A stretch of 64,000 nt of DNA from Thermoanaerobaculia bacterium (GCA_963664405.1 OY761158.1:6304001-6368000), one strand, 5' to 3'; positions 1 to 64,000 are shown, counted from the first letter of the stretch. The notes: generated by a model not told the origin, from the letters alone. A program made the numbers and translations.

Positions 1-7
1 TCCCGAG

Positions 8-931
8 GTGAGCGTGTTGGTGCCGGTGAAGGACGAGGCCGCGACGGTAGAGGAGCTGGCTCGGCTCGTGGGTGCCGTCCTCGACCAGATTCAAGTGACC
101 TTCGAGATCATTTTCGTCGATGACGGCTCAGACGACGAAACGCCCTCTCGTATCTGCGACGCCCACAAGCGCGACGAGCGGGTGAAACTAGTCTGGCTAC
201 GACGCAACTTCGGCAAAGCCGCTGCCTTGAGTGCCGGCTTCGACCACTGCCGCGGTCGTTTGATTGTGACCATGGATGGTGATTTGCAGGACGATCCAGC
301 TGAGATCCCCGCTCTGCTCGAGCTTCTGGAGTCCCGTGATCTCGACCTCGTTTCGGGGTGGAAGAAGGAGCGTAAGGACCCGATCTCGAAGCGCTACCCC
401 TCCAAGCTCTTCAACTGGGTGACCCGCAAGCTGGCCGGCGTCGACCTTCACGACTTCAACTGCGGCTTCAAAGCCTATCGGCGTGAGGTACTTGAGCAGG
501 TTTCCATCTACGGTGAGCTTCATCGCTTTATCCCGGTGCTGGCCAACCGCCGAGGGTTCAAAGTCGGCGAGGTCGAAGTTCGCCATCATCCTCGACTCCA
601 CGGTGAGAGCAAGTACGGCTGGGACCGCTTCTACAAAGGGCTTCTCGATCTCATTACGGTCCTCTTCATCACCAAGTACACCCGACGCCCGCTCCACCTT
701 TTCGGCGTCTTCGGGCTCACTCTCCTTGCCGGAGGGTTCGCCACTAATCTCTATCTGGCGGTGCTGTGGTTCCAGGGTGCGCCGCTCTCCAATCGGCCGC
801 TGCTCCTCCTCGGTGTGCTACTCATGGTGCTCGGTTTTCAGATCCTCACTACCGGCCTGCTGGGAGAGATGATCACTTTCAAAAACTTCCGGCGCGCCGA
901 CAGCTACTCCATCAAGAAGTTTGTCGAGTAG
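8..931 (+). CDS. Glycosyltransferase family 2 (polyprenol-phosphate glycosyltransferase, ArnC/DPM-synthase-like); true start may lie upstream of the window
   Basis: VDDGS, RNFGKAAAL, MDGDLQDDP, DFNCGFK and ELHRFIP motifs; two C-terminal TM helices. Confidence 0.9.
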   Translation: MSVLVPVKDEAATVEELARLVGAVLDQIQVTFEIIFVDDGSDDETPSRICDAHKRDERVKLVWLRRNFGKAAALSAGFDHCRGRLIVTMDGDLQDDPAEIPALLELLESRDLDLVSGWKKERKDPISKRYPSKLFNWVTRKLAGVDLHDFNCGFKAYRREVLEQVSIYGELHRFIPVLANRRGFKVGEVEVRHHPRLHGESKYGWDRFYKGLLDLITVLFITKYTRRPLHLFGVFGLTLLAGGFATNLYLAVLWFQGAPLSNRPLLLLGVLLMVLGFQILTTGLLGEMITFKNFRRADSYSIKKFVE

Positions 932-2162
932 AGCGCTGAGGCTTCTCTTTCTCACCCAGACCTACCCGCGCTTTGCGGGGGATACGGCCGGTCCGTTTAT
1001 TCGCGATCTCGCCAAGGCACTGGTACGTGGTGGAGACGAGGTCACGGTGCTTGCGCCGCACGCCAAGGGGGTGAGGGTGGAGTGGGAGGAGGATGGCGTT
1101 CGAGCTCTTAGCTTCCGCTATGCCCCGGAGCCTCTCGAGGTGCTCGGTTACAGCCGCAGTCTCGCTGCCGACGAGAAAGTGAAGGCGGCCGCCGGACTGG
1201 TCGCTCCCCTCTACTTCCTCGCCGCCCGGCGCGCGTTGCGCAAGCTCCTCCGCCGGGAGGACTTCGACCTTCTGCATGCCCATTGGATCGTACCCAACGG
1301 TGTGGTTGCGTCTGCCCTGTCGAAGCGCATCCCGCTCGCTGTCGGCCTGCACGGTAGTGATGTGTTTCTGGCTGAGAAAGTGCTCATGCGACCCTTCGTT
1401 CACAGTCTGCTGCGCCGTACTGCGCTACTGACCGGTTGCTCCCCCGAGCTGGTCGATCGAGTGGCCGCGCTTGGGCTGGCAGGTGATCGTTGCCAGGTCA
1501 TCCCCTACGGGGTCGACGTCGAAGCCTTCAAGCCCGGGAAAGAGGGGCGGGTGGCCTGGCGCCAACGGCTCGGTATCCCCACCTCCGCAAAGGTGATTCT
1601 CTCGGTTGGCCGCATGGCTACCAAGAAGGGCTATCAGGTGTTGATCCCGCAGTTGCGCCGGCTGTTGGAGCGCAATCCGAGCTGTCACCTCGTGCTGGCC
1701 GGCGGAGGTGATCGACTCGAGGAGTTTCGTCGTGCCGCCTCCGGCTTCGCCGCCCGGGTTCACTTTCCTGGCGTCGTTTTGCGTCAGGGACTACCGAGTC
1801 TCTACCGCGCCGCTGATGTCTTCGTGTTGCCCGCTGTTCATGATGGCTCCGGTAACGTCGATGGTCTTCCCAATGTGATTCTCGAAGCGATGGCAAGCGG
1901 TCTTCCGGTCGTTGCCAGTGGAATCTCGGGCATACCGCTTGCCGTCGGGGATGGTGTGACCGGGCTACTCGTCGCCGAGAAGGACGAAAGAGCGCTTTAC
2001 AATGCTCTCGAGCGCCTGCTCAGGAATCCCGAGGAGGCACGCGAGCTCGGTGCAGCGGGCCGTCGTAAGACCGAAGAAGAGCTGACCTGGGATGCCGTGG
2101 CGGCCCGCTACCGGATGGCCTATCGGCAGGCGCTGACCGCTCCCGACCCGCGCATCTCCTAG
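921..2162 (+). CDS. Glycosyltransferase family 4
   Basis: HAHW, HGSDV, DGLPNVILEAMASGLPVV (GT-B EX7E-like region). Confidence 0.9.
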   Translation: MSSRALRLLFLTQTYPRFAGDTAGPFIRDLAKALVRGGDEVTVLAPHAKGVRVEWEEDGVRALSFRYAPEPLEVLGYSRSLAADEKVKAAAGLVAPLYFLAARRALRKLLRREDFDLLHAHWIVPNGVVASALSKRIPLAVGLHGSDVFLAEKVLMRPFVHSLLRRTALLTGCSPELVDRVAALGLAGDRCQVIPYGVDVEAFKPGKEGRVAWRQRLGIPTSAKVILSVGRMATKKGYQVLIPQLRRLLERNPSCHLVLAGGGDRLEEFRRAASGFAARVHFPGVVLRQGLPSLYRAADVFVLPAVHDGSGNVDGLPNVILEAMASGLPVVASGISGIPLAVGDGVTGLLVAEKDERALYNALERLLRNPEEARELGAAGRRKTEEELTWDAVAARYRMAYRQALTAPDPRIS

Positions 2163-2321
2163 TGTCCCGTGTGGGAAGTTCGTTGACCACCGAGAGCGTC
2201 GAGGCGCCCGCTGGGCAAGGCGCTCCGAGGCAGGCATAGCTGGGACTCTGTCGACGAGGAGCAACGCCGCCCAGCGGGATGCATCGGCGCTCGAATGGCA
2301 ACGAACTTCCCGCACGGGACA

Positions 2322-3413
2322 CTAAGGGGCCCTCTCTTCGCTCAATCGTCGGTAGGCCTCCATCTGCTCGGCGGCTTCTTCGTCGCGGCCGAGGCTCTCG
2401 AGAGCTCCGGCGTAGCCGAGTCTTACTTCCACGACGTCCTTGCCGAGATCGAGGGCGCGCTGAAAGTGCTCGATGGCTTCTTCCTCTCGGCCCAATTTAT
2501 TGAGGGCGCCGCCCAATAGGGCTTCAGCATCTCCGAGCTCCGGATCGAGCAGGAGAGATCGGCGGAACGCCTCTTCGGCCTTGGCGGGCCGGTTTGCGTC
2601 AAGGTGGAAGAGGCCGGCGAGGTAGTGATAGTAGGCCTGCTCGGGGAGCACCGACCGCGCCTTTTCGATCGCTATCTGGGCATCCTGCGGCTGCCGCCGA
2701 TAGAAGAAAACCTGGGCGAGTTGAGCTTGCACTCGCCCGTCTTCTGGATGCTCCTCCTCGAGCTGCCTCAGGAGGGTGTAGGCCTCGTCGATGCGTTTGC
2801 TGTTGGCAAGATCCATCGCTTCTTCGAGAGCTTCGACCAGCTGCTTCGACTCGGTCGTCTCCTCGAGCTCTTGGTCGCCGCGAAGGAGGAGGGCGTGAAG
2901 GGAGCCGGCGGTCTCATTCGCGGGGTCGAGCTCTTGCGCCATCTCGAGCAGCTCCAATGCCTCGCTGGTCCTGCCGACTGCGGCCAGACCCCGTCCAACC
3001 GCGAAGGCTGCAGCGCTCAACTCCGGCGCTGCGATGAATGCCTTGCGAGCAGCTTCGAGAGACTCCTCGTATTGCTCCTGACGAAATCGCATCTCGGCGA
3101 GGCCAAGCCAAGCATGGCCGGCCTCCATTGCTGTCTCCGCTACGAGACTACCGGCCGCGGTGAAGTGTTGCGCGGCGGCCTCGAGCTTACCGCTGTCCAT
3201 AGCCTCGATGGCCAGCGACATCTCTCTTTTGAAGTCGTCGTCTGCCGCTTCCTGGGCGCCGACGTCACTCAGCCCGGCCGAGACCAGTGCCGCGGCGAAA
3301 ATGAGCCCTGCGGTCCTGCGCAGAGGCCTACTCCGCGGTAAAGATGATGCCGATGTCAGTTGCACCGCCGGCTCCGGCCGTGACCACGATCTCTTGCTCT
3401 CCGAAGCGCTCAT
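2322..3413 (-). CDS. Tetratricopeptide-repeat protein, probably exported; start uncertain
   Basis: Repeated TPR helices (e.g. LGGALNKLGREEEAIEHFQRAL); signal-like LIFAAALVSAGLSDVGA. Confidence 0.75.
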   Translation of the reverse strand: MSASESKRSWSRPEPAVQLTSASSLPRSRPLRRTAGLIFAAALVSAGLSDVGAQEAADDDFKREMSLAIEAMDSGKLEAAAQHFTAAGSLVAETAMEAGHAWLGLAEMRFRQEQYEESLEAARKAFIAAPELSAAAFAVGRGLAAVGRTSEALELLEMAQELDPANETAGSLHALLLRGDQELEETTESKQLVEALEEAMDLANSKRIDEAYTLLRQLEEEHPEDGRVQAQLAQVFFYRRQPQDAQIAIEKARSVLPEQAYYHYLAGLFHLDANRPAKAEEAFRRSLLLDPELGDAEALLGGALNKLGREEEAIEHFQRALDLGKDVVEVRLGYAGALESLGRDEEAAEQMEAYRRLSEERAP

Positions 3414-4029
3414 GCCAGGCAACCAGAGTGTGAGTGCCGGCGGGCACATTGTCGATCCGGAAAGCGCCTGCCGCCGTCGAGACTGCAAAGAAGGGGTGGT
3501 CCATCACGAACATATAGGAAGCCATCCAAGGGTGTACGTCGCATTTGAACTTCAGCGCCGGCTCGGCGACCTTGAAAGTCTTGATTCGCGGCGCTGTCGC
3601 GGGAGGCTGACCTAGATTGAAAGGTCGGTTGGTGCGGGCCAGGGCCCGAACGTTGTGCAGAGTGTCGTCGCTGTTGACCACCTCGAGCGTTTGGTCGACA
3701 AGAATGCCCTGCACCCGGGGCATATACATGCAGCCCTTCTGATTAAGGCGAACGACTTCGTCGGGAGCGGCATGGTCTCCTGCAGGAGGATCCTTGAGGT
3801 AGAGGAAGACGTTCGCGAGTCCGCCTCCCGTGTTCACCACTACGTCTGCGTTCGGTATCTTTTCTTTGCCGTGAAACTCCACGCATTTGGGGTCGGCGTT
3901 CAATTTGAGCATTCCGGGTGCGGGCGGGTCACCGTCGAAATGGACGGTGCCGCTGATCTGTGCGCCGAGGCTTCCTGCGGTCAAGAGGCCGGCGATGGCG
4001 GAGGCAAGAAGGGCTTTTCTGCTGTTCAA
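3328..4029 (-). CDS. Exported carboxypeptidase-regulatory-like / cupredoxin-like protein
   Basis: Signal peptide; QKGCMYMP, NSDDTLHNV and KCDVHPWM (copper-ligand-like) motifs. Confidence 0.75.
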   Translation of the reverse strand: MNSRKALLASAIAGLLTAGSLGAQISGTVHFDGDPPAPGMLKLNADPKCVEFHGKEKIPNADVVVNTGGGLANVFLYLKDPPAGDHAAPDEVVRLNQKGCMYMPRVQGILVDQTLEVVNSDDTLHNVRALARTNRPFNLGQPPATAPRIKTFKVAEPALKFKCDVHPWMASYMFVMDHPFFAVSTAAGAFRIDNVPAGTHTLVAWHERFGEQEIVVTAGAGGATDIGIIFTAE

Positions 4030-4249
4030 TTATGGCTGTCCTCTCTCGGCTAGTCGCATCTGCTTTGAGGCTCCACTACACCCATCATAGGGACGCCTGC
4101 GGGTGATTGCTTGTTTCACCGCAAGGCGGTTCGTAGCGGCCCGAAAACAGGGTCGGGAAATCCTGGCGTCGAGATCACTGTTATACCCTACCGGAGGCCA
4201 TACGGCTTGGTGGAGCGCGCATTGAGCCCGCTTCTTCTGAATAGGACCG

Positions 4250-4972
4250 ATGTTGTCGTCGACCATTTCTATCAGGCTCGTTACAACGAGCTTTCTCCTT
4301 TCTGTTCTTGGCGCTTGGGGTGGCGTTGCTCGGTCTCAGGACCCCTACGAAGGCGCCAGGCAAGAGATGGTCGAGAGCCAGCTCCGGCGTCGTGGCATCC
4401 GGCAACAGAGTCTCCTCAACGCCATGGAGACCGTACCTCGCCACCTCTTCATTGCAGAGTCCGCGCGTCCCGAGGCCTACGTCGATGAGGCTCTCCCTCC
4501 GGGCGCCGCCAGCGGTGATGGACTTCTGCAGCCGTATATGACCGCACTTATGATCGAGCTTCTATCTCTCGACGGCAGCCAGCGGGTGCTCGAGATCGGT
4601 ACCGGCACCGGCTACGATGCCGCGGTTCTTTCGCGTCTTGCAAGCGAGGTCTACACCGTCGAGATCAGCTCTCGCCGCGGTGAGGAGGCGCGGGTCCGTC
4701 TCGCAGAGATGGGTTTTGAGAATGTGCACGTGCGCATCGGTGACGGCAAAGAGGGGTGGCCCTCGCAGGCACCCTTTGATGCAATCATCCTGACCACTGC
4801 GCCCGAGGAAGTCCCCCGCCAATTGCTCGACCAGCTACACCCGGACGGCACCATGGTCGTCGCCGTCGGTAGTCTGTTTCAGGAGCTCACGGTGATTACG
4901 AAATCACCTGATGGCGAGGTGCGCAAGCGGCGAGTCGAGCCGGTTCGGATGGAACCCATGAGCGTCGACTAA
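4250..4972 (+). CDS. pcm: Protein-L-isoaspartate O-methyltransferase
   Basis: VPRHLF, VLEIGTGTGY, GDGKEGWPSQAPFDAI. Confidence 0.9.
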   Translation: MLSSTISIRLVTTSFLLSVLGAWGGVARSQDPYEGARQEMVESQLRRRGIRQQSLLNAMETVPRHLFIAESARPEAYVDEALPPGAASGDGLLQPYMTALMIELLSLDGSQRVLEIGTGTGYDAAVLSRLASEVYTVEISSRRGEEARVRLAEMGFENVHVRIGDGKEGWPSQAPFDAIILTTAPEEVPRQLLDQLHPDGTMVVAVGSLFQELTVITKSPDGEVRKRRVEPVRMEPMSVD

Positions 4973-4984
4973 TCGGCCGGTCGT

Positions 4985-6352
4985 TTGGGTCGATACTCTT
5001 TCGACTTGTCTTTCTCCCGTCACCTCCGACTCCGGTCGGCTACCGCTCTCGTCGTCGCTAATATCGTCGGCGCCGGTATTTTCACCACCACCGGCTTCCA
5101 GGCCGCCGACCTCGGTCACCCCGGCTACATCTATCTGCTCTGGTTGATCGGGGGGTGCCTGGCCCTGGCGGGTGCCCTTTGCTACGCGGAGCTCGGGGCG
5201 GCGATGCCCGAGGCGGGGGGTGAATACGTCTACCTGCGCGAGACCTACGGTCCCGCTGTGGGCTTCATGAGCGGTTTCGTGTCTCTGGTCGCGGGCTTCT
5301 CGGCGCCGGTGGCGGCCGCGCTCAAGAGTCTCGTTCGCTATGCCAGCCACTTCCTTCCCGGCCTGACCGAAGGGAGGGTGCTTGGGGGCCTGTTCGCAAC
5401 CGAGGACCTGATCGCCGTCGGCTTGGTCTGGCTGTTGATCGCCGTCCATCTGCGGGGGCGCCGAGGGGGTGTCAGCTTCAACGACATCGTGACCCTGGTC
5501 AAGGTGGTCGGTGTGGTCGGCATCATCGTCGCGGCCTTTGCGATCGGCCGTGGCGAGCTCGGACGGATTGTCGAAGTGTCGCCGCGCTTCGCGGAGCTGC
5601 AAACGGGCGGCGGCTTGCTGCCGGCGCTTGCCACCTCTTTGATTTTTGTGATGTTCTGCTATTCGGGCTGGAACGCGTCTGCCTATGTCGCCAGTGAGAT
5701 GCGTGACCCGCAACGAGATCTGCCGCGATCGCTGCTCTATGGCACTGGTTTCGTTGTCCTCTTGTACCTTGGCCTCAACTTCGTCTACTTCTACGGTGCG
5801 GGCGTGGAAGGCCTGGCCGGAAATGTGGAAGTTGGGCTGGTAGCCTCGCGCGAGCTCTTCGGCTCGACCGGGGTAGGCCTGGTGACGCTCGTCCTCTGCA
5901 TCTCGATCCTCGCCTCCGCTTCGGCGATGACGATCGCGGGTCCCAGGGTCTATTACGCTTTGGGTCGCGACTTCCAACCGCTGCGGCGGCTGGCGCGAGT
6001 CAACCCGACAACGGGTGCGCCTTCGCTGGCGCTGATCCTCCAAGGCACGGTGACCTCGCTCCTCGTTATTTCCGGACGTGTCGACCAGATTCAACAGTAC
6101 GCGGGTTTTACTCTGAGCCTGTTCGCGAGTCTCGCCGTGTCTTGTGTCCTCGTTCTTCGTTGGCGCAGGCCGCAGATGGAGAGACCGTTCCGGGCCTGGG
6201 GCTATCCCCTTACGCCCATTCTCTTCCTCGGCGTATCCGGCTGGATGATGTACTGGGCCTTCTTCGGTCGTCCGGTCGAGTCGACCCTGGCCCTCCTGAC
6301 CGTTGCAGCTGGCGGCATCACTTTCTTCTTCGTGGGTCGCCGAAGACGGTAG
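4985..6352 (+). CDS. APC-family amino acid permease
   Basis: IVGAGIF, YAELGAAMPEAGGEY, YSGWN, ERPFRAWGYP; about 12 TM helices. Confidence 0.9.
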   Translation: MGRYSFDLSFSRHLRLRSATALVVANIVGAGIFTTTGFQAADLGHPGYIYLLWLIGGCLALAGALCYAELGAAMPEAGGEYVYLRETYGPAVGFMSGFVSLVAGFSAPVAAALKSLVRYASHFLPGLTEGRVLGGLFATEDLIAVGLVWLLIAVHLRGRRGGVSFNDIVTLVKVVGVVGIIVAAFAIGRGELGRIVEVSPRFAELQTGGGLLPALATSLIFVMFCYSGWNASAYVASEMRDPQRDLPRSLLYGTGFVVLLYLGLNFVYFYGAGVEGLAGNVEVGLVASRELFGSTGVGLVTLVLCISILASASAMTIAGPRVYYALGRDFQPLRRLARVNPTTGAPSLALILQGTVTSLLVISGRVDQIQQYAGFTLSLFASLAVSCVLVLRWRRPQMERPFRAWGYPLTPILFLGVSGWMMYWAFFGRPVESTLALLTVAAGGITFFFVGRRRR

Positions 6353-6387
6353 CGTCGAGCAGCTAGTGCCATGTCGGAGACACGGCA

Positions 6388-7449
6388 CTAGAAGAGAGCC
6401 ATCTGTGGCCCGGTTCGAGGCCGGCGAAAGGCGTCGATGTTGAGCTCGAGGCCTCTCGAAGCGAGGCCACTGCGATCGCGCGCAATGCGGAAGAGCTCTC
6501 CGATCTGGTCCGCGTAGCGCCCCGTTCCTCGCAGCCGGCGACCCCATGCGGTGTCGTTCATATTGCCGTCACGCACGTCGCGAACCCGGCTGAGCACACG
6601 CTCGGCACGATCGGGACGGTGGGCACGGAGCCAGTCTTCGAACATCGCCTCGAGGCCGAAGGGCAGACGCAGCATGACGTATCCCGCGCTGCGAGCTCCG
6701 GCTTCGGCGGCGCGGTCGAGGATATGAGGGATCTCGTGATCGGTGAGACCGGGAATGACGGGAGCCACCATCACTCCGGTGGGGATGCCGCTGGCGGAGA
6801 GTGCCCGAATGGCTTCGATACGGCGCCGCGGATGCGAAGCTCTTGGCTCGAGCTCAGCGGCGAGCGCGGCGTCGAGGGTCGGCACCGAGAGGAAGACGGC
6901 ACAGGCGTCGACTTCGGCGAGCTCGCTCAGATGATCGATGTCTCTGGTGACCAGGTGGTTCTTGGTGACGATGGCCACCGGGTTGCGGGCGTCGGCGAAC
7001 ACTTCCAAACAACGCCGCGAGATCGTCAGCTTGCGCTCCACCGGCTGGTAGGGGTCGGTGACCCCGCTCATCGCCACTGTCTGCGGGCGCCATCGAGGGT
7101 GCGCGAGCTCTTGCCGAAGAAGCTCCGGAGCGCGCTCCTTGACCAGAATTCGGGTCTCGAAGTCGAGACCGGCGGAGAATCCCAGGTACTCGTGAGTGGG
7201 GCGTGCGTAGCAGTAGGCGCATCCGTGCTCGCAGCCGCGATAGGGGTTGAGGCTGTAGGTGAAGGGCAGGTCGGGACTGTCATTTTTGGAAAGCACCCTT
7301 TTCGAGTCGTCGCGCAAAAGGATTGTCTCGGGGCGGGGGCCTCTTTCCGCTTCGCCCGTCTGTTCGTAGATCACGTCGAGCTTCTCGAAACGACCCTTTG
7401 GATTCGAGGTTGCCCCGCGTCCGTGAATCCACGGTTTATTACGCTTCAT
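6388..7449 (-). CDS. Radical SAM protein, PA0069/Rv2578c (SplB-like) family
   Basis: NPYRGCEHGCAYCYAR (CxxxCxxC), SGVTDPYQP. Confidence 0.9.
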   Translation of the reverse strand: MKRNKPWIHGRGATSNPKGRFEKLDVIYEQTGEAERGPRPETILLRDDSKRVLSKNDSPDLPFTYSLNPYRGCEHGCAYCYARPTHEYLGFSAGLDFETRILVKERAPELLRQELAHPRWRPQTVAMSGVTDPYQPVERKLTISRRCLEVFADARNPVAIVTKNHLVTRDIDHLSELAEVDACAVFLSVPTLDAALAAELEPRASHPRRRIEAIRALSASGIPTGVMVAPVIPGLTDHEIPHILDRAAEAGARSAGYVMLRLPFGLEAMFEDWLRAHRPDRAERVLSRVRDVRDGNMNDTAWGRRLRGTGRYADQIGELFRIARDRSGLASRGLELNIDAFRRPRTGPQMALF

Positions 7450-7589
7450 TTACGCCATTCTACATTCGGCGACTCTCGAGTCAAACGAGGCCTGCGATCG
7501 CTGTCACCGAGGTGTACTACGGTGATCTCGACCCTCATCCCCGGCGGGTGACGGCCGCGCTCGAACGCCTGGGTCGCTATCTGCCCCAC

Positions 7590-9356
7590 TCAGGATGAGC
7601 GGGCTCGGCCTCGCAGCCAGGTGTGAAGCTTCTTCGCCGGCCAGGTGTTGATGCAGGACTCGCTCTCGAGACCACCACGCCGTCCGGTGAGGACGCCGTA
7701 CTCGAGAAAGTCCATCTGGCTCTCGGAGTGCGCGTCGGTATTGATCGCGATCTTGCAGCCGTGCGCGAGTGCATCGCGAACGTGGTGGTCGCGCAGGTCG
7801 AGGCGCCTGGGATTGGCGTTGATCTCGAGAACCGTGTCGTGCTCGCCCGCGGCCCGGAAGAGAGCCTCCATATCCGGGCGCAGACCCTGACGGCGGAGCA
7901 CCAGCCGCCCGGTGGGATGGCCGATGATGTGCACCCGAGGGTGGCGAATAGCGGCGAGGAGGCGCCGGGTGGCCTGGCTCGGACTCTGATTCAGCGAAGC
8001 ATGCGGAGAGGCAACCACGAGGTCGAGTTGAGCGAGGAGCTCGTCTTCGTAGTCGAGACTGCCGTCGGCGAGGATGTCGACCTCGGAACCGACGAGCACT
8101 TTGATTCCACGAATCCGTGCGTCGGCGGCTCGCACGGCTTCGATATGCAGTAGCAACCGCCGCGGGTCGAGCCCGTTGGCGATGACCGAGCTCTGCGAGT
8201 GGTCGGTGATCGCGACGGTGTGAAAGCCCCGCGACTTCGCCGCCCCCACCAGCTCGTCGAGGCTCCATCGCCCGTCACTGGCGACAGTATGGGAGTGGAG
8301 CTCGCAACGAATATCCGAGAGCTCTATGAGCCCGATCGGCGGCTCATCCAGCCGGCCTCGACCCTGACGAAGCTCTGGGGGGATGAAGGGGAGGTCGAGC
8401 CCGGCGTAGATCTCCTCTTCGCTGGCCGCGGCCAGCGGCGCGACGCCGCGGTCCTGAGGCCGCTCTTCCCGGCCCGGGAAGAGACCGTACTCGTTCAGAT
8501 GCTTGTCTTGCTGATTGGCAACCTCGCGCAGCCAGACATTGTGCTCTTTCGACCCGCTGAAGTAGAGCAGGGCGGCTCCCCAGGCTCCTTCCGGGACGAT
8601 GCGCAGGTCGGCCTGGAGGGCGACACCGCCGGTCTCCAGCCGAATCGAGCTCTTGGTCTCTCCGTGGGCGAGAACCTGGGTGACGGGCTCGAGGCCGACG
8701 AAGGTCCGGCTCAGAGCCTGCGGATCCTCACAGGAGGCTAGAATGTCGATGTCACCGATGGTCTCCTTGCCGCGGCGGAGGCTGCCTGCGAAGGCGATCT
8801 TCGATACGCCCTCGAGGTTGCCGAGTCCGTCGACGAGGACTCGAGCAATCGGCAGGGCTACACCGAGCGAGACCCGGTCCTGCGACTTCTCGCTGAAGGC
8901 GAGTGCCTTGTGTAGATTCGCCAGACTCTTTTCGCCCATCCGCGGCAGGCCTAGAAGCTCGGGAGAGTCGAGCTTGGCGCGGAGCTTCTCGAGACTGTCG
9001 ATCCCAAGCTCTTCCCACATCAGCTTGACCGCTTTCGGTCCAAGGCCCGGAATGGCGAGGAGCTCGAGAAGGCCGCGAGGGACCTTCTCGAAGAGCTCTT
9101 CGTGCTCCTGGATGCGACCGCTCTCTACGTATTCGACGATGCGAGCCGCCGAGGACTTGCCGATGTCGGGAATGGCGGCGACGCGCGAGGCCGCGGTGGC
9201 CCGGTCGGTGCGCACCAGTCGTTCGACCTCTTCGCTCATCGACACGAGCTTCCGCGCCACCCGGCGGTTGGAGACCGAGCGGAAGGGGTTGGCGCCGAGG
9301 AGATCGAGGCCGGCCGCGATTTCCTCGAAGAGCCTGGCGATCTTTTCGTTCGCCAC
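7590..9356 (-). CDS. polX: DNA polymerase X / PHP 3'-5' exonuclease
   Basis: GSLRRGKETIGDIDIL, FSGSKEHN; PHP motifs HSHT, TDHS, HPTGR, NTDAH. Confidence 0.93.
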   Translation of the reverse strand: MANEKIARLFEEIAAGLDLLGANPFRSVSNRRVARKLVSMSEEVERLVRTDRATAASRVAAIPDIGKSSAARIVEYVESGRIQEHEELFEKVPRGLLELLAIPGLGPKAVKLMWEELGIDSLEKLRAKLDSPELLGLPRMGEKSLANLHKALAFSEKSQDRVSLGVALPIARVLVDGLGNLEGVSKIAFAGSLRRGKETIGDIDILASCEDPQALSRTFVGLEPVTQVLAHGETKSSIRLETGGVALQADLRIVPEGAWGAALLYFSGSKEHNVWLREVANQQDKHLNEYGLFPGREERPQDRGVAPLAAASEEEIYAGLDLPFIPPELRQGRGRLDEPPIGLIELSDIRCELHSHTVASDGRWSLDELVGAAKSRGFHTVAITDHSQSSVIANGLDPRRLLLHIEAVRAADARIRGIKVLVGSEVDILADGSLDYEDELLAQLDLVVASPHASLNQSPSQATRRLLAAIRHPRVHIIGHPTGRLVLRRQGLRPDMEALFRAAGEHDTVLEINANPRRLDLRDHHVRDALAHGCKIAINTDAHSESQMDFLEYGVLTGRRGGLESESCINTWPAKKLHTWLRGRARSS

Positions 9357-9357
9357 G

Positions 9358-10020
9358 CTACTCGAGGAGGCGTTGGTGGACGCCGTGGATCATCTTGAAG
9401 ACCGGAGTTCTACCTTGCGCTGTGCGTTTGGGCTCCTCGGTCAGCCACTCTTCGAGCTCGACGAGCACGCGGACAGTGATGTTCGGGAGATTGAGCGCTC
9501 GGGCCTCGTCGATCGAGAACCAGCGCAGATCCACGAGCTCGCCGCTGCCGCCGAGGCGGCCCTGAGCGTGCTCCGCATCGGCGACGAAGAAGCGGGCGTT
9601 GAAGCGCTTCGGTCGGTAGGGAGGCGTGATCGCTCGGCAGAGTAGGTCGAGGGGTTCCAAATCCGGGGCCAAGCCTCTCTCCGCGAACCCCCTCCAGGTG
9701 GGGGAGTGTCGGTTCAGCGGTAGGCCTTCCTTGGCGAGAAGGAGCCCGGTCTCTTCGAAGAGCTCGCGCACGGCGGCGATCGCCAGGGCTCGAGCTCGTG
9801 CTTCGCTGGCCGCCCGGGTGAGACATGCCTCTACGTGGGGGCGCAGTGGCGAGGCGGGGCGGACGCGGCTGTCGGAGGGGTCGACACGTCCGCCTGGAAA
9901 GACGTAGGCGTTGGCCCACTGATCTCGGGAGGGGCGCCGCCCGAGCAGCACTCGCGGCCCATCGGACTCCCGGCGGAGGAGGATGAGGGTCGCTGCATCT
10001 CTTGGCCGGCTGGCGGGCAT
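9358..10020 (-). CDS. NUDIX hydrolase
   Basis: PRDAATLIL, YVFPGG and AVRELFEETG Nudix box; start placed at MPASRP. Confidence 0.85.
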   Translation of the reverse strand: MPASRPRDAATLILLRRESDGPRVLLGRRPSRDQWANAYVFPGGRVDPSDSRVRPASPLRPHVEACLTRAASEARARALAIAAVRELFEETGLLLAKEGLPLNRHSPTWRGFAERGLAPDLEPLDLLCRAITPPYRPKRFNARFFVADAEHAQGRLGGSGELVDLRWFSIDEARALNLPNITVRVLVELEEWLTEEPKRTAQGRTPVFKMIHGVHQRLLE

Positions 10021-10129
10021 CGCAGGGGGAATCCTACCCTTCCGGCCGGGCCTCGCCGATGACTGGGCTGATGCGGTGACGCTCGTGCGCGCGGGTGTGG
10101 GATCTGTCAAACTTCCGGCAAAGAAAACA

Positions 10130-11413
10130 ATGTTGTCAGAGAGTCGAGATCGAGAGCGCAAACTGTGGAGGCGCCGAACCTTCCTCTTCTCTCTACTCTC
10201 TATGTCGTTTGCTCGTCGCCGTGCCCTGTCGCTGGAGCTCGATGGAGCGGAAGAGAGCGACACAGAGAGAGGCCGGAAACTCTCCCAGGCCGTTCATAGT
10301 GCCGTCGGACGGGGAGAGCTCGCAGGGGGCAGTCTGGTTGTGCTCCACCACGGCGAGGCCGTCGTCAGCGAAGCCTTCGGCTTTGCCGATCTGGAGTCGA
10401 GAAGGCCGTTCACCGTCGACCAACTCTGCTATATCGCGTCGCTTACGAAGCCTGTGGTTGCCACTCTCTTCGCCATTCTCGACCACCAGGGAGTCGTTTC
10501 GCTGGACGACCCGATCGCGAAATGGCTGCCGGAGTTCCGCAATGTCAAGGTGCGTGGCGAGACGGCGCCGGCCCAGCCTCTTCGCCTATGGCATCTGCTC
10601 TGTCAGCGCTCCGGGCTTCCGGGCAACCGGGATCCCGGTGCTATCCGTTCCTATCGACAGCTGCCCGCGCCAGGGCAGGCGCCCTCCTCTCGTCAAGGTG
10701 CAGAAGATCGGATCTCTTTCGGTCAACCCGCCTCGCTTGCGGAGATCGTCAGTGGTTGGGCTAGCGGAGGCCTTTTCGCCGAGCCCGGCACACGCTTCTC
10801 GTGAGGAAGCGCCGGTTCTCTCGCCGCGGCGAGAGTCGCGGAAGTCGCGACTGGGCAGGGGTTCGAGGCACTCACGAGAGAGATCCTGCTTGATCCTCTT
10901 GGCATGGACCACACTACCTACCGCCCGAGCCAATCTCAGCTCGAACGCCTACCGCGTTCTTACCTCCGAACGCCGGACGGTCTAGAGCTGGAGCGGCGCG
11001 GCGTTCCGTGGATCGAGAAGGACGGTTTGATCAATCCCGGTGGGGGACTGTTCTCGACAACTGAAGACATGGGCAGGTTTTTCCTGCTGCACAACCAGCG
11101 AGGCGTCATCGACGGCCGGCGACTGGTGTCCGAAGCAGCTCTCGCCCGCCTGTACCGCCTTCCGGCTGCTCTGGCCGATCAGTCGGCTCCGGACGTCAGC
11201 TACGGTCGGAGTCAGGAGGAGGGCCCTTACGGATTGGGCTGGAATCTCGCGCCGGACCGGAGCTGGGTCCGTCACTTGGGGGCCATCGGCTCGCTCGGGT
11301 GGGTCGACCTGCGTGTTCCCTGCGCCGGTGTCTTTCTGAGCGGCACTCCCTGGGACGGCGACAAGCGACTGGCCGACGAACTGATCGAGCAGACCCGGAG
11401 CACTTTCTCCTGA
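10130..11413 (+). CDS. Tat-exported serine hydrolase (beta-lactamase/family VIII esterase fold) with in-frame TGA at 10802-10804; candidate selenoprotein or pseudogene
   Basis: RRRTFL Tat motif and SxxK (ASLTK). ORFs 9983-10804 and 10904-11413 are in one frame and read PGTRFS*GSAGSLAAARVAEVATG...LLDPLGM. GGGLFST and HLG motifs follow. Confidence 0.8.
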
Positions 11414-11423
11414 GGAGTAGCCT

Positions 11424-12698
11424 ATGGTCTCTACACGTCTCTACCCCATTCCGCTATCGCTCTTCCTGTGCTTGGCGATTGTGCTCGGCGCTGTGCCTCT
11501 TGGGCTCGCCGGCGCCGCGGAACCTGCGGTCGACGAGTGGCCGCAGTTCGGAGGGCCCACGCGAGACTTTCGTATCAGCGGTGAGCTCGCTGAGTTTTCG
11601 TCCGACGGACCCCGCGAGATTTGGAGGCGCCAGCTGGGAGAGGGGTACTCCAGTGTCGCGGTGGCCGACGGCGTGCTTTACACGATGCTGCGCGACGGCG
11701 GCGACGAGCTCATCGTCGCTCTGGACGCAGACAGCGGTACCACTCTGTGGGAGCACCGCTACGCGGAGCCGGTGCCGGAGTGGGTGCTGGTGAATCAGGG
11801 GACGGGTCCCCACAGTACGCCGCTGATTCTGTCCGATCGCCTCTTCGTCGTCGGGGTGCGCGGGGCTTTCTTCTGCCTCGACCGTGCCAGCGGCAAAGTG
11901 CTGTGGCGACGCGAGTTGGTCGACGAGCTTGGAGGCACCAGGGACGACCGCGGCTACGCCTCGAGCCCTCTGGCCTTCGAGGGTCTGGTGATCGTGCCGG
12001 TGGGAGGGGAGGGCAGAGCCCTGGTCGCGTTTACCCAGAGTGACGGCGTGGAGGTATGGAGGTCGGGTGACTTCGAGGCGGCGCCGGCCTCGCCCGCTCT
12101 GATCGAGCTCGATGGCCAGACTCAGTTGGTCGCGTTTGTGTCCGAAGCCGTCGCAGGTTTCATCCCTCGATCGGGAGAGCTCCTCTGGCAGCACCCTCAC
12201 GAAGGGAAGGGCAACCGCCACATAAACACACCCCTCTGGTGCGGCGCCGGCCGACTCTTCGTTACTTCGTCGTGGGGCGGCGGTAGCCGTCTGCTGCAGC
12301 TCGAGCGTAGCGGGAGCTCGACCGAGGTCGACGAGCTCTGGTTCACCAACGAAGTGCGGGTTGCATTCAGCAATGTAGTGCGTCGCGGCGACCTTCTCTT
12401 CGGCTCTAGCGGCGAGACCACGGCACCTCTCGCCGCGGTGGAGATCGCGACCGGCGAGGTGGTTTGGCGCGACCGAAGCTTCGGCCGTGCCAATCTGGTC
12501 GAGGCTGGTGGGCGCACCCTTCTCTTTGACGAGCACGGTGTGCTGGCGCTGGTGACTCTCTCGCGAGACGGCCTCGAGGTCCACTCGCAGAAGAAAATCG
12601 TCGACGAGCTGGTGAGAACACCGCCTACCGTGGTCGGCAGTCGGGTGTACATCCGAACCCGTACCCAGCTGGTGGCGCTCGACCTCTCCGCCGATTGA
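11424..12698 (+). CDS. PQQ-like beta-propeller repeat protein (exported)
   Basis: Signal peptide, WPQFGGP, GEGYSS; repeated LDAxSGxxLW blades. Confidence 0.88.
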   Translation: MVSTRLYPIPLSLFLCLAIVLGAVPLGLAGAAEPAVDEWPQFGGPTRDFRISGELAEFSSDGPREIWRRQLGEGYSSVAVADGVLYTMLRDGGDELIVALDADSGTTLWEHRYAEPVPEWVLVNQGTGPHSTPLILSDRLFVVGVRGAFFCLDRASGKVLWRRELVDELGGTRDDRGYASSPLAFEGLVIVPVGGEGRALVAFTQSDGVEVWRSGDFEAAPASPALIELDGQTQLVAFVSEAVAGFIPRSGELLWQHPHEGKGNRHINTPLWCGAGRLFVTSSWGGGSRLLQLERSGSSTEVDELWFTNEVRVAFSNVVRRGDLLFGSSGETTAPLAAVEIATGEVVWRDRSFGRANLVEAGGRTLLFDEHGVLALVTLSRDGLEVHSQKKIVDELVRTPPTVVGSRVYIRTRTQLVALDLSAD

Positions 12699-12762
12699 GG
12701 GGAACGGCGCCGGATGGGTTCTTCGACGGACTCGAGAGGATTGAATCGCTTCATGCAAGTGC

Positions 12763-12792
12763 TTGACTCCAGATGTTCCAGGGCGCTAGAGT
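12763..12792 (+). promoter_or_regulatory. Putative sigma70 promoter TTGACT-N18-TAGAGT
   Basis: Upstream of the selenoprotein gene; related copy at 45540-45569. Confidence 0.5.
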
Positions 12793-12837
12793 GGCCGTCG
12801 AGGCGACTCCGGAAAAACTGAAATGAGGTACTTCGCT

Positions 12838-14067
12838 ATGGAAGCATGGATGGCAGAAAATACGCGACTGTCGCTGCTAACGCAGCTCATTGCAGCCGCT
12901 GCACTCCTCTCCTCGATCGTCATCTCGGGGGCCGAGGCTAAGGACGGCCCATCGAAGGTGCGGGGTGCCCATGAAGGCATGGCCGCGGACGAGAAGACCG
13001 ACGACCTGGGTATCACGGTGCCACCGGCACCGGTCAGCCACCCCGGGCGGCGATATCCAGCTACAAATGAGTTCCCAACCGGTCCCGAAGTGGGGGAGCG
13101 CCTGCCCGAATTCTCGCTCCCGAATCAGAGCGGAGAGATCATTGATTTCCATAAGGATCGGGGCGACTCCAAGGCCATCGTGGTCTTTTATCGTTCCGTT
13201 GTTTGGTGACCGTACTGCCGCACGCAACTGGTCGAGTTGCACAACAGAATGGAAGATCTCGCTACGGACAACGTCAAGGTTTATGGCATTAGTTACGACT
13301 CCGAATCCAGCCTCACAGATTTCGTGGATAAGTACGATCTGAGTTACGACCTCCTCTCTGATGTCGATTCAGAGGTGATCAAGAAGTTCGGCATCCTCAA
13401 TACCCTGATTACTCCCGAAGACCCAGAGAAGCATCCCCAGACGGGGAAGGTTCTCTACGGCGTGCCCTTTCCGGGCGTCTACGTCACCGATGAGTCCGGC
13501 GTGGTTACGGAGAAGTTCTTCTACCGCCACTATGCCAGCCGAGCGTCCGCCGGGTCGATCGTCGACTCCACTCTCGGAGAGGTGCTGATGCCGAAAGAAG
13601 CGCCCAACGACTCGCTGCGTAACGATCAGGTCAAGATCACCGCTTTCTTGGCGGATGAGTCACTGAAGTTCGAGTATCAGAGCGTGCTTCATGTGCGTCT
13701 CGAGCTGGAAGAAGGCCTGCATGTCTACGGCGGTGATCTTCCGGAGGGCTATTTCGCAACAACGGCCAACGTCGATGAGACCAAGGGCCTACGAGTCGGG
13801 ACCCTGTCTTATCCGCCCACGACTCCGAAGACCTTCGAGGCTTTGGGCGTCACACTGGATACCTACGAGGGCGTTGTCGACATCGCCGTGCCGGTGTCGT
13901 TGACCTCTGAAGTCATGAATTGGACTATTCGCGACAAGCCGGAATTCATCGATATCCCGGTGACGGTCGACTATCAGGCTTGTAGCGAGACGGTATGTTA
14001 CAGACCCAAGTCGGAAACCCTGATGGTCAGAGCTCCGGTCACTGCACTCAGTATGCCTGGGCGCTAG
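12838..14067 (+). CDS. Selenoprotein: signal peptide + AhpC/TSA (peroxiredoxin-like) domain with UxxC + C-terminal DsbD-N-like domain
   Basis: ORFs 12823-13209 and 13237-14067 are in frame. TGA 13207-13209 gives FYRSVVW-U-PYC-RTQL; C-terminal YQACSETVCY; SECIS-like hairpin follows. Confidence 0.92.
13224..13240 (+). promoter_or_regulatory. Bacterial SECIS-like hairpin GCAACT-GGTCG-AGTTGC
   Basis: Loop starts with GG, 20 nt after the UGA; identical in the paralogue at 26051-26067. Confidence 0.8.
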
Positions 14068-14091
14068 CCGTAGCTCTTCGCCTGAGATCCC

Positions 14092-14724
14092 ATGGTAATC
14101 GCCACACGAAGGGACACCAAGTCAGCGATCATGGACTCTGCCGAGCTCCTGATGGCGGAGCATGGGATCAATGGCGTTTCACTCCGAGAGATTCTGCGCC
14201 AGGCCAACGCCAACCCGGCCGCGTTGAACTATCACTTCAACTCCAAGGAAGGCTTGATTCACTCCATTCTCGATCGGCGTGGCCATGACATCCGAGTGCG
14301 TCGCATGGAATTGCTTCGGACCTTGGAAGGTAGCGAAAGCACACCGACTGTAGCCGGCCTGATCGACGCTATCGTCGATCCGCTGCTCGAGTTCCTATAT
14401 CAGGAGGGCGAGCCAGGCAGGCGCTTTCTGCGTTTCCTTGCACGCCTACACTCCGACCGCACGGGAGTTATCTACCGAATGGAGAGAGAAGAGTTCCCGG
14501 AAATGGTGTCGAGTATCGAAAGAGTGCTCTCAACCGCTTCTCCTCACCTTCCCAAGAGAGAGCGACGGCTCCGCATGGATATGGTGCTGGATACGATGTA
14601 CCAGTCTTTGGGGAATGCGGATGTGATGTCTGAAGATTGGCTTAATAACGACCACCACCCGCATCTCGATGAGCATATTTCGGTATTGAAGCGTTTTCTT
14701 TGTGGAGGCCTTTCGGCACCTTGA
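14092..14724 (+). CDS. TetR-family transcriptional regulator
   Basis: N-terminal HTH (GVSLREI...ALNYHFNSKEGL). Confidence 0.9.
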   Translation: MVIATRRDTKSAIMDSAELLMAEHGINGVSLREILRQANANPAALNYHFNSKEGLIHSILDRRGHDIRVRRMELLRTLEGSESTPTVAGLIDAIVDPLLEFLYQEGEPGRRFLRFLARLHSDRTGVIYRMEREEFPEMVSSIERVLSTASPHLPKRERRLRMDMVLDTMYQSLGNADVMSEDWLNNDHHPHLDEHISVLKRFLCGGLSAP

Positions 14725-14752
14725 TGATGAATTCGGAAGAGGAGCGAGAACA

Positions 14753-15244
14753 ATGAGTCGATCGACTGACACGGACACAAGACGCGAATTCTTCAAAGCC
14801 TCGGCGACAGTCGCTGGCGCGGCAGCCGTTGCAACGTTGCTTGGTAGTGAATCGGCTCAGGCGCACGAAGTCGAGTTGAATGCGATAGGAGCGACTCCGG
14901 AGCAGTTCGAGGCGTTCATGGCTCTTCCGAGTGGTCCTGTTTGTATGGTAAATCTCCTCAAGTACAAGGAGGGCGCGAGGGCCGAGTACGGCAAGTACGG
15001 CGTCGAAGTCTCGAAGCTCCTCAAGGCCAACGGAAGCGAGCTCGTTTTCTCAGGGGAATGCAAGGCGACCCTGGTTGGCGGCGCCACCTGGGACAGCGTT
15101 GCGATTGTCCGTTATCCCGACAAGACGACCCTGATAGAGATGGTGCAGTCGCCGGAGTACCAGGCGATTCACCACCATCGAGAATCGGGTCTCGAAGGGC
15201 AGATCAATCTTGCCGTCTTCGAAAATGTACGGCCTTCCAAGTAG
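14753..15244 (+). CDS. Tat-exported DUF1330-like protein
   Basis: TRREFFK Tat signal; MVNLLKY, WDSVAIVRYP, YQAIHHHR. Confidence 0.8.
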   Translation: MSRSTDTDTRREFFKASATVAGAAAVATLLGSESAQAHEVELNAIGATPEQFEAFMALPSGPVCMVNLLKYKEGARAEYGKYGVEVSKLLKANGSELVFSGECKATLVGGATWDSVAIVRYPDKTTLIEMVQSPEYQAIHHHRESGLEGQINLAVFENVRPSK

Positions 15245-15283
15245 CCTGTAATTCAAGACATCACAACGTCGAGGTAGCGCACA

Positions 15284-16237
15284 ATGTCTATACAGACACC
15301 GCTTTGCAAGATTCTCGGTATCGAACACCCCATTATCCTGGGCGGAATGATGGGGCAGAGCAATGGAAGACTGACTGCAGCGGTCTCGAACGCCGGAGGA
15401 CTCGGAACCCTCTCGAGCGCGACCTTCGGTCTGGAGGGCTCCCGCGAGCAGATGACCCAGTTGCTCGAGCTCACAAACAATCCCTACTCCGTAAACCTTC
15501 CCCTCTTTCATCCGATGATTCCGGATCTGATCACCTTGCTACCCGAATTCGGGGTCAAGATCGTGACGACCTCGGCGGGCAGTCCGGCAAAGTACACCGA
15601 CATTCTGAAGGACATGGGTATCTATGTGATCCATGTGATCTCGTCGGTCCGGACGGCCTTGAAATCCGAGGATGCCGGTGTCGATGCGCTCGTCGCGGAA
15701 GGCAGCGAGTCCGGAGGCAAGGTCGCGAAGATTGAAGTGCCGACCATCTCGTTGTTACCTCAAGTCGTCGAGCGGGTGCAGATCCCGGTGATCGCCGCGG
15801 GCGGCTTCGCGGACGGGAGCGGGTTGCTGGCGGCGTTGGCGATGGGGGCGCAAGGTGTGCAGATGGGGACTCGCTTCATCGCCTCGGAAGAGGCGCCGGC
15901 TCACGCAAACTGGAAGCAGGTGCTGGTCGATGTTGATGATTCAGCGACCGCGATCGCATGCCGCAATTCGTCGCCAACGAGGCTGGTGAGGAACGACTTT
16001 TTCGCCGAGCTGGATGCGCTGGACGAGCCGGGCAAGACCGCGATGGACTTCATGCCCGTTATGGGAATCGGAGCGAAGCGAATTCCGGACGATGTGGACG
16101 GTACGAAGGGCAACTACACGGCCGGAACCGGCTCAGGTCTGATTCGCGAAGTGCTTCCGGCGGGCGATATTGTCCGTCACATTATGGAAGAGGCCGAGCA
16201 GGCAATGGAGCGGGTGCAGCAGGTCTTCGTAAACTGA
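15284..16237 (+). CDS. Nitronate monooxygenase / FabK-like flavoprotein
   Basis: PIILGGM, AVSNAGGLG, PVIAAGGFADG, GVQMGTRF. Confidence 0.9.
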   Translation: MSIQTPLCKILGIEHPIILGGMMGQSNGRLTAAVSNAGGLGTLSSATFGLEGSREQMTQLLELTNNPYSVNLPLFHPMIPDLITLLPEFGVKIVTTSAGSPAKYTDILKDMGIYVIHVISSVRTALKSEDAGVDALVAEGSESGGKVAKIEVPTISLLPQVVERVQIPVIAAGGFADGSGLLAALAMGAQGVQMGTRFIASEEAPAHANWKQVLVDVDDSATAIACRNSSPTRLVRNDFFAELDALDEPGKTAMDFMPVMGIGAKRIPDDVDGTKGNYTAGTGSGLIREVLPAGDIVRHIMEEAEQAMERVQQVFVN

Positions 16238-16278
16238 GTCTCTCAGCAGGTAGGAGGACATGGAGTATGCCCGCAAAG

Positions 16279-16590
16279 GGTACTGTCAAGTTGACCGCTC
16301 GGCTGGCAGAGTTACAATCGGGCTGAGGTGTCGCACCAGCCGACCCGACAGCGGGAACGCCAGATGCGGAGGTTCAAATCCGCCGGACAAGCTCAACGCT
16401 TCTTGTCGGTCCATGGAGTCGTCGGGAACCTGTTTCGAGTGGGCCGTCATCTGGTGCGCTCCACTCACCACCGAGAACTACGAGAGCGTTCCTTCCTCGT
16501 TTGGCGACAGGAGACGTGCGTCTGCTGAACTCGGAATCAAGGCTCGTCCGCGGCACAAGCTCGCACCGGCAGGATTAACTTGACAGTGCC
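16279..16590 (+). mobile_element. Internally deleted IS6-family element (MITE-like)
   Basis: IRs GGTACTGTCAAGTT / AACTTGACAGTGCC; retains only the transposase C-terminus (SHQPTRQRERQMRRFKS). Confidence 0.85.
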
Positions 16591-16632
16591 CTGGGAGAGT
16601 CTGGCGCTGAGTAACCATTGGGAGGGGAGTCG

Positions 16633-18441
16633 ATGAGAAGAGTCCGCATTGCCGCGCTGACGATCAGCGCATTGGCTGCCACCTATGCAGGTGCGGAGCG
16701 AAACGCCTACTTCGGCGATCTACACATCCATACGCAGTTTTCGATGGACGCGTTCACCTTCGGCACCCGCTCGACACCCGACGACGCCTACCGCTATGCC
16801 CGCGGCGAAGCCATCAAACACCCCGGCGGCTTCGATATCCAGCTCGATCGCCCGCTCGATTTCTACGCCGTCACCGACCACGGTTACTTTCTCGGCAGAT
16901 GGGTGGCGATGACGGATCCTGATCATCCGCTCCACAATGACCCCGAAGCCCGTCCCTATCTCGATTCGCACACCGGAACCCTCCTCACCGGGCGAGGTCT
17001 GAGTCCCGCTACCGCCAGGGCGTATCTCCAGGCCCATCCCGACCCGGGTGCCTCCCGCCCGGCCTGGAGGGAGACCATCGCTTCGGCGGAGAGAAACTAC
17101 GAGCCGGGCAAGCTGACGACGTTCATCGGCTATGAATTTACGTCATCGCACCCCGACGGCGGAAATCAACATCGCAACGTCATTTTCCGCGGCTCGAAAG
17201 CGCCAGATCTGCCTTTCACTCGACTCGACTCGCCGAACCCGGAGGATCTCTGGGATTGGCTCGATGGCTTGCGAGCGCAGGGCATCGAAGCGCTGGCGAT
17301 TCCTCACAACTCGAACCAGAGCGCCGGCCATAAGTTCGCGCTCCAGCAGGAGTCGGGCGAGCCCTTCGACGCGGCGTACGCCCGGATGCGGATGCGCAAT
17401 GAGCCACTCGTCGAGGTGACACAGATCAAGGGCACCTCGGAGACAAACCCCTTGCTCTCTCCCAACGACGAGTGGGCCGAGTTCGGGATCGAGTACATTG
17501 CCGGCGAGAGCTCGAACCTAGAGAAGGTACGTGGCAGCTATGTACGCGACGCCTACCTGGCCGGTCTCGGGTTCGAGGAGAACGAGGGCTTCAACCCCTA
17601 CCGCTTCGGGATGATCGGCTCGAGCGACGGCCATAACGCGGGCTCGGCCTTCGAGGAGTCGAAATTCTTCAGCAAGCGCGGGCTCTACGATGGCAAACCG
17701 GAGCAGCGCGGGTCGGTTCCCCCGGGGGGTGCGAAGACCTGGGATGACGCCGCATTAACCCGGGGAGGCTTTGCCAGGTTTGCGACCTGGGGCGCCTCCG
17801 GCTTGGCCGGGGTATGGGCCGAGGAGAACACGCGCGAATCGATCTACGACGCCCTCCGCCGCAAAGAGACCTTCGCCACCACCGGACCGCGCATCCGAGT
17901 GCGCTTCTTCGGCAGCTATGAGTTCGGCGACGATGCGCTCGAGAGCAGCGATCTCATGGCCAAGGCCTACGAGCACGGTGTGCCGATGGGCGCCGACCTC
18001 CCAGCTCGGCGGCGTGGCGCGCCGCAATTCCTCGTTTGGGCGGTGCAGGACCCCGAGTCCGCCAAGCTCCAGCGTGTGCAGGTGATCAAGGGCTGGATCG
18101 AGAACGGCGAGTCGAAGGAGCGGGTCTACGATGTCGCCTGCTCGGACGGTCTCGAGGTCGACCCCACAACCCATCGCTGCCCTGAGAACGGCGCCGAGGT
18201 GAATCTCGCCGACTGCAGTGTCAGCGCCGACGTCGGTTCAGCGCAGCTCAGAACACTGTGGACCGATCCTGAGTTCGACCGAGGGCAACGTGCTTTCTAC
18301 TACGTGCGCGCCTTGGAGAATCCAACTTGCCGCTGGTCCACCTGGGATGCACTGCGTGCGGGCACGCCGCCTCGACCCGGTCTTGCGCTAACCCTTCAGG
18401 AGCGCGCCTATTCGTCTCCCATTTGGTTGATACCGCGATAG
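16633..18441 (+). CDS. DUF3604-like exported PHP-type metallohydrolase, copy 1
   Basis: Signal peptide; GDLHIHT, TDH, HRNV, IPHNSN, DGH, QERAYSSPIW. Confidence 0.85.
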   Translation: MRRVRIAALTISALAATYAGAERNAYFGDLHIHTQFSMDAFTFGTRSTPDDAYRYARGEAIKHPGGFDIQLDRPLDFYAVTDHGYFLGRWVAMTDPDHPLHNDPEARPYLDSHTGTLLTGRGLSPATARAYLQAHPDPGASRPAWRETIASAERNYEPGKLTTFIGYEFTSSHPDGGNQHRNVIFRGSKAPDLPFTRLDSPNPEDLWDWLDGLRAQGIEALAIPHNSNQSAGHKFALQQESGEPFDAAYARMRMRNEPLVEVTQIKGTSETNPLLSPNDEWAEFGIEYIAGESSNLEKVRGSYVRDAYLAGLGFEENEGFNPYRFGMIGSSDGHNAGSAFEESKFFSKRGLYDGKPEQRGSVPPGGAKTWDDAALTRGGFARFATWGASGLAGVWAEENTRESIYDALRRKETFATTGPRIRVRFFGSYEFGDDALESSDLMAKAYEHGVPMGADLPARRRGAPQFLVWAVQDPESAKLQRVQVIKGWIENGESKERVYDVACSDGLEVDPTTHRCPENGAEVNLADCSVSADVGSAQLRTLWTDPEFDRGQRAFYYVRALENPTCRWSTWDALRAGTPPRPGLALTLQERAYSSPIWLIPR

Positions 18442-18520
18442 GCACAGAGCGGGTGGGACGCTGCTAACGCTAATCCGGATTTGCAAGCAGAGGGCCGGTC
18501 AACTGGTACGCGTCACCGCG

Positions 18521-20551
18521 TTGAGCGTGTTCGTGATCAGCCCGTCACACGACGACGTGTCGGCGCAAGGGCAAGCTGCGCCACGCAACGCGGTCTCGAC
18601 GGGAGAGCTCTTGATCGAGCCGCCGACGCTGATCAACCTCGGCTTCGAATGGTTCATCCAGGGCGACGACAACCGGAACGCCATGGTGGAGGTCTGGTAT
18701 CGCGAGCAGGGCGAGACGAGTTGGTCGTCGGCGCTCCCACTCCTGCGCCTCCAAGGTGAGCGGATCTCCCAGGGAGCGCTGTTCGACGTCGTCGCTCCGA
18801 ACATGTTCGCCGGGAGCATCCTCGATTTGGAGCCTGACACGGACTATCAGGCGCGGTTCGTGATGACCGATCCTGATGGCGTGATCGGGGAGGCCAGCAA
18901 AACCGTGACCGTGCGGACGCGTGCCGAGCCGGTCCCCTCCGAGGAGGGGAGGGTGTTTCACGTCTATCCCCGTGGTTTCGAGGGTACCAGGCTCGAGCCG
19001 TCATTCGCGGGGCTGATGTGCGCGTACAACTCCTCATGTGGTGGCGGGGACGGCGCCACGGCTGGGCGTCCGCGGGTGCGCCCGGGCGACATCGTCCTCG
19101 TGCACGCCGGCCTCTACAAGAACAACCGCTACGAGTACGGCCAAGCCGGTGGCACGTTCCCGTACGAGGGCACGTATTTCCTGACCGCCGACGGCACGCC
19201 TGCGAGGCCGATTGCCATCAAAGCCGCCGGTGACGGCGAAGTCATCTTCGACGGCGACGGCGGCTTCGCCCTCTTCAACGTCATGGCGGCCGACTATACC
19301 TACTTCGAGGGCATCACGTTTCGTAACACGGAGTTCGCCATCTGGGCCGGCCAGCAGCTCATCGCGGGGGCGAAGGGGCTCTCCGTCAAGCACTCCCGTT
19401 TCGAGGATGTGGGGGCCGGTGTCTTCACCAACTATTCGGGCTCGAGCGGCTTCTACATCGCCGACAACTGGTTCTACGGCCGCAACAACCCAGAGCGCCT
19501 GATCGGCTGGTCCGACGCGCAGCTCTGGGGGCAGTTTGACGGCATCGCCGGTCAGGTCCATCCCCCCGTCATGGCCTCCTACGTGGCGGTGAAGCTCTAC
19601 GGACCCGGGCACGTCGTGGCCTACAACTACATCGCGGACTTCCACGACGGGATCGATGTGGAGACCTACGGAAATCCCGACGGAATCGTCGCGACCGGAC
19701 CGGGGGAGCCCGAGGGTCCCAAGTATCCGCCGCGGGAGTACTGGGACCGGCGCCCGGTCGCGATCGACTTCTACAACAACTACATCACCAACTCCCACGA
19801 CAACCCGATCGAGACCGACGGGAGTATGCACAACGTGCGGGTGCTCCGGAACATGTTCATCAACCACGCCTCGCACGCGTTCTGCAGTCAACCGGTCCTC
19901 GGAGGACCCGTCTACTGGATTCGGAACATCGCCTACAACCTCCCTGGCGGCTCGAGCCGTTTCTTTGGCGCCTCCGGCGTTGTGTTCTACAACAACACCA
20001 TCCTGTCTGAGACGACCGGGACGGTGCAGAACACACATTGGCGGAACAATCTGATTCTGGGGCAGAACGCGCCATCCGACTTTCGACGGCAGCGTTCGAA
20101 TCTGTTCGGGATCACGACGTTCACGAACTACACCTCGTCGGACTACAACGGCTTCGGCCCCGCGCCCGACACCAGGATGCCGTTTCGATGGGAGAGTCCG
20201 CCGTTCGACGTGGTCGCCGATTTCCGGACCCCGAATCACACCCCGGCGCTCGAGTTGCGGGAGTTCGCGACGCTCGAGGAATACAGCGAGGCGACCGGAC
20301 AGGACCGGAACAGTGTCCAAGTGGGATACGACGTGTTCATGAACGTGCCCCGACTCGATGCCCGGAAGGTGAGCACGCTCCAGAACCTCTACGATGCGGA
20401 GGATCTCGATTTTCGGTTGAGATCAGGCTCGGCTGCCGTCGACCGGGGGATGGTGCTGCCGTCGGTGACCGATGGCTTCACAGGGAGCGCGCCCGACCTC
20501 GGGGCGTTGGAGGTCGGTGGCGCCGCACCGCACTACGGGCCTCGCGATTAG
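18521..20551 (+). CDS. Right-handed beta-helix (pectin-lyase-like) exported protein; start uncertain
   Basis: EPPTLINLGFEW N-terminus; parallel beta-helix repeats; APDLGALE C-terminus. Confidence 0.7.
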   Translation: MSVFVISPSHDDVSAQGQAAPRNAVSTGELLIEPPTLINLGFEWFIQGDDNRNAMVEVWYREQGETSWSSALPLLRLQGERISQGALFDVVAPNMFAGSILDLEPDTDYQARFVMTDPDGVIGEASKTVTVRTRAEPVPSEEGRVFHVYPRGFEGTRLEPSFAGLMCAYNSSCGGGDGATAGRPRVRPGDIVLVHAGLYKNNRYEYGQAGGTFPYEGTYFLTADGTPARPIAIKAAGDGEVIFDGDGGFALFNVMAADYTYFEGITFRNTEFAIWAGQQLIAGAKGLSVKHSRFEDVGAGVFTNYSGSSGFYIADNWFYGRNNPERLIGWSDAQLWGQFDGIAGQVHPPVMASYVAVKLYGPGHVVAYNYIADFHDGIDVETYGNPDGIVATGPGEPEGPKYPPREYWDRRPVAIDFYNNYITNSHDNPIETDGSMHNVRVLRNMFINHASHAFCSQPVLGGPVYWIRNIAYNLPGGSSRFFGASGVVFYNNTILSETTGTVQNTHWRNNLILGQNAPSDFRRQRSNLFGITTFTNYTSSDYNGFGPAPDTRMPFRWESPPFDVVADFRTPNHTPALELREFATLEEYSEATGQDRNSVQVGYDVFMNVPRLDARKVSTLQNLYDAEDLDFRLRSGSAAVDRGMVLPSVTDGFTGSAPDLGALEVGGAAPHYGPRD

Positions 20552-20591
20552 CTCAGAAAAGAGGAGGTCGTCCATGCCTGAGAGAACTGGA

Positions 20592-20636
20592 GGGCAGAAT
20601 GTTCGGCTGGCACCTTGGCAGCCGAAGGCTGCCGGG
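20592..20636 (+). repeat. 45-bp hairpin repeat R1 (family also at 22374-22418, 24630-24650, 28037-28077, 28255-28288, 32458-32502)
   Basis: GGGCAGAATGTTCGGCTGGCACCTTGGCAGCC-GAA-GGCTGCCGGG. Confidence 0.85.
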
Positions 20637-20777
20637 GGATCTGTTTTGAGGAGCGACGGGCTGCAAGGAGAGCAGAAGAAACAGCAAGTGATCTACAGCT
20701 TCTCTTGAATGTAATTCCCGCATAACGAACGATAATTTAGACAAAAACGTACTATACGGACTATAATAGTGGACGTT

Positions 20778-21098
20778 ATGCCAAGGAGACCAACTGCCTC
20801 CCACCCGTCCGTCCAACGACTACTGCGGGAGCTGGGCGAGAACATCAGACTAGCTCGTCTCCGGCGAGGCTTCTCGATGCAGTTGGTCGCCGACCGTGTC
20901 GGTATCTCTCGCATGACTCTCCACTCCATAGAACGAGGGGAGGCCGGAGTAACGCTGGGGAACTACGCCAACGTGCTGCACAGCCTTGGACTCCACGAGG
21001 ATCTCCGACTCCTCGCGCGCGACGATGAGCTGGGTCGCAAACTGCAAGACGCGGAGCTCACAACCTCCAAACGAGCTCGAAAGACTCCTCTGTCGTGA
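20778..21098 (+). CDS. XRE-family HTH antitoxin (HipB-like)
   Basis: LGENIRLARLRR...ISRMTLHSIERG; overlaps hipA start (GTGA). Confidence 0.85.
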   Translation: MPRRPTASHPSVQRLLRELGENIRLARLRRGFSMQLVADRVGISRMTLHSIERGEAGVTLGNYANVLHSLGLHEDLRLLARDDELGRKLQDAELTTSKRARKTPLS

Positions 21099-22363
21099 GC
21101 CATCAGCGGCTCATCGAGGTGTGGGCGGACTGGGAAGGGCTGGCCGAGCCCACGCTCATGGGCCGCCTTCTTGCGACGCTTTCTCGCGGCAAGGAGATCT
21201 TCTCATTCGACTACGACAAGGAGTGGCTCGGCAGCGCGCAGCGAGCGCAGCTCGATCCCACTCTGGCACTCTACGCGGGACCCCAGTACCCGTCATCGGG
21301 CCAGGGCAACTTCGGCGTCTTCCTCGACTCATGCCCAGACCGATGGGGAAGAGTGCTGATGCTCCGCCGGGAAGCGCAACTTGCGCGCGAGGAAGGCCGG
21401 GAAGAGAGAAGATTGCTCGAATCCGACTACCTGCTAGGGGTGCACGACCGTCATCGCATGGGTGCTCTTCGATTCCGCGTCGAGGATCGCTTCCTCGACG
21501 ACAATGCCGAGCTAGCGTCGCCCCCTTGGACATCCCTCAGAGAACTCGAGCACGCGAGCCTGCAGCTCGAGCGAGAGGACGCAGCGCAATACGCCGACTA
21601 CAGTCGATGGCTACGCATGCTCATCGCGCCCGGCGGCTCTCTAGGCGGAGCTCGGCCAAAAGCCAGCGTCCTCGACGAGCAAGGTCATCTTTGGATAGCG
21701 AAGTTCCCGAGCCAACGCGACGACGAGGACATCGGCGCGTGGGAGAGCGTAATCCATGAGCTTGCCACCCACGCTGGTGTCTCCGTGCCTAAAACCCAAC
21801 TTCGTCGCTTCGGTTCGAGGGAGCATACGTTCCTGAGCAGACGGTTTGATCGGACGCGCGGGGGCAGACGTCTTCACTTCGCGTCGGCTATGACGCTGCT
21901 TGAAAGGCGGGAGGGTGACGACGCGCGCGACGGTGCCAGCTACCTCGAGCTCGCCGACCTGTTGATACGGAGGGGCGCTCGGACCGCCGCCGACCTTGAA
22001 GAGTTATGGCGACGGATCGTCTTCTTCGCGTGCGTTTCCAACACCGACGACCATCTACGCAATCACGGCTTCCTGCTCACTCCGACCGGCTGGACCCTAG
22101 CCCCGGCCTACGACATGAATCCAGACCCATATGGCGAAGGGTTGAGCCTCAATATTTCCGAGTCGGACAACGCCCAGGATCTGCAACTGGTTCTCGACGT
22201 GGCATCTGCATACCGAGTGAAGGCACAGCACGCGAAGAGAATCGTCGGAGAAGTGGTCGCCGCCGTAGGTCGCTGGCGACGAGTCGCCGACAACCTTGGA
22301 CTCTCAAGTGACGCACATGATCGTATGCGCCGGGCCTTTCGGGTCGCCGACAACGCGTTGTAG
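21095..22363 (+). CDS. hipA: HipA-family kinase toxin
   Basis: PDRWG, SLGGARPKA, IAKFP, RRFDR, NTDDHLRN, LAPAYD. Confidence 0.93.
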   Translation: MSHQRLIEVWADWEGLAEPTLMGRLLATLSRGKEIFSFDYDKEWLGSAQRAQLDPTLALYAGPQYPSSGQGNFGVFLDSCPDRWGRVLMLRREAQLAREEGREERRLLESDYLLGVHDRHRMGALRFRVEDRFLDDNAELASPPWTSLRELEHASLQLEREDAAQYADYSRWLRMLIAPGGSLGGARPKASVLDEQGHLWIAKFPSQRDDEDIGAWESVIHELATHAGVSVPKTQLRRFGSREHTFLSRRFDRTRGGRRLHFASAMTLLERREGDDARDGASYLELADLLIRRGARTAADLEELWRRIVFFACVSNTDDHLRNHGFLLTPTGWTLAPAYDMNPDPYGEGLSLNISESDNAQDLQLVLDVASAYRVKAQHAKRIVGEVVAAVGRWRRVADNLGLSSDAHDRMRRAFRVADNAL

Positions 22364-22373
22364 CTGGAGAAGA

Positions 22374-22418
22374 CCCGGCAGCCTACGGCTGCCAAGGTGC
22401 CAGCCGAACATTCTGCCC
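22374..22418 (-). repeat. 45-bp hairpin repeat R2, inverted partner of R1
   Basis: Reverse complement matches R1 at 44/45 positions. Confidence 0.88.
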
Positions 22419-22440
22419 GCACCTTCGACAGCGGCGGAAG

Positions 22441-23095
22441 GGTACTGTCAACTTGAGCCTAGGGCTGCCAGAGTCGGCTCATGGACAACAGCGCATCCAG
22501 CTACCGAGGCCATCGCTTCCCAGCCGAGATCATCGGTCATGCCGTCTGGCTGTATCACCGGTTCTGCCTGAGCTTCCGAGACGTCGAGGATCTCCTGGCA
22601 GAGCGCGGCATCACCGTCTCATACGAGACGATCCGTCAGTGGTGCAGGAAGTTCGGTGGTGAGTACGCGCGCACGCTGAAGCGCCGACAAGGCCGCCTCG
22701 GCGATACCTGGTACCTCGACGAGCTCTTCGTGACCATCCAGGGCAGGCGCAAGTATCTCTGGCGTGCCGTCGATCAGGACGGCGATGTGATCGACATCCT
22801 CGTGCAGCCACGCCGAGATCGAAAAGCAGCAGAACGCTTCTTCCGCGCGCTATTGAAGGGCCAAGGGGCAGAGCCGCTTCAAGTCACCCGGCCAAGCGCA
22901 GCGATTCCTCTCCGCTCACGCGGCCATCCAGAACCTGTTCCGCGTTGGACGGCACCTCGTCAACTCTGCCAACCACCGAACGCTCCGAGATCGCTCGTTC
23001 AGCGTGTGGCGGCAGGTGACGTGTGCCTGCTGAACTCGGAATGAACCGGCGATCGCGGTACAGAATCGCCTCTGCAGATCTAAGTTGACAGTGCC
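22441..23095 (+). mobile_element. IS6-family element with internally deleted, frameshifted transposase
   Basis: IRs GGTACTGTCAACTT / AAGTTGACAGTGCC; YRGHRFPAEII, WYLDE, LWRAVDQDG; deletion near 22885. Confidence 0.9.
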
Positions 23096-23212
23096 CTCTG
23101 CAGACACAGGCAGACGCAATTGCTTGATGCAACTGCTTGACCCTTGTAGTCCCCATGCGCTAGGTTGGAGCTCTCCCGAGCGGTCCCGTTTGAAACTACT
23201 GAGAATCCGAGG

Positions 23213-24514
23213 ATGAAAATTATGCGTTGCACAAATCTACTGTTTGCGGCGATGGCCGCTTTGTTGTTTTCAGCTGTCGCCAGCGCTCAGGAACAAGCGC
23301 CGTCACCGGATCAGGCTCCGATGATCCTCTCTTCGTTAGACACAGACGGCGACAAGAAGATTAGCGAGAGCGAAGCACAGGGTGGATTGAAGCAGAACTT
23401 TGCTCGCATCGACGGCAACGGCGACGGCGGGATCGACATCGAAGAGCTCACGACGATGCTCGAGATCGTAGCGGTACAGCGCGGTGGAGGCAGTTCTGCT
23501 GCTGCCACGAACGACTCGGCCTCGGATCCCACGCCCTCTTTCTCGCCTGTCTTCGACGCTCCTGCCTTCGATGCCTTGACGAAAAAAATCGAAGCACTCG
23601 ATACGTCGGGAAAACTCAGCAAAGCCGAGTCGATGCAGCTCTACCAAATGATGGCCAGTGCGATTGTCGAAGAGCAGACTCGCTTCTTTTCGGTCCGGCA
23701 AAACACGGTTCACGATTATCAGCGTCATATCTATGGACCCGATACTCTGCATGTCGTGACGGCGTTGAAATTAGGTACTGACGCCGAACTGATCAATACG
23801 ATGAAAGAGTACCTTCGCGTCGTCGAGGATCTTGGCGGCGAGGTCGTTTACATCGGCAAGTCGGTGAAGAACATGGGACTCGCGTCAAAGCAGCTTGCCG
23901 AGAGCCAGTGGGATGTGTTTGCCGTAATCCAGTTCGATGGCCGTCAGCAGTGGAATGAGCTGACCGCAAAAGGCGACTACAAGCAGATGCTCGCGTCGTT
24001 TGACGCAACCTATTCGATTGGCCTGGATCGCGACCCGCTCGAGAATTTCAGGATGCCGGCAAACCTGCTGTCGATGCGGATTCAACAATCGCTGAACAAC
24101 GATCCAAAGCGGCTTCCGTTCAAGCGGGTACCGGACGGATCGCCCGCCGCGAAACAACGGGAGCAGCAACTCACGCAGATGGTCGCTGACCATGAGGTCT
24201 ACAGCACCGACGCGATCGTGAACGTGAACTTCGTGAAATACGGCGATTCGGAACAGGCAGACGCGAATACGTCATACGGCAATGAGATGAGCAACCTGTA
24301 TGCCGAAGGCGGCCATGGCCCGGTGCACATGGGCAAAGCGATCAAGTTGGAAGGAGACGCGGAATTCGATCTGGTCGGCTTGGTCTACTACCCTGGACTG
24401 CAGTACTTCGCGGACATGGTGCAGAGCACGTTCTATACCGGCATTTACTCCAATAAGCAGCTGGGTGACACCCTGGTCTCGATAACTGTGCCGATCTTGC
24501 AGTTACTGCAATGA
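23213..24514 (+). CDS. Exported protein: N-terminal EF-hand pair + DUF1330-like domains
   Basis: Signal peptide; DTDGDKKISESE and DGNGDGGIDIEE; VNFVKY, FDLVGLVYYP. Confidence 0.7.
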   Translation: MKIMRCTNLLFAAMAALLFSAVASAQEQAPSPDQAPMILSSLDTDGDKKISESEAQGGLKQNFARIDGNGDGGIDIEELTTMLEIVAVQRGGGSSAAATNDSASDPTPSFSPVFDAPAFDALTKKIEALDTSGKLSKAESMQLYQMMASAIVEEQTRFFSVRQNTVHDYQRHIYGPDTLHVVTALKLGTDAELINTMKEYLRVVEDLGGEVVYIGKSVKNMGLASKQLAESQWDVFAVIQFDGRQQWNELTAKGDYKQMLASFDATYSIGLDRDPLENFRMPANLLSMRIQQSLNNDPKRLPFKRVPDGSPAAKQREQQLTQMVADHEVYSTDAIVNVNFVKYGDSEQADANTSYGNEMSNLYAEGGHGPVHMGKAIKLEGDAEFDLVGLVYYPGLQYFADMVQSTFYTGIYSNKQLGDTLVSITVPILQLLQ

Positions 24515-24766
24515 AGGGAAGCCAGAACCATATGAAACTACTCGAGCAGCTGTTGAACCTCCCTTACCCGCGCGGCGAAGACAAGGGGGCCGGACTACCG
24601 TGACCACCCGCCGTCCTCCCTCCGGCCGGCAAGGTGCCACCCGAACATTTTCGAGAGGGCGGAGAACCCGAAGAAGAGTTGACAACAACGGTCCCCTTCG
24701 GCGGGCCGGGATGCCACCCTGGCTTGGATCTCAGGGCATAATGCCACTGGAAGGAAGGTATCAGCG

Positions 24767-25576
24767 ATGAGCGATGAGTCGAGCCTGACCGGCTGGCGGA
24801 GTGGATTCGAGGAATGGGTGGAGTACGCCCAGCCGATGATGCGGGAAGGCCGCGGCAAGGAGGCCTTTCACAAGTACCCTTGGTTCACGACGGAGGGTGA
24901 TCCTTTCACTCGCCTCCAGAAGCCGGCATCAACGACCCGCTTTGGATTGCTGACGACCGGTGGCTACTCGATCGAAGGCGAGCAGGAGCCGATGCGCCCC
25001 CACCCCGCCTTCGGTGATGAGATCCCGCAGATCCGGCGGATACCCCTCGACGTCGATCGCTCCAAGCTACGGATCGACCACCGCGGATACGACCACCGTT
25101 TCGCGGAAGAGGACTTCAACGCCAATCTGCCGCTCGACCGGCTGGCAGAGCTGGTTGAGGACGGGACACTGGGCTCGCTGATGACGGAGACGCTCGTACT
25201 GATGGGATTGCAGCCGAACGTGGCGCCGCTCATCCGGGAGACGATTCCGGAGATCGTGGCATCTTTCAAGGCCGGTGGTGTTGAGGCGGCACTACTCGTT
25301 CCTTCGTGACCGGTCTGCCATCAGACCGTGAGTCTGATCGCAAGAGGGCTCGAGGACGCTGGAATCCCCACCGCACTTGTCAGCGTCATGCCAGGCCTGA
25401 GCAGCCCTAGCCGACCTCCTCGGCAGGTCGTTCGTCGGTTGAACATCGGCGCGACGGTGGGGCGACCGCACGACGTCGAGGGGCAGCGCTCGACCCTGAC
25501 CAGAATGGTCGCCATCATCGAGAACGCCGAAGCGTTCGGCGCCGTCGACAAGGACGAGAAGCCGAAGACCGCGTAG
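24767..25576 (+). CDS. Selenoprotein: glycine/betaine/proline reductase selenoprotein B (GrdB/PrdB)-like
   Basis: ORFs 24767-25309 and 25328-25576 are in frame. TGA 25307-25309 gives LLVPS-U-PVCHQTVSLIARGLEDAGIPT; hairpin ATCAGAC-CGTGA-GTCTGAT at 25320-25338. Confidence 0.92.
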
Positions 25577-25605
25577 CGCTCCTGTCTCTATCCCTGATGC
25601 AATTC

Positions 25606-25634
25606 TTGACCGCCTACCTGTGTCGGACTAGGCT
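25606..25634 (+). promoter_or_regulatory. Putative sigma70 promoter TTGACC-N17-TAGGCT
   Basis: Similar position to the 12763 promoter relative to the paralogous selenoprotein start. Confidence 0.45.
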
Positions 25635-25679
25635 GGCGGTCGAGACGAATCCAGCACACAGAATGAGAGGTACTCGACT

Positions 25680-26876
25680 ATGAATTCGTGGATCACAGGC
25701 AGTAGTCCACTCTACAGATTGACATTGCTCCTTCTGGGCGTCGCCCTGTTCGCGGGCGGCGCCGGTGCCGAGGACGGCTCGAAAGTGCGCGGGGCCCATG
25801 AAGGGTTGCCTGCCGACGAGAGGACCGACGACCTGGGAATTACGGTGACGAGGGCGCCGGTCAGCTCTCCCGGGCGGCGATACCCCGCTACCTTTGATTT
25901 CCCGACCGGCCCCGAAGTGGGGGAACGCCTGCCAGAGTTCTCACTCCCCAATCAGAGTGGAGAGCTGATCGACTTCCATCGGGATCGTGGTGACTCCCAG
26001 GCGATTGTTGTCTTCTACCGCTCCGTTGTTTGGTGACCGTACTGCCGCACGCAACTGGTCGAGTTGCACAACCGAATGGAAGATCTCGCTTCAGACAACG
26101 TCAAGGTCTATGGCATCAGCTACGACCCGCAATCAAGCCTCACAGACTTCGTGGATCAGTACGATCTGAGTTACGACCTCCTCTCTGATGTGGATTCGGA
26201 GGTGATCAAGAAGTTCGGCATTCTCAACACGCTGATCGCTCCGGAAGACTCGGAGAGAATGTACGGCCTGCCGTTCCCAGGCGTCTACGTAACAGATGAG
26301 TCGGGCGTGGTCACCGAGAAGTTCTTCTATCGCCACTACGCCAGCCGGGCCTCGGCCGGGTCGATCGTGGATTCGGCCTTGGGCGACGTGCTGATGCCGA
26401 AAGAAGCGCCCAACGAGTCTCTGCGTAACGATCAAGTCGAGATCACCGCGTTCTTGGCGGATGAGTCGTTGAAGTTCGAGGTTCGCAGCGTGCTCTATGT
26501 GCGCCTCGAGCTCGAAGAAGGCCTGCACGTCTACAGCGGCGACCTTCCGAAGGGCTATGTCGCAACCACAGTGAGCATCGACGAGACTCCAGGGTTGCGA
26601 GTCGGGACCCTTTCCTATCCAGCCACGAGGCCGAAGACCTTCGAGGCTCTGGGAGTGACGCTGGATGTCTACGAAGGTGTCGTCGAGATCGCGGTCCCGG
26701 TGTCATTGACCGCCGAGGTGATGAACTGGACCCTTCCGGACAAGCCCGAGGTCATGGAGATCCCGGTGAGGGTCGACTATCAGGCCTGTAGCGAGACGGT
26801 GTGTTACAGACCCAAGACGGAAACCCTGACCGTAAGTGCTCCCGTCAGCCCGCTTTCGATGCCGCGCCGCCGATAG
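25680..26876 (+). CDS. Selenoprotein: AhpC/TSA (UxxC) + DsbD-N-like fusion, paralogue of 12838-14067
   Basis: In-frame TGA 26034-26036 (W-U-PYC); SECIS-like hairpin 26051-26067; YQACSETVCY. Confidence 0.92.
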
Positions 26877-26884
26877 CACTTTAC

Positions 26885-26974
26885 GAGCACGCTGAGTTGA
26901 TGGCGACCGTGTCGCCCCCAAGCGCTCACCTCGATAAGAGGGTGGACCCTGTGAGCGAAGCGGCACCTGGCCCT
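26885..26974 (+). repeat. About 90-bp direct repeat A (second copy 28128-28218)
   Basis: GAGCACGCTGAGTTGATGGCGACCGTGTCG...GGCACCTGGCCCT, near identical in both copies. Confidence 0.9.
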
Positions 26975-26987
26975 GAAGGGGGAGCGG

Positions 26988-27380
26988 TCAGAGAGGGTAG
27001 AGCGGGAGCTTCAGCCGGCGCGCGTTGTCGCGCATCCTGCGATCGTAGGTGGCCAGCCTCACCGGCGCTCCGGAAGCCCTCAGGAACTCGACGGTTGCCA
27101 GGTGCAGCGCGTCGAGGGTCCGCAGCGGCCGAGGAAACGGGTCGAGCGCCCGGGTCAGAACGACCGGCGAGAGCTCGACCAGGTCGACGCCGTCGAGCAG
27201 CGTTCGCGCCGCGTCGCCATGGGACGCGGCAAAGCCGCGGGCATGGAGCATGGTCCACATTTCGTACTGAATCAGCCGGCTCGAGGTCAGCGGCTCGCGC
27301 CAGAGCGCCTCGGGCGGGCACTCGTCCTCGCTCAGGAGGTGTGCGAGCGCCGCCGACGCATCCAGGTACACTCGTGTCAC
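26988..27380 (-). CDS. vapC: VapC PIN-domain toxin
   Basis: VYLDASA, LRTLDALHLAT, TYDRR. Confidence 0.9.
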   Translation of the reverse strand: MTRVYLDASAALAHLLSEDECPPEALWREPLTSSRLIQYEMWTMLHARGFAASHGDAARTLLDGVDLVELSPVVLTRALDPFPRPLRTLDALHLATVEFLRASGAPVRLATYDRRMRDNARRLKLPLYPL

Positions 27381-27670
27381 ACCCGGTCCGCCCGCTCCTC
27401 CTCGAGCCAGTCGAGGATCGTGGTCAGTGGGGCGACCGGCGCCCTCGGTGGCGGCGCGCCAAGGCGCGCGCGGGCCGGAGTCACGAAGCCGTTGCGTACC
27501 AGCTCGGCGATGACGGCGTCCGCGACCGCCGGACTTCGAGCGGCATCAGGTGGTCGCAGCTCGGCCACGACACGCTCCCGATCGGTCACCAGGATCGTCT
27601 CCCCACCGGCGGCGAGGCGAACATACTCGCTCAGCTTGTTCTTGAGTACCTTGAGCCCGACCGCACGCAT
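27377..27670 (-). CDS. Phd/YefM-family antitoxin
   Basis: LKNKLSEYVRLAAGGETILVTDR; coupled to vapC. Confidence 0.88.
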   Translation of the reverse strand: MRAVGLKVLKNKLSEYVRLAAGGETILVTDRERVVAELRPPDAARSPAVADAVIAELVRNGFVTPARARLGAPPPRAPVAPLTTILDWLEEERADRV

Positions 27671-27793
27671 CGCCACAAAGTAGCTTCAAGAAGCTACTTT
27701 GTCAACTGCCGCACAGACGAGTCCCACCCGGTTCAGGGGCACGCGCCACGGTGTGGGGTGGGACGCGCACCCCGATGTTCCCATCTCGCATAC

Positions 27794-28037
27794 GAGAGCG
27801 CTCGTTCTCGAGCTACGGTGCAGGGCTAGTCGGCAAAGCAACAATGCAAGGCGCTACCCGAAGAAGATGTCGGAAAGAGATAGAGCCCGACTCCCTCTTC
27901 AGACAGCGGCAGGCCTGCCGAAGAGCCCTGCACTTGGTGGAGGCGCTGCTTCGCGCTCGACCCGGTCTTGCGCTAACGCTTCAGGAGCGCGCCTTTTCGT
28001 CCCCGATTTGGGTGATTCCGCGGTAAAGCGTGGGCTC
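27794..28037 (+). repeat. About 245-bp direct repeat B (second copy 28995-29239), ending in a DUF3604 3' tail
   Basis: Starts GAGAGCGCTCGTTCTCGAGCTACGG; last ~70 bp encode RPGLALTLQERAFSSPIWVIPR*. Confidence 0.88.
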
Positions 28038-28302
28038 CCGGCAGCCTTGGGCTGCCATTGGTGCCACCCGAATATTCCAAGGAATCCTGGCTCCATCTAA
28101 GTCAAATGATGTCAAAATCTTACCGGTGAGCACGCTGAGTTGATGGCGACCGTGTCGCCCCCAAGCGCTCCCCTCGATAAGAGGGTGGAACCCTGTGAGC
28201 GAAGCGGCACCTGGCCCTCCGGGCTGACCGCTCGGCTGCAAATCCCTACCCGAATGGAGGGCAGAAAGTTCGGCTGGCACCTTGGCAGGGCTCAGCGTTC
28301 CT

Positions 28303-28542
28303 CTAGAAGGTCGCGAGGATCTTGTCTCGCGAGTCTCCCTTGTGCGCCGCTACGGACCTCAGGATCGCGTTCAGCGTGCCCACCCGGAGGACCTGGTGGG
28401 CGGGCACCACGATACGTTGGCGTGAAGGCTCGTCGGTCTCCAAGATTACGTGGCTACCTACCTGGTGGACGCGGCGATAGTCCCAGTGCTTGCAGAGCGC
28501 TCGGATCAGACGCTCCCCGCTGAGATCCCGCGGGAGCTTCAT
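28303..28542 (-). CDS. hicA: HicA-family mRNA interferase toxin
   Basis: MKLPRDLSG...HQVGSHVIL...VPAH...GTLNAIL. Confidence 0.88.
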   Translation of the reverse strand: MKLPRDLSGERLIRALCKHWDYRRVHQVGSHVILETDEPSRQRIVVPAHQVLRVGTLNAILRSVAAHKGDSRDKILATF

Positions 28543-28748
28543 CCAGTTGCGAGCACTTCGTCGCGCACGAGATGAAGTCGGATCGAGGTGGGGCACTTCG
28601 ACTCATCGAAGAAGGCACTCACGGCCTCGCGGGCGTTGCGCCGGAGTTCTTCCTAGCTGTCGGCTTGAGTGAAGATCGGTTCCGTCAGACACTCAGCGAC
28701 GAAGCCGCCATCTCCCTCCTGGGTCACCTCGAATACCAACTCGTTCAT
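28539..28748 (-). pseudogene. HicB-like antitoxin with internal TAG (28653-28655)
   Basis: MNELVFEVTQEGDGGFVAECLTEPIFTQADS*EELRRNAREAV...; ATGA overlap with hicA. Confidence 0.8.
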
Positions 28749-28909
28749 CGGGAGCATTGTATCGGAGTCCAGAGGTCCGAATGATGAGGGGGATGAGAAA
28801 CGTGGAGGTGTACCAACAGAAGATCCCCGATTCTCTCCTCTGGTTCTTCGCATCGACCCGGCTGAAACCTGCACCTGAATCTGCCAAGTTGAGCGGCCCA
28901 ATCCGCCCA

Positions 28910-28954
28910 GGTGTTCAAAATAGCGATACTTGGGGTGTTCAAAATAGGGTTACA
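28910..28954. mobile_element. Orphan IS21-like terminus
   Basis: Two GGTGTTCAAAATAG repeats (28910, 28934) followed by terminal ...TTACA. Confidence 0.5.
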
Positions 28955-29243
28955 TGGGGATACCAGCGCGCAGGTAGCCCCAGCGGGATCTTGGGAGAGC
29001 GCTCGTTCTCGAGCTACGGTGCAGGGCTAGTCGGCAAAGCAACGATGCAAGGCGCTACCCGAGAAGATGTCGGAAAGAGAAAGAGCCCGACTCCCTCTGC
29101 AGACAGCGGCAGGCCTGCCGAAGAGCCCTGCATTTGGTGGGGGCGTGGCTTCGAGCTCGGCCCCCGTCTTGCGCTAACCCCTTCAGGAGCGCGCCTTTTC
29201 GTCCCCGATTTGAGTGATTCCGCGGTAAAGCGTGGGCTCTGGG

Positions 29244-30182
29244 TCAGCGCATCTTCGAACCGGCACCCACGCTTGACTCGGGCAGAGTCGGCACTGTGAT
29301 CGGGCCGCAGTGCCGGGCTATCGACGCCGCCTTGTGCTTGTGGATGTTTCTGAAGTCGGAGGACCGGGCGATCTCGCTGAAGACGTGAAAGCTGGGGTAG
29401 CGCACGATGTTGAGGCGCGCCACTGCGGTCTCACGATGTAAAGCGTCGGCAGAGTTGAGGGCGGCGGGCACGTTGTCGGCAATGATGATCTCACGGTCCA
29501 AGTGGGCCAGCTCGCCACCGCCCATGTAGCGTGCGTAGGCCTCGAGGCCGGTCGATCCGGGGTGCGAGCCGTCGGCGTATTGTGCCTTCTCGCGAATCTC
29601 GAGGAGGTTCATCACATAGATCATGGTGTCGGTGGGGTCGTCTGGGCGTGACTGCCGCGTCGCTGCGGTAGGTCGCGCCGGCACGCCCACCACTACGTGC
29701 TCGTTCGCCACTGCGGCCTCTCGATGTACGTACGCCGCCTTCCGTAACGCGCTGCCCTCTACTTTCTCCCACGCACGCCAGCTCGGGTAGTGCTTCACCA
29801 CGGTGACGTCCCAGTCGCAGTCGGGTCTGCTGCCCCAGCCCAAGACGTTGTTGACGAGCAAGGTCTTGACACCGGCCTTCTCTTCGACCGCGGCGAGGGT
29901 GGAGAGATAGGCCTGGTAGGCGCCTACCGGAGTCTTCAGCTGAGCGACCGTTGCCGCGCCCGGGTAGGCGACGCTCTTTCGCAGCTTCACTTTCTCCAGG
30001 CGGTGGAAGACGCCGTCGCCGTGATGCTCGACCAGACGCGCGCCCAGCTCGGTCCGGGGTGCGTCCTGCGCCACCGCCGCACCGCCAACGGCTGCTGCAG
30101 AAGGTAGCAGAACCGCGGCGATCGCAGCCATCAAACCGAATTTAGGACACATACGAACGGGGGCCCATTGATTGAATCTCAT
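29244..30182 (-). CDS. Exported tandem DUF1330-like protein, paralogue of 61720-62622
   Basis: Signal peptide; CDWDVTVVKHYPS, VMNLLEIRE, LNIVRYPS. Confidence 0.7.
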   Translation of the reverse strand: MRFNQWAPVRMCPKFGLMAAIAAVLLPSAAAVGGAAVAQDAPRTELGARLVEHHGDGVFHRLEKVKLRKSVAYPGAATVAQLKTPVGAYQAYLSTLAAVEEKAGVKTLLVNNVLGWGSRPDCDWDVTVVKHYPSWRAWEKVEGSALRKAAYVHREAAVANEHVVVGVPARPTAATRQSRPDDPTDTMIYVMNLLEIREKAQYADGSHPGSTGLEAYARYMGGGELAHLDREIIIADNVPAALNSADALHRETAVARLNIVRYPSFHVFSEIARSSDFRNIHKHKAASIARHCGPITVPTLPESSVGAGSKMR

Positions 30183-30265
30183 CGCAATTCCTCGCTATTT
30201 CGTCTTGAACGTTTCGTGGTGACTCTCACTCCGAGAGCCTGCTTCTTGGCTTAGCTGTGAACTAA

Positions 30266-32270
30266 GGGTCGGCGCGGAAATAACTTCACATTATCGCCGG
30301 AGCGTGTGAGGCCGAGGCGCCACAGGGCGGTCGCTGCATTGGAGGTGGTGGTGAGCTGAGCCCAGGCTGTGGGGCAAGCTCTTCCTGCTCGGTTCGCGGT
30401 CTCGGCGAGAGGGTGTAGTTCCACTTTCCTAGGAAGTCGCTCCTGGCCACCGCGAGCTGCAGCATTTCCTTGTCCGATACCCTGACTCCTTTCTGGTATT
30501 GGCGTTGATCACGGCACGGCTCGACGCGCAGTCCGGTGGATGTCGTCGTGTTGCGGACGAGGTTGACGAGGATCTCGAAACTCTCGAGAGGAACTCCGGC
30601 CCAGTTCTTGCTGATCTCGCTGAACATCCTGTGCTCGATGGGATTCCATTTACTGGTGCCAGTTGGATAGTGGGCGACGGTGATGATGAGGCCGCACTTG
30701 TCTACGAGCTTCTCCTGGAGGTACTTCTTCCAGGCTCGAAGCCGTGCGCCGTTGCTTGCGCCGCTGTCGGCAAGAATGAGGAGACGCTGAGACGCCGGAT
30801 AGTGAGATCGACCGTATTTGAGCCACCAGGTCGCGATGCTGTTGACAGCGAACTCCGGCGTGTCCGACGACTGTCCGAGGACGAGAACGCCGAAGTTCCT
30901 CTGAAGATCGTAGATCCCATAGGGGGAGGCGATGGCGAGAGCTTCGGACCGGAAGTCGTGATCCTTGACCCGCTTGGCCTCGCGGCACCATGTCTGTCCC
31001 TGGTTCTTGAACCGACCGATCAGCTCCTTCTTCTTCGTATCGACGCTGATGATCGGGTCGCCAGCGCTTGTGAAATCCTCGCGCAGTCGCTTGATGGCCT
31101 TGAACTGTGCATCACGATCTGGGGAGTTCCCCGAAGACAGACATTTCCTATTGCTCTTGAGGGAATAGTTCAGGTCTGCGAGCAATCGACGCACCACCGT
31201 AGCCGATACGATGATGTCAAGGCGTTCGGCAAGGCATTGGGCCACCTTTGCAGCGGTCTCGTGCGTCCATCTTTTTGATGACATGGGATCACCAGCTATA
31301 TCGGCCTCGAGTATGGAATGGATTCCATCGACTATCTCGGGCGTTTTTTTTCCACTCGTTGGTTGCCACCGCCTGCTCTTCGAACTCTTCCGCGCTCCAC
31401 GGAGCCGCCGAAGAGCTCGCGACGTCCTTTTGCGACTGTATGAGGGTCCAGGTCCAGAAGATCGGCGATCTTCCGGTCGCCGCCATGCCCGAGCTTGGTC
31501 GCTTCCAGGCCAGCGAAGAGCCGCCGCTGGCGTTCGTCTAGCAGGCTGAAGAATAAAACGATGGCAGCCCTGAGCTCCTCGGGGAGCACTTCTGGAACGA
31601 GGCTGGCAGCTACATCCTGGAGAGCCTGCCGTTCGTTGCGCATCAGCTTCTGCTGACGACGGCGCCCTGTTTCCGAGCACAAGTATACGAACCTCTTCCC
31701 AACTCTGGATCGTACGATTCTCTTGCGACGAACGAGGTGCAACATCGCGTGCTTGACCTCGACCTGCAGCAGGAGCTCGAGTTCAGAAGCCGTATAGCCG
31801 GCAGCGGACCGGTCCACGGCAGCCACCGCAGTTTCGAGGAGGCTGCCATGCCGACTGAACCTCGCCGAACCGCACGACCACAAACCCAGATCGTCGAAAT
31901 CGGGAATCTCGTTCAAGGTATAGAACCGCCCTCGATCCGAGTAGCTGGCCAAATAGCCCAATCGAGACAGCGAACGGTAGACCGTCATGGTGGCTCGGGT
32001 TCCCATGGCGTCCTTGAGCTCATCCATGGTGGCCATCTGTTCGCTCATCAAGAGCTCGCGCACTGTTGCATCACGATCTTCGGCTCGTACCATTTGGTAT
32101 AGTTCCCCTTCCAAAAGAGGTGACAGGGAAAACTATACCAAATGCGGGCAGGGCTATGCTAGCTCTAAACCTTGCAAACAAGGCGCGTACCGGAGGATTA
32201 TGCGGTGGCTGAAGAAGGGGGCAGTGGTATGGTCACCCCAGATACTGGAAACTTATTTCCGCGCCGACCC
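30266..32270 (-). mobile_element. ISAzo13-family insertion sequence, complete
   Basis: Perfect 18-bp IRs GGGTCGGCGCGGAAATAA; TAA target duplication at 30263-30265 and 32271-32273. Confidence 0.92.
30286..32114 (-). CDS. ISAzo13 transposase, orfA (31332-32114) fused to orfB by a probable -1 frameshift at A8 (31344-31351)
   Basis: ISVDTKKKE, ADSGASNG, SKWNPIEHR; frame 0 VEKKRPR*, frame -1 KKTPEIVD. Confidence 0.85.
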
Positions 32271-32515
32271 TAAGGTGCCGAAAGGCATCCACACAATGAG
32301 CTGCGGTCTGCGTGGGCCGGACTGGCTCAACGCTACCTTAATGTGCATGATTGGAAGAGTCAATCATTTGCATCAAGCAATCGAACGCCCGCTCAGCCTG
32401 GCTGGAGCGTGAGCTTCAGCTTGCCGAGTTGCGTCGCCCAATCCAGCCCCGACCCAAGGCAGAATATCCGGCTGGCACCTTGGCAGCCGAAGGCTGCCCG
32501 GGCTTTCCAACCGAA

Positions 32516-32679
32516 GTCCGAAGGCTATTCGTCGTCTCTTGGCGGCGGCAACACTGCAGATGATCGGACTACTTCGAGCGACGGATCTCATCGGCGGCTT
32601 CCAGGCGTGGCGGGCGGCGGGTCTCCCCGTGGTCAGAGGCCGTTCACCATCGGCGCCTCGCTTGTTCAAGCGACCGTGA
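32516..32679 (+). pseudogene. Rhodanese-like C-terminal fragment (frameshifted)
   Basis: SEGYSSSL/AAATLQMIGLLRATDLIGGFQAWRAAGLPV directly after repeat R6. Confidence 0.65.
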
Positions 32680-32771
32680 AACGCTGGGTAGGCATTGTCA
32701 GCTTAAGAGTCTGCCCCTTACAAAGAGTTACCGAGGGACGCCACCCCGGCTCCGCCGTGAAGTGTTCGTCG

Positions 32772-33017
32772 CTAGAGGCTCACGGGGGAGCCGAGCTCCT
32801 CCAAGTGCCGCGCGATCAACATCTTGATCAAGGACTGCCGAGGCACTCCTAGCCTCGAGGCCTCGCGATCAAGTGACTCGATCATCCAGATGGGGAAGTC
32901 CACGTTGACGCGTCGTTGGTCGTGGCCGGGGCGACGCGCCTTCGTGAGGTCGAGGTACTTCAGGATGTCCTCGCCGGTGTCGAACTTCCGGTCGAGTTCC
33001 TTTGCCTTAGCCTTCAT
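32772..33017 (-). CDS. BrnA/CopG-like antitoxin
   Basis: ELDRKFDTGEDI, RRVNVDFPIWMIESLD, RQSLIK. Confidence 0.85.
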   Translation of the reverse strand: MKAKAKELDRKFDTGEDILKYLDLTKARRPGHDQRRVNVDFPIWMIESLDREASRLGVPRQSLIKMLIARHLEELGSPVSL

Positions 33018-33267
33018 AGAGTTCAACCTCCTCTCCGCGGGATCTGCGTACCGAGATGACCCGCGCGCGATCGCTTCGATAGGTGATCACGGCGGACCAA
33101 TGAACGTCGCCGATCTTGCCGACAACCAGGAACCGTGGTTCGTCCGTGGTGCGGGCCGGCACTTCGATTCGATCCGGGTCGTTCCATAGTTGCTGTGCCT
33201 CGGTGAAATCGATGCCATGCTTCGTCAGATTCGAGCGGCTCTTTCGCGCGTCGAACTCGAAGTTCAT
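33007..33267 (-). CDS. brnT: BrnT-family toxin
   Basis: FEFDARKSRSNLTKHGIDF, RVISVRR. Confidence 0.9.
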   Translation of the reverse strand: MNFEFDARKSRSNLTKHGIDFTEAQQLWNDPDRIEVPARTTDEPRFLVVGKIGDVHWSAVITYRSDRARVISVRRSRGEEVELYEG

Positions 33268-33425
33268 GGTATAGAAAGTATACCTTTCCCCGCCCTGTCC
33301 GAGAAATCGGCCGCGTCCTGAGTGCCTGCCAGATCGACGTTTGATGACGGCCAAGATCCCAGGATGAGAGGCGTGCTGCCCCGTAGAGCGCGAAAAAGCA
33401 GCCGGCACGGGCTTTCCAACAGAAG

Positions 33426-33451
33426 TGGAGCTACCCCGTTTCAGTGGACAG
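33426..33451. mobile_element. Orphan IS3-like terminal repeat
   Basis: TGGAGCTACCCCGTTTCAGTGGACAG resembles IS3-family ends and the end at 42568-42592. Confidence 0.5.
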
Positions 33452-33641
33452 TTAGTTGTTGGGGTGATCGTACGGTGGCGCTCGGCCCGGTTGCTGTGAG
33501 CAGTCGGGCTCTGCCGTAGGATCGTCCTCGGGCCCCTCAGATTCCGTCTACCTACGCAGAAGGCATATCACTTCCCGGTTCGGTCTCCCTCACCGGTTCC
33601 GGCGCCGGCTCATGGCGCTGCGCGCCGTGCCTTGGCGCAGC

Positions 33642-33670
33642 AAAAAAAACCGGCGGCCGAAGCCGCCGGT
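33642..33670 (-). terminator. Rho-independent terminator of the TonB receptor gene
   Basis: Minus strand CCGGCGGC-TTCG-GCCGCCGG-T8. Confidence 0.9.
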
Positions 33671-35604
33671 CTCTCGCTGTCTCTGTCTTATCGAACGCGG
33701 AGTCGCGCTTAGAATAGGAAGCCCACTTTGAGGCGAAACTCCCGCGTGGTCTGGTAAGAACCGATCGTGTTGGGGGGCAGGCCGTTGGAGCGGGTGACAA
33801 CTGCTTGTTCCTGCTCGTCGGTGATGTTGGCGACCTCGAACCCGAGCTGGCCGCTGAACTTCCCGCCAACTGGGAATTCCCACATGGCGTTCACGTTGAG
33901 GGTGAAGAGCTCCTCGAGAGTATTCGCGTCGATCGGCTCGCGGGCCGTCGAGGTATTGATCCTCTGACCGGACACCGGGGGCGGATTCAACTGGTCGTCG
34001 CAACATCTCGTGATGGAGGTGTTTCGATGGGAGTTGGCAAGTGTCAGGGTGCGATTCGAGCGATGCGTGGCCAGATGCGGTCACCTGGCCGGCCCTCGAC
34101 AGCGCGGCGCGAGGACCGGATCCGGTTCTGGGAGACGATCGCTCGTGGGGCGTCCAGCGAGGACGCCGCAACAGAGGCTGGGGTGTCGCCGGCTGTCGGG
34201 TCGAGATGGTTCAGGCAAGCTGGTGGAATGCGACCTATCTCGTTGGCTCCGGTGTCGGGGCGTTATCTGTCGTTCGCCGAGCGTGAAGAGATCGCCATCC
34301 TTCACGCTCAGCATGTTGGGGTACGTGAGATCGCTCGCCGCCTGGGTCGTTCACCGTCGACGATTTCGCGGGAGCTGCGCCGCAACGCGGCGACTCGCAG
34401 CCGTGCCGTAACTTATCGGGCCACGACTGCGCAGTGGCACGCAGAGCGGCGCGCCAGCCGTCCGAAGGTCTCCAAGCTTGCCGCGAACGATGCCTTGCGT
34501 GAGTACGTGCAGAACCGCCTCGCCGGCGTGATCGCAAGGCCTGACGGGGAGCTGGTGCCGGGTCCGGATGTGCGTTGGATCGGCCGTCGGCACGGCCGTC
34601 GCCAGGATCGGCGTTGGGCGAAATCCTGGAGTCCGGAGCAGATCTCGAACCGGCTTCGGATTGATTTCCCCCATAATGAGTCGATGCGGATCTCTCACGA
34701 GGCGATCTACCAAGCGCTCTACATCCAAGGTCGAGGAGCCCTCAAACGCGAGCTCGTCGCGTGCCTGCGAACCGGGCGAGCGCTACGAGTGCCGCATGCG
34801 CGAACCCGGGGGAGAGGCAAGAAATTTGTAACTCCGGAGATCATGATCAGCGAACGCCCCGCCGAAGCCGGCGACAGGGCCGTGCCGGGTCACTGGGAAG
34901 GCGACCTGATCGTCGGGCTCGAGAGCTCAGCGATCGGGACCCTCGTCGAACGCACTACGCGGTTCACGATGCTGCTGCACCTGCCCCGCATGGAAGGGCA
35001 CGGGACCGAATCGAGGGTGAAGAACGGGCCGGCCCTCGCCGGGCACGGCGCCGAAGCCGTCCGTGACGCGATCGCGGTGTCAATCACCACGCTGCCCGAG
35101 CAGCTCCGCCGGTCCTTGACCTGGGACCAGGGCGCCGAGATGGCTCAACACGCTCAACTCCGCGTCGATACCGGCCTCGCGATCTACTTCTGCGACCCGC
35201 ACAGCCCCTGGCAGCGGGGCACCAACGAGAACACCAACGGACTACTGTTGATGGCTGCGAGCAAGCGCATCCCGTTGGCTGCGAGCGCAGTTTCCGGGAT
35301 GGAGTGAGCTGAGGGCTTCGCGACCGCGGGAAAGCTAGGCCTTCTTCAGGAAGGGCGGCATCATCCCGCCGGAACGGCGGTCCGGGTGCGTGGTCCCGGC
35401 GGCGTGTTTGCGGTCGGAAGAGATGCGTGAGTCGGTGTAGGGCTTTGCAGTGCGGGCTCTGCTCTGATAGAGCAGGCCGACCAGAGACGGCGAGAGCCCG
35501 GGAAAGCGAAGTAGAAAACGCCCCGGGCTCTGCCCCAAACCGCAGCATTAGCTGCGCTTGCAGTATGGCAGAGAGTCGGGGTCGTCGTCGAATGGGAGGC
35601 GACG

Positions 35605-36000
35605 ATGCGACCGGACTACCGACTCTTCGACTGTGCTCGATGCCGTCGGCGTATCTCGCTGTGCTCGCACTGTGACCGTGGCCAGCGTTACTGCCGGGCT
35701 TGTGCTCTGGTGGCTCGTCGGGAATCGACTCGGGCGGCCGGCCATCGGTACCAGCGAAGCCTCCGAGGTCGGCATTGTCATGCCGCCCGTCAGGCCCGCT
35801 ACCGTCGGCGCCAGCGCGAGCGGGCAGAGAAAGTGACGCATCAGGGTACCCCAGGCGGTACTTCGGGGAGGACACTGTGTCGGATCGAGACTCCGAGGCG
35901 CGAAGTGCGCTACGACCCGAGGAATCCGCGATGCATGCAGTGTGGAGAGGCCTGCCGAGAGTTTGTGCGAACGAGCTTTCGTCGTTGCCGACGGAGATAG
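35605..36000 (+). CDS. Cys-rich (Zn-finger-like) IS21 accessory protein
   Basis: CARC, CSHCDRGQRYC, CMQC; directly upstream of istA. Confidence 0.7.
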   Translation: MRPDYRLFDCARCRRRISLCSHCDRGQRYCRACALVARRESTRAAGHRYQRSLRGRHCHAARQARYRRRQRERAEKVTHQGTPGGTSGRTLCRIETPRREVRYDPRNPRCMQCGEACREFVRTSFRRCRRR

Positions 36001-36687
36001 GGGCGTGATCGACGCACAGCTGCGCGGGGAGATCCGTCGTCTGTTCCTGGTCGAGAAGTGGAAAGTCGGCACGATCGCTCGACAGCTACAGCTGCACCCC
36101 TCAACCGTGCGCCGGGCGCTGGAGAAGTCCGGCGTGCTACCCCAGCAGCGACGAGGGAGGATGATCGATCCTTACCTGCCGTTCATCGAGCAGGTGCTCG
36201 GGACCTACCCACGACTGCCGGCGAGCCGTCTCTACACCATGGTGGTGGAGCGCGGCTATCCAGGAGGCCCGGATCAGTTTCGCCACCTGGTGGCCTCGAT
36301 GCGACCGAAGCCCCAGCGCGAGGCGTTTCTCTCGCTGCGCATGCTGCCAGGAGAGCAGGCGCAGGTCGACTGGGGCCACTTCGGTCGGCTCCGCGTCGGC
36401 CGGGCACATCGTCGGCTCTATGCCTTCGTCTTCGTGCTGTCGTTCTCGCGCACGGTCTTCGTGCACTTCACCCTCGACACTCGTCTCGAAACCTTCTTGC
36501 ACGCTCACCAGCTGGCCTTCCACTACGTCGACGGCGTCGTCAGGACCGTTCTGTACGACAACCTGCGAACCGCGGTGATCGAGCGGCAGGGAACCGCGGT
36601 GCGCTTCCATCCCGTGCTGCTCGATTTCGCCAGCCACTACGGCTTCCTTCCCACCGTCGCCGCGGTGGCTCGGGGAAATGAGAAGGG

Positions 36688-38781
36688 CTACGCTTCACAC
36701 TGCACCTCCTCCGTAGGGTTCGGTTCGACGTCGAGGCGGCGCCGTCGTTTCGAGAGTTTTCGGCCCTGCATTTTGACGGGCGGGTCGTCGCCGGGATGCT
36801 CGTAGAGGCACTCGTTCTTGTCGTTGTAGGCATGGGCACGCAGCAGGCCGTGGTTGCGCCATGTCTTCACCGTGTGGGTCGCGACACCCAGTAGGTCAGC
36901 CATCTCTTCGAGGGTAAGCATTCCCCCCTCACGCAGTCGGTCGTACCTCTTCTTGATGTCGTAGTCACGGCGCAGTCGCCGGACGATGCCGGCGTGAAAT
37001 CGTTTGCCCTCTCCGGAGAGATGGCCTCTGTCGTTGAGGATGCTCGCAATCTCGGCCTCGGTGTAGTCATCAAGCAGGGTATCAATCTCGGCAACGACCT
37101 GTTTCGAGGTTTGGCGTAACTCCCATGCTGTCGGCGGAATGGGCAGTTTGAGACTTCGTGTCGCGCCACCTCGGAAGCGGACACCGACAACGATCTCGTC
37201 GCCCTTCGTCAAGGTGACGTCCTCGATGAGCAAGCGCACCATGCGCTTGCGCTCGCGTTGAGGCGTCTTCGGGTCGTTCCACAACCGCGGGAAGTCGGTG
37301 GCGAGGGCGAGGATCTCTTCTCGTTGCTGGTCGCCGAGCTGTTGGTGATCTTGCTGGCGGCGCTGCTCGAGCTCCTCCTGTGCGTCGTGCAGCCCGCGCA
37401 GCCTCTCGTTCCACTCGGCCTCGAGGACATCCACCACGAGGCGGTTCCCCGGATCGACCTCCATGAAGCGACGCCGAGCCAAGTCAGCCTCCTGTCGAGC
37501 TCGCTGTACGTGCTGGCGCCGCAGGGAATCGGCCTCGTGGATCCGTGCATCGAGCTCGACCTGGACTTTCAGTGCAACCTCCAGAGTCACAGGCGTAACC
37601 GTCTCCACAAGCAGCTCTCCGATGGCCCGATCGATGCCCTTGCCCGGGATCGACTGACACTTGGGTGTCGCGGTGTCGATGCCCTCGCGCTGGCAGACGT
37701 ACTCGGGCCACTGAGTGCCCCTGCGCGTGTGATAGCGGACCGTCATCCGATGGCCACAAACGCCGCAGAGGACCAAGCCCTGCACCAGCGCTGGCCCCTC
37801 GCGCGGTGGGCTCTTGCGCCGGTCTCGGCCGTGGGCCTGGGCGTTGTCTCGTAGTCGTCTCAGGTTTTCTTCGAATTGTTCCCAGGGAATGTATCCGGGG
37901 TGCGCGTCGAGCAACAGCGCGGTCCACTCCTCCCGCGGAAGCGACTTGACCTCGACGGTGCCGTTGACGCGCCTTTGCGTGTGAGTGCGACCGAAACAGA
38001 AAGCGCCAGCGTAGCGGGGATTGTGCAGCACCCTCAGGACGCGCCAGTGGCGCAACGACTCCCACAACAGCTCTCCCTTGTGGGGGCCGAAGCGCGGCCG
38101 GCGCGGAAACCGCAAGCCTTGCTCGCGGAAGTGTTTGACCGTCGCCGAGGCCGAGCCCATACGCTCGAAGGTCTCGAACAGGTGCTCGAAGCTCCGTTGG
38201 ACCTGGCCGTCGGGATCGAGCACCACGTTACCGGTCGGGTCGTAGAGTAGGCCGACGGGTAACGGGGTTTGCAGCGCACCTCGGCGCGCCTGATTCAGAA
38301 TGCCTCCGCGCAGCCGAGCCCGCATCACGTGAAGCTCCGCCTCGCTCATCGTGCCCTTGAGCCCGAGCAGAAGGCGATCGTTGAAATCACTCGGGCTGTA
38401 GACCCCGTCCTCGTCAAGGATCAGCGTGTCGGTCAGCGCGCAGATCTCCAGCAGTCGATGCCAGTCCGTGCTATTGCGTGCCAGGCGCGAAACCTCCAGC
38501 CCGAGAACGATCCCGGCTCGGCCCATACCGACCTCGCCGACGAGCTTCTGAAAGCCCTCGCGGTCGACGCTGGAAGCTGCGGACTTACCCAGGTCCGAGT
38601 CGATCACGATGACTCGCTCGATGGGCCATCCCATCGCCACCGCGCGCTCTCGCAACGCGTACTGGCGTCTCGTGCTCTCCGTATTCTCGAACACCTGGCG
38701 CACGGTCGACTGGCGAACATACAGGTACGCATCGCGTCGCAGGTGGCTTGGGGTCACCTTCTGGTGGGCGCTTGCGCTCAT
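36688..38781 (-). CDS. Large serine recombinase (resolvase, recombinase and Zn-ribbon domains)
   Basis: YVRQST, DLGKSA, EVSRLARN, LHNPRYAG, CGVCG, YVC; stop codon overlaps the att core. Confidence 0.93.
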   Translation of the reverse strand: MSASAHQKVTPSHLRRDAYLYVRQSTVRQVFENTESTRRQYALRERAVAMGWPIERVIVIDSDLGKSAASSVDREGFQKLVGEVGMGRAGIVLGLEVSRLARNSTDWHRLLEICALTDTLILDEDGVYSPSDFNDRLLLGLKGTMSEAELHVMRARLRGGILNQARRGALQTPLPVGLLYDPTGNVVLDPDGQVQRSFEHLFETFERMGSASATVKHFREQGLRFPRRPRFGPHKGELLWESLRHWRVLRVLHNPRYAGAFCFGRTHTQRRVNGTVEVKSLPREEWTALLLDAHPGYIPWEQFEENLRRLRDNAQAHGRDRRKSPPREGPALVQGLVLCGVCGHRMTVRYHTRRGTQWPEYVCQREGIDTATPKCQSIPGKGIDRAIGELLVETVTPVTLEVALKVQVELDARIHEADSLRRQHVQRARQEADLARRRFMEVDPGNRLVVDVLEAEWNERLRGLHDAQEELEQRRQQDHQQLGDQQREEILALATDFPRLWNDPKTPQRERKRMVRLLIEDVTLTKGDEIVVGVRFRGGATRSLKLPIPPTAWELRQTSKQVVAEIDTLLDDYTEAEIASILNDRGHLSGEGKRFHAGIVRRLRRDYDIKKRYDRLREGGMLTLEEMADLLGVATHTVKTWRNHGLLRAHAYNDKNECLYEHPGDDPPVKMQGRKLSKRRRRLDVEPNPTEEVQCEA

Positions 38782-39065
38782 GCGTGGTTCTCCTCTAGAT
38801 GGCTGAGAGCCATGGCGGCCAGCACGTTGATCAGATCCGCGCTCGTATCGTGAGGCAGTGCGGACGGCCTGGCTATCTCGGCGGACGGTGCCGGGGTCGG
38901 CGCGGGCATCTTGGACCCCTGTTCAACCCAAGCGGCCAGCCCTTGTCGCAGGAGAACGGCCAAGCCGAACCGAACCGATAGGAGCTGCCGCTTCGCCGCA
39001 TGTCCTCGGAGCTCCTCGTAGCGAGCGACATGGGCCGGAGCGTTCTGCTGGCGTGTCGCGCTCAT
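38778..39065 (-). CDS. Small hypothetical protein of the recombinase element
   Basis: ATGA-coupled on both sides; RYEELR...GLAVLLRQGLAAW. Confidence 0.75.
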   Translation of the reverse strand: MSATRQQNAPAHVARYEELRGHAAKRQLLSVRFGLAVLLRQGLAAWVEQGSKMPAPTPAPSAEIARPSALPHDTSADLINVLAAMALSHLEENHA

Positions 39066-39529
39066 GGCCGGCGTTTTTTTTCCTGGCGAGCCAGGGCTCG
39101 CTCAATGCTGCGCGGATGGATCGAGATGCCAAAGCGCTTCTGCACCCACTCGACCAGGGCGGTTGCATCTGCGTCCGGCTCCCCCTCCAGCCTGTCGTGC
39201 AGGGCCTCGACGACCTCCTCGGATAGCTTGTGGGCGCGGCGCGGCCCCGGCTTTCTTGGCAGCAACGCGGGTAGGCCGCCTTCTTCGTAAACCACCTGGG
39301 CGTGGTAGAAGGATGGGCGCGACAACCCGAAGCTTGCCGCGCTCCGGCTCACCGTGTGTCTGTCCACCCGGACACGGCGCAGCATCTCGTACTTGACCTG
39401 CACGAGGTCTCGAGGGTCGAAGAACTCGCTCGAGGTGAACAAATCGTCCGAGACCTTCTCCGGCTGGGGATGAAGGCACCCTCGTTGACGGAGGGCCTCG
39501 GCTTTCGGGTCGGGTCTGCGTCGCGGCAT
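39062..39529 (-). CDS. HTH protein of the recombinase element
   Basis: FFDPRDLVQVKYEMLR, FGLSRPSFY, SIHPRSIERAL; GAGGAG RBS. Confidence 0.8.
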   Translation of the reverse strand: MPRRRPDPKAEALRQRGCLHPQPEKVSDDLFTSSEFFDPRDLVQVKYEMLRRVRVDRHTVSRSAASFGLSRPSFYHAQVVYEEGGLPALLPRKPGPRRAHKLSEEVVEALHDRLEGEPDADATALVEWVQKRFGISIHPRSIERALARQEKKRRP

Positions 39530-39554
39530 GGTCTCCTCATGGAATGTAATTCTA

Positions 39555-39582
39555 ATTATGCCTTTCATGGATCCTCTGTCAA
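39555..39582 (-). promoter_or_regulatory. Putative sigma70 promoter TTGACA-N16-CATAAT for the HTH-small ORF-recombinase operon
   Basis: Perfect -35 and 5/6 -10 in an AT-rich intergenic gap. Confidence 0.65.
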
Positions 39583-39741
39583 GGGGTGTCCACCAAGAGA
39601 GTACCGATAGATCGTGCATTAAATTGGCCTATCTCTACACTCCTGGTCACACTCTGGCACTCTTCCCGACATAATTGTGATTACATTCACGGCATAATCT
39701 CCTTTACGCACGGTGCCCCTCAACCGTCCTCGCGCAGCTCT

Positions 39742-40040
39742 TCATCGCTCGCTCTCCCGGGTCAGCTTGGCGAGCTCGAGCAGGTCGGCCAAGCGGTACA
39801 TCGATCTGCCTGCGGAGAGGACAACCACGGGGTCCTCGGCCACCGCACTCGTCCAACGCGCTGGAAGGGAGCGTAGCTCCTCGCATTCATCCAGGTAGAA
39901 GACCCGGTCCTCGCCCCAGCACTGGCGATAGTGAGCCAGCTCGTACTCACGCCCCAACAGCGGGTGGAACGGATGGGTTACCCGAAAACGTCGTTGCTCA
40001 CAATCTGTATCGGGTGCATTCGACCATTGAGCCCAAAGGC
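39742..40040 (-). CDS. DUF5372 (Y4bD/Y4pK)-like protein; N-terminus cut at the att site
   Basis: FRVTHPFHPL, SLPARWT, RLADLLEL; the frame runs across the element boundary. Confidence 0.75.
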
Positions 40041-40830
40041 CGCGTCGAGCGCGCAATCCGCTTCCTGCGAAGCTCGTTCTTCGGCGCCCGAACGGTGAGC
40101 GATTTGGATCGTCTGAATCGGCAGGTCCTGGAATGGTGCCAGAGGTCGCAGCGCAGACCCTGGCCGCAGGACCGACAGCGAACCGTGAAAAGCGCCCTGG
40201 CCCAGGAACGACCTCGACTGCTTGAGCTTCCCGGAGACGACTTCGAAACCGACCTGCGACTGGAGATCAAGGTCAGAAAGACGCCGATCGTGCGCTTCGA
40301 CCTCAACGACTACTCGGTGCCGCACAGTCATGTGCAGAGGACCGTCACGCTCCTCGCCAGCGAGCATCGGGTGCGGATCCTCGATGGCCAGGAGCTCCTC
40401 GCCGAGCACCCTCGCTCGTACTCCCGGGGCGAGCAGATCCTCGATCCTCAACACCTCGAGGAGCTCCTCGCTCACAAACGCAGGGCCCGACGACACCGGG
40501 GCTTCCATCGGCTGTTTTCCGCTGTGCCTCGATGCGAAGAGCTGATGCAGCAGCTCGCCGAGCGAGGCGAGAACCTCGGAACGCAGACCGCCGGCCTGCT
40601 CCGACTCCTGCGCCAGTACGGCCCCCAGCGACTCGACAAAGCCGTGCGCGAAGCGCTCCTGAACCACGCACCGCGATTCCAGTCCGTCCGGCTCCTACTC
40701 GAACGGCACCAGCGCGGCCTCGGTCAGCCCCCGGCTTTACCGGTGCCGCTCAGCCAGGAGCTCCAACAGCGAGATCTCTCCGTGAGACCGCACAACCTCG
40801 AGGACTACGACCAACTTGGAGGCAACGACG

Positions 40831-41625
40831 ATGGCCCGACCCAGGAAGAGTCCAACGATCCCTGACGAACCACTACGAGAGCTCGCCCGATCCCTCGGCT
40901 TCTACGCCCTCGTCGACGACTGGGGCACCTACCGAGAACAGCCCTGGCTCGAACAGCTGCTGCGCAAAGAAGAGGCCGAGCGCAAACGGCGCAGCCTCGA
41001 ACGGCGCATCCGCACCAGCCGCGTCGGGCTCTTCAAGAGCATCGCCGACTTCGACTTCTCCTGGCCCCAGCGCATCGACCGCGAGCAGATCCAGGATCTG
41101 CTCACCCTCCAATTCCTCGACGACATCACCAACGTCATCCTCCTCGGACCCAACGGTGTCGGCAAGACCATGATTGCCAAGAACCTCCTCTACCAGGCGC
41201 TGCAACGAGGGGCCACCGCCAGCTTCGTCACCGCCTCCGACATGCTCAACGATCTCGCCGTCCAGGAAACCCCCTCGGCGCTCCAGAGAAGGCTCTCCAA
41301 ATACACCCGACCCTCGCTTTTGGCAATCGATGAGCTCGGCTATCTCTCCTACGACCACCGCCACGCGGATCTCCTCTTCGAGGTCGTCTCCAGGAGATAC
41401 GGCAACAAGCCCATTCTTCTCACCACCAACAAGCCCTTCGCCGAATGGGCCGAGGTCTTTCCCAACGCCTCCTGCGTCGTCACTCTCGTCGATCGACTCA
41501 CCCACCACGCCGAGATCGTCAAGATCGAGGCTAACTCCTATCGCCGCAAGGAGGCCAAGGAGGCTGCTGAAAAAAAGGCCAAGGACCGCGCCAAAAGGCG
41601 GAGCGCAGCACGACGACGCTCATGA
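40831..41625 (+). CDS. istB: IstB ATPase
   Basis: GPNGVGKT, LAIDELGY, TTNKPF, DRLTHH. Confidence 0.93.
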   Translation: MARPRKSPTIPDEPLRELARSLGFYALVDDWGTYREQPWLEQLLRKEEAERKRRSLERRIRTSRVGLFKSIADFDFSWPQRIDREQIQDLLTLQFLDDITNVILLGPNGVGKTMIAKNLLYQALQRGATASFVTASDMLNDLAVQETPSALQRRLSKYTRPSLLAIDELGYLSYDHRHADLLFEVVSRRYGNKPILLTTNKPFAEWAEVFPNASCVVTLVDRLTHHAEIVKIEANSYRRKEAKEAAEKKAKDRAKRRSAARRRS

Positions 41626-41978
41626 CCCGAAGCCACTATCGGCGCCAGCTCCTCCGCCTCTATCGACTCCTTCCCGACACCCCGCACCGCTTCCACCACG
41701 GCGACCGCGTCATCGTCGACCAGCTCTTCGACCAAGACCTGCCTCTCACCGTCCTCCAGGCCGCCCTCCTCCTCGGCTCCGCCCGACGCGCATGCCGAGA
41801 TCCGCGCCTACCAAAGCTCCAGCCCATCCGATCCCTCGCCTACTTTCTCCCCATCCTCCGAGAACTCCCCACGACGCCACCCCCCGAGGGGTACCTCGAC
41901 TATCTGCGCCACACCCTGAGTCACGCCTCGCGGGGACAAAAAACCGACTCGCAGCCAACTAAGTGCGCTTTCTCGTAG
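41622..41978 (+). CDS. IS21 downstream accessory protein
   Basis: Coupled to istB; [23 protein letters not shown]. Confidence 0.7.
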
Positions 41979-42179
41979 CCGGTAACAGACTACTACGCCA
42001 GTACTTCCCGAAGGGCACCGACCTTGTCAGATACTCCTGCGACGACCTCGCCGCGGTCGCGCTCGCACTCAACGGCCGACCCCGCAAGACCCTCGGCTGG
42101 AGAACCCCTGCCGAAGTCTTCGATGAGCTTGTACACTCTGCTCACCAAGGCAACGCTGCGACGACTCCTTGAACCCAAG

Positions 42180-42592
42180 CAGTACGCCTCGAAGGCTTAC
42201 CAGGATCGGCTGGCTGAGCTGCGGTTTCGCTGCAGCATGTCCGGCGTCGGAAATTGTTATGACAATGCGGTCTTGGAGAGCTTCTTCGACAGTCTCAAGA
42301 CCGAGGTCTGGGACCGACCCTTCGAGACTCGTCAGCGAGCTCACGACGAAGCGGTTTCTTACCTCGAAGTGTTCTACAACCTGAGACGCCAGCATTCGAC
42401 GCTCGGATTCCTGAGCCCCGAGGCCTTCGAAGGGGCAGCGTGAACTCACGCGCGACCGGCGGTCGGATCCGAAGGGAGGCTGCGCTCCCCGAACCTCGCA
42501 CAGCCTCGTCCGAAGCTGACTACCCGAACTGATGCAGAATAGGAACTGCCCCGATGGGGCTTAACTTGGTGTCCACGAAACCGTGACCGCTC
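42180..42592 (+). mobile_element. IS3-family 3' remnant (integrase-core C-terminus + IRR)
   Basis: QYASKAY, SMSGVGNCYDNAVLESFFDSLKTE, YNLRRQHSTLG; end GTGTCCACGAAACCGTGACCGCTCA. Confidence 0.85.
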
Positions 42593-42671
42593 AGAACCCC
42601 TGCCGAAGTCTTCGATGAGTTTGTACACTCTGCTCACCAAGGCAACGTTGCGACGACCCCTTGAACCCAAG
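42593..42671 (+). repeat. Second copy of the IS30 right end (about 79 bp; first copy about 42102-42179)
   Basis: GAACCCCTGCCGAAGTCTTCGATGAG...TTGAACCCAAG, with 3 substitutions. Confidence 0.9.
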
Positions 42672-45600
42672 GGGTGCACAACCGTCGTTGTGGGGCGGAG
42701 GCCCCAAGGCTCGCCGCTGCTCCAGCCGAAGTAGCCGCCCAGGACGAGGTCGTGCTTGCCGAAGGTGAGACGCTTCAGGCCAACGACGTTGACGATGGCA
42801 TCTCGGTGCACGGGGATCTGGCCAAAGTGGTTGGAGTTGCTGGTGGCGTCGGTGGCACCCGTGCCCACCTCGATGCCGCCGAGACCCTCGAAGAGGTTGT
42901 CGTTGTCGGTGCGGTCGTCGGTATTGCCTTCGGTATTGCCGAAGGTGTAGTTGGTTCTCAGCGTCCAGTTGTTGCGAAAAGCGCGGTTGAGCTCGAAAGT
43001 GATGGCCTGATACTCGCGCCGGGCGTCAGGCCAGTTGCGCACGTCGCGGACTACCGCGCCGGCAGCGTCGTACTGGTCGGAGGCGTGGAAGATATTGTCT
43101 GCCTCGCTTACTACGGCGCGGCTCTTGAGAACCCAAAGGTTGCTGAATTGCCAGTCGACTCCAGCCGAGACCTCGTCCTTGTAGTAGGGGACGACGTTAC
43201 CAACCGCGCCGGCGGGCTCCACGTGGCGCTGAAATCTGTCGTAGAGCCCCGTGGCGCGATTGAAACCGAACTGGTCGTAGGTGTTAGTGCCGCTGTTTTC
43301 GCTGGTGAACTCTGCGTTCACGACGTTAAGGGCGATTTGGTGGTAGTAGCGCCCGGCCGTTCCGCGCACCAGCAGTTTGCCATCGCTATTGACGTCGTAG
43401 ACGACCGAGAGACGCGGCACCACCTCGGTGTAGCTGAGGATCTCTTCTTGGGTGGTCTCCTGGAGCCCCTGATCGTCGAGACGCAGGCCGAGCTGGAAGG
43501 TCAGATGGTCACCGACCTCGAGACGGTCCTGGGCAAACAACGAAGACATGTCGCTGTAGGAGCTGACGGCGTCGGCGGGCTCGTTGACCCGCTTGAATAC
43601 AGGCCTCACAAAGCCTCCGGGGCATTCTCTGCAAAAGCCCCGGCCGGCGTACCAGAGGGGGCCGGTGGCCAGGTTAGCGAATTCGATTTCCTGGTAATCA
43701 CCGCCGAACTTGAGCTCGTGATTGCCCTTGAAGAGGGTCACCGACGCCTGCGCCGCTTCGCGCGGGAAGTCGTTATAGCCAAGGCCCTGGGGCGATGCCA
43801 GACCGTTACGAGCCTGGCCGGTAATGAGATCGCGGTAGAGATCGTTGTTGCCGTTGGGAGAATCGGGAGAGGCGTTGGGGTCGATCTCGTGCGACATAAA
43901 ATCTTGCCGGAGGACGAGCTCCTCGCGATTGGTGAGCTTGAGCTCGGAGAACACCGAGTTGGTGGCCGCAAAGCTCCAGGTCCCGGTCTGGAGTCGGCCG
44001 TTGAGCGGTATAGTCATAATGGCGAATTCGTCCCCGGGATTGCCCGCGAATGCGATTGCGCTGCTCGGAGTGTCGATAGCGGTGATCGCGATCTGGTGCC
44101 GGTCCGCGGGCGCGAGGTTCACCTTCCCGAGCAGAGGCTCGGCGGTCCTGCTGGTGTCTAACAGCGCGCCGCTGGCGAGTTGGTCCCACCTGTTGTTATT
44201 GATCTCGTTGTAGGAGGCGAAGAACCAGGCCTTGTCCTTATAGATCGGTCCGCCGAGCGAGGTCTCGAAACTGTTGATCTGGTCGTCCGGGCGCGGGAGC
44301 TCGAACACGTTCTCGGCTCTCCACTTCGGGTTCTGGCCGATGTAGAGAAAGTTGCCGTGAAATGTGTTGGTGCCGGTCTTGATCACTGAGTTGAGGATTC
44401 CGCCGGTCGCCCGGCCATACTCCGCGCCGAAGCCGGCGCTTTCCACTGAGGTCTCCATGATCGCGGTGCCGGGGATCAGCATCCGCGGCTGGCCGCCGAA
44501 ACGGGTCATGGAGGTGTCAACACCTTCGATAAAGGCCCCGGTCTCGCTCGAGATGCCGCCGTTCATCGAAAGGAAGGCCCTAGAGTTTCTGCGAAGCACG
44601 ACTCCAGGCAACTGGAGGACGGACGATTGGTAGAGGCGGCTTTCGTAGGTGACGTTCTGTGCCACCTCGGCCGAGATCGTGGCGGTGGACCCGGTCTCGT
44701 ACTTGCTGATCAGCGGCGCTTCGGAAGTGACGGTGATGGTCTCGGAGGTGGCGGCCTGCAGCGCGAGGTCGACTTCCTTGCGCGCTCCCGGGCTGAGCTG
44801 GGTCCCGAACTCGGCCGTGCCCAGGCCCTCCAGGGTAGCCGTCACCGTGTAGTACCCGGCTTGCAGCAGACCGAAGCGGTACTTGCCCTCCGTGTCAGTG
44901 ATGGCGTTCTTGGTGTCCTGAGGTCCGCTAAGGGTTACAGAGACGCCCGGGAGAGCTCCCCCCTGAGCATCCGTAACCACTCCGTCGATCATGCTTGTCT
45001 CCGGACCATCGGCGGATAGCGGCAGTGCGCAAAGGGCGATGGCGCAGATCCAAATAAATGACTTTCTTGCGATTACACTCATGGTTTTCTCCTCCAGAGT
45101 CCTTGGGTCCCGGCCATTCGACCGCGGGGTGTCTTGGTTAAAGGCCGCATATGGCCACGGCGCCCTAACAATCAAAAAGCTGCGAAGACATTTGTTAAAT
45201 TAACCTACACGCAAAATCTGTTCCAACTACATGTTGTGCCACCCGATGGGGGGGGGTACTATATATTGTGGTTCTTTGCTCCGGATAAAACAGAAATTTG
45301 AATCTCGTATTCAATAAACTGCATCAGCCGCATAAAGCAGCTGCATACCCTCGCCGCTCCTCTACCAGAAACGGAATTGCCATCGGTTTGGACCATCACA
45401 TCTGACACGAGAGCCACCTGGAAGAACTCGCGTTATCGTCGAAGGGATCGCGCCGCCCAGGACGGGGCTAGTACCTATTTGGTCTCTAGACGCTATTCCA
45501 TTCGGGTGCTTTGTGCAAGTGAGTGCTTAATGCGAGTGGTTGACTCAAGAGATTCGAGGGCGCTAGAGTCGCAGTCGACTTGGCGCGCGCGACCAAGATG

Positions 45601-45675
45601 GCGACGGCAAGATCAGGTTTAGCGAAGCGCCGGCGCTGAGCATCATCGAGAGGCTCCCACCGACTACCGAGGACG

Positions 45676-46746
45676 ATGAATATGGATCACAAGAGTGTAT
45701 TGGCTCGCGTGATGAGTATCACGCTCCCCCCTACTTGCTTCCCGCCAAGCGCGGCTAGCGCCGCGCGGCTCAGGCCACTAGGCCCGAGTGAAGATGACGC
45801 ATCGATCAACATGCTGCCGGGCCTAGTGGCACTAGTGATGATGGCGATGGCCGCCCTGGTGCCGGCGACAAGCGGGGCCGGGGATGTGTTCGACCGGGTC
45901 GAGCATCATCAGACCGACAATGACGGCGTCTCTCTTCATTACGTCACTCTGGGCGAGGGGCCGGTGGTTCTCTTCGTTCATGGCTTTCCGGATTTCTGGT
46001 ACACCTGGCGCGAACAGATGGCGGCCCTTTCGGGCGACTTTTTGACCGTCGCCATGGACACGCGAGCCAACAATAAGAGCGGTAAGCCCGACGGTGTCGA
46101 GAACTACACCATGCCGCACCTTATGGCGGACGTCGAAGCGGTGATCGAGGACCTGGGCGTCGATTCGGTCGCCCTGGTCGGACACGATTGGGGCGGTTCG
46201 ATCTCGTGGCAGTTTGCGATGCACTACCCGCAGCTCGTCAACAAACTGGTGATCCTCAACTTGACCCACCCGAGGGGCCGCTCGACCGTGCGCCGCAACG
46301 CGACCGCGGAGCAGAAGGCAAATACCGAGTACATCACTCGCTTTCAGACGCCTGGGTTTGAAGATCGGTTCACGCCCGAGGTTCTTACCGGCATTACGGC
46401 TCGTGACGTTTCAGGCGAAGTGCGGGAGCGCTATCTCGAGGCGTTCTCGCGAGGCTCGACCAAAGGGATGCTCGACTATTACCGGGCGGCGTTCAACGGC
46501 CTGGATGCGGCGCCGGGTGAAGGCGAAGAGCTGCCCGCGCTGTCGATGCCGGTGCTGCAGTTCCACGGATTGAAAGACAAAGCCGTCGACAAGGACGGGC
46601 TGCGCGACACCTGGAACTGGATCAACGAGGACTACACTCTCGTCACGATCCCAAGCAGCGACCATTGGGTGCAACGAGAAGCCGCGGATATGGTCAGCAC
46701 TACAATGCTCTGGTGGCTGAAGAGTCGGCCTAGGCTCCACAAATGA
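45676..46746 (+). CDS. Alpha/beta hydrolase (epoxide hydrolase-like); start possibly 45811
   Basis: HGFP, GHDWGG, HWVQ. Confidence 0.88.
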   Translation: MNMDHKSVLARVMSITLPPTCFPPSAASAARLRPLGPSEDDASINMLPGLVALVMMAMAALVPATSGAGDVFDRVEHHQTDNDGVSLHYVTLGEGPVVLFVHGFPDFWYTWREQMAALSGDFLTVAMDTRANNKSGKPDGVENYTMPHLMADVEAVIEDLGVDSVALVGHDWGGSISWQFAMHYPQLVNKLVILNLTHPRGRSTVRRNATAEQKANTEYITRFQTPGFEDRFTPEVLTGITARDVSGEVRERYLEAFSRGSTKGMLDYYRAAFNGLDAAPGEGEELPALSMPVLQFHGLKDKAVDKDGLRDTWNWINEDYTLVTIPSSDHWVQREAADMVSTTMLWWLKSRPRLHK

Positions 46747-46902
46747 TGAGTATCATTTGCTCCGCTAGGCGCGCCCCACCTAGTTGTTTCTTGGCGCCGA
46801 GGACGGCGCACTTTGAGCTTGCTTCCTATGCGCTTCGGAAGACGTTTTCGTTTCTTGCCGCGCAGACTCCTAGTGTCGAGAAAATCAGGAGCCCTTAAGC
46901 CG

Positions 46903-48714
46903 ATGAGACGAGTCCAACGCATTGCCGCGCTGACGGTCGGCTCCTTGGCTGCCACTTACGCCGCGGGTGCGGAGCGGAACGCCTACTTCGGTGATCTGCA
47001 CATCCACACCCAGTTTTCGTTGGACGCGTTCACCTTCGGCACGCGCTCGTCGCCCGACGACGCCTACAGGTATGCCCGCGGCGAAGCCATCAAACATCCC
47101 GTCGGCTTTGATATCCAGCTCGATCGCCCGCTCGATTTCTACGCCGTCACCGACCACGGCTTCTATCTCGGCATGTGGTTGGCGATGATGGACCCCGAAC
47201 ATCCACTCCACAACGATCCCGAAGCCCGTCGCTATCTCGATTCGGACCAGGGAACGCTCGTCACCGGTATGGGCCACGACCTCACTACTGCCATCCAGTT
47301 TCTCCGGGACCATCCCGACCCGGGGGCCTCACGTCCGGCATGGCGGGAGACCATCGCGTCGGCCGAGCGAAACTACGAGCCGGGCAAGCTCACGACGTTC
47401 ATCGCCTATGAATACAGTTCATCGGACGCCGACGGCGGCAACCAACACCGCAACGTCATTTTCCGCGGCTCGAAAGCGCCCGACCTGCCTTTCACTCGAC
47501 TCGACTCGCCGAACCCCGAGGATCTCTGGGATTGGCTCGATGACTTGCGTGCGCGGGGCATCGAAGCGCTGGCGATTCCGCACAACTCGAACCAGAGCCG
47601 CGGTAATAAGTTCGCGCTCCAGCAGGTGTCGGGCGAGCCTTTCGACGCGGCGTACGCCCGGCTGCGGATGCGCAATGAGCCACTCGTCGAGATGACCCAG
47701 ATCAAGGGCACTTCGGAGACACACCCCTTGCTCTCTCCCAACGACGAGTGGGCCGACTTCGAGATCGAGTACCTCTCCCCCGAGGACTCGAACCTGAAGA
47801 TCGTCCGTGGCAGCTATGTACGCGACGCCTACCTGACCGGTCTCGGGTTCGAGGAAAAGGAGGGCTTCAATCCCTACCGCTTCGGAATGATCGGCGCGAG
47901 CGACGGCCACAACGCGGGCTCGGCCTTCGAGGAGTCGAAATTCTTCAGCAAGCTCGGGCTCCACGATGGCAAACCGGAGCAGCGCGGGTCGGTTCCCCCA
48001 GGTGGCGCGAAAACCTGGGACGACACCGCACTAGCCGCGCGCAGTGCGAGGTATTCGAGTTGGGGTGCTTCTGGCCTGGCGGGGGTGTGGGCCGAGGAGA
48101 ACAACCGCGAGTCGATCTACGATGCGTTCCGCCGCAAAGAGACCTTCGCCACCACCGGTCCGCGCATCCGTGTGCGTTTCTTCGGCAGCTACGAGTTCGG
48201 CGACGATGCGCTCGAGAGCAGCGATCTCGTGGCCAAGGCCTACGAGCACGGTGTGCCGATGGGCGCCGACCTCCCAGCCCGGCGCCGTGGCTCACCGCAG
48301 TTCCTCGTTTGGGCGGTGCAGGACCCCGAGTCCGCGAGACTCCAGCGTGTGCAGGTGATCAAGGGCTGGATCGAGGACGGCGAGGCGAAGGAGCGCGTCT
48401 ACGATGTCGCCTGCTCGGACGATCTCGAAGTCGATCCTGAGACCCACCGCTGTCCCGACAACGGCGCCGAGGTGAATCTCGCCGACTGCAGCGTCAGCGC
48501 CGACGTCGGCTCTGCGGAGCTCAAAACACTTTGGACCGATCCCGAGTTCGACCGCGGGCAACGTGCCTTCTACTATGTTCGTGCCTTGGAGAATCCCACT
48601 TGCCGCTGGTCGACGTGGGATGCCATGCGTGCGGGCACGCCGCCTCGACCCGGTCTTGCGCTAACGCTTCAGGAGCGCGCCTTTTCGTCTCCCATTTGGT
48701 TGAACCCGCGATAG
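46903..48714 (+). CDS. DUF3604-like metallohydrolase, copy 2
   Basis: Same motifs as copy 1. Confidence 0.85.
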   Translation: MRRVQRIAALTVGSLAATYAAGAERNAYFGDLHIHTQFSLDAFTFGTRSSPDDAYRYARGEAIKHPVGFDIQLDRPLDFYAVTDHGFYLGMWLAMMDPEHPLHNDPEARRYLDSDQGTLVTGMGHDLTTAIQFLRDHPDPGASRPAWRETIASAERNYEPGKLTTFIAYEYSSSDADGGNQHRNVIFRGSKAPDLPFTRLDSPNPEDLWDWLDDLRARGIEALAIPHNSNQSRGNKFALQQVSGEPFDAAYARLRMRNEPLVEMTQIKGTSETHPLLSPNDEWADFEIEYLSPEDSNLKIVRGSYVRDAYLTGLGFEEKEGFNPYRFGMIGASDGHNAGSAFEESKFFSKLGLHDGKPEQRGSVPPGGAKTWDDTALAARSARYSSWGASGLAGVWAEENNRESIYDAFRRKETFATTGPRIRVRFFGSYEFGDDALESSDLVAKAYEHGVPMGADLPARRRGSPQFLVWAVQDPESARLQRVQVIKGWIEDGEAKERVYDVACSDDLEVDPETHRCPDNGAEVNLADCSVSADVGSAELKTLWTDPEFDRGQRAFYYVRALENPTCRWSTWDAMRAGTPPRPGLALTLQERAFSSPIWLNPR

Positions 48715-48725
48715 AGGAGTAGTCG

Positions 48726-50540
48726 ATGAGAAGAGTCCGCATTGCCGCGCTGACGATCAGCGCATTGGCTGCCACCTATGCCGGTGCGGAGCGAAACGCT
48801 TACTTCGGTGATCTGCACATCCACACCCAGTTTTCGTTCGACGCTTTCATCTTGGGCACCCGCTCGTCGCCCGATGACGCCTACCGCTATGCGCGCGGCG
48901 AAGCCATCAAACATCCCGTCGGCTTCGATATCCAGCTCGATCGCCCGCTCGATTTCTACGCCGTCACCGACCACGGTTTCTATCTCGGCTGGTTCAAGGC
49001 GATGACGGATCCTGATCATCCGCTCCACGACGATCCCGAAGTCCGTCCCTATCTCGATTCGCACACCGGAACCCTCCTCACCGGGCAAGGTCCGAATACC
49101 ACTGCCGCCATCCGGTATCTCCAGGCCCACCCCGACCCGGAGGCCTCACCTTCGGCATGGCGGGAGACCATCGCGTCGGCGGAGCGAAACTACGAGCCGG
49201 GGAAGCTCACGACCTTCGTCGCCTACGAGTACAGCTTCACGGAAGGCAGGGGGGTGGGGAATCAACACCGCAACGTCATTTTCCGCGGCACGAAGGTGCC
49301 CGACGCACCCTTCACGCGACTGGACTCGTCGAACCCCGAGGATCTGTGGAAGTGGCTCGACGGCTTGCGAGCTCGGGGCATCGAAGGTCTCGCCATTCCC
49401 CACAACTCGAACCAGAGCACCGGCCAGAAGTTCGCGCGCCAGCAGACGTCGGGTGACCCCTTCGATGCGGCGTATGCCCGGCTGCGGATGCGCAACGAGC
49501 CACTGGTCGAGGTAACGCAGGTCAAGGGCACCTCGGAGACACACCCCCTGCTCTCGCCCAACGACGAGTGGGCCGACTTCGAGATCGAGCTCCGCTCCCC
49601 GGCAGCGTCGAAGCTCGAGGCCATCCGTGGCAGCTTTGTGCGCGACGCCTATCTGACCGGTCTCGAGTTCGAGGAGAACGAGGGCTTCAACCCCTACCGC
49701 TTCGGGTTGATCGGTTCGAGCGACTCCCACAACGCGGGCGCGTCCTACCGGGAGGAGAAATTCTTCAGCAAGCTCGGGCTCCACGATGGCGAGCCGGAGG
49801 GGCGCGCTTCGGTTCCTCCGGGGGGGGCAAAGACCTGGGATGACGCCGCTCTAACCAGGGGGGGATATAGCACCAGGATTCCGACGTGGGGCGCTTCCGG
49901 CTTGGCCGGGGTATGGGCCGAGGAGAACACACGCGAATCGATCTACGACGCGTTCCGCCGCAAAGAGACCTTCGCCACCACCGGACCGCGCATCCGTGTG
50001 CGTTTCTTCGGCAGCTACGAGTTCGGCGACGATGCGCTCGAGAGCAGCGATCTGGTGGCCAAGGCCTACGAGCACGGTGTGCCGATGGGCGCCGACCTCC
50101 CGGCCCGGCGGCGCGGCGCGCCGCGGTTTCTCGTCTGGGCGGTCCAGGACCCCGAGTCCGCAAGGCTCCAGCGTGTGCAGGTGATCAAGGGCTGGATCGA
50201 AGACGGCAAGCCGCAGGAGCGCGTCTACGATGTCGCCTGCTCGGACGATCTCGAAGTCGACCCTGAGACCCACCGCTGCCCCGACAACGGCGCTCAGGTG
50301 AATCTCGCCGACTGCAGCGTCAGCGCCGACGTCGGTGCGGCGCAGCTCAAGACTCTATGGGCCGATCCCGAGTTCGACCGAGGGCAACGTGCCTTCTACT
50401 ATGTGCGTGCCTTGGAGAATCCAACTTGCCGCTGGTCGACGTGGGATGCCATGCGTGCGGGCACGCCGCCTCGACCCGGTCTTGCGCTAACTCTTCAGGA
50501 GCGCGCCTATTCGTCTCCCATTTGGTTGAACCCGCGATAG
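48726..50540 (+). CDS. DUF3604-like metallohydrolase, copy 3
   Basis: Same motifs; GAGGAG RBS. Confidence 0.85.
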   Translation: MRRVRIAALTISALAATYAGAERNAYFGDLHIHTQFSFDAFILGTRSSPDDAYRYARGEAIKHPVGFDIQLDRPLDFYAVTDHGFYLGWFKAMTDPDHPLHDDPEVRPYLDSHTGTLLTGQGPNTTAAIRYLQAHPDPEASPSAWRETIASAERNYEPGKLTTFVAYEYSFTEGRGVGNQHRNVIFRGTKVPDAPFTRLDSSNPEDLWKWLDGLRARGIEGLAIPHNSNQSTGQKFARQQTSGDPFDAAYARLRMRNEPLVEVTQVKGTSETHPLLSPNDEWADFEIELRSPAASKLEAIRGSFVRDAYLTGLEFEENEGFNPYRFGLIGSSDSHNAGASYREEKFFSKLGLHDGEPEGRASVPPGGAKTWDDAALTRGGYSTRIPTWGASGLAGVWAEENTRESIYDAFRRKETFATTGPRIRVRFFGSYEFGDDALESSDLVAKAYEHGVPMGADLPARRRGAPRFLVWAVQDPESARLQRVQVIKGWIEDGKPQERVYDVACSDDLEVDPETHRCPDNGAQVNLADCSVSADVGAAQLKTLWADPEFDRGQRAFYYVRALENPTCRWSTWDAMRAGTPPRPGLALTLQERAYSSPIWLNPR

Positions 50541-50551
50541 AGGAGGTTTCG

Positions 50552-52385
50552 ATGAGAAGAGTCTGCATTGCCGCGCTGACAATCAGCGCATTGGCTGCCA
50601 CCTATGCCGGAGCGGAGCGAAACGCTTACTTCGGTGATCTGCACATCCACACCCAGTTTTCGTTGGACGCGTTCACCTTCGGCACGCGCTCGTCGCCCGA
50701 CGACGCCTACAGGTATGCCCGTGGGGAGGCGATCAAACATCCCGTCGGCTTTGATATCCAGCTCGATCGCCCGCTCGATTTCTACGCCGTCACCGACCAC
50801 GGCTTCTATCTCGGCATGTGGTTGGCGATGATGGACCCTGAACATCCACTCCACAACGACCCCGAAGCCCGTCGCTATCTCGATTCGGACCAGGGAACGC
50901 TCGTCACCGGTGTAGGCCCCGACCTCACTACTGCCATCCAGTTTCTCCGGGACCATCCCGACCCGGGGGCCTCACGTCCGGCATGGCGGGAGACCATCGC
51001 GTCGGCGGAGCGAAACTACGAGCCGGGCAAGCTCACGACGTTCATCGCCTATGAATACACTTCATCGGACGCCGACGGCGGCAACCAACACCGCAACGTC
51101 ATTTTCCGCGGCTCGAAAGCGCCCGACCTGCCTTTCACTCGACTCGACTCGCCGAACCCCGAGGATCTCTGGGATTGGCTCGATGACTTGCGTGCGCGGG
51201 GCATCGAAGCGCTGGCGATTCCGCACAACTCGAACCAGAGCCGCGGTAATAAGTTCGCGCTCCAGCAGGTGTCGGGCGAGCCTTTCGACGCGGCGTACGC
51301 CCGGCTGCGGATGCGCAATGAGCCACTCGTCGAGATGACCCAGATCAAGGGCACTTCGGAGACACACCCCTTGCTCTCTCCCAACGACGAGTGGGCCGAC
51401 TTCGAGATCGAGTACCTCTCGCCCGAGGACTCGAACCTGAAGATCGTCCGTGGCAGCTATGTACGCGACGCCTACCTGACCGGTCTCGGGTTCGAGGAAA
51501 AGGAGGGCTTCAATCCCTACCGCTTCGGAATGATCGGCGCGAGCGACGGCCATAACGCGGGCTCGGCCTTCGAGGAGTCGAAATTCTTCAGCAAGCTCGG
51601 GCTCCACGATGGCAAGCCGGAGGGGCGCGGGTCGGTGCCCCCGGGGGGGGGCAAAGACCTGGGATGACGCCGCACTGACCGGGGGACCTAGTAGTGACAG
51701 GCCAGGAGGAGCGCCGAGCCGGAGGTCGACGTGGGGCGCTTCCGGCTTGGCCGGGGTATGGGCCGAGGAGAACACTCGCGAATCGATTTACGATGCGTTC
51801 CGCCGCAAAGAGACCTTCGCCACCACCGGACCGCGCATGCGTGTGCGCTTCTTCGGCAGCTACGACTTCGGCGACGATGCGCTCGAGAGCAGCGATCTGG
51901 TGGCCAAGGCCTACGAGCACGGCGTGCCGATGGGCGCCGACCTCCCAGCCCGGCGGCGTGGCGCGCCGCGGTTTCTCGTTTGGGCGGTGCAGGACCCCGA
52001 GTCCGCCAAGCTCCAGCGTGTGCAGGTGATCAAAGGCTGGATCGAGGACGGCGAGCCGCAGGAGCGGGTCTACGATGTCGCCTGCTCGGACGATCTCGAG
52101 GTCGATCCTGAGACCCACCGCTGCCCCGACAACGGCGCCGAGGTGAATCTCGCCGACTGCAGTGTCAGCGCCAACGTCGGTGCGGCGCAGCTCAAGACTC
52201 TATGGACCGATCCCGACTTCGACCGCCGTGAACGCGCCTTCTATTACGTGCGTGCCTTGGAGAATCCCACTTGCCGCTGGTCGACGTGGGATGCAATGCG
52301 TGCGGGCACGCCGCCTCGACCCGGTCTTGCGCTAACCCTTCAGGAGCGCGCCTTTTCGTCCCCAATTTGGTTGATACCACGATAG
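50552..52385 (+). pseudogene. DUF3604-like copy 4 with a +1 frameshift in G9 (51643-51651)
   Basis: Copy 3 has G8 at the homologous site (49820-49827); both halves are otherwise intact. Confidence 0.8.
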
Positions 52386-52445
52386 GCACAAAGCGGGTGG
52401 CGTTACCAGCCGCGGATCAACCCGTCCGACTTCCAGGAGATTGAG

Positions 52446-53612
52446 ATGAGCGATGCGATGATTCGTCAGAGAACCGCTGGCCTTGCGATTCCGGATTTAC
52501 CCAATTCCTCCTTCAACGTACCGCCGCCCCTCGCGGATGCGACCGTGGCGATCGTCACCAGCGCCGGTCTGCAGCGGCCGGGCGAGGAGATCTGGGGGGC
52601 GGGCGAGCAGAGCTTCCGTTCTTTCGGCTCGGAAGAGCGGGACCTGACGATCAGCCACCTGTCGAACAACTTCGATCGCTCCGGCATCGTCGCGGACCTC
52701 AATGTCGTCTATCCGATCGATCGGCTGGAGGAGCTGGCGGCCGATGGCGCCATCGGCCGCGTGGCTCCCCGCCACCTGAGCTTCATGGGTGCGCTCGACG
52801 AGACCATGGCGACGATTCGGGAGGACACGGGCATCGCGGCGGCGAAGCAGCTTCGCGAGGACGGCGTCGACATTGTGTTGCTCACGCCGGTGTGACCCCT
52901 CTGCACCCGGTCGATCGGTACGATCGCACACGTTCTCGAAGCCGAGGGTCTCACCACGGTAGTGCTGGCCCTCATCCGCGACCACGTCGAGCGCTTGAAG
53001 CCGCCACGCGCGCTCTACGTTCCCTTCCCTCTTGGCCGACCTCTCGGCAAGCCCGACGATCCGCCATTCCAGCGGTCGGTCATCGAAGCCGCCCTCGCTC
53101 TGACGACAGAGCAGGAAGGGCCGGTCCTCGTCGACTTTCCCATCGAGGTTGCCGACGGTGCGGCCGAGCCGCTGTCGTGTCCTCTACCACCGCGAGAGCA
53201 CGCCGAGCTGCCGGCGGCTGTGGATGAGGCGCTCGGCCTGCGAGCTGCCTACAGGCGCAATCTGGAGACGTCAGGTCGTACTCTTGTCGGCCGGGCTATC
53301 TCCGCCGACGAGGTGACCCGGGCGATCGAGGCCTTCATTGCCATCGCGGGTGGCGAATCTTGGAAGGAACAGGGCCTCCAAGGGCACCCTCTGCTGTGGT
53401 CACGCGACATCACCAGCTACTACGAGGAGGCCGCTGCCAGCCTCGCCGATCACGTGCCGGCCGCGCGGGCTGCCGAGACCTGGTTCTATCAGAAGACGGA
53501 AGCCGGCAAGGTCCTACTCGAGGCGCGGGCGAAGCTGAAAGAGGCGGGGGAGCCCTTCTGGTTCTACCTCGTTCCTTTCACCCAAGATCTCGAGCTCGGC
53601 AGCCCCGGGTGA
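52446..53612 (+). CDS. Selenoprotein: GrdB/PrdB-like with C-terminal extension
   Basis: ORFs 52446-52895 and 52962-53612 are in frame. TGA 52893-52895 gives LLTPV-U-PLCTRSIGTIAHVLEAEG; hairpin CGATCG-GTA-CGATCG 52912-52926; PFPLGRPLG. Confidence 0.92.
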
Positions 53613-53627
53613 GACGCCGAAGAGGAC

Positions 53628-55160
53628 GTGGATAGCACAATTCACATCCGTGTTGCGGATCTGGTGGTCATCTTTCTTTACCTGGCGGGCCTGGCAGCGC
53701 TGGGAATCTACTTTTCGCGGCGGAACAAGACGACGGACCAGTATTTCCTGGGAGATCGGAATTTTCCCGGCTGGGCGATCGGGCTTTCGCTGGTCGGAAC
53801 CTCGATCAGCTCAGTGACCTTTCTGGCCCATCCGGCGGCGGCATACGCGCTGGATTGGCGCCAGTTTCACTCTAACTGGGCAGCGCCGGTTGGCGCGCTG
53901 CTGGCCGTTGTTTTTTTCATCCCCATCTTCCGGCAAAAAGGCCGCACCACGGCCTTCGAATATCTGGAAGAACGATTCGGTCCCGTGGCTCGGCTGTACG
54001 GAGCGATCAGTTTTATCGGCATTCAGGTCGTTCGCACCAGTTCCATACTCTATCTGGTGGCAATTCCTATCAGCGTCTTGACCGGGCTGGACGTAGTCTG
54101 GGTGATCGTAATCAGCGGTGTTTTTATCGGCTTCTATACAGTCGCGGGCGGGATTGCCGCCGTTATATGGACGGACGTCACTCAGACGATCATCCTGATC
54201 GCGGGAGGCGCCATCTGTTTGGCAATCATTGCCTGGGATTTGCCCGGCGGCTTGGTGGAAATTGTCAGCGTAGCCAACGCCCATGACAAATTCAGCCCGG
54301 GTTCGATGGCGTTCAGCCTCAGCGAAAGGACTTTTCCCACCGTCGTTTTCTTGGGATTGTTCATTTTTCTAACCAGCTACGCATCGAACCAAAGTATTGT
54401 GCAGCGTTACATGGCGGCTTCTTCCCTAGTCGAAGCACGCAAGGCGACCTTGATCTCCGCCGGGCTCAGCTTGCCGATCTGGGCCTCGTTTTTCTTCTTG
54501 GGCACATCGCTGTTTGTGTACTACAACGTCTTCCCGGACCAAGCCGTCGCCAAATTGGAACCGGATCAGGTGTTTCCTCATTTCATGTTCACGCAGCTGC
54601 CCCCCGGTGTCGCGGGGCTGATCGTCGCGGCGGTGCTGTCGGCCGCCATGTCGTCACTCGACTCGAGCATTAACGCCAGTGCCATGGTCGGGGTTACAGA
54701 CCTTGTGAAACGATATTTTGCTCCCCATCGCAAGGACGAGTACTACCTGAAGATAGGCTGGGCCCTCTCGGTTGCCTCCGCAATCCTGATGATTGGAGGC
54801 GCGATCGTGTTCCATAGCCTGCCGAAAGAAACGATCTTCGACCAAGTACTGATCGCCAGCTCTCTCTTCGGAGGCTGCCTGATGGGCATGTTTTTCATGG
54901 GATTTTTCACAACGCGGGTAGGATACCAGGCCGTCTTGGCCGCCTTGCTCGTGGCACTTCTAGTACATTTCTATCTGGTGCTGAACACGATGCACATCTT
55001 GCCGGCATCGCTACGATTGCAAATCCATGACTATTGGGTCGGCATGTTGGTAAATTTGGCTTTCGCACCGGCAGCCTATCTGTTGAGTTTTGCTTTTGGT
55101 CGACCTAGGTCCAAACTGGAGGGGTTGACCGTGTGGACACAAAGAAGTGGGCCTTCCTAG
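53628..55160 (+). CDS. Sodium:solute symporter
   Basis: SISSVTFL, TAFEYLEERFG, AVIWTD, AAMSSLDSSIN. Confidence 0.92.
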   Translation: MDSTIHIRVADLVVIFLYLAGLAALGIYFSRRNKTTDQYFLGDRNFPGWAIGLSLVGTSISSVTFLAHPAAAYALDWRQFHSNWAAPVGALLAVVFFIPIFRQKGRTTAFEYLEERFGPVARLYGAISFIGIQVVRTSSILYLVAIPISVLTGLDVVWVIVISGVFIGFYTVAGGIAAVIWTDVTQTIILIAGGAICLAIIAWDLPGGLVEIVSVANAHDKFSPGSMAFSLSERTFPTVVFLGLFIFLTSYASNQSIVQRYMAASSLVEARKATLISAGLSLPIWASFFFLGTSLFVYYNVFPDQAVAKLEPDQVFPHFMFTQLPPGVAGLIVAAVLSAAMSSLDSSINASAMVGVTDLVKRYFAPHRKDEYYLKIGWALSVASAILMIGGAIVFHSLPKETIFDQVLIASSLFGGCLMGMFFMGFFTTRVGYQAVLAALLVALLVHFYLVLNTMHILPASLRLQIHDYWVGMLVNLAFAPAAYLLSFAFGRPRSKLEGLTVWTQRSGPS

Positions 55161-55203
55161 CGACGGAGACTTGCCGACTACGCCCCAGGCTGGCCGACCG
55201 CGC

Positions 55204-56931
55204 CTATCTTCCGTCTTGTGCAGCCACCGACTTCAGAATCGCCTCCAGCTCTCCCAGGTCGGTCCCGCCGTCGCCGTTGCCGTCGATGAGAGCAAAGTTC
55301 TGCTTCAACGCACCCTGTGCTTCGCTCTCGCTGATCTTCTTGTCGCTGTCTGTATCTAGCGTAGACAGGATTGACAGAGCCCGATCCGCAGAGGGCGATG
55401 CTTGCGATTGCCCACCTTGAGGCTCGGCCATGGTGGCGTTCCACTTGTCCCACAGAGCCTTCAGCTCTTCGACCTTGTCGGTCTCGCTCGCGGCGAGGTC
55501 ACGGGTTTCGCCAATGTCGTCGCTCAAATTGTACAGCCGGTGCGGGGTGAGCGACGGGTTGTCCGTGCGATGCACATCCCCTTCGTCGATCTTGTTCATG
55601 TACCTCACCAGCTTCCAGTCTCCCTGGCGAACGGCCATCTGTCCGACCGTGCGCCAATAAAGCGCGTCGTGGGGTGGAGCGGTGGATCGATTCTCGAGTT
55701 GGGGCAGAAGGTTCACCCCGTCGAGCTTCCAGTCCGGCTCCGCTTCGACTCCCGCCGCGGCCAGCGCCGTCGGCAGAATGTCCAATTGGATCACCGGCTG
55801 ATCGTAAACCTCACCGGCCGGCAGATGTCCTTTCCACGAAACGACGAACGGCACGCGGATACCGCCCTCGAGCGTGGTTCCTTTCGAACCGCGGAGCGGC
55901 GTGTTGCGTGAGGCGTTGTACGCAAACTTATGGATGGTTGGCCCGCCATTGTCGCTGAGAAAGAAGATCAACGTGTCCTCTTCCAAGTCGGCTTGTTTCA
56001 ATTTATCGATCACCCGTCCAATGGCATCATCCATTGCCAGCGTCATCGCGGCATAGGTGCGCCGGACCGGATCCTGGATGGCCGCGAACTTTGCCAACCG
56101 CACATCGTCAGCGTGCATCGGCGTGTGCACCGCGTTGAACGACAGGTACAAGAAGAACGGAACGTCCTGGTGTCGCTCGATAAACGAAACCGCCTCGCGA
56201 CCGAACGCATCGGTCAGGTACCCCGGTTCCTCAACCGACTCGGTACCGCGAAGAATTTTCCCCTCCATGCGGCTTCCAACGTCCTCTCCGGCCCCCGTGC
56301 GATCTGGGAAGGGGATGCTCGGCAATCCGTTCTGGTAGCTGTGCCCGCCGCCCAAGAACCCGAAGAGCTCATCAAAGCCTCGTTGTTGCGGATGAAAGTC
56401 GGGCGTGGTTCCCAAATGCCATTTCCCAACCATGCCGGTGGCATACCCGGCTGCCCGCAGACGATCCGCAATCGTGGTTTCCGACAAAGGCAAACTCATA
56501 ATAGGCCGGCCCGGGTCGGGCCTCCAATCGTCGAGTGATAAGCCTCCGACCCCGCGGGCGGGTGGTTCGTGCGCCCAGCGTTCTTGATATCGCCCGGTCA
56601 AGAGGCCGGCCCGGGTCGGGCTGCACCAGCTTGCCGACACATAACCGCTGGTAAACCGCACGCCGCTTCGGGCCAACGCGTCCAGATTTGGTGTGGGAAT
56701 GTCCCGGACTCCCTGGAAACCAAGGTCGCCATATCCCAAGTCGTCGGCCATGATGATCAAGATATTCGGCTTGCGCTCCGCAGCAGCCACCAGCGACGTC
56801 ATCAAGCACAGCACCGTCGCCACCATGATGAGTCGTGGCCCGTACTGGGACAGCCGTTGCATAGTTAGTCGGCGGGAGAATTGCCCCAGCGCGTCACAGA
56901 TCATTCGCCTATCGGTTCGTATGTTTGGCAT
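55204..56931 (-). CDS. Cys-type arylsulfatase with C-terminal EF-hand pair
   Basis: ADDLGYGD, CSPTRAGLLTG, GKWHLG, SDNGG; DTDSDKKISESE / DGNGDGGTDLGE. Confidence 0.92.
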   Translation of the reverse strand: MPNIRTDRRMICDALGQFSRRLTMQRLSQYGPRLIMVATVLCLMTSLVAAAERKPNILIIMADDLGYGDLGFQGVRDIPTPNLDALARSGVRFTSGYVSASWCSPTRAGLLTGRYQERWAHEPPARGVGGLSLDDWRPDPGRPIMSLPLSETTIADRLRAAGYATGMVGKWHLGTTPDFHPQQRGFDELFGFLGGGHSYQNGLPSIPFPDRTGAGEDVGSRMEGKILRGTESVEEPGYLTDAFGREAVSFIERHQDVPFFLYLSFNAVHTPMHADDVRLAKFAAIQDPVRRTYAAMTLAMDDAIGRVIDKLKQADLEEDTLIFFLSDNGGPTIHKFAYNASRNTPLRGSKGTTLEGGIRVPFVVSWKGHLPAGEVYDQPVIQLDILPTALAAAGVEAEPDWKLDGVNLLPQLENRSTAPPHDALYWRTVGQMAVRQGDWKLVRYMNKIDEGDVHRTDNPSLTPHRLYNLSDDIGETRDLAASETDKVEELKALWDKWNATMAEPQGGQSQASPSADRALSILSTLDTDSDKKISESEAQGALKQNFALIDGNGDGGTDLGELEAILKSVAAQDGR

Positions 56932-56981
56932 CTAGAGAGCGTGTCCTTTTAGTTATAGTTAGTCACGTGAATTACAGTCGC

Positions 56982-58139
56982 CTATCGCGAGGACATCATT
57001 TCCAGAACTTGCGTCAGCTCATCGAGATCGATTCCGCCATCGCCGTTGGCGTCGAGCATCGCGAAGTTGGCTTTCATATCGTCGACCGCTTCGTCCTCGC
57101 TGATCTTGCCGTCCTTATCGGAGTCGAGCGAGCTGAGGATGAACGGTGCTCGACCGGCGTCTAAGGACTGTTGGGGGCCTGCCGGTGAGAGATTACCCGG
57201 CGTCGGTGGATTTGCCGTCAAGTCAATACGGTCCTTGAGTCTGAGGGTGTACTCGTCTTCGATTGCGGCGGCGTGGTGATGTCCGAAATCGCTTGCACCG
57301 ATTTTCTGGACTACGTCCTTAAATGCGCGATGACTGGGAAATTTAAGCATGCGATAGTCGCTCCACGTGCGGCCATCGCCGAGGATTACGCCATCAACCT
57401 CAGCCCTCAGCATGGGCACGCCGCCCGCCGCATGGAGAATTCCCTCGACGGACTTCTCGAACAGCTCCATCGCTTCGCGGCCGCTGCGTTTCGGCTCGTT
57501 ACTGCCGGCGGGGTACTGGGCCACATCGCGATACTTGACGAGATGGAAATACGTGAACGGTTGATCCCCGGCAGTCGCCGGATAGGGGATATCCTTCGCG
57601 GCGAGGGGCGTCCTGTTAGAAAACGTCCACGGTTCCGGTATCGTCACTATGATCTGGGCTTCCTCTAAGCTGGCGCTTTTATGTTGGGCTGTATTCCTCC
57701 AGTCTGAACTCGAGGACATTCCCATCAACTTCGCGCGGCTCGGATACATGACGATGCCAACCGTGTCCCGAGCCGGGCCCTTTCCGACCAGCTGCTCTAT
57801 GACCGTACCGCCATAAACGAGCCCGCCGCCCGCTTTCGCAACTTCCGGCAGCGGATCGTAGAGCTGACCGGCTTCTCGTCCGCTCAATCCGGTCTCCCGA
57901 GCGTCGTCATACTCGGCCTTTTCCCGATACTTATTGACGTTGAGCATGTAGAACATGTTGTCGTCCTCGGGCGCAACCGCCATGAAGCTCGCCGAGTCGG
58001 GATTCGGCGTGCCGTAGCTGGGACCGCCGGGCCGGCGTTGCGCACCCGCTGCAGGAGAGAACATGAAAGCGGCTACTGCCGTGAGAACGAGCCCTGCCAT
58101 CTGGCGTGAATTGATGATCTTCGCTAAGTCGATACTCAT
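56982..58139 (-). CDS. Exported tandem DUF1330-like protein with C-terminal EF-hand pair
   Basis: MLNVNKYREKAEY, IVMYPSR; DSDKDGKISEDE, DANGDGGIDLDE. Confidence 0.75.
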   Translation of the reverse strand: MSIDLAKIINSRQMAGLVLTAVAAFMFSPAAGAQRRPGGPSYGTPNPDSASFMAVAPEDDNMFYMLNVNKYREKAEYDDARETGLSGREAGQLYDPLPEVAKAGGGLVYGGTVIEQLVGKGPARDTVGIVMYPSRAKLMGMSSSSDWRNTAQHKSASLEEAQIIVTIPEPWTFSNRTPLAAKDIPYPATAGDQPFTYFHLVKYRDVAQYPAGSNEPKRSGREAMELFEKSVEGILHAAGGVPMLRAEVDGVILGDGRTWSDYRMLKFPSHRAFKDVVQKIGASDFGHHHAAAIEDEYTLRLKDRIDLTANPPTPGNLSPAGPQQSLDAGRAPFILSSLDSDKDGKISEDEAVDDMKANFAMLDANGDGGIDLDELTQVLEMMSSR

Positions 58140-58252
58140 GATGCCTTCTCCTATGCGTACACGACGTTCTTCGGACATTTCCGCACGATCGCGTACATTG
58201 ACACATAAACCTGCTATTGTCACCGGGAGTGACAAATAGGTGAAGCAGGCGG

Positions 58253-58301
58253 CCTCCTCTTTTCTGAGCTAATCGCGAGGCCCGTAGTGCGGCGCGGCGC
58301 C
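58253..58301 (-). repeat. 49-bp inverted copy of the 3' end and downstream region of the beta-helix gene (20519-20567)
   Basis: 48/49 identical; encodes APHYGPRD* followed by CTCAGAAAAGAGGAGG. Confidence 0.85.
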
Positions 58302-58397
58302 AATGTCGTTTTGACTCGGCCCGAACATACTAGAGGTCTGTTCCATCGAAATACGAGGCCACGGCTCCGGCCGCGATCGCCCGACAGGAGATGCCCG

Positions 58398-59417
58398 ATG
58401 AAGAACCAGATCACCCTCCTCACTCTCTGCGCACTGACCACGCTTGCGACCTTCGCCGCCGACATTCCGCGTACAGCGAGCGGTAGGCCGGATCTTTCCG
58501 GTAACTACGATCTGGCGAGTCTCACTCCGATGGAGCGCGCTTCGCGCTTTGGCGACCGGCTCTTCTTGACTCGAGAAGAGGCGGAGCAGATGGCCGAGAA
58601 CGCGGCGAAGTTTCGCCGCTCGCGCGCGGAGGCCAGCGATCCGGAGCGCGGCGCGCCTCCCGCCGGCGGCGACGGATCGCCCGGACCCGCGGGCGACGTC
58701 GGTGGCTACAACTTCTTCTGGATCGACAACGGTAGCGAAGCCTTCTCGATCGACGGCAAGTTTCGCACCTCGATCCTCACCGACCCGCCCAACGGACGCC
58801 TGCCGCCGCTGTCCGCAGCCGGCAAGGAGCGCCGCAAAGACCTCCATCCCTACGCCTACAAGAACACCGGCGATGCCTGGTGGCTCGAGACCGGAGACGA
58901 CCCCTACGACGGGCCGGAGACACTGTCACTGGTGGATCGCTGCCTCTATTTGTCGCCCGCCGCCCTGCCGGCGCGCCCGGTCGCCTACAACAACATCAAG
59001 ACCGTCGTGCAGACCGACACCCACGTGAGCATCCTGGTCGAGTGGATGCATTGGGCGCGCATCATCCGGCTAGACTCCAAGCATCCGCCGGAGGACATCC
59101 GCTCTCTGGGCGGCGACTCGATCGGCTGGTGGGAGGGCGACACGCTGGTGGTCGACACCACCAACTTCCTCGCCGTCCCCGGAACGCCTCGCGAGGGCCT
59201 GCACATCGTCGAGCGTTTCTCGCGCACCGCGGGTGGGTTGCACTACCAATTCACGGTCAACGACCCCGACTACACGGCTCCTTATACCGGCGAGCTGCTG
59301 TGGCCGCAGACCGAGGACAGACTCTTCGAGTATGCGTGCCACGAGGGCAACTACGCCATGGGCAACATCCTCCGAGGAGCGAGACTGCTCGAGCGCGAGA
59401 CGCTGGAAAAGCCATGA
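58398..59417 (+). CDS. Exported hypothetical protein (PRTxxGxPDLSG ... EYACHEGN family)
   Basis: Signal peptide; GDSIGWWEGDTLVVDTTNF. Confidence 0.8.
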   Translation: MKNQITLLTLCALTTLATFAADIPRTASGRPDLSGNYDLASLTPMERASRFGDRLFLTREEAEQMAENAAKFRRSRAEASDPERGAPPAGGDGSPGPAGDVGGYNFFWIDNGSEAFSIDGKFRTSILTDPPNGRLPPLSAAGKERRKDLHPYAYKNTGDAWWLETGDDPYDGPETLSLVDRCLYLSPAALPARPVAYNNIKTVVQTDTHVSILVEWMHWARIIRLDSKHPPEDIRSLGGDSIGWWEGDTLVVDTTNFLAVPGTPREGLHIVERFSRTAGGLHYQFTVNDPDYTAPYTGELLWPQTEDRLFEYACHEGNYAMGNILRGARLLERETLEKP

Positions 59418-59645
59418 AGTGCTCGAGGTCGAGGTCCCTGGTTGTCGCCGTCGTCGCGGCCTGGGTCGCATCGGTTGGCAGCGCGCATTCGGAACAGAAA
59501 CCGCCGTCGGTGGATGAACGGGAACGGGTAAACGGGTAGGAAAGGCAATCCACTACGGTGCAGGCAGAGGCGATGGAGTGGGCCCTTCGGGGAATGAGTG
59601 CCGTCGAGCTCGGCGGTCGCCCGGCCCAGATCGAAGAGCTCGACG

Positions 59646-61602
59646 ATGATGCCACGGAAGACGACAGCCCGTGACCTGCTGCGCCACGTGGCCGCCGGCC
59701 TGGTCGCTGCCTCGGTCGTCGGGGGAGCGACAGGCCTGGCGCTCACGCTTCGGGCGGCAACCCTGGAATTGTCCGACTTGCTCTTCGGTGGCGAGGGTCC
59801 CTGGGCCATCCTGGCGGCGTTCCTGGGTGCGACACTCTCTCTGTTGCTGATCGCGATCCTCTCGCCCATCGTGCTGATCATCGGCGGCCTGGGAAACAGA
59901 ATCCCGTGGATCGGAGCCCTGCGACCCGCCTGGACCTACTCGTTTGTCTGCATCGCAGCGCTGCTCTTTCTGCACGGGGCTTTCGTTGTGGTCTTCAACG
60001 TCGTACGTGACGCATCGAGCCCGCGGGGGCTCGTGCTGCTGGGATCCCTGTTCCTGGTGTGCGGCCTCGGCGCCGTCTCCTTGTCCATTCTGATGCGGCG
60101 ACGAGCACCATTCGAGGACGGGCCGCCTGCTCGGCGGGATCTGCTGGCGTTGCCCGGGCTTGCGGCCCTGGCCTTGATCTCCTGGGGCTCTTTTTCATGG
60201 CTTGGATCGGAGTCCGCGACCGCAGTCCGAGTGGTGCTGACTTCCCCGCTGGTGAAGAGCACGAGTGACCTCGCCCGAGCTCCAGACGTGATCCTGATAT
60301 CGATCGACACCCTGCGGGCCGATCATCTGAGCTGTTCTGGCTACGACCGGTCCACCACTCCGAACCTCGACTGGCTCGCCGCGGGGGGGGGCGCGCTTTC
60401 CCAGGATGCGCAGCAGCGCGCCCTGGACGCTGCCCTCGCACGCTTCGATGATGACGGGCCTCTACCCCTCGACCCCCGGCGCGCGCTTCTACTCCAACTT
60501 CAGCTTTCTGCGCACGGGCACCTCTGTGCGCCTGGGTGAGGAATTCGAGACGGTCGCCGAGTCCCTCGTGAACATTGGATTCGACAGCGCGGCGTTCACG
60601 ACCGCCACCTGGCTGAGCAGGAGCTTCGGCGTAGTGCAAGGCTTCGAGAACCTGGATACCCAGCTCGAGAGCCCGTCCAACCTGGTCGTGGATCGTGCCT
60701 TGAAGTGGCTCGACGACAGGGGGAATCGGCCCCTGTTCCTCTTTCTACACCTCTTCGACGTGCACGATTACACGTCCCCCCCGGAATTCGAGGCCCTCTA
60801 TGTCGATCCGGACTACGACGGAGTGTTGAGAGGCCGTGCTCGATCGATGATGTCCAATTCCTACGACGAATTGAGTCGAGAGGACCTGGCCTATGCCGTC
60901 GATCAATACGACGCGGCACTGCGGTTCGTGGACGCAGAGCTGGGCCGACTCTTCGCCGGGTTGCGGACGCGTGGGCGCTTCGAGAACGCGCTGATCATCG
61001 TGACCTCCGATCACGGCGAGGAGTTTTGGGAGCATGGCGGCAGCGGCCACGGATTCACGCTTTACGACGATCAGTTGCGCGTCCCGCTGATCGTCAAGCC
61101 GCCCGCGAATGAGGTGGTCACGGTCTCCGTGCCGCAGATGCTCGCGTCGACCGTCGATCTAGCTCCGACGATTCTCGACTATGCCGGGGTCGCGAGTGCG
61201 AAGGAGCGCTTCGAGGGCATTTCCCTCAGACCGGCAATAGAGGGTGGAGATCTGCCACCGAGGCGAAGCGTCTTCGCGGAGACCACCTACTTCTTCAACA
61301 CTTACGCGGTCGTCGAGGAGAGCCACAAGTACATTCACAACCGTGTGCCATCACCCATGCTGGCTGAGCCCGCGCTGCTGCTCTCCAACATTCGCTCGTT
61401 CTACAAGTTTCGCGGATCGGAGCTGTACGACTTGAGCGTGGATCCCGATGAGCTGGAGAATCGCGAAGGGGCCGCGGACTCCCTCGAAGCGAGCCTTCGT
61501 GACCAGCTGCTCGACCACGTATCCCGAATGCAGCGGGTGCAGGCGATGGACCTCAGCGAGAAGCTGCGTCAGCAACTGCGAGCGCTGGGCTACGTCGAGT
61601 GA
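59646..61602 (+). pseudogene. Membrane-anchored sulfatase-like hydrolase, frameshifted at G9 (60383-60391)
   Basis: TM helices, SIDTLRADHL, then other-frame SAPWTLPSHASMMTG, SDHGEE, LRALGY; G8 would restore the frame. Confidence 0.8.
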
Positions 61603-61719
61603 ATTCGTGAGGTGCCCTGGAATCCTCGCACTCTTTGTGCAAACCACCTCCGGTCGCCTCGTGCGCATAGCGCGCAGCTCCGTTAGTGTTAAAGGCACAC
61701 CGCTACAATGGAGGTCGCG

Positions 61720-62622
61720 ATGACCCATCGTACGATGGCACTGCGCTCGAGCCTGTCCCTCGTCTTTTACCTGGCACTCGCCGGTGGCACGGTGGTGGCG
61801 CAGGACGCACCCCGGACCGAGCTGGGGAGGCGTCTGCTCGAGAATCATGGCGACGGCGCCTTCCTCCGCCTGGAGGAAGTGAAGCTGAGGCCAGCCGTCG
61901 CCTACCCGGACGGGACAGCGTTCGGTCTTAAGACTCCCACAGCCGCCTACCAGGCCTATCTCACGGGCCTGCGTGCGGTCGAGGAAGAGGCCGGCGTGAC
62001 GACCCTGCTCGTGAACAACGTCCTGCGCCGGACGACACCCGGCCGCCCAGAGGACTGGCCCATCAAACCCTACTGCGACTGGGACATCGTGGTGTTGAAG
62101 CAATACCCGAGCTGGCGGGCGTGGGAAACGGTGGAGGGGAGCGCAGCGCAGGAGGCGGCCCTCGTGCATCGCGAGGCCGCGGTGGAGGCCGAGCAGGTGG
62201 TGGTGGGCGTGGCGCGGCAGCCACCCGCAGCGCCGCGGCAGGCCGCCTCCGCCGACCCGGCCGACCCGGCAATGCATGTGGTGAACCTCATCAGGCTCCG
62301 CGAGGAGGCCTACTACCCCGACGGCGAGCATCCCGGCTCGTCCGGCCTCGAAGCCTACGGACGCTACCGCGGTGGCGGGGAGCTGGCGACCCTGGACCGC
62401 GAGCTCCTGGTCGGCGCCGACGTCCCCGACGCGCTCAACCCTCCCGACGTCCGCTGGTGGCGCCTGAACATCGTGCGCTACCCCAGCTTGCGCGACTTCA
62501 TGGAGATAGAACTGACCCCCGAGTTCCGCAGCATCTACCGCCACAAGGTGGCGGGCCTGAGTCCGATCTGCAGCCCGGCCACCGTGCCGACCCTGCCCGA
62601 GTCATCGCTGGGTGGCGAGTAG
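61720..62622 (+). CDS. Exported tandem DUF1330-like protein, paralogue of 29244-30182
   Basis: AQDAPRTELG, CDWDIVVLKQYPS, LNIVRYPS. Confidence 0.7.
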   Translation: MTHRTMALRSSLSLVFYLALAGGTVVAQDAPRTELGRRLLENHGDGAFLRLEEVKLRPAVAYPDGTAFGLKTPTAAYQAYLTGLRAVEEEAGVTTLLVNNVLRRTTPGRPEDWPIKPYCDWDIVVLKQYPSWRAWETVEGSAAQEAALVHREAAVEAEQVVVGVARQPPAAPRQAASADPADPAMHVVNLIRLREEAYYPDGEHPGSSGLEAYGRYRGGGELATLDRELLVGADVPDALNPPDVRWWRLNIVRYPSLRDFMEIELTPEFRSIYRHKVAGLSPICSPATVPTLPESSLGGE

Positions 62623-62777
62623 CAAGCGCAGCACCATGATGAGCGAAGCGCAACGGGGGGTCCCAGATAAGGAACTTCTCTTGATCGTCGCCGAAGGGCG
62701 CGGCCAACGATCAGCGCAAAGACGGAGCGGGCCGGGAGGACGCGAGGGGCAGGTAGGCGCTCGTCGACCGGTTCGGA

Positions 62778-63932
62778 TCAGGAAAGGGCCCCCGCCCACA
62801 ACTCCGCAAGGAACTCGGTGTAGGGAAGCACTTCTACTCCATCGATCTGGCGCCTTCGAGACTCGAGGGAAACGCACAGATAGCGGCGCAACTTTTTCTC
62901 CTCGGCCAGGGCTCGGAGGGGTCGCAGATCCTTCGCCGAGACGTTCTTCTTGGCCTTCACCTCGATCGCCGTGTGCTCGCCGAGGATGAAGTCGACCTCG
63001 AAGCCCGAGGTGGAGCGCCAATAGTGCAGTGACTCTTTCGTGCGGTAGTCGCAGTACGTACGGAGCTCGTGCATCAGCCACGTCTCGAAGGCTGCGCCGA
63101 ACTCAGGTGTCCCCTGCCGCACCTGACGACCCTGGAGCGCACCGACGACTCCGACGTCGAAAAAGTAGTACTTCGAGGAGACGATCGGCTTGCGACGGAT
63201 CGAGCGACGCCAAGCCGGGAGCTCGAGGAGGATGAGAGTGTCCTTCAAGATCTCGAAGTACTCATAGACCGTTGTTCGAGGCACTTGGGCATCATTCGAG
63301 ACATTGGTGAAGTTGACGGTCGTGCCGTTGCACCACGCTGCCACCTGCAGAAAACGGCTGAAGGCGGGCACGTTGCGCATCGCGCTCTCGGCGATGATCT
63401 CCTGCTGAAGGTAGGAGCCGGTGTAGGCATCGAGGTCGGCCGCCAAGTCGCTCGAGAAGTAGATCGACGGCAGGGTGCCACCTTCGATGGCCCGTGCCAA
63501 GCTGAAGTGCTCACCGAGCTCGAGCCACGTGAGTGGATGGAGGTATCGCGTACGCGCTCTACCCCCCAAGAGGTTGACGCCTCCGCGGCGCAGCTTGCGG
63601 GCACTCGATCCGGTGAGGAGAAAATGGATCCCGCGCTCCTCGATGAGTCGGTGGACCTCGTTGAGGAGGATCGGAAGTCGCTGAATCTCATCGATCGCGA
63701 CGATCCCGACGTTCGCCCCGAGCCCCTCGCCGAGCCGACCGGGATTCCTACTCAACGACAGAAAGACGGAGCTGTCAAGAAGGTCATAGACCTCCGCCTG
63801 CGGAAGCTGGCGTCGAATCAGAGTCGTCTTGCCGGTCTGGCGCGGCCCGAGAAGGAAGTGCGACTTCTCCTCCAGGAGCGCCGCGAGGTCGAGACTTCTC
63901 TCAATCTCCGAATGAGCTGGCCTCGTCGGCAT
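62778..63932 (-). CDS. AAA_14 ATPase with DUF4143 domain
   Basis: GPRQTGKT, IDEIQR, TGSSARKL, YFFDVG, EVDF, IEVK. Confidence 0.9.
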   Translation of the reverse strand: MPTRPAHSEIERSLDLAALLEEKSHFLLGPRQTGKTTLIRRQLPQAEVYDLLDSSVFLSLSRNPGRLGEGLGANVGIVAIDEIQRLPILLNEVHRLIEERGIHFLLTGSSARKLRRGGVNLLGGRARTRYLHPLTWLELGEHFSLARAIEGGTLPSIYFSSDLAADLDAYTGSYLQQEIIAESAMRNVPAFSRFLQVAAWCNGTTVNFTNVSNDAQVPRTTVYEYFEILKDTLILLELPAWRRSIRRKPIVSSKYYFFDVGVVGALQGRQVRQGTPEFGAAFETWLMHELRTYCDYRTKESLHYWRSTSGFEVDFILGEHTAIEVKAKKNVSAKDLRPLRALAEEKKLRRYLCVSLESRRRQIDGVEVLPYTEFLAELWAGALS

Positions 63933-64000
63933 TTATGTCATTTATCATGTCAAATGACAATTATAAGGTCAATAGTGATGAAATCGATTCGTAATCAGCA

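What the first reader, a model, noticed from the sequence alone, without database searches (positions are those of the whole stretch)
36686..40056. Att-split, excision-activated gene: the DUF5372-like ORF gains promoter, RBS and start codon only in the circularised recombinase element
Seen: the element is bounded by GGC cores (36686-36688, 40038-40040). The DUF5372-like ORF (39742-40040, minus) runs off the right boundary and lies upstream of the element's putative promoter (39555-39582). The far end, inside the recombinase 3' end, carries GGAGGAGGT (36712-36704), a 5-nt spacer and GTG (36698-36696). Joining the ends at GGC gives GTG AAG CGT AGC CTT TGG GCT CAA TGG, which is in frame: MKRSLWAQWSNAPD...FRVTHPFHP..., 102 aa, overlapping the recombinase stop. 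Inference: the circle expresses HTH > small ORF > recombinase > DUF5372, while the integrated form silences the last gene. Recombination would thus be a genetic switch for a circle-specific factor (re-integration, directionality or maintenance). I know of no description of this for this family.
Basis: partly seen in the sequence, partly recalled or inferred. Interest (0 to 1): 0.92.

Follow-up and report, generated by a model that had tools for sequence, protein, structure and literature searches.

The report
Gene completed only in excised circle
A 3.35-kb jumping element driven by a large serine recombinase keeps the body of a small gene at one end and that gene's ribosome-binding site and start codon at the other, so the gene is whole only when the element is cut out and closed into a circle.

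Summary
Empty sites and four other copies in the same genome put the crossover at an AA dinucleotide (36683-84 / 40035-36), not at GGC. Codon 5 of the joined gene is therefore Pro, not Leu. The frame and the 102-aa length stand.

- **Circle junction:** 44 of 45 genome loci and 33 of 33 metagenome loci with both ends carry ATG or GTG exactly 16 nt from the crossover. Joining the ends gives a 99-114 aa DUF5372 frame. A Shine-Dalgarno-like motif precedes the start in 45/45 and 30/33.
- **Mirror control:** the mirrored att arm has a start in 0/61 and an SD-like motif in 3/61.
- **Integrated state:** about half of the loci have no canonical start upstream of the domain.
- **Circle DNA:** no circle-junction DNA was seen, but only assembled contigs were available.

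A complex model places DUF5372 at the zinc-ribbon/coiled-coil junction of the recombinase (score 0.68, best control 0.00). This is where directionality factors bind.

The element inserts antisense into catalytic-motif codons of transposase genes. Earlier notes of this scan found the same layout on other DNA. I found no paper describing it.

The parts
36683..36684 (.). attL crossover dinucleotide AA (shared by target and element)
   Evidence: Empty IS21 sites 7/7. The other copies share sequence only from here. Contig joint 36682->40035 in 4/4 runs.
36685..40034 (-). The mobile element proper: 3350 bp plus one AA core = 3352 bp. All four genes are on the minus strand.
   Evidence: Five copies at 98-100% identity in the own genome. 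All four frames are open in all five copies.
36685..36706 (.). attP arm on the recombinase side: AGCCC-type inner motif next to the core, and TGCA at 36701-36704, 16 nt from the core
   Evidence: Imperfect inverted repeat with the other arm. Conserved GGTGCAGT block in 37 distinct arms.
36696..36712 (-). Shine-Dalgarno (GGAGGAGGT, 36712-36704) and GTG start (36698-36696) of the DUF5372 gene. They are followed by four codons up to the core.
   Evidence: Read. ATG or GTG at this fixed place in 45/45 motif-bearing genome loci and 33/33 metagenome loci. SD-like motif in 45/45 and 30/33. Absent from the mirrored arm.
36688..38781 (-). Large serine recombinase, 697 aa, with an extra C-terminal HTH
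   Evidence: Pfam Resolvase, Recombinase, Zn_ribbon_recom, HTH_17/MerR_1. PHROG integrase 3.4e-49.
38778..39065 (-). Small ORF, 95 aa, of no known family. Its start and stop overlap the neighbouring genes.
   Evidence: No Pfam, PHROG or NCBIfam match. Conserved in relatives.
39062..39529 (-). Helix-turn-helix protein, 155 aa, resembling the N-terminal DNA-binding part of IS630/IS481 transposases
   Evidence: Pfam HTH_32/29/28. NCBIfam IS630 2.8e-11, below cut-off. Present downstream of DUF5372 in 144 of 150 loci with room for it.
39555..39582 (-). Promoter of the HTH-orf-recombinase operon, TTGACA-16-CATAAT
   Evidence: 11 of 12 matches. The -35 and -10 are conserved in 16/16 aligned relatives, flanked by repeated operator-like motifs.
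39742..40035 (-). Body of the DUF5372 gene (codon 6 to the stop). It has no start of its own.
   Evidence: PF17342 1.9e-20. No ATG, GTG or TTG between the core and the domain in this copy; the Val codon before the domain is GTA.
40013..40034 (.). attP arm on the DUF5372 side: TGCA at 40015-40018, 16 nt from the core
40035..40036 (.). attR crossover dinucleotide AA
40054..40056 (-). Host-derived in-frame TTG (antisense strand of istA), used by ORF finders in this copy only
   Evidence: Present only in the copies with an IS21 right flank (window copy and L002). L003, L004 and L005 have a stop and no start instead.
35942..36684 (+). 5' part of the interrupted IS21 istA transposase gene (rve domain)
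   Evidence: Pfam rve 1.3e-08.
40035..40865 (+). 3' part of istA, resuming at the catalytic K-G-R-V-E-R motif
   Evidence: Pfam Mu-transpos_C_2 6.2e-24. Reconstructed target frame.

Best explanation
**What it is.** The stretch is an IS-sized transposon of 3352 bp. It is moved by a large serine recombinase through an excised circle, with a 2-bp AA crossover and no target duplication.

**Where attP lies.** attP sits in codons 5-6 of the element's fourth gene, DUF5372. In the chromosome the operon promoter > HTH > orf95 > recombinase is intact. DUF5372 lies upstream of that promoter and has lost its ribosome-binding site, its start codon and its first five codons, which sit 3.3 kb away inside and just beyond the recombinase 3' end.

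**What excision does.** Excision joins the ends. DUF5372 becomes the last cistron of the operon, and its start overlaps the recombinase stop. Re-integration takes the gene apart again, so synthesis is limited to the circle.

**What the product does.** The product is most likely a partner of the recombinase that binds the junction of the zinc-ribbon domain and the coiled coil. Phage directionality factors act at this site. I infer that it sets or locks the direction of recombination while the element is a circle, most plausibly favouring integration or blocking the reverse reaction.

**Shown here:** the anatomy, the boundaries, and the conservation of the split.
**Inferred:** the circle itself, translation from the junction start, binding to the recombinase, and the sign of the effect.
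For: **Boundaries**
- Five copies and at least 22 empty IS21 sites in the own genome.
- Seven of 7 empty sites read, and all copy flanks, put the crossover at AA.
- Contigs of 4/4 runs skip exactly 3352 bases.

**Architecture**
- The order DUF5372 > HTH > orf > recombinase is found throughout 160 related loci. No same-family recombinase lies directly upstream of DUF5372 in any of them.
- The internal promoter is conserved in 16/16 aligned relatives.

**Split gene, genome set**
- Of 53 loci with a recombinase stop, 45 have the recombinase-side motif. The start is ATG in 23 and GTG in 22, an SD-like motif precedes it in 45/45, and the distance to the core is fixed at 16 nt.
- The in-silico circle gives a frame of 101-114 aa in 44/45.

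**Split gene, metagenome replication:** 33/33 with a start, 30/33 with an SD-like motif, 33/33 with a frame of 95 aa or more.

**Controls**
- The recombinase stop wanders from +20 to -50 nt relative to the start.
- The mirrored att arm shares GGTGCAGT but has an SD-like motif in 3/61 and a start in 0/61, against 37/37 and 37/37 on the recombinase arm.
- Where GGTGCA is changed (AGTGCA, AGCGCA, GATGCA), the preceding bases still give GGAG.
- Linker lengths between the core and the domain are 60, 57 or 69 nt. One locus in 77 is out of frame; six others were mis-anchored or not scored.

**Integrated state**
- No canonical start at or before the domain in 18 of 65 and 19 of 66 determinable loci.
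- Only an SD-less GTG at the Val codon in 13 and 13 more.
- GTG at that Val codon is not enriched: 40/124, against 43/109 at another conserved Val. An SD precedes it in 1/40.
- In this genome L003, L004 and L005 have a stop and no start.

**The gene is real:** the frame is open, and amino-acid identity to the window protein is 45-87% across phyla.

**Partner**
- Complex model 0.68/0.68/0.69 against a best control of 0.00 in 3 controls. That mark was reached by 58 of 80 solved complexes and 2 of 110 mismatched pairs. The runs agree in at least 67% of contacts, and the partner pLDDT is at least 68.
- The interface is recombinase residues 338-343, 394-413 and 482-541.
Against: - **No circle seen.** No circle-junction DNA and no transcript or peptide was seen. 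The only reads available were assembled contigs, which drop rare forms.
- **att-site confound.** The start and SD lie inside the attP arm. In the closest relatives they also lie inside conserved recombinase codons (E-V-Q-C-E-A). Part of their conservation is therefore not independent evidence of translation.
- **Spacing.** The fixed spacing could be att geometry.
- **Other possible starts.**
  - About a third of distinct loci have GTG at the Val codon that opens the Pfam domain.
  - 13 of 81 and 18 of 80 loci have an in-element TTG/GTG before the domain.
  - 21 and 17 loci, the window's copy among them, have a host-derived start.
- **N-terminus.** The first 20 residues are modelled as disordered and are not in the modelled interface. 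A product started internally might still work.
- **Gene calls.** No database gene call has the circle-type N-terminus (0 of 108).
- **RDF logic.** If the protein is a classical RDF that drives excision, making it only after excision is hard to rationalise.
Confidence: 0.72

Rival explanations
1. The conserved SD and start at the recombinase end are a by-product of att-site and recombinase C-terminal conservation. DUF5372 is translated from integrated copies, using internal starts (TTG at codon 9, GTG at the Val codon that opens the domain, or near-cognate codons) or whatever start the target supplies.
For: - The start and SD lie within the attP arm, and within conserved recombinase codons in the closest relatives.
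- GTG at the Val codon in 40/124 distinct loci.
- In-element starts in 13/81 and 18/80 loci, host-derived starts in 21/81 and 17/80.
- The N-terminal 20 residues are disordered and lie outside the modelled interface.
Against: - The mirrored arm lacks both SD and start (3/61 and 0/61).
- The SD is kept where the att motif changes.
- The start is kept where the recombinase stop lies 11 to 50 nt upstream of it.
- GTG at the Val codon is not enriched and has an SD in 1/40.
- 18/65 and 19/66 loci have no canonical start at all, yet the frame is intact.
Confidence: 0.15
2. The split is real, but the product is a classical excision factor (RDF). A rare first circle makes it, and it then acts in trans on the other integrated copies (five here). 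This gives a burst of excision, and integration resumes only when the protein decays.
For: - The modelled binding site is that of known RDFs.
- The genome holds five intact copies.
- One copy (L002) has flanks from two different insertion sequences, as expected from recombination between copies.
Against: - A circle that makes an inhibitor of attP x attB would block its own integration. It cannot replicate, so it would be lost.
- This does not explain how the first excision occurs.
- By analogy with junction promoters of circular transposition intermediates, circle-specific functions serve the integration step (title of Lyras & Rood 2000, seen as a reference; the rest is recalled).
Confidence: 0.2
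3. DUF5372 is a decaying remnant, and the in-frame join is chance.
For: It has no start in many integrated copies, and its called N-termini are heterogeneous.
Against: - The frame is open in nearly all of 81 loci. Premature stops appear only in L031 and L078; L084 was mis-anchored.
- 18 residues are invariant across 33 sequences.
- The family holds at least 340 clusters.
- The join is in frame in 44/45 and 33/33 loci.
Confidence: 0.02

Closest known systems
Four-gene unit of Sinorhizobium fredii NGR234 plasmid pNGR234a, NC_000914.2 about 33.9-37.3 kb. Earlier notes of this scan, and my own recollection, call it NGRIS-4. No call confirmed the name.
   Same: It has the same gene order: DUF5372, HTH, small ORF, 'recombinase family protein'. 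It has the same recombinase-end motif with GTG 16 nt from a TT core, the same in-frame join, and a flank that is the antisense of a K-G-R-V-E-R motif.
   Different: The DUF5372 protein is only about 45% identical. The record annotates it from an internal GTG. Whether the 1997 description mentions the split or the target preference I could not check, because the paper is not held.
Tn4451/Tn4453 and their large resolvase TnpX (Lyras & Rood 2000; I saw only its title, as a reference in PMC13023037)
   Same: It is a large-serine-recombinase transposon that moves through a circle, and joining the ends switches on a function of the element.
   Different: There the joint forms a promoter for the recombinase gene itself. 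Here the promoter is internal and conserved, and the joint assembles a coding sequence with its ribosome-binding site for a separate small protein.
Integration-dependent immunity of mycobacteriophage BPs (abstract of PMC4557955)
   Same: attP lies inside a gene, so the integrated and free forms encode different products. The recombination state is read out as protein.
   Different: That system is a tyrosine-integrase phage, and the 3' end of a repressor gene is exchanged, so a shorter and stable protein is made from the prophage. Here the 5' end, with all translation signals, is removed.
SSV1-type archaeal integrases, whose gene is split by integration (recalled; a review, PMC8371274, was listed but not read)
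   Same: The gene is intact only in the circular form.
   Different: There the split gene is the tyrosine recombinase itself. Here it is a small putative partner of a serine recombinase.
Recombination directionality factors of large serine integrases (PMC12286644: abstract, section 18 and passages)
   Same: DUF5372 is a small protein of no conserved fold, modelled on the DBD2/coiled-coil junction of its recombinase.
   Different: Known RDFs are made from the integrated prophage to trigger excision. This gene cannot be read properly until after excision.

Membership tests
Large serine recombinase (serine integrase / TnpX-like transposase) | N-terminal resolvase catalytic domain, recombinase domain and zinc beta-ribbon domain in one protein | tested here: met
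   PF00239 2.5e-17, PF07508 1.9e-11, PF13408 2.2e-07. PHROG integrase 3.4e-49.
Large serine recombinase (serine integrase / TnpX-like transposase) | Conservative exchange at a 2-bp core, without target duplication | tested here: met
   AA is present once in the empty site and once at each junction. The insert is 3352 bp.
Large serine recombinase (serine integrase / TnpX-like transposase) | Excised circular intermediate carrying attP | tested here: inconclusive
   No back-joint in the contigs of 4 runs. Contigs cannot show rare forms. No raw reads were on offer.
DUF5372 (Pfam PF17342) | Score above the gathering threshold over the whole model | tested here: met
   73.1 bits against 25; model positions 1-73 of 78.
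Recombination directionality factor (RDF) | Binds its cognate recombinase at or near the DBD2/coiled-coil junction | tested here: inconclusive
   A model only: 0.68 against a best control of 0.00. The interface is residues 338-343, 394-413 and 482-541. The model supports binding but does not show it.
Recombination directionality factor (RDF) | Stimulates attL x attR and inhibits attP x attB | not testable with these tools
   Needs recombination assays.
pNGR234a-type four-gene serine-recombinase insertion sequence | DUF5372, HTH, small ORF and recombinase on one strand within about 3.3 kb, with GGTGCA..TT att arms | tested here: met
Circle-junction promoter systems (Tn4451, IS circles) | -35 and -10 elements supplied by opposite ends of the element | not tested
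   I did not scan the joined ends for a promoter. A complete conserved promoter lies inside the element, so none is needed.

The most novel reading that the evidence does not exclude
The element carries a switch that senses its own recombination state. The gene for the recombinase's directionality partner is physically assembled by excision and dismantled by integration. The circle alone can therefore make the factor that commits it to integration, or prevents the reverse reaction. This happens in a family of serine-recombinase elements that home into the catalytic-motif codons of other transposases. It would be a new way of controlling direction in large serine recombinases, and a ready-made, self-erasing genetic circuit.
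Probability: 0.4. Interest if true: 0.85.

Novelty: new variant of a known kind. Interest (0 to 1): 0.74.

Why it matters
- **Direction control.** Large serine recombinases are prized because their direction is controlled by a single small partner protein. How transposon-type members control direction is poorly known. Here the partner gene itself is wired to the recombination state. That gives a testable, mechanistically simple answer: it is made only by the circle and destroyed by integration.
- **A new candidate partner class.** DUF5372 would be a new class of candidate recombinase partner for synthetic biology.
- **Annotation.** The family is common but barely annotated. Gene callers give DUF5372 arbitrary N-termini, and assemblies break at the element's ends.
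- **Targets.** Its habit of inserting into the catalytic codons of other transposase genes makes it a parasite of parasites, able to inactivate insertion sequences.

Tried and rejected
**Circle junction in public data.** All 24 runs found are kept as assembled contigs. I laid 4 of them. They show the empty-site joint and the element ends, but no back-joint. This is no evidence for or against a circle.

**Circle or tandem forms among fetched loci.** None of the 160 loci has a same-family recombinase end directly upstream of DUF5372. L051 and L135 have a distant recombinase (32-37% identity) further upstream.

**Database gene calls with the circle-type N-terminus.** 0 of 108 proteins with the motif, out of 120 fetched.

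**Fold of DUF5372.** The AlphaFold model has pLDDT 75.1. Foldseek against the PDB gave no match at E <= 0.001. The best matches are small beta-barrels of ribosomal protein eS4 and NdhS, at TM 0.34-0.40. No function can be drawn from it.

**Family libraries.** PHROGs and NCBIfam have nothing for DUF5372 or orf95.

**Literature**
- DUF5372: 0 papers. NGRIS-4: 0. NGRRS-1: cited in 2 papers only. y4bA, y4pH, y4bD, y4pK: 5 papers, all unrelated.
- Two broader searches listed nothing on such a split gene.
- Perret et al. 1997 is not held under its DOI, PubMed id or PMC id. It may describe the family.
- Supplements were not opened.

**Rejected readings**
- GGC as the core.
- A pseudogene.
- A selected internal start at the Val codon.

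**Exceptions kept in the counts**
- L064: its recombinase is in two pieces, and the join is closed after 3 codons.
- L053: a 1-nt offset between the att arm and the domain. Its 110-aa frame came from a mis-anchored join.
- Eight genome loci lack the recombinase-side motif at 12 of 15 or better. By eye, L035 and L084 have a variant with ATG at the same distance, L074 has CAG followed by TTG, and L079, L086 and L089-L091 have none.

Full report
**What is at the coordinates.** The window holds an IS21 istA gene on the + strand, with rve and Mu-transposase C-terminal domains. It is interrupted by a 3.35-kb insert whose four genes all lie on the minus strand:
- a helix-turn-helix protein, 39529-39062;
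- a 95-aa ORF of no known family, 39065-38778;
- a 697-aa large serine recombinase, 38781-36688, with Resolvase, Recombinase and Zn_ribbon_recom domains plus a C-terminal HTH;
- upstream of all of these, a frame matching DUF5372 (PF17342, 1.9e-20), 40056-39742.

A TTGACA-16-CATAAT site at 39582-39555 on the minus strand lies between DUF5372 and the HTH gene.

**Boundaries.**
- The own genome is one contig of 6.78 Mb. It holds five copies of the insert at 98-100% identity and at least 22 places where the two istA flanks are contiguous.
- The seven empty sites I read all have the target with AA followed by A. The five copies share sequence only between the two AA dinucleotides, and their flanks differ.
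- Contigs of four public runs join 36682 to 40035, skipping 3352 bases, and the element's own contigs stop at 36683 and 40036.
- The crossover is therefore AA (36683-84, 40035-36), not GGC. GGGC at 36685-88 belongs to the element.
- The attP that follows is an imperfect inverted repeat. It has a 5-bp palindrome next to the core and TGCA 16 nt out on both sides.
- With this core the joined frame is unchanged, but codon 5 is Pro rather than Leu. The product is 102 aa.

**Is the gene really start-less when integrated?**
- In this genome, the window copy and L002 have an IS21 right flank, whose antisense strand happens to give an in-frame TTG.
- L003, L004 and L005 sit in other transposase genes. 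They have a stop 6-10 codons upstream and no ATG, GTG or TTG before the conserved domain.
- All four frames are open in all five copies.
- Across 81 genome loci, 40 have no start between the upstream stop and the domain, 21 a host-derived one, 13 an in-element one and 7 are undetermined.
- In 80 metagenome loci the figures are 33, 17, 18 and 11, with one off the contig.
- I then counted the Val codon that opens the Pfam domain as well. No canonical start remains in 18 of 65 and 19 of 66 determinable loci, and that Val codon is the only start in 13 and 13 more.
- That codon is GTG in 40 of 124 distinct loci. This is no more than at another conserved Val (43 of 109), and an SD-like motif precedes it in 1 of 40.
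- Database gene calls mirror this. Of 108 proteins with the motif, 53 start just before S-N-A-P-D, 22 at the domain, and the rest anywhere.

**Is the other end a real translation start?** I fetched 80 loci from one genome per species and 80 from metagenomes.
- The order DUF5372 > HTH > orf > recombinase holds throughout. The HTH gene lies downstream of DUF5372 in 144 of 150 loci with room for it.
- Of 53 genome loci with a recombinase stop, 45 carry a conserved block, rGA-GGTGCAGT-[A/G]TG-N11-CC-TT.
- The start is ATG in 23 and GTG in 22. An SD-like motif precedes it in all 45. Joining at the core gives a frame of 101-114 aa through the domain in 44.
- The metagenome set replicates this: 33 of 33 with a start, 30 of 33 with an SD-like motif, 33 of 33 with a frame of 95 aa or more.

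Three controls speak against mere att-site or recombinase-coding conservation.
- The recombinase stop lies at +20, +8, +1, -11, -20, -26 or -50 nt relative to the start.
- The mirrored arm on the DUF5372 side shares GGTGCAGT, but has an SD-like motif in 3 of 61 distinct arms and a start codon in 0 of 61. The recombinase arm has them in 37 of 37 and 37 of 37.
- Where the att block departs from GGTGCA, the preceding bases change so that GGAG remains.

The linker between the att arm and the domain varies by whole codons (60 nt in 64 loci, 57 in 5, 69 in 2), with one exception at 61 nt (L053). Five further values were mis-anchored.

**Against.**
- I saw no circle, no transcript and no peptide (contigs only).
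- The start lies within the att arm, so spacing and part of the sequence conservation are confounded.
- In the closest relatives it also lies in conserved recombinase codons.
- The N-terminal 20 residues are modelled as disordered and are absent from the modelled interface, so an internally started protein might function.

**What DUF5372 may do.**
- The model is a small beta-barrel with a C-terminal helix (pLDDT 75.1). It has no significant match in the PDB, PHROGs or NCBIfam.
- Folded with the recombinase, using my own alignments A2 and A1, it scored 0.68, 0.68 and 0.69 against 0.00 for the best of three controls. That mark was reached by 58 of 80 solved complexes and 2 of 110 mismatched pairs. 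The runs agree in at least 67% of contacts, and the partner pLDDT is at least 68.
- The model supports binding but does not show it.
- The contacts are recombinase residues 338-343, 394-413 and 482-541. By the Pfam limits and the sequence, these are the zinc knuckle, the two coiled-coil helices where they leave the zinc-ribbon domain, and the last hairpin of that domain.
- I therefore read DUF5372 as a directionality-type partner.
- Because it can be made properly only from the circle, I favour a role in the integration step or in blocking reversal. This follows the logic of junction promoters that serve integration and are destroyed by it (title of Lyras & Rood 2000, seen; the rest is recalled). 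The sign of the effect is inference.

**Targets.**
- I rebuilt the empty target for 42 loci with both flanks. In 27 of them the strand antisense to the element encodes the transposase motif [N/K]-[G/A/P]-x-[V/A/I/L]-E-x of IS21-, IS3-, IS481- and Mu-like genes, and the AA core is the first two bases of the Asn or Lys codon.
- That this motif holds the catalytic Glu of the DDE triad rests on established knowledge of rve-family transposases, not on a call.
- Other lineages sit in an HNH-like motif (L029-L033) or in an IS110-like E-A-T-G-V-Y-W motif with an AT core (L056, L058, L068).

**Known relatives and novelty.**
- pNGR234a carries the same four genes and the same split. Earlier notes of this scan call that unit NGRIS-4, and I could not verify the name.
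- Those notes also report the split gene and the transposase targets on other DNA. I re-derived both here independently.
- Gene or promoter assembly by circularisation, and att sites inside genes, are known ideas: Tn4451, BPs (abstract) and SSV1 (recalled).
- I found no description of a ribosome-binding site and start split from the body of a recombinase-partner gene. I class it as a new variant of a known kind.

Noticed in passing
window 36683-36684 / 40035-40036; loci L015-L088: The family inserts antisense into the codons of the conserved transposase motif [N/K]-[G/A/P]-x-[V/A/I/L]-E-x of IS21-, IS3-, IS481- and Mu-like genes. The AA core is the start of the Asn or Lys codon (27 of 42 rebuilt targets). 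All five copies in this genome sit in transposase genes.
   Followed up: partly
L029-L033; L056, L058, L068: Sub-lineages use other targets. One is an HNH-like motif (A-A-V-K-R-Q-V-W-Q-R-D-G-G-R-C-S-Y) in Spirochaetia. Another is an IS110-like E-A-T-G-V-Y-W motif, the latter with an AT rather than a TT core.
   Followed up: no
L002 = own genome C1:3059611-3063084: This copy has a left flank from an IS3-like gene (G-D-C-W-D) and a right flank from IS21. No reciprocal copy exists. This suggests a deletion or rearrangement by recombination between two copies of the element.
   Followed up: no
window 39540-39720: Repeated operator-like motifs flank and overlap the conserved promoter: TGTAA-N6-ATTATGCC and its inverse GGCATAAT-N5-TTACA. 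They are conserved in 16 aligned relatives and are candidate binding sites of the HTH protein.
   Followed up: no
window 39062-39529: The element's HTH protein resembles the N-terminal DNA-binding part of IS630 and IS481 transposases (NCBIfam 2.8e-11 and 7e-08, both far below cut-off).
   Followed up: no
L014, L035, L084, L101, L105, L124, L126, L128, L138 and others: In many assemblies the element is a stand-alone contig of 3.3-3.6 kb that begins and ends at the crossover. A multi-copy element breaks assemblies at its ends in this way, and this hides its context from annotation.
   Followed up: no
L053: This is the one locus where the att arm and the DUF5372 domain are 61 nt apart, so the joined frame would be broken. 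It may be a frameshifted copy or a sequencing error.
   Followed up: no
window 39530: Three of the five copies (L002, L004, L005) and contigs of 3 of 4 runs carry a 3-base insertion just upstream of the HTH start codon.
   Followed up: no
window 33805-35307: A 500-aa frame upstream of the IS21 copy looks, from its translation alone, like another transposase. I did not examine it.
   Followed up: no
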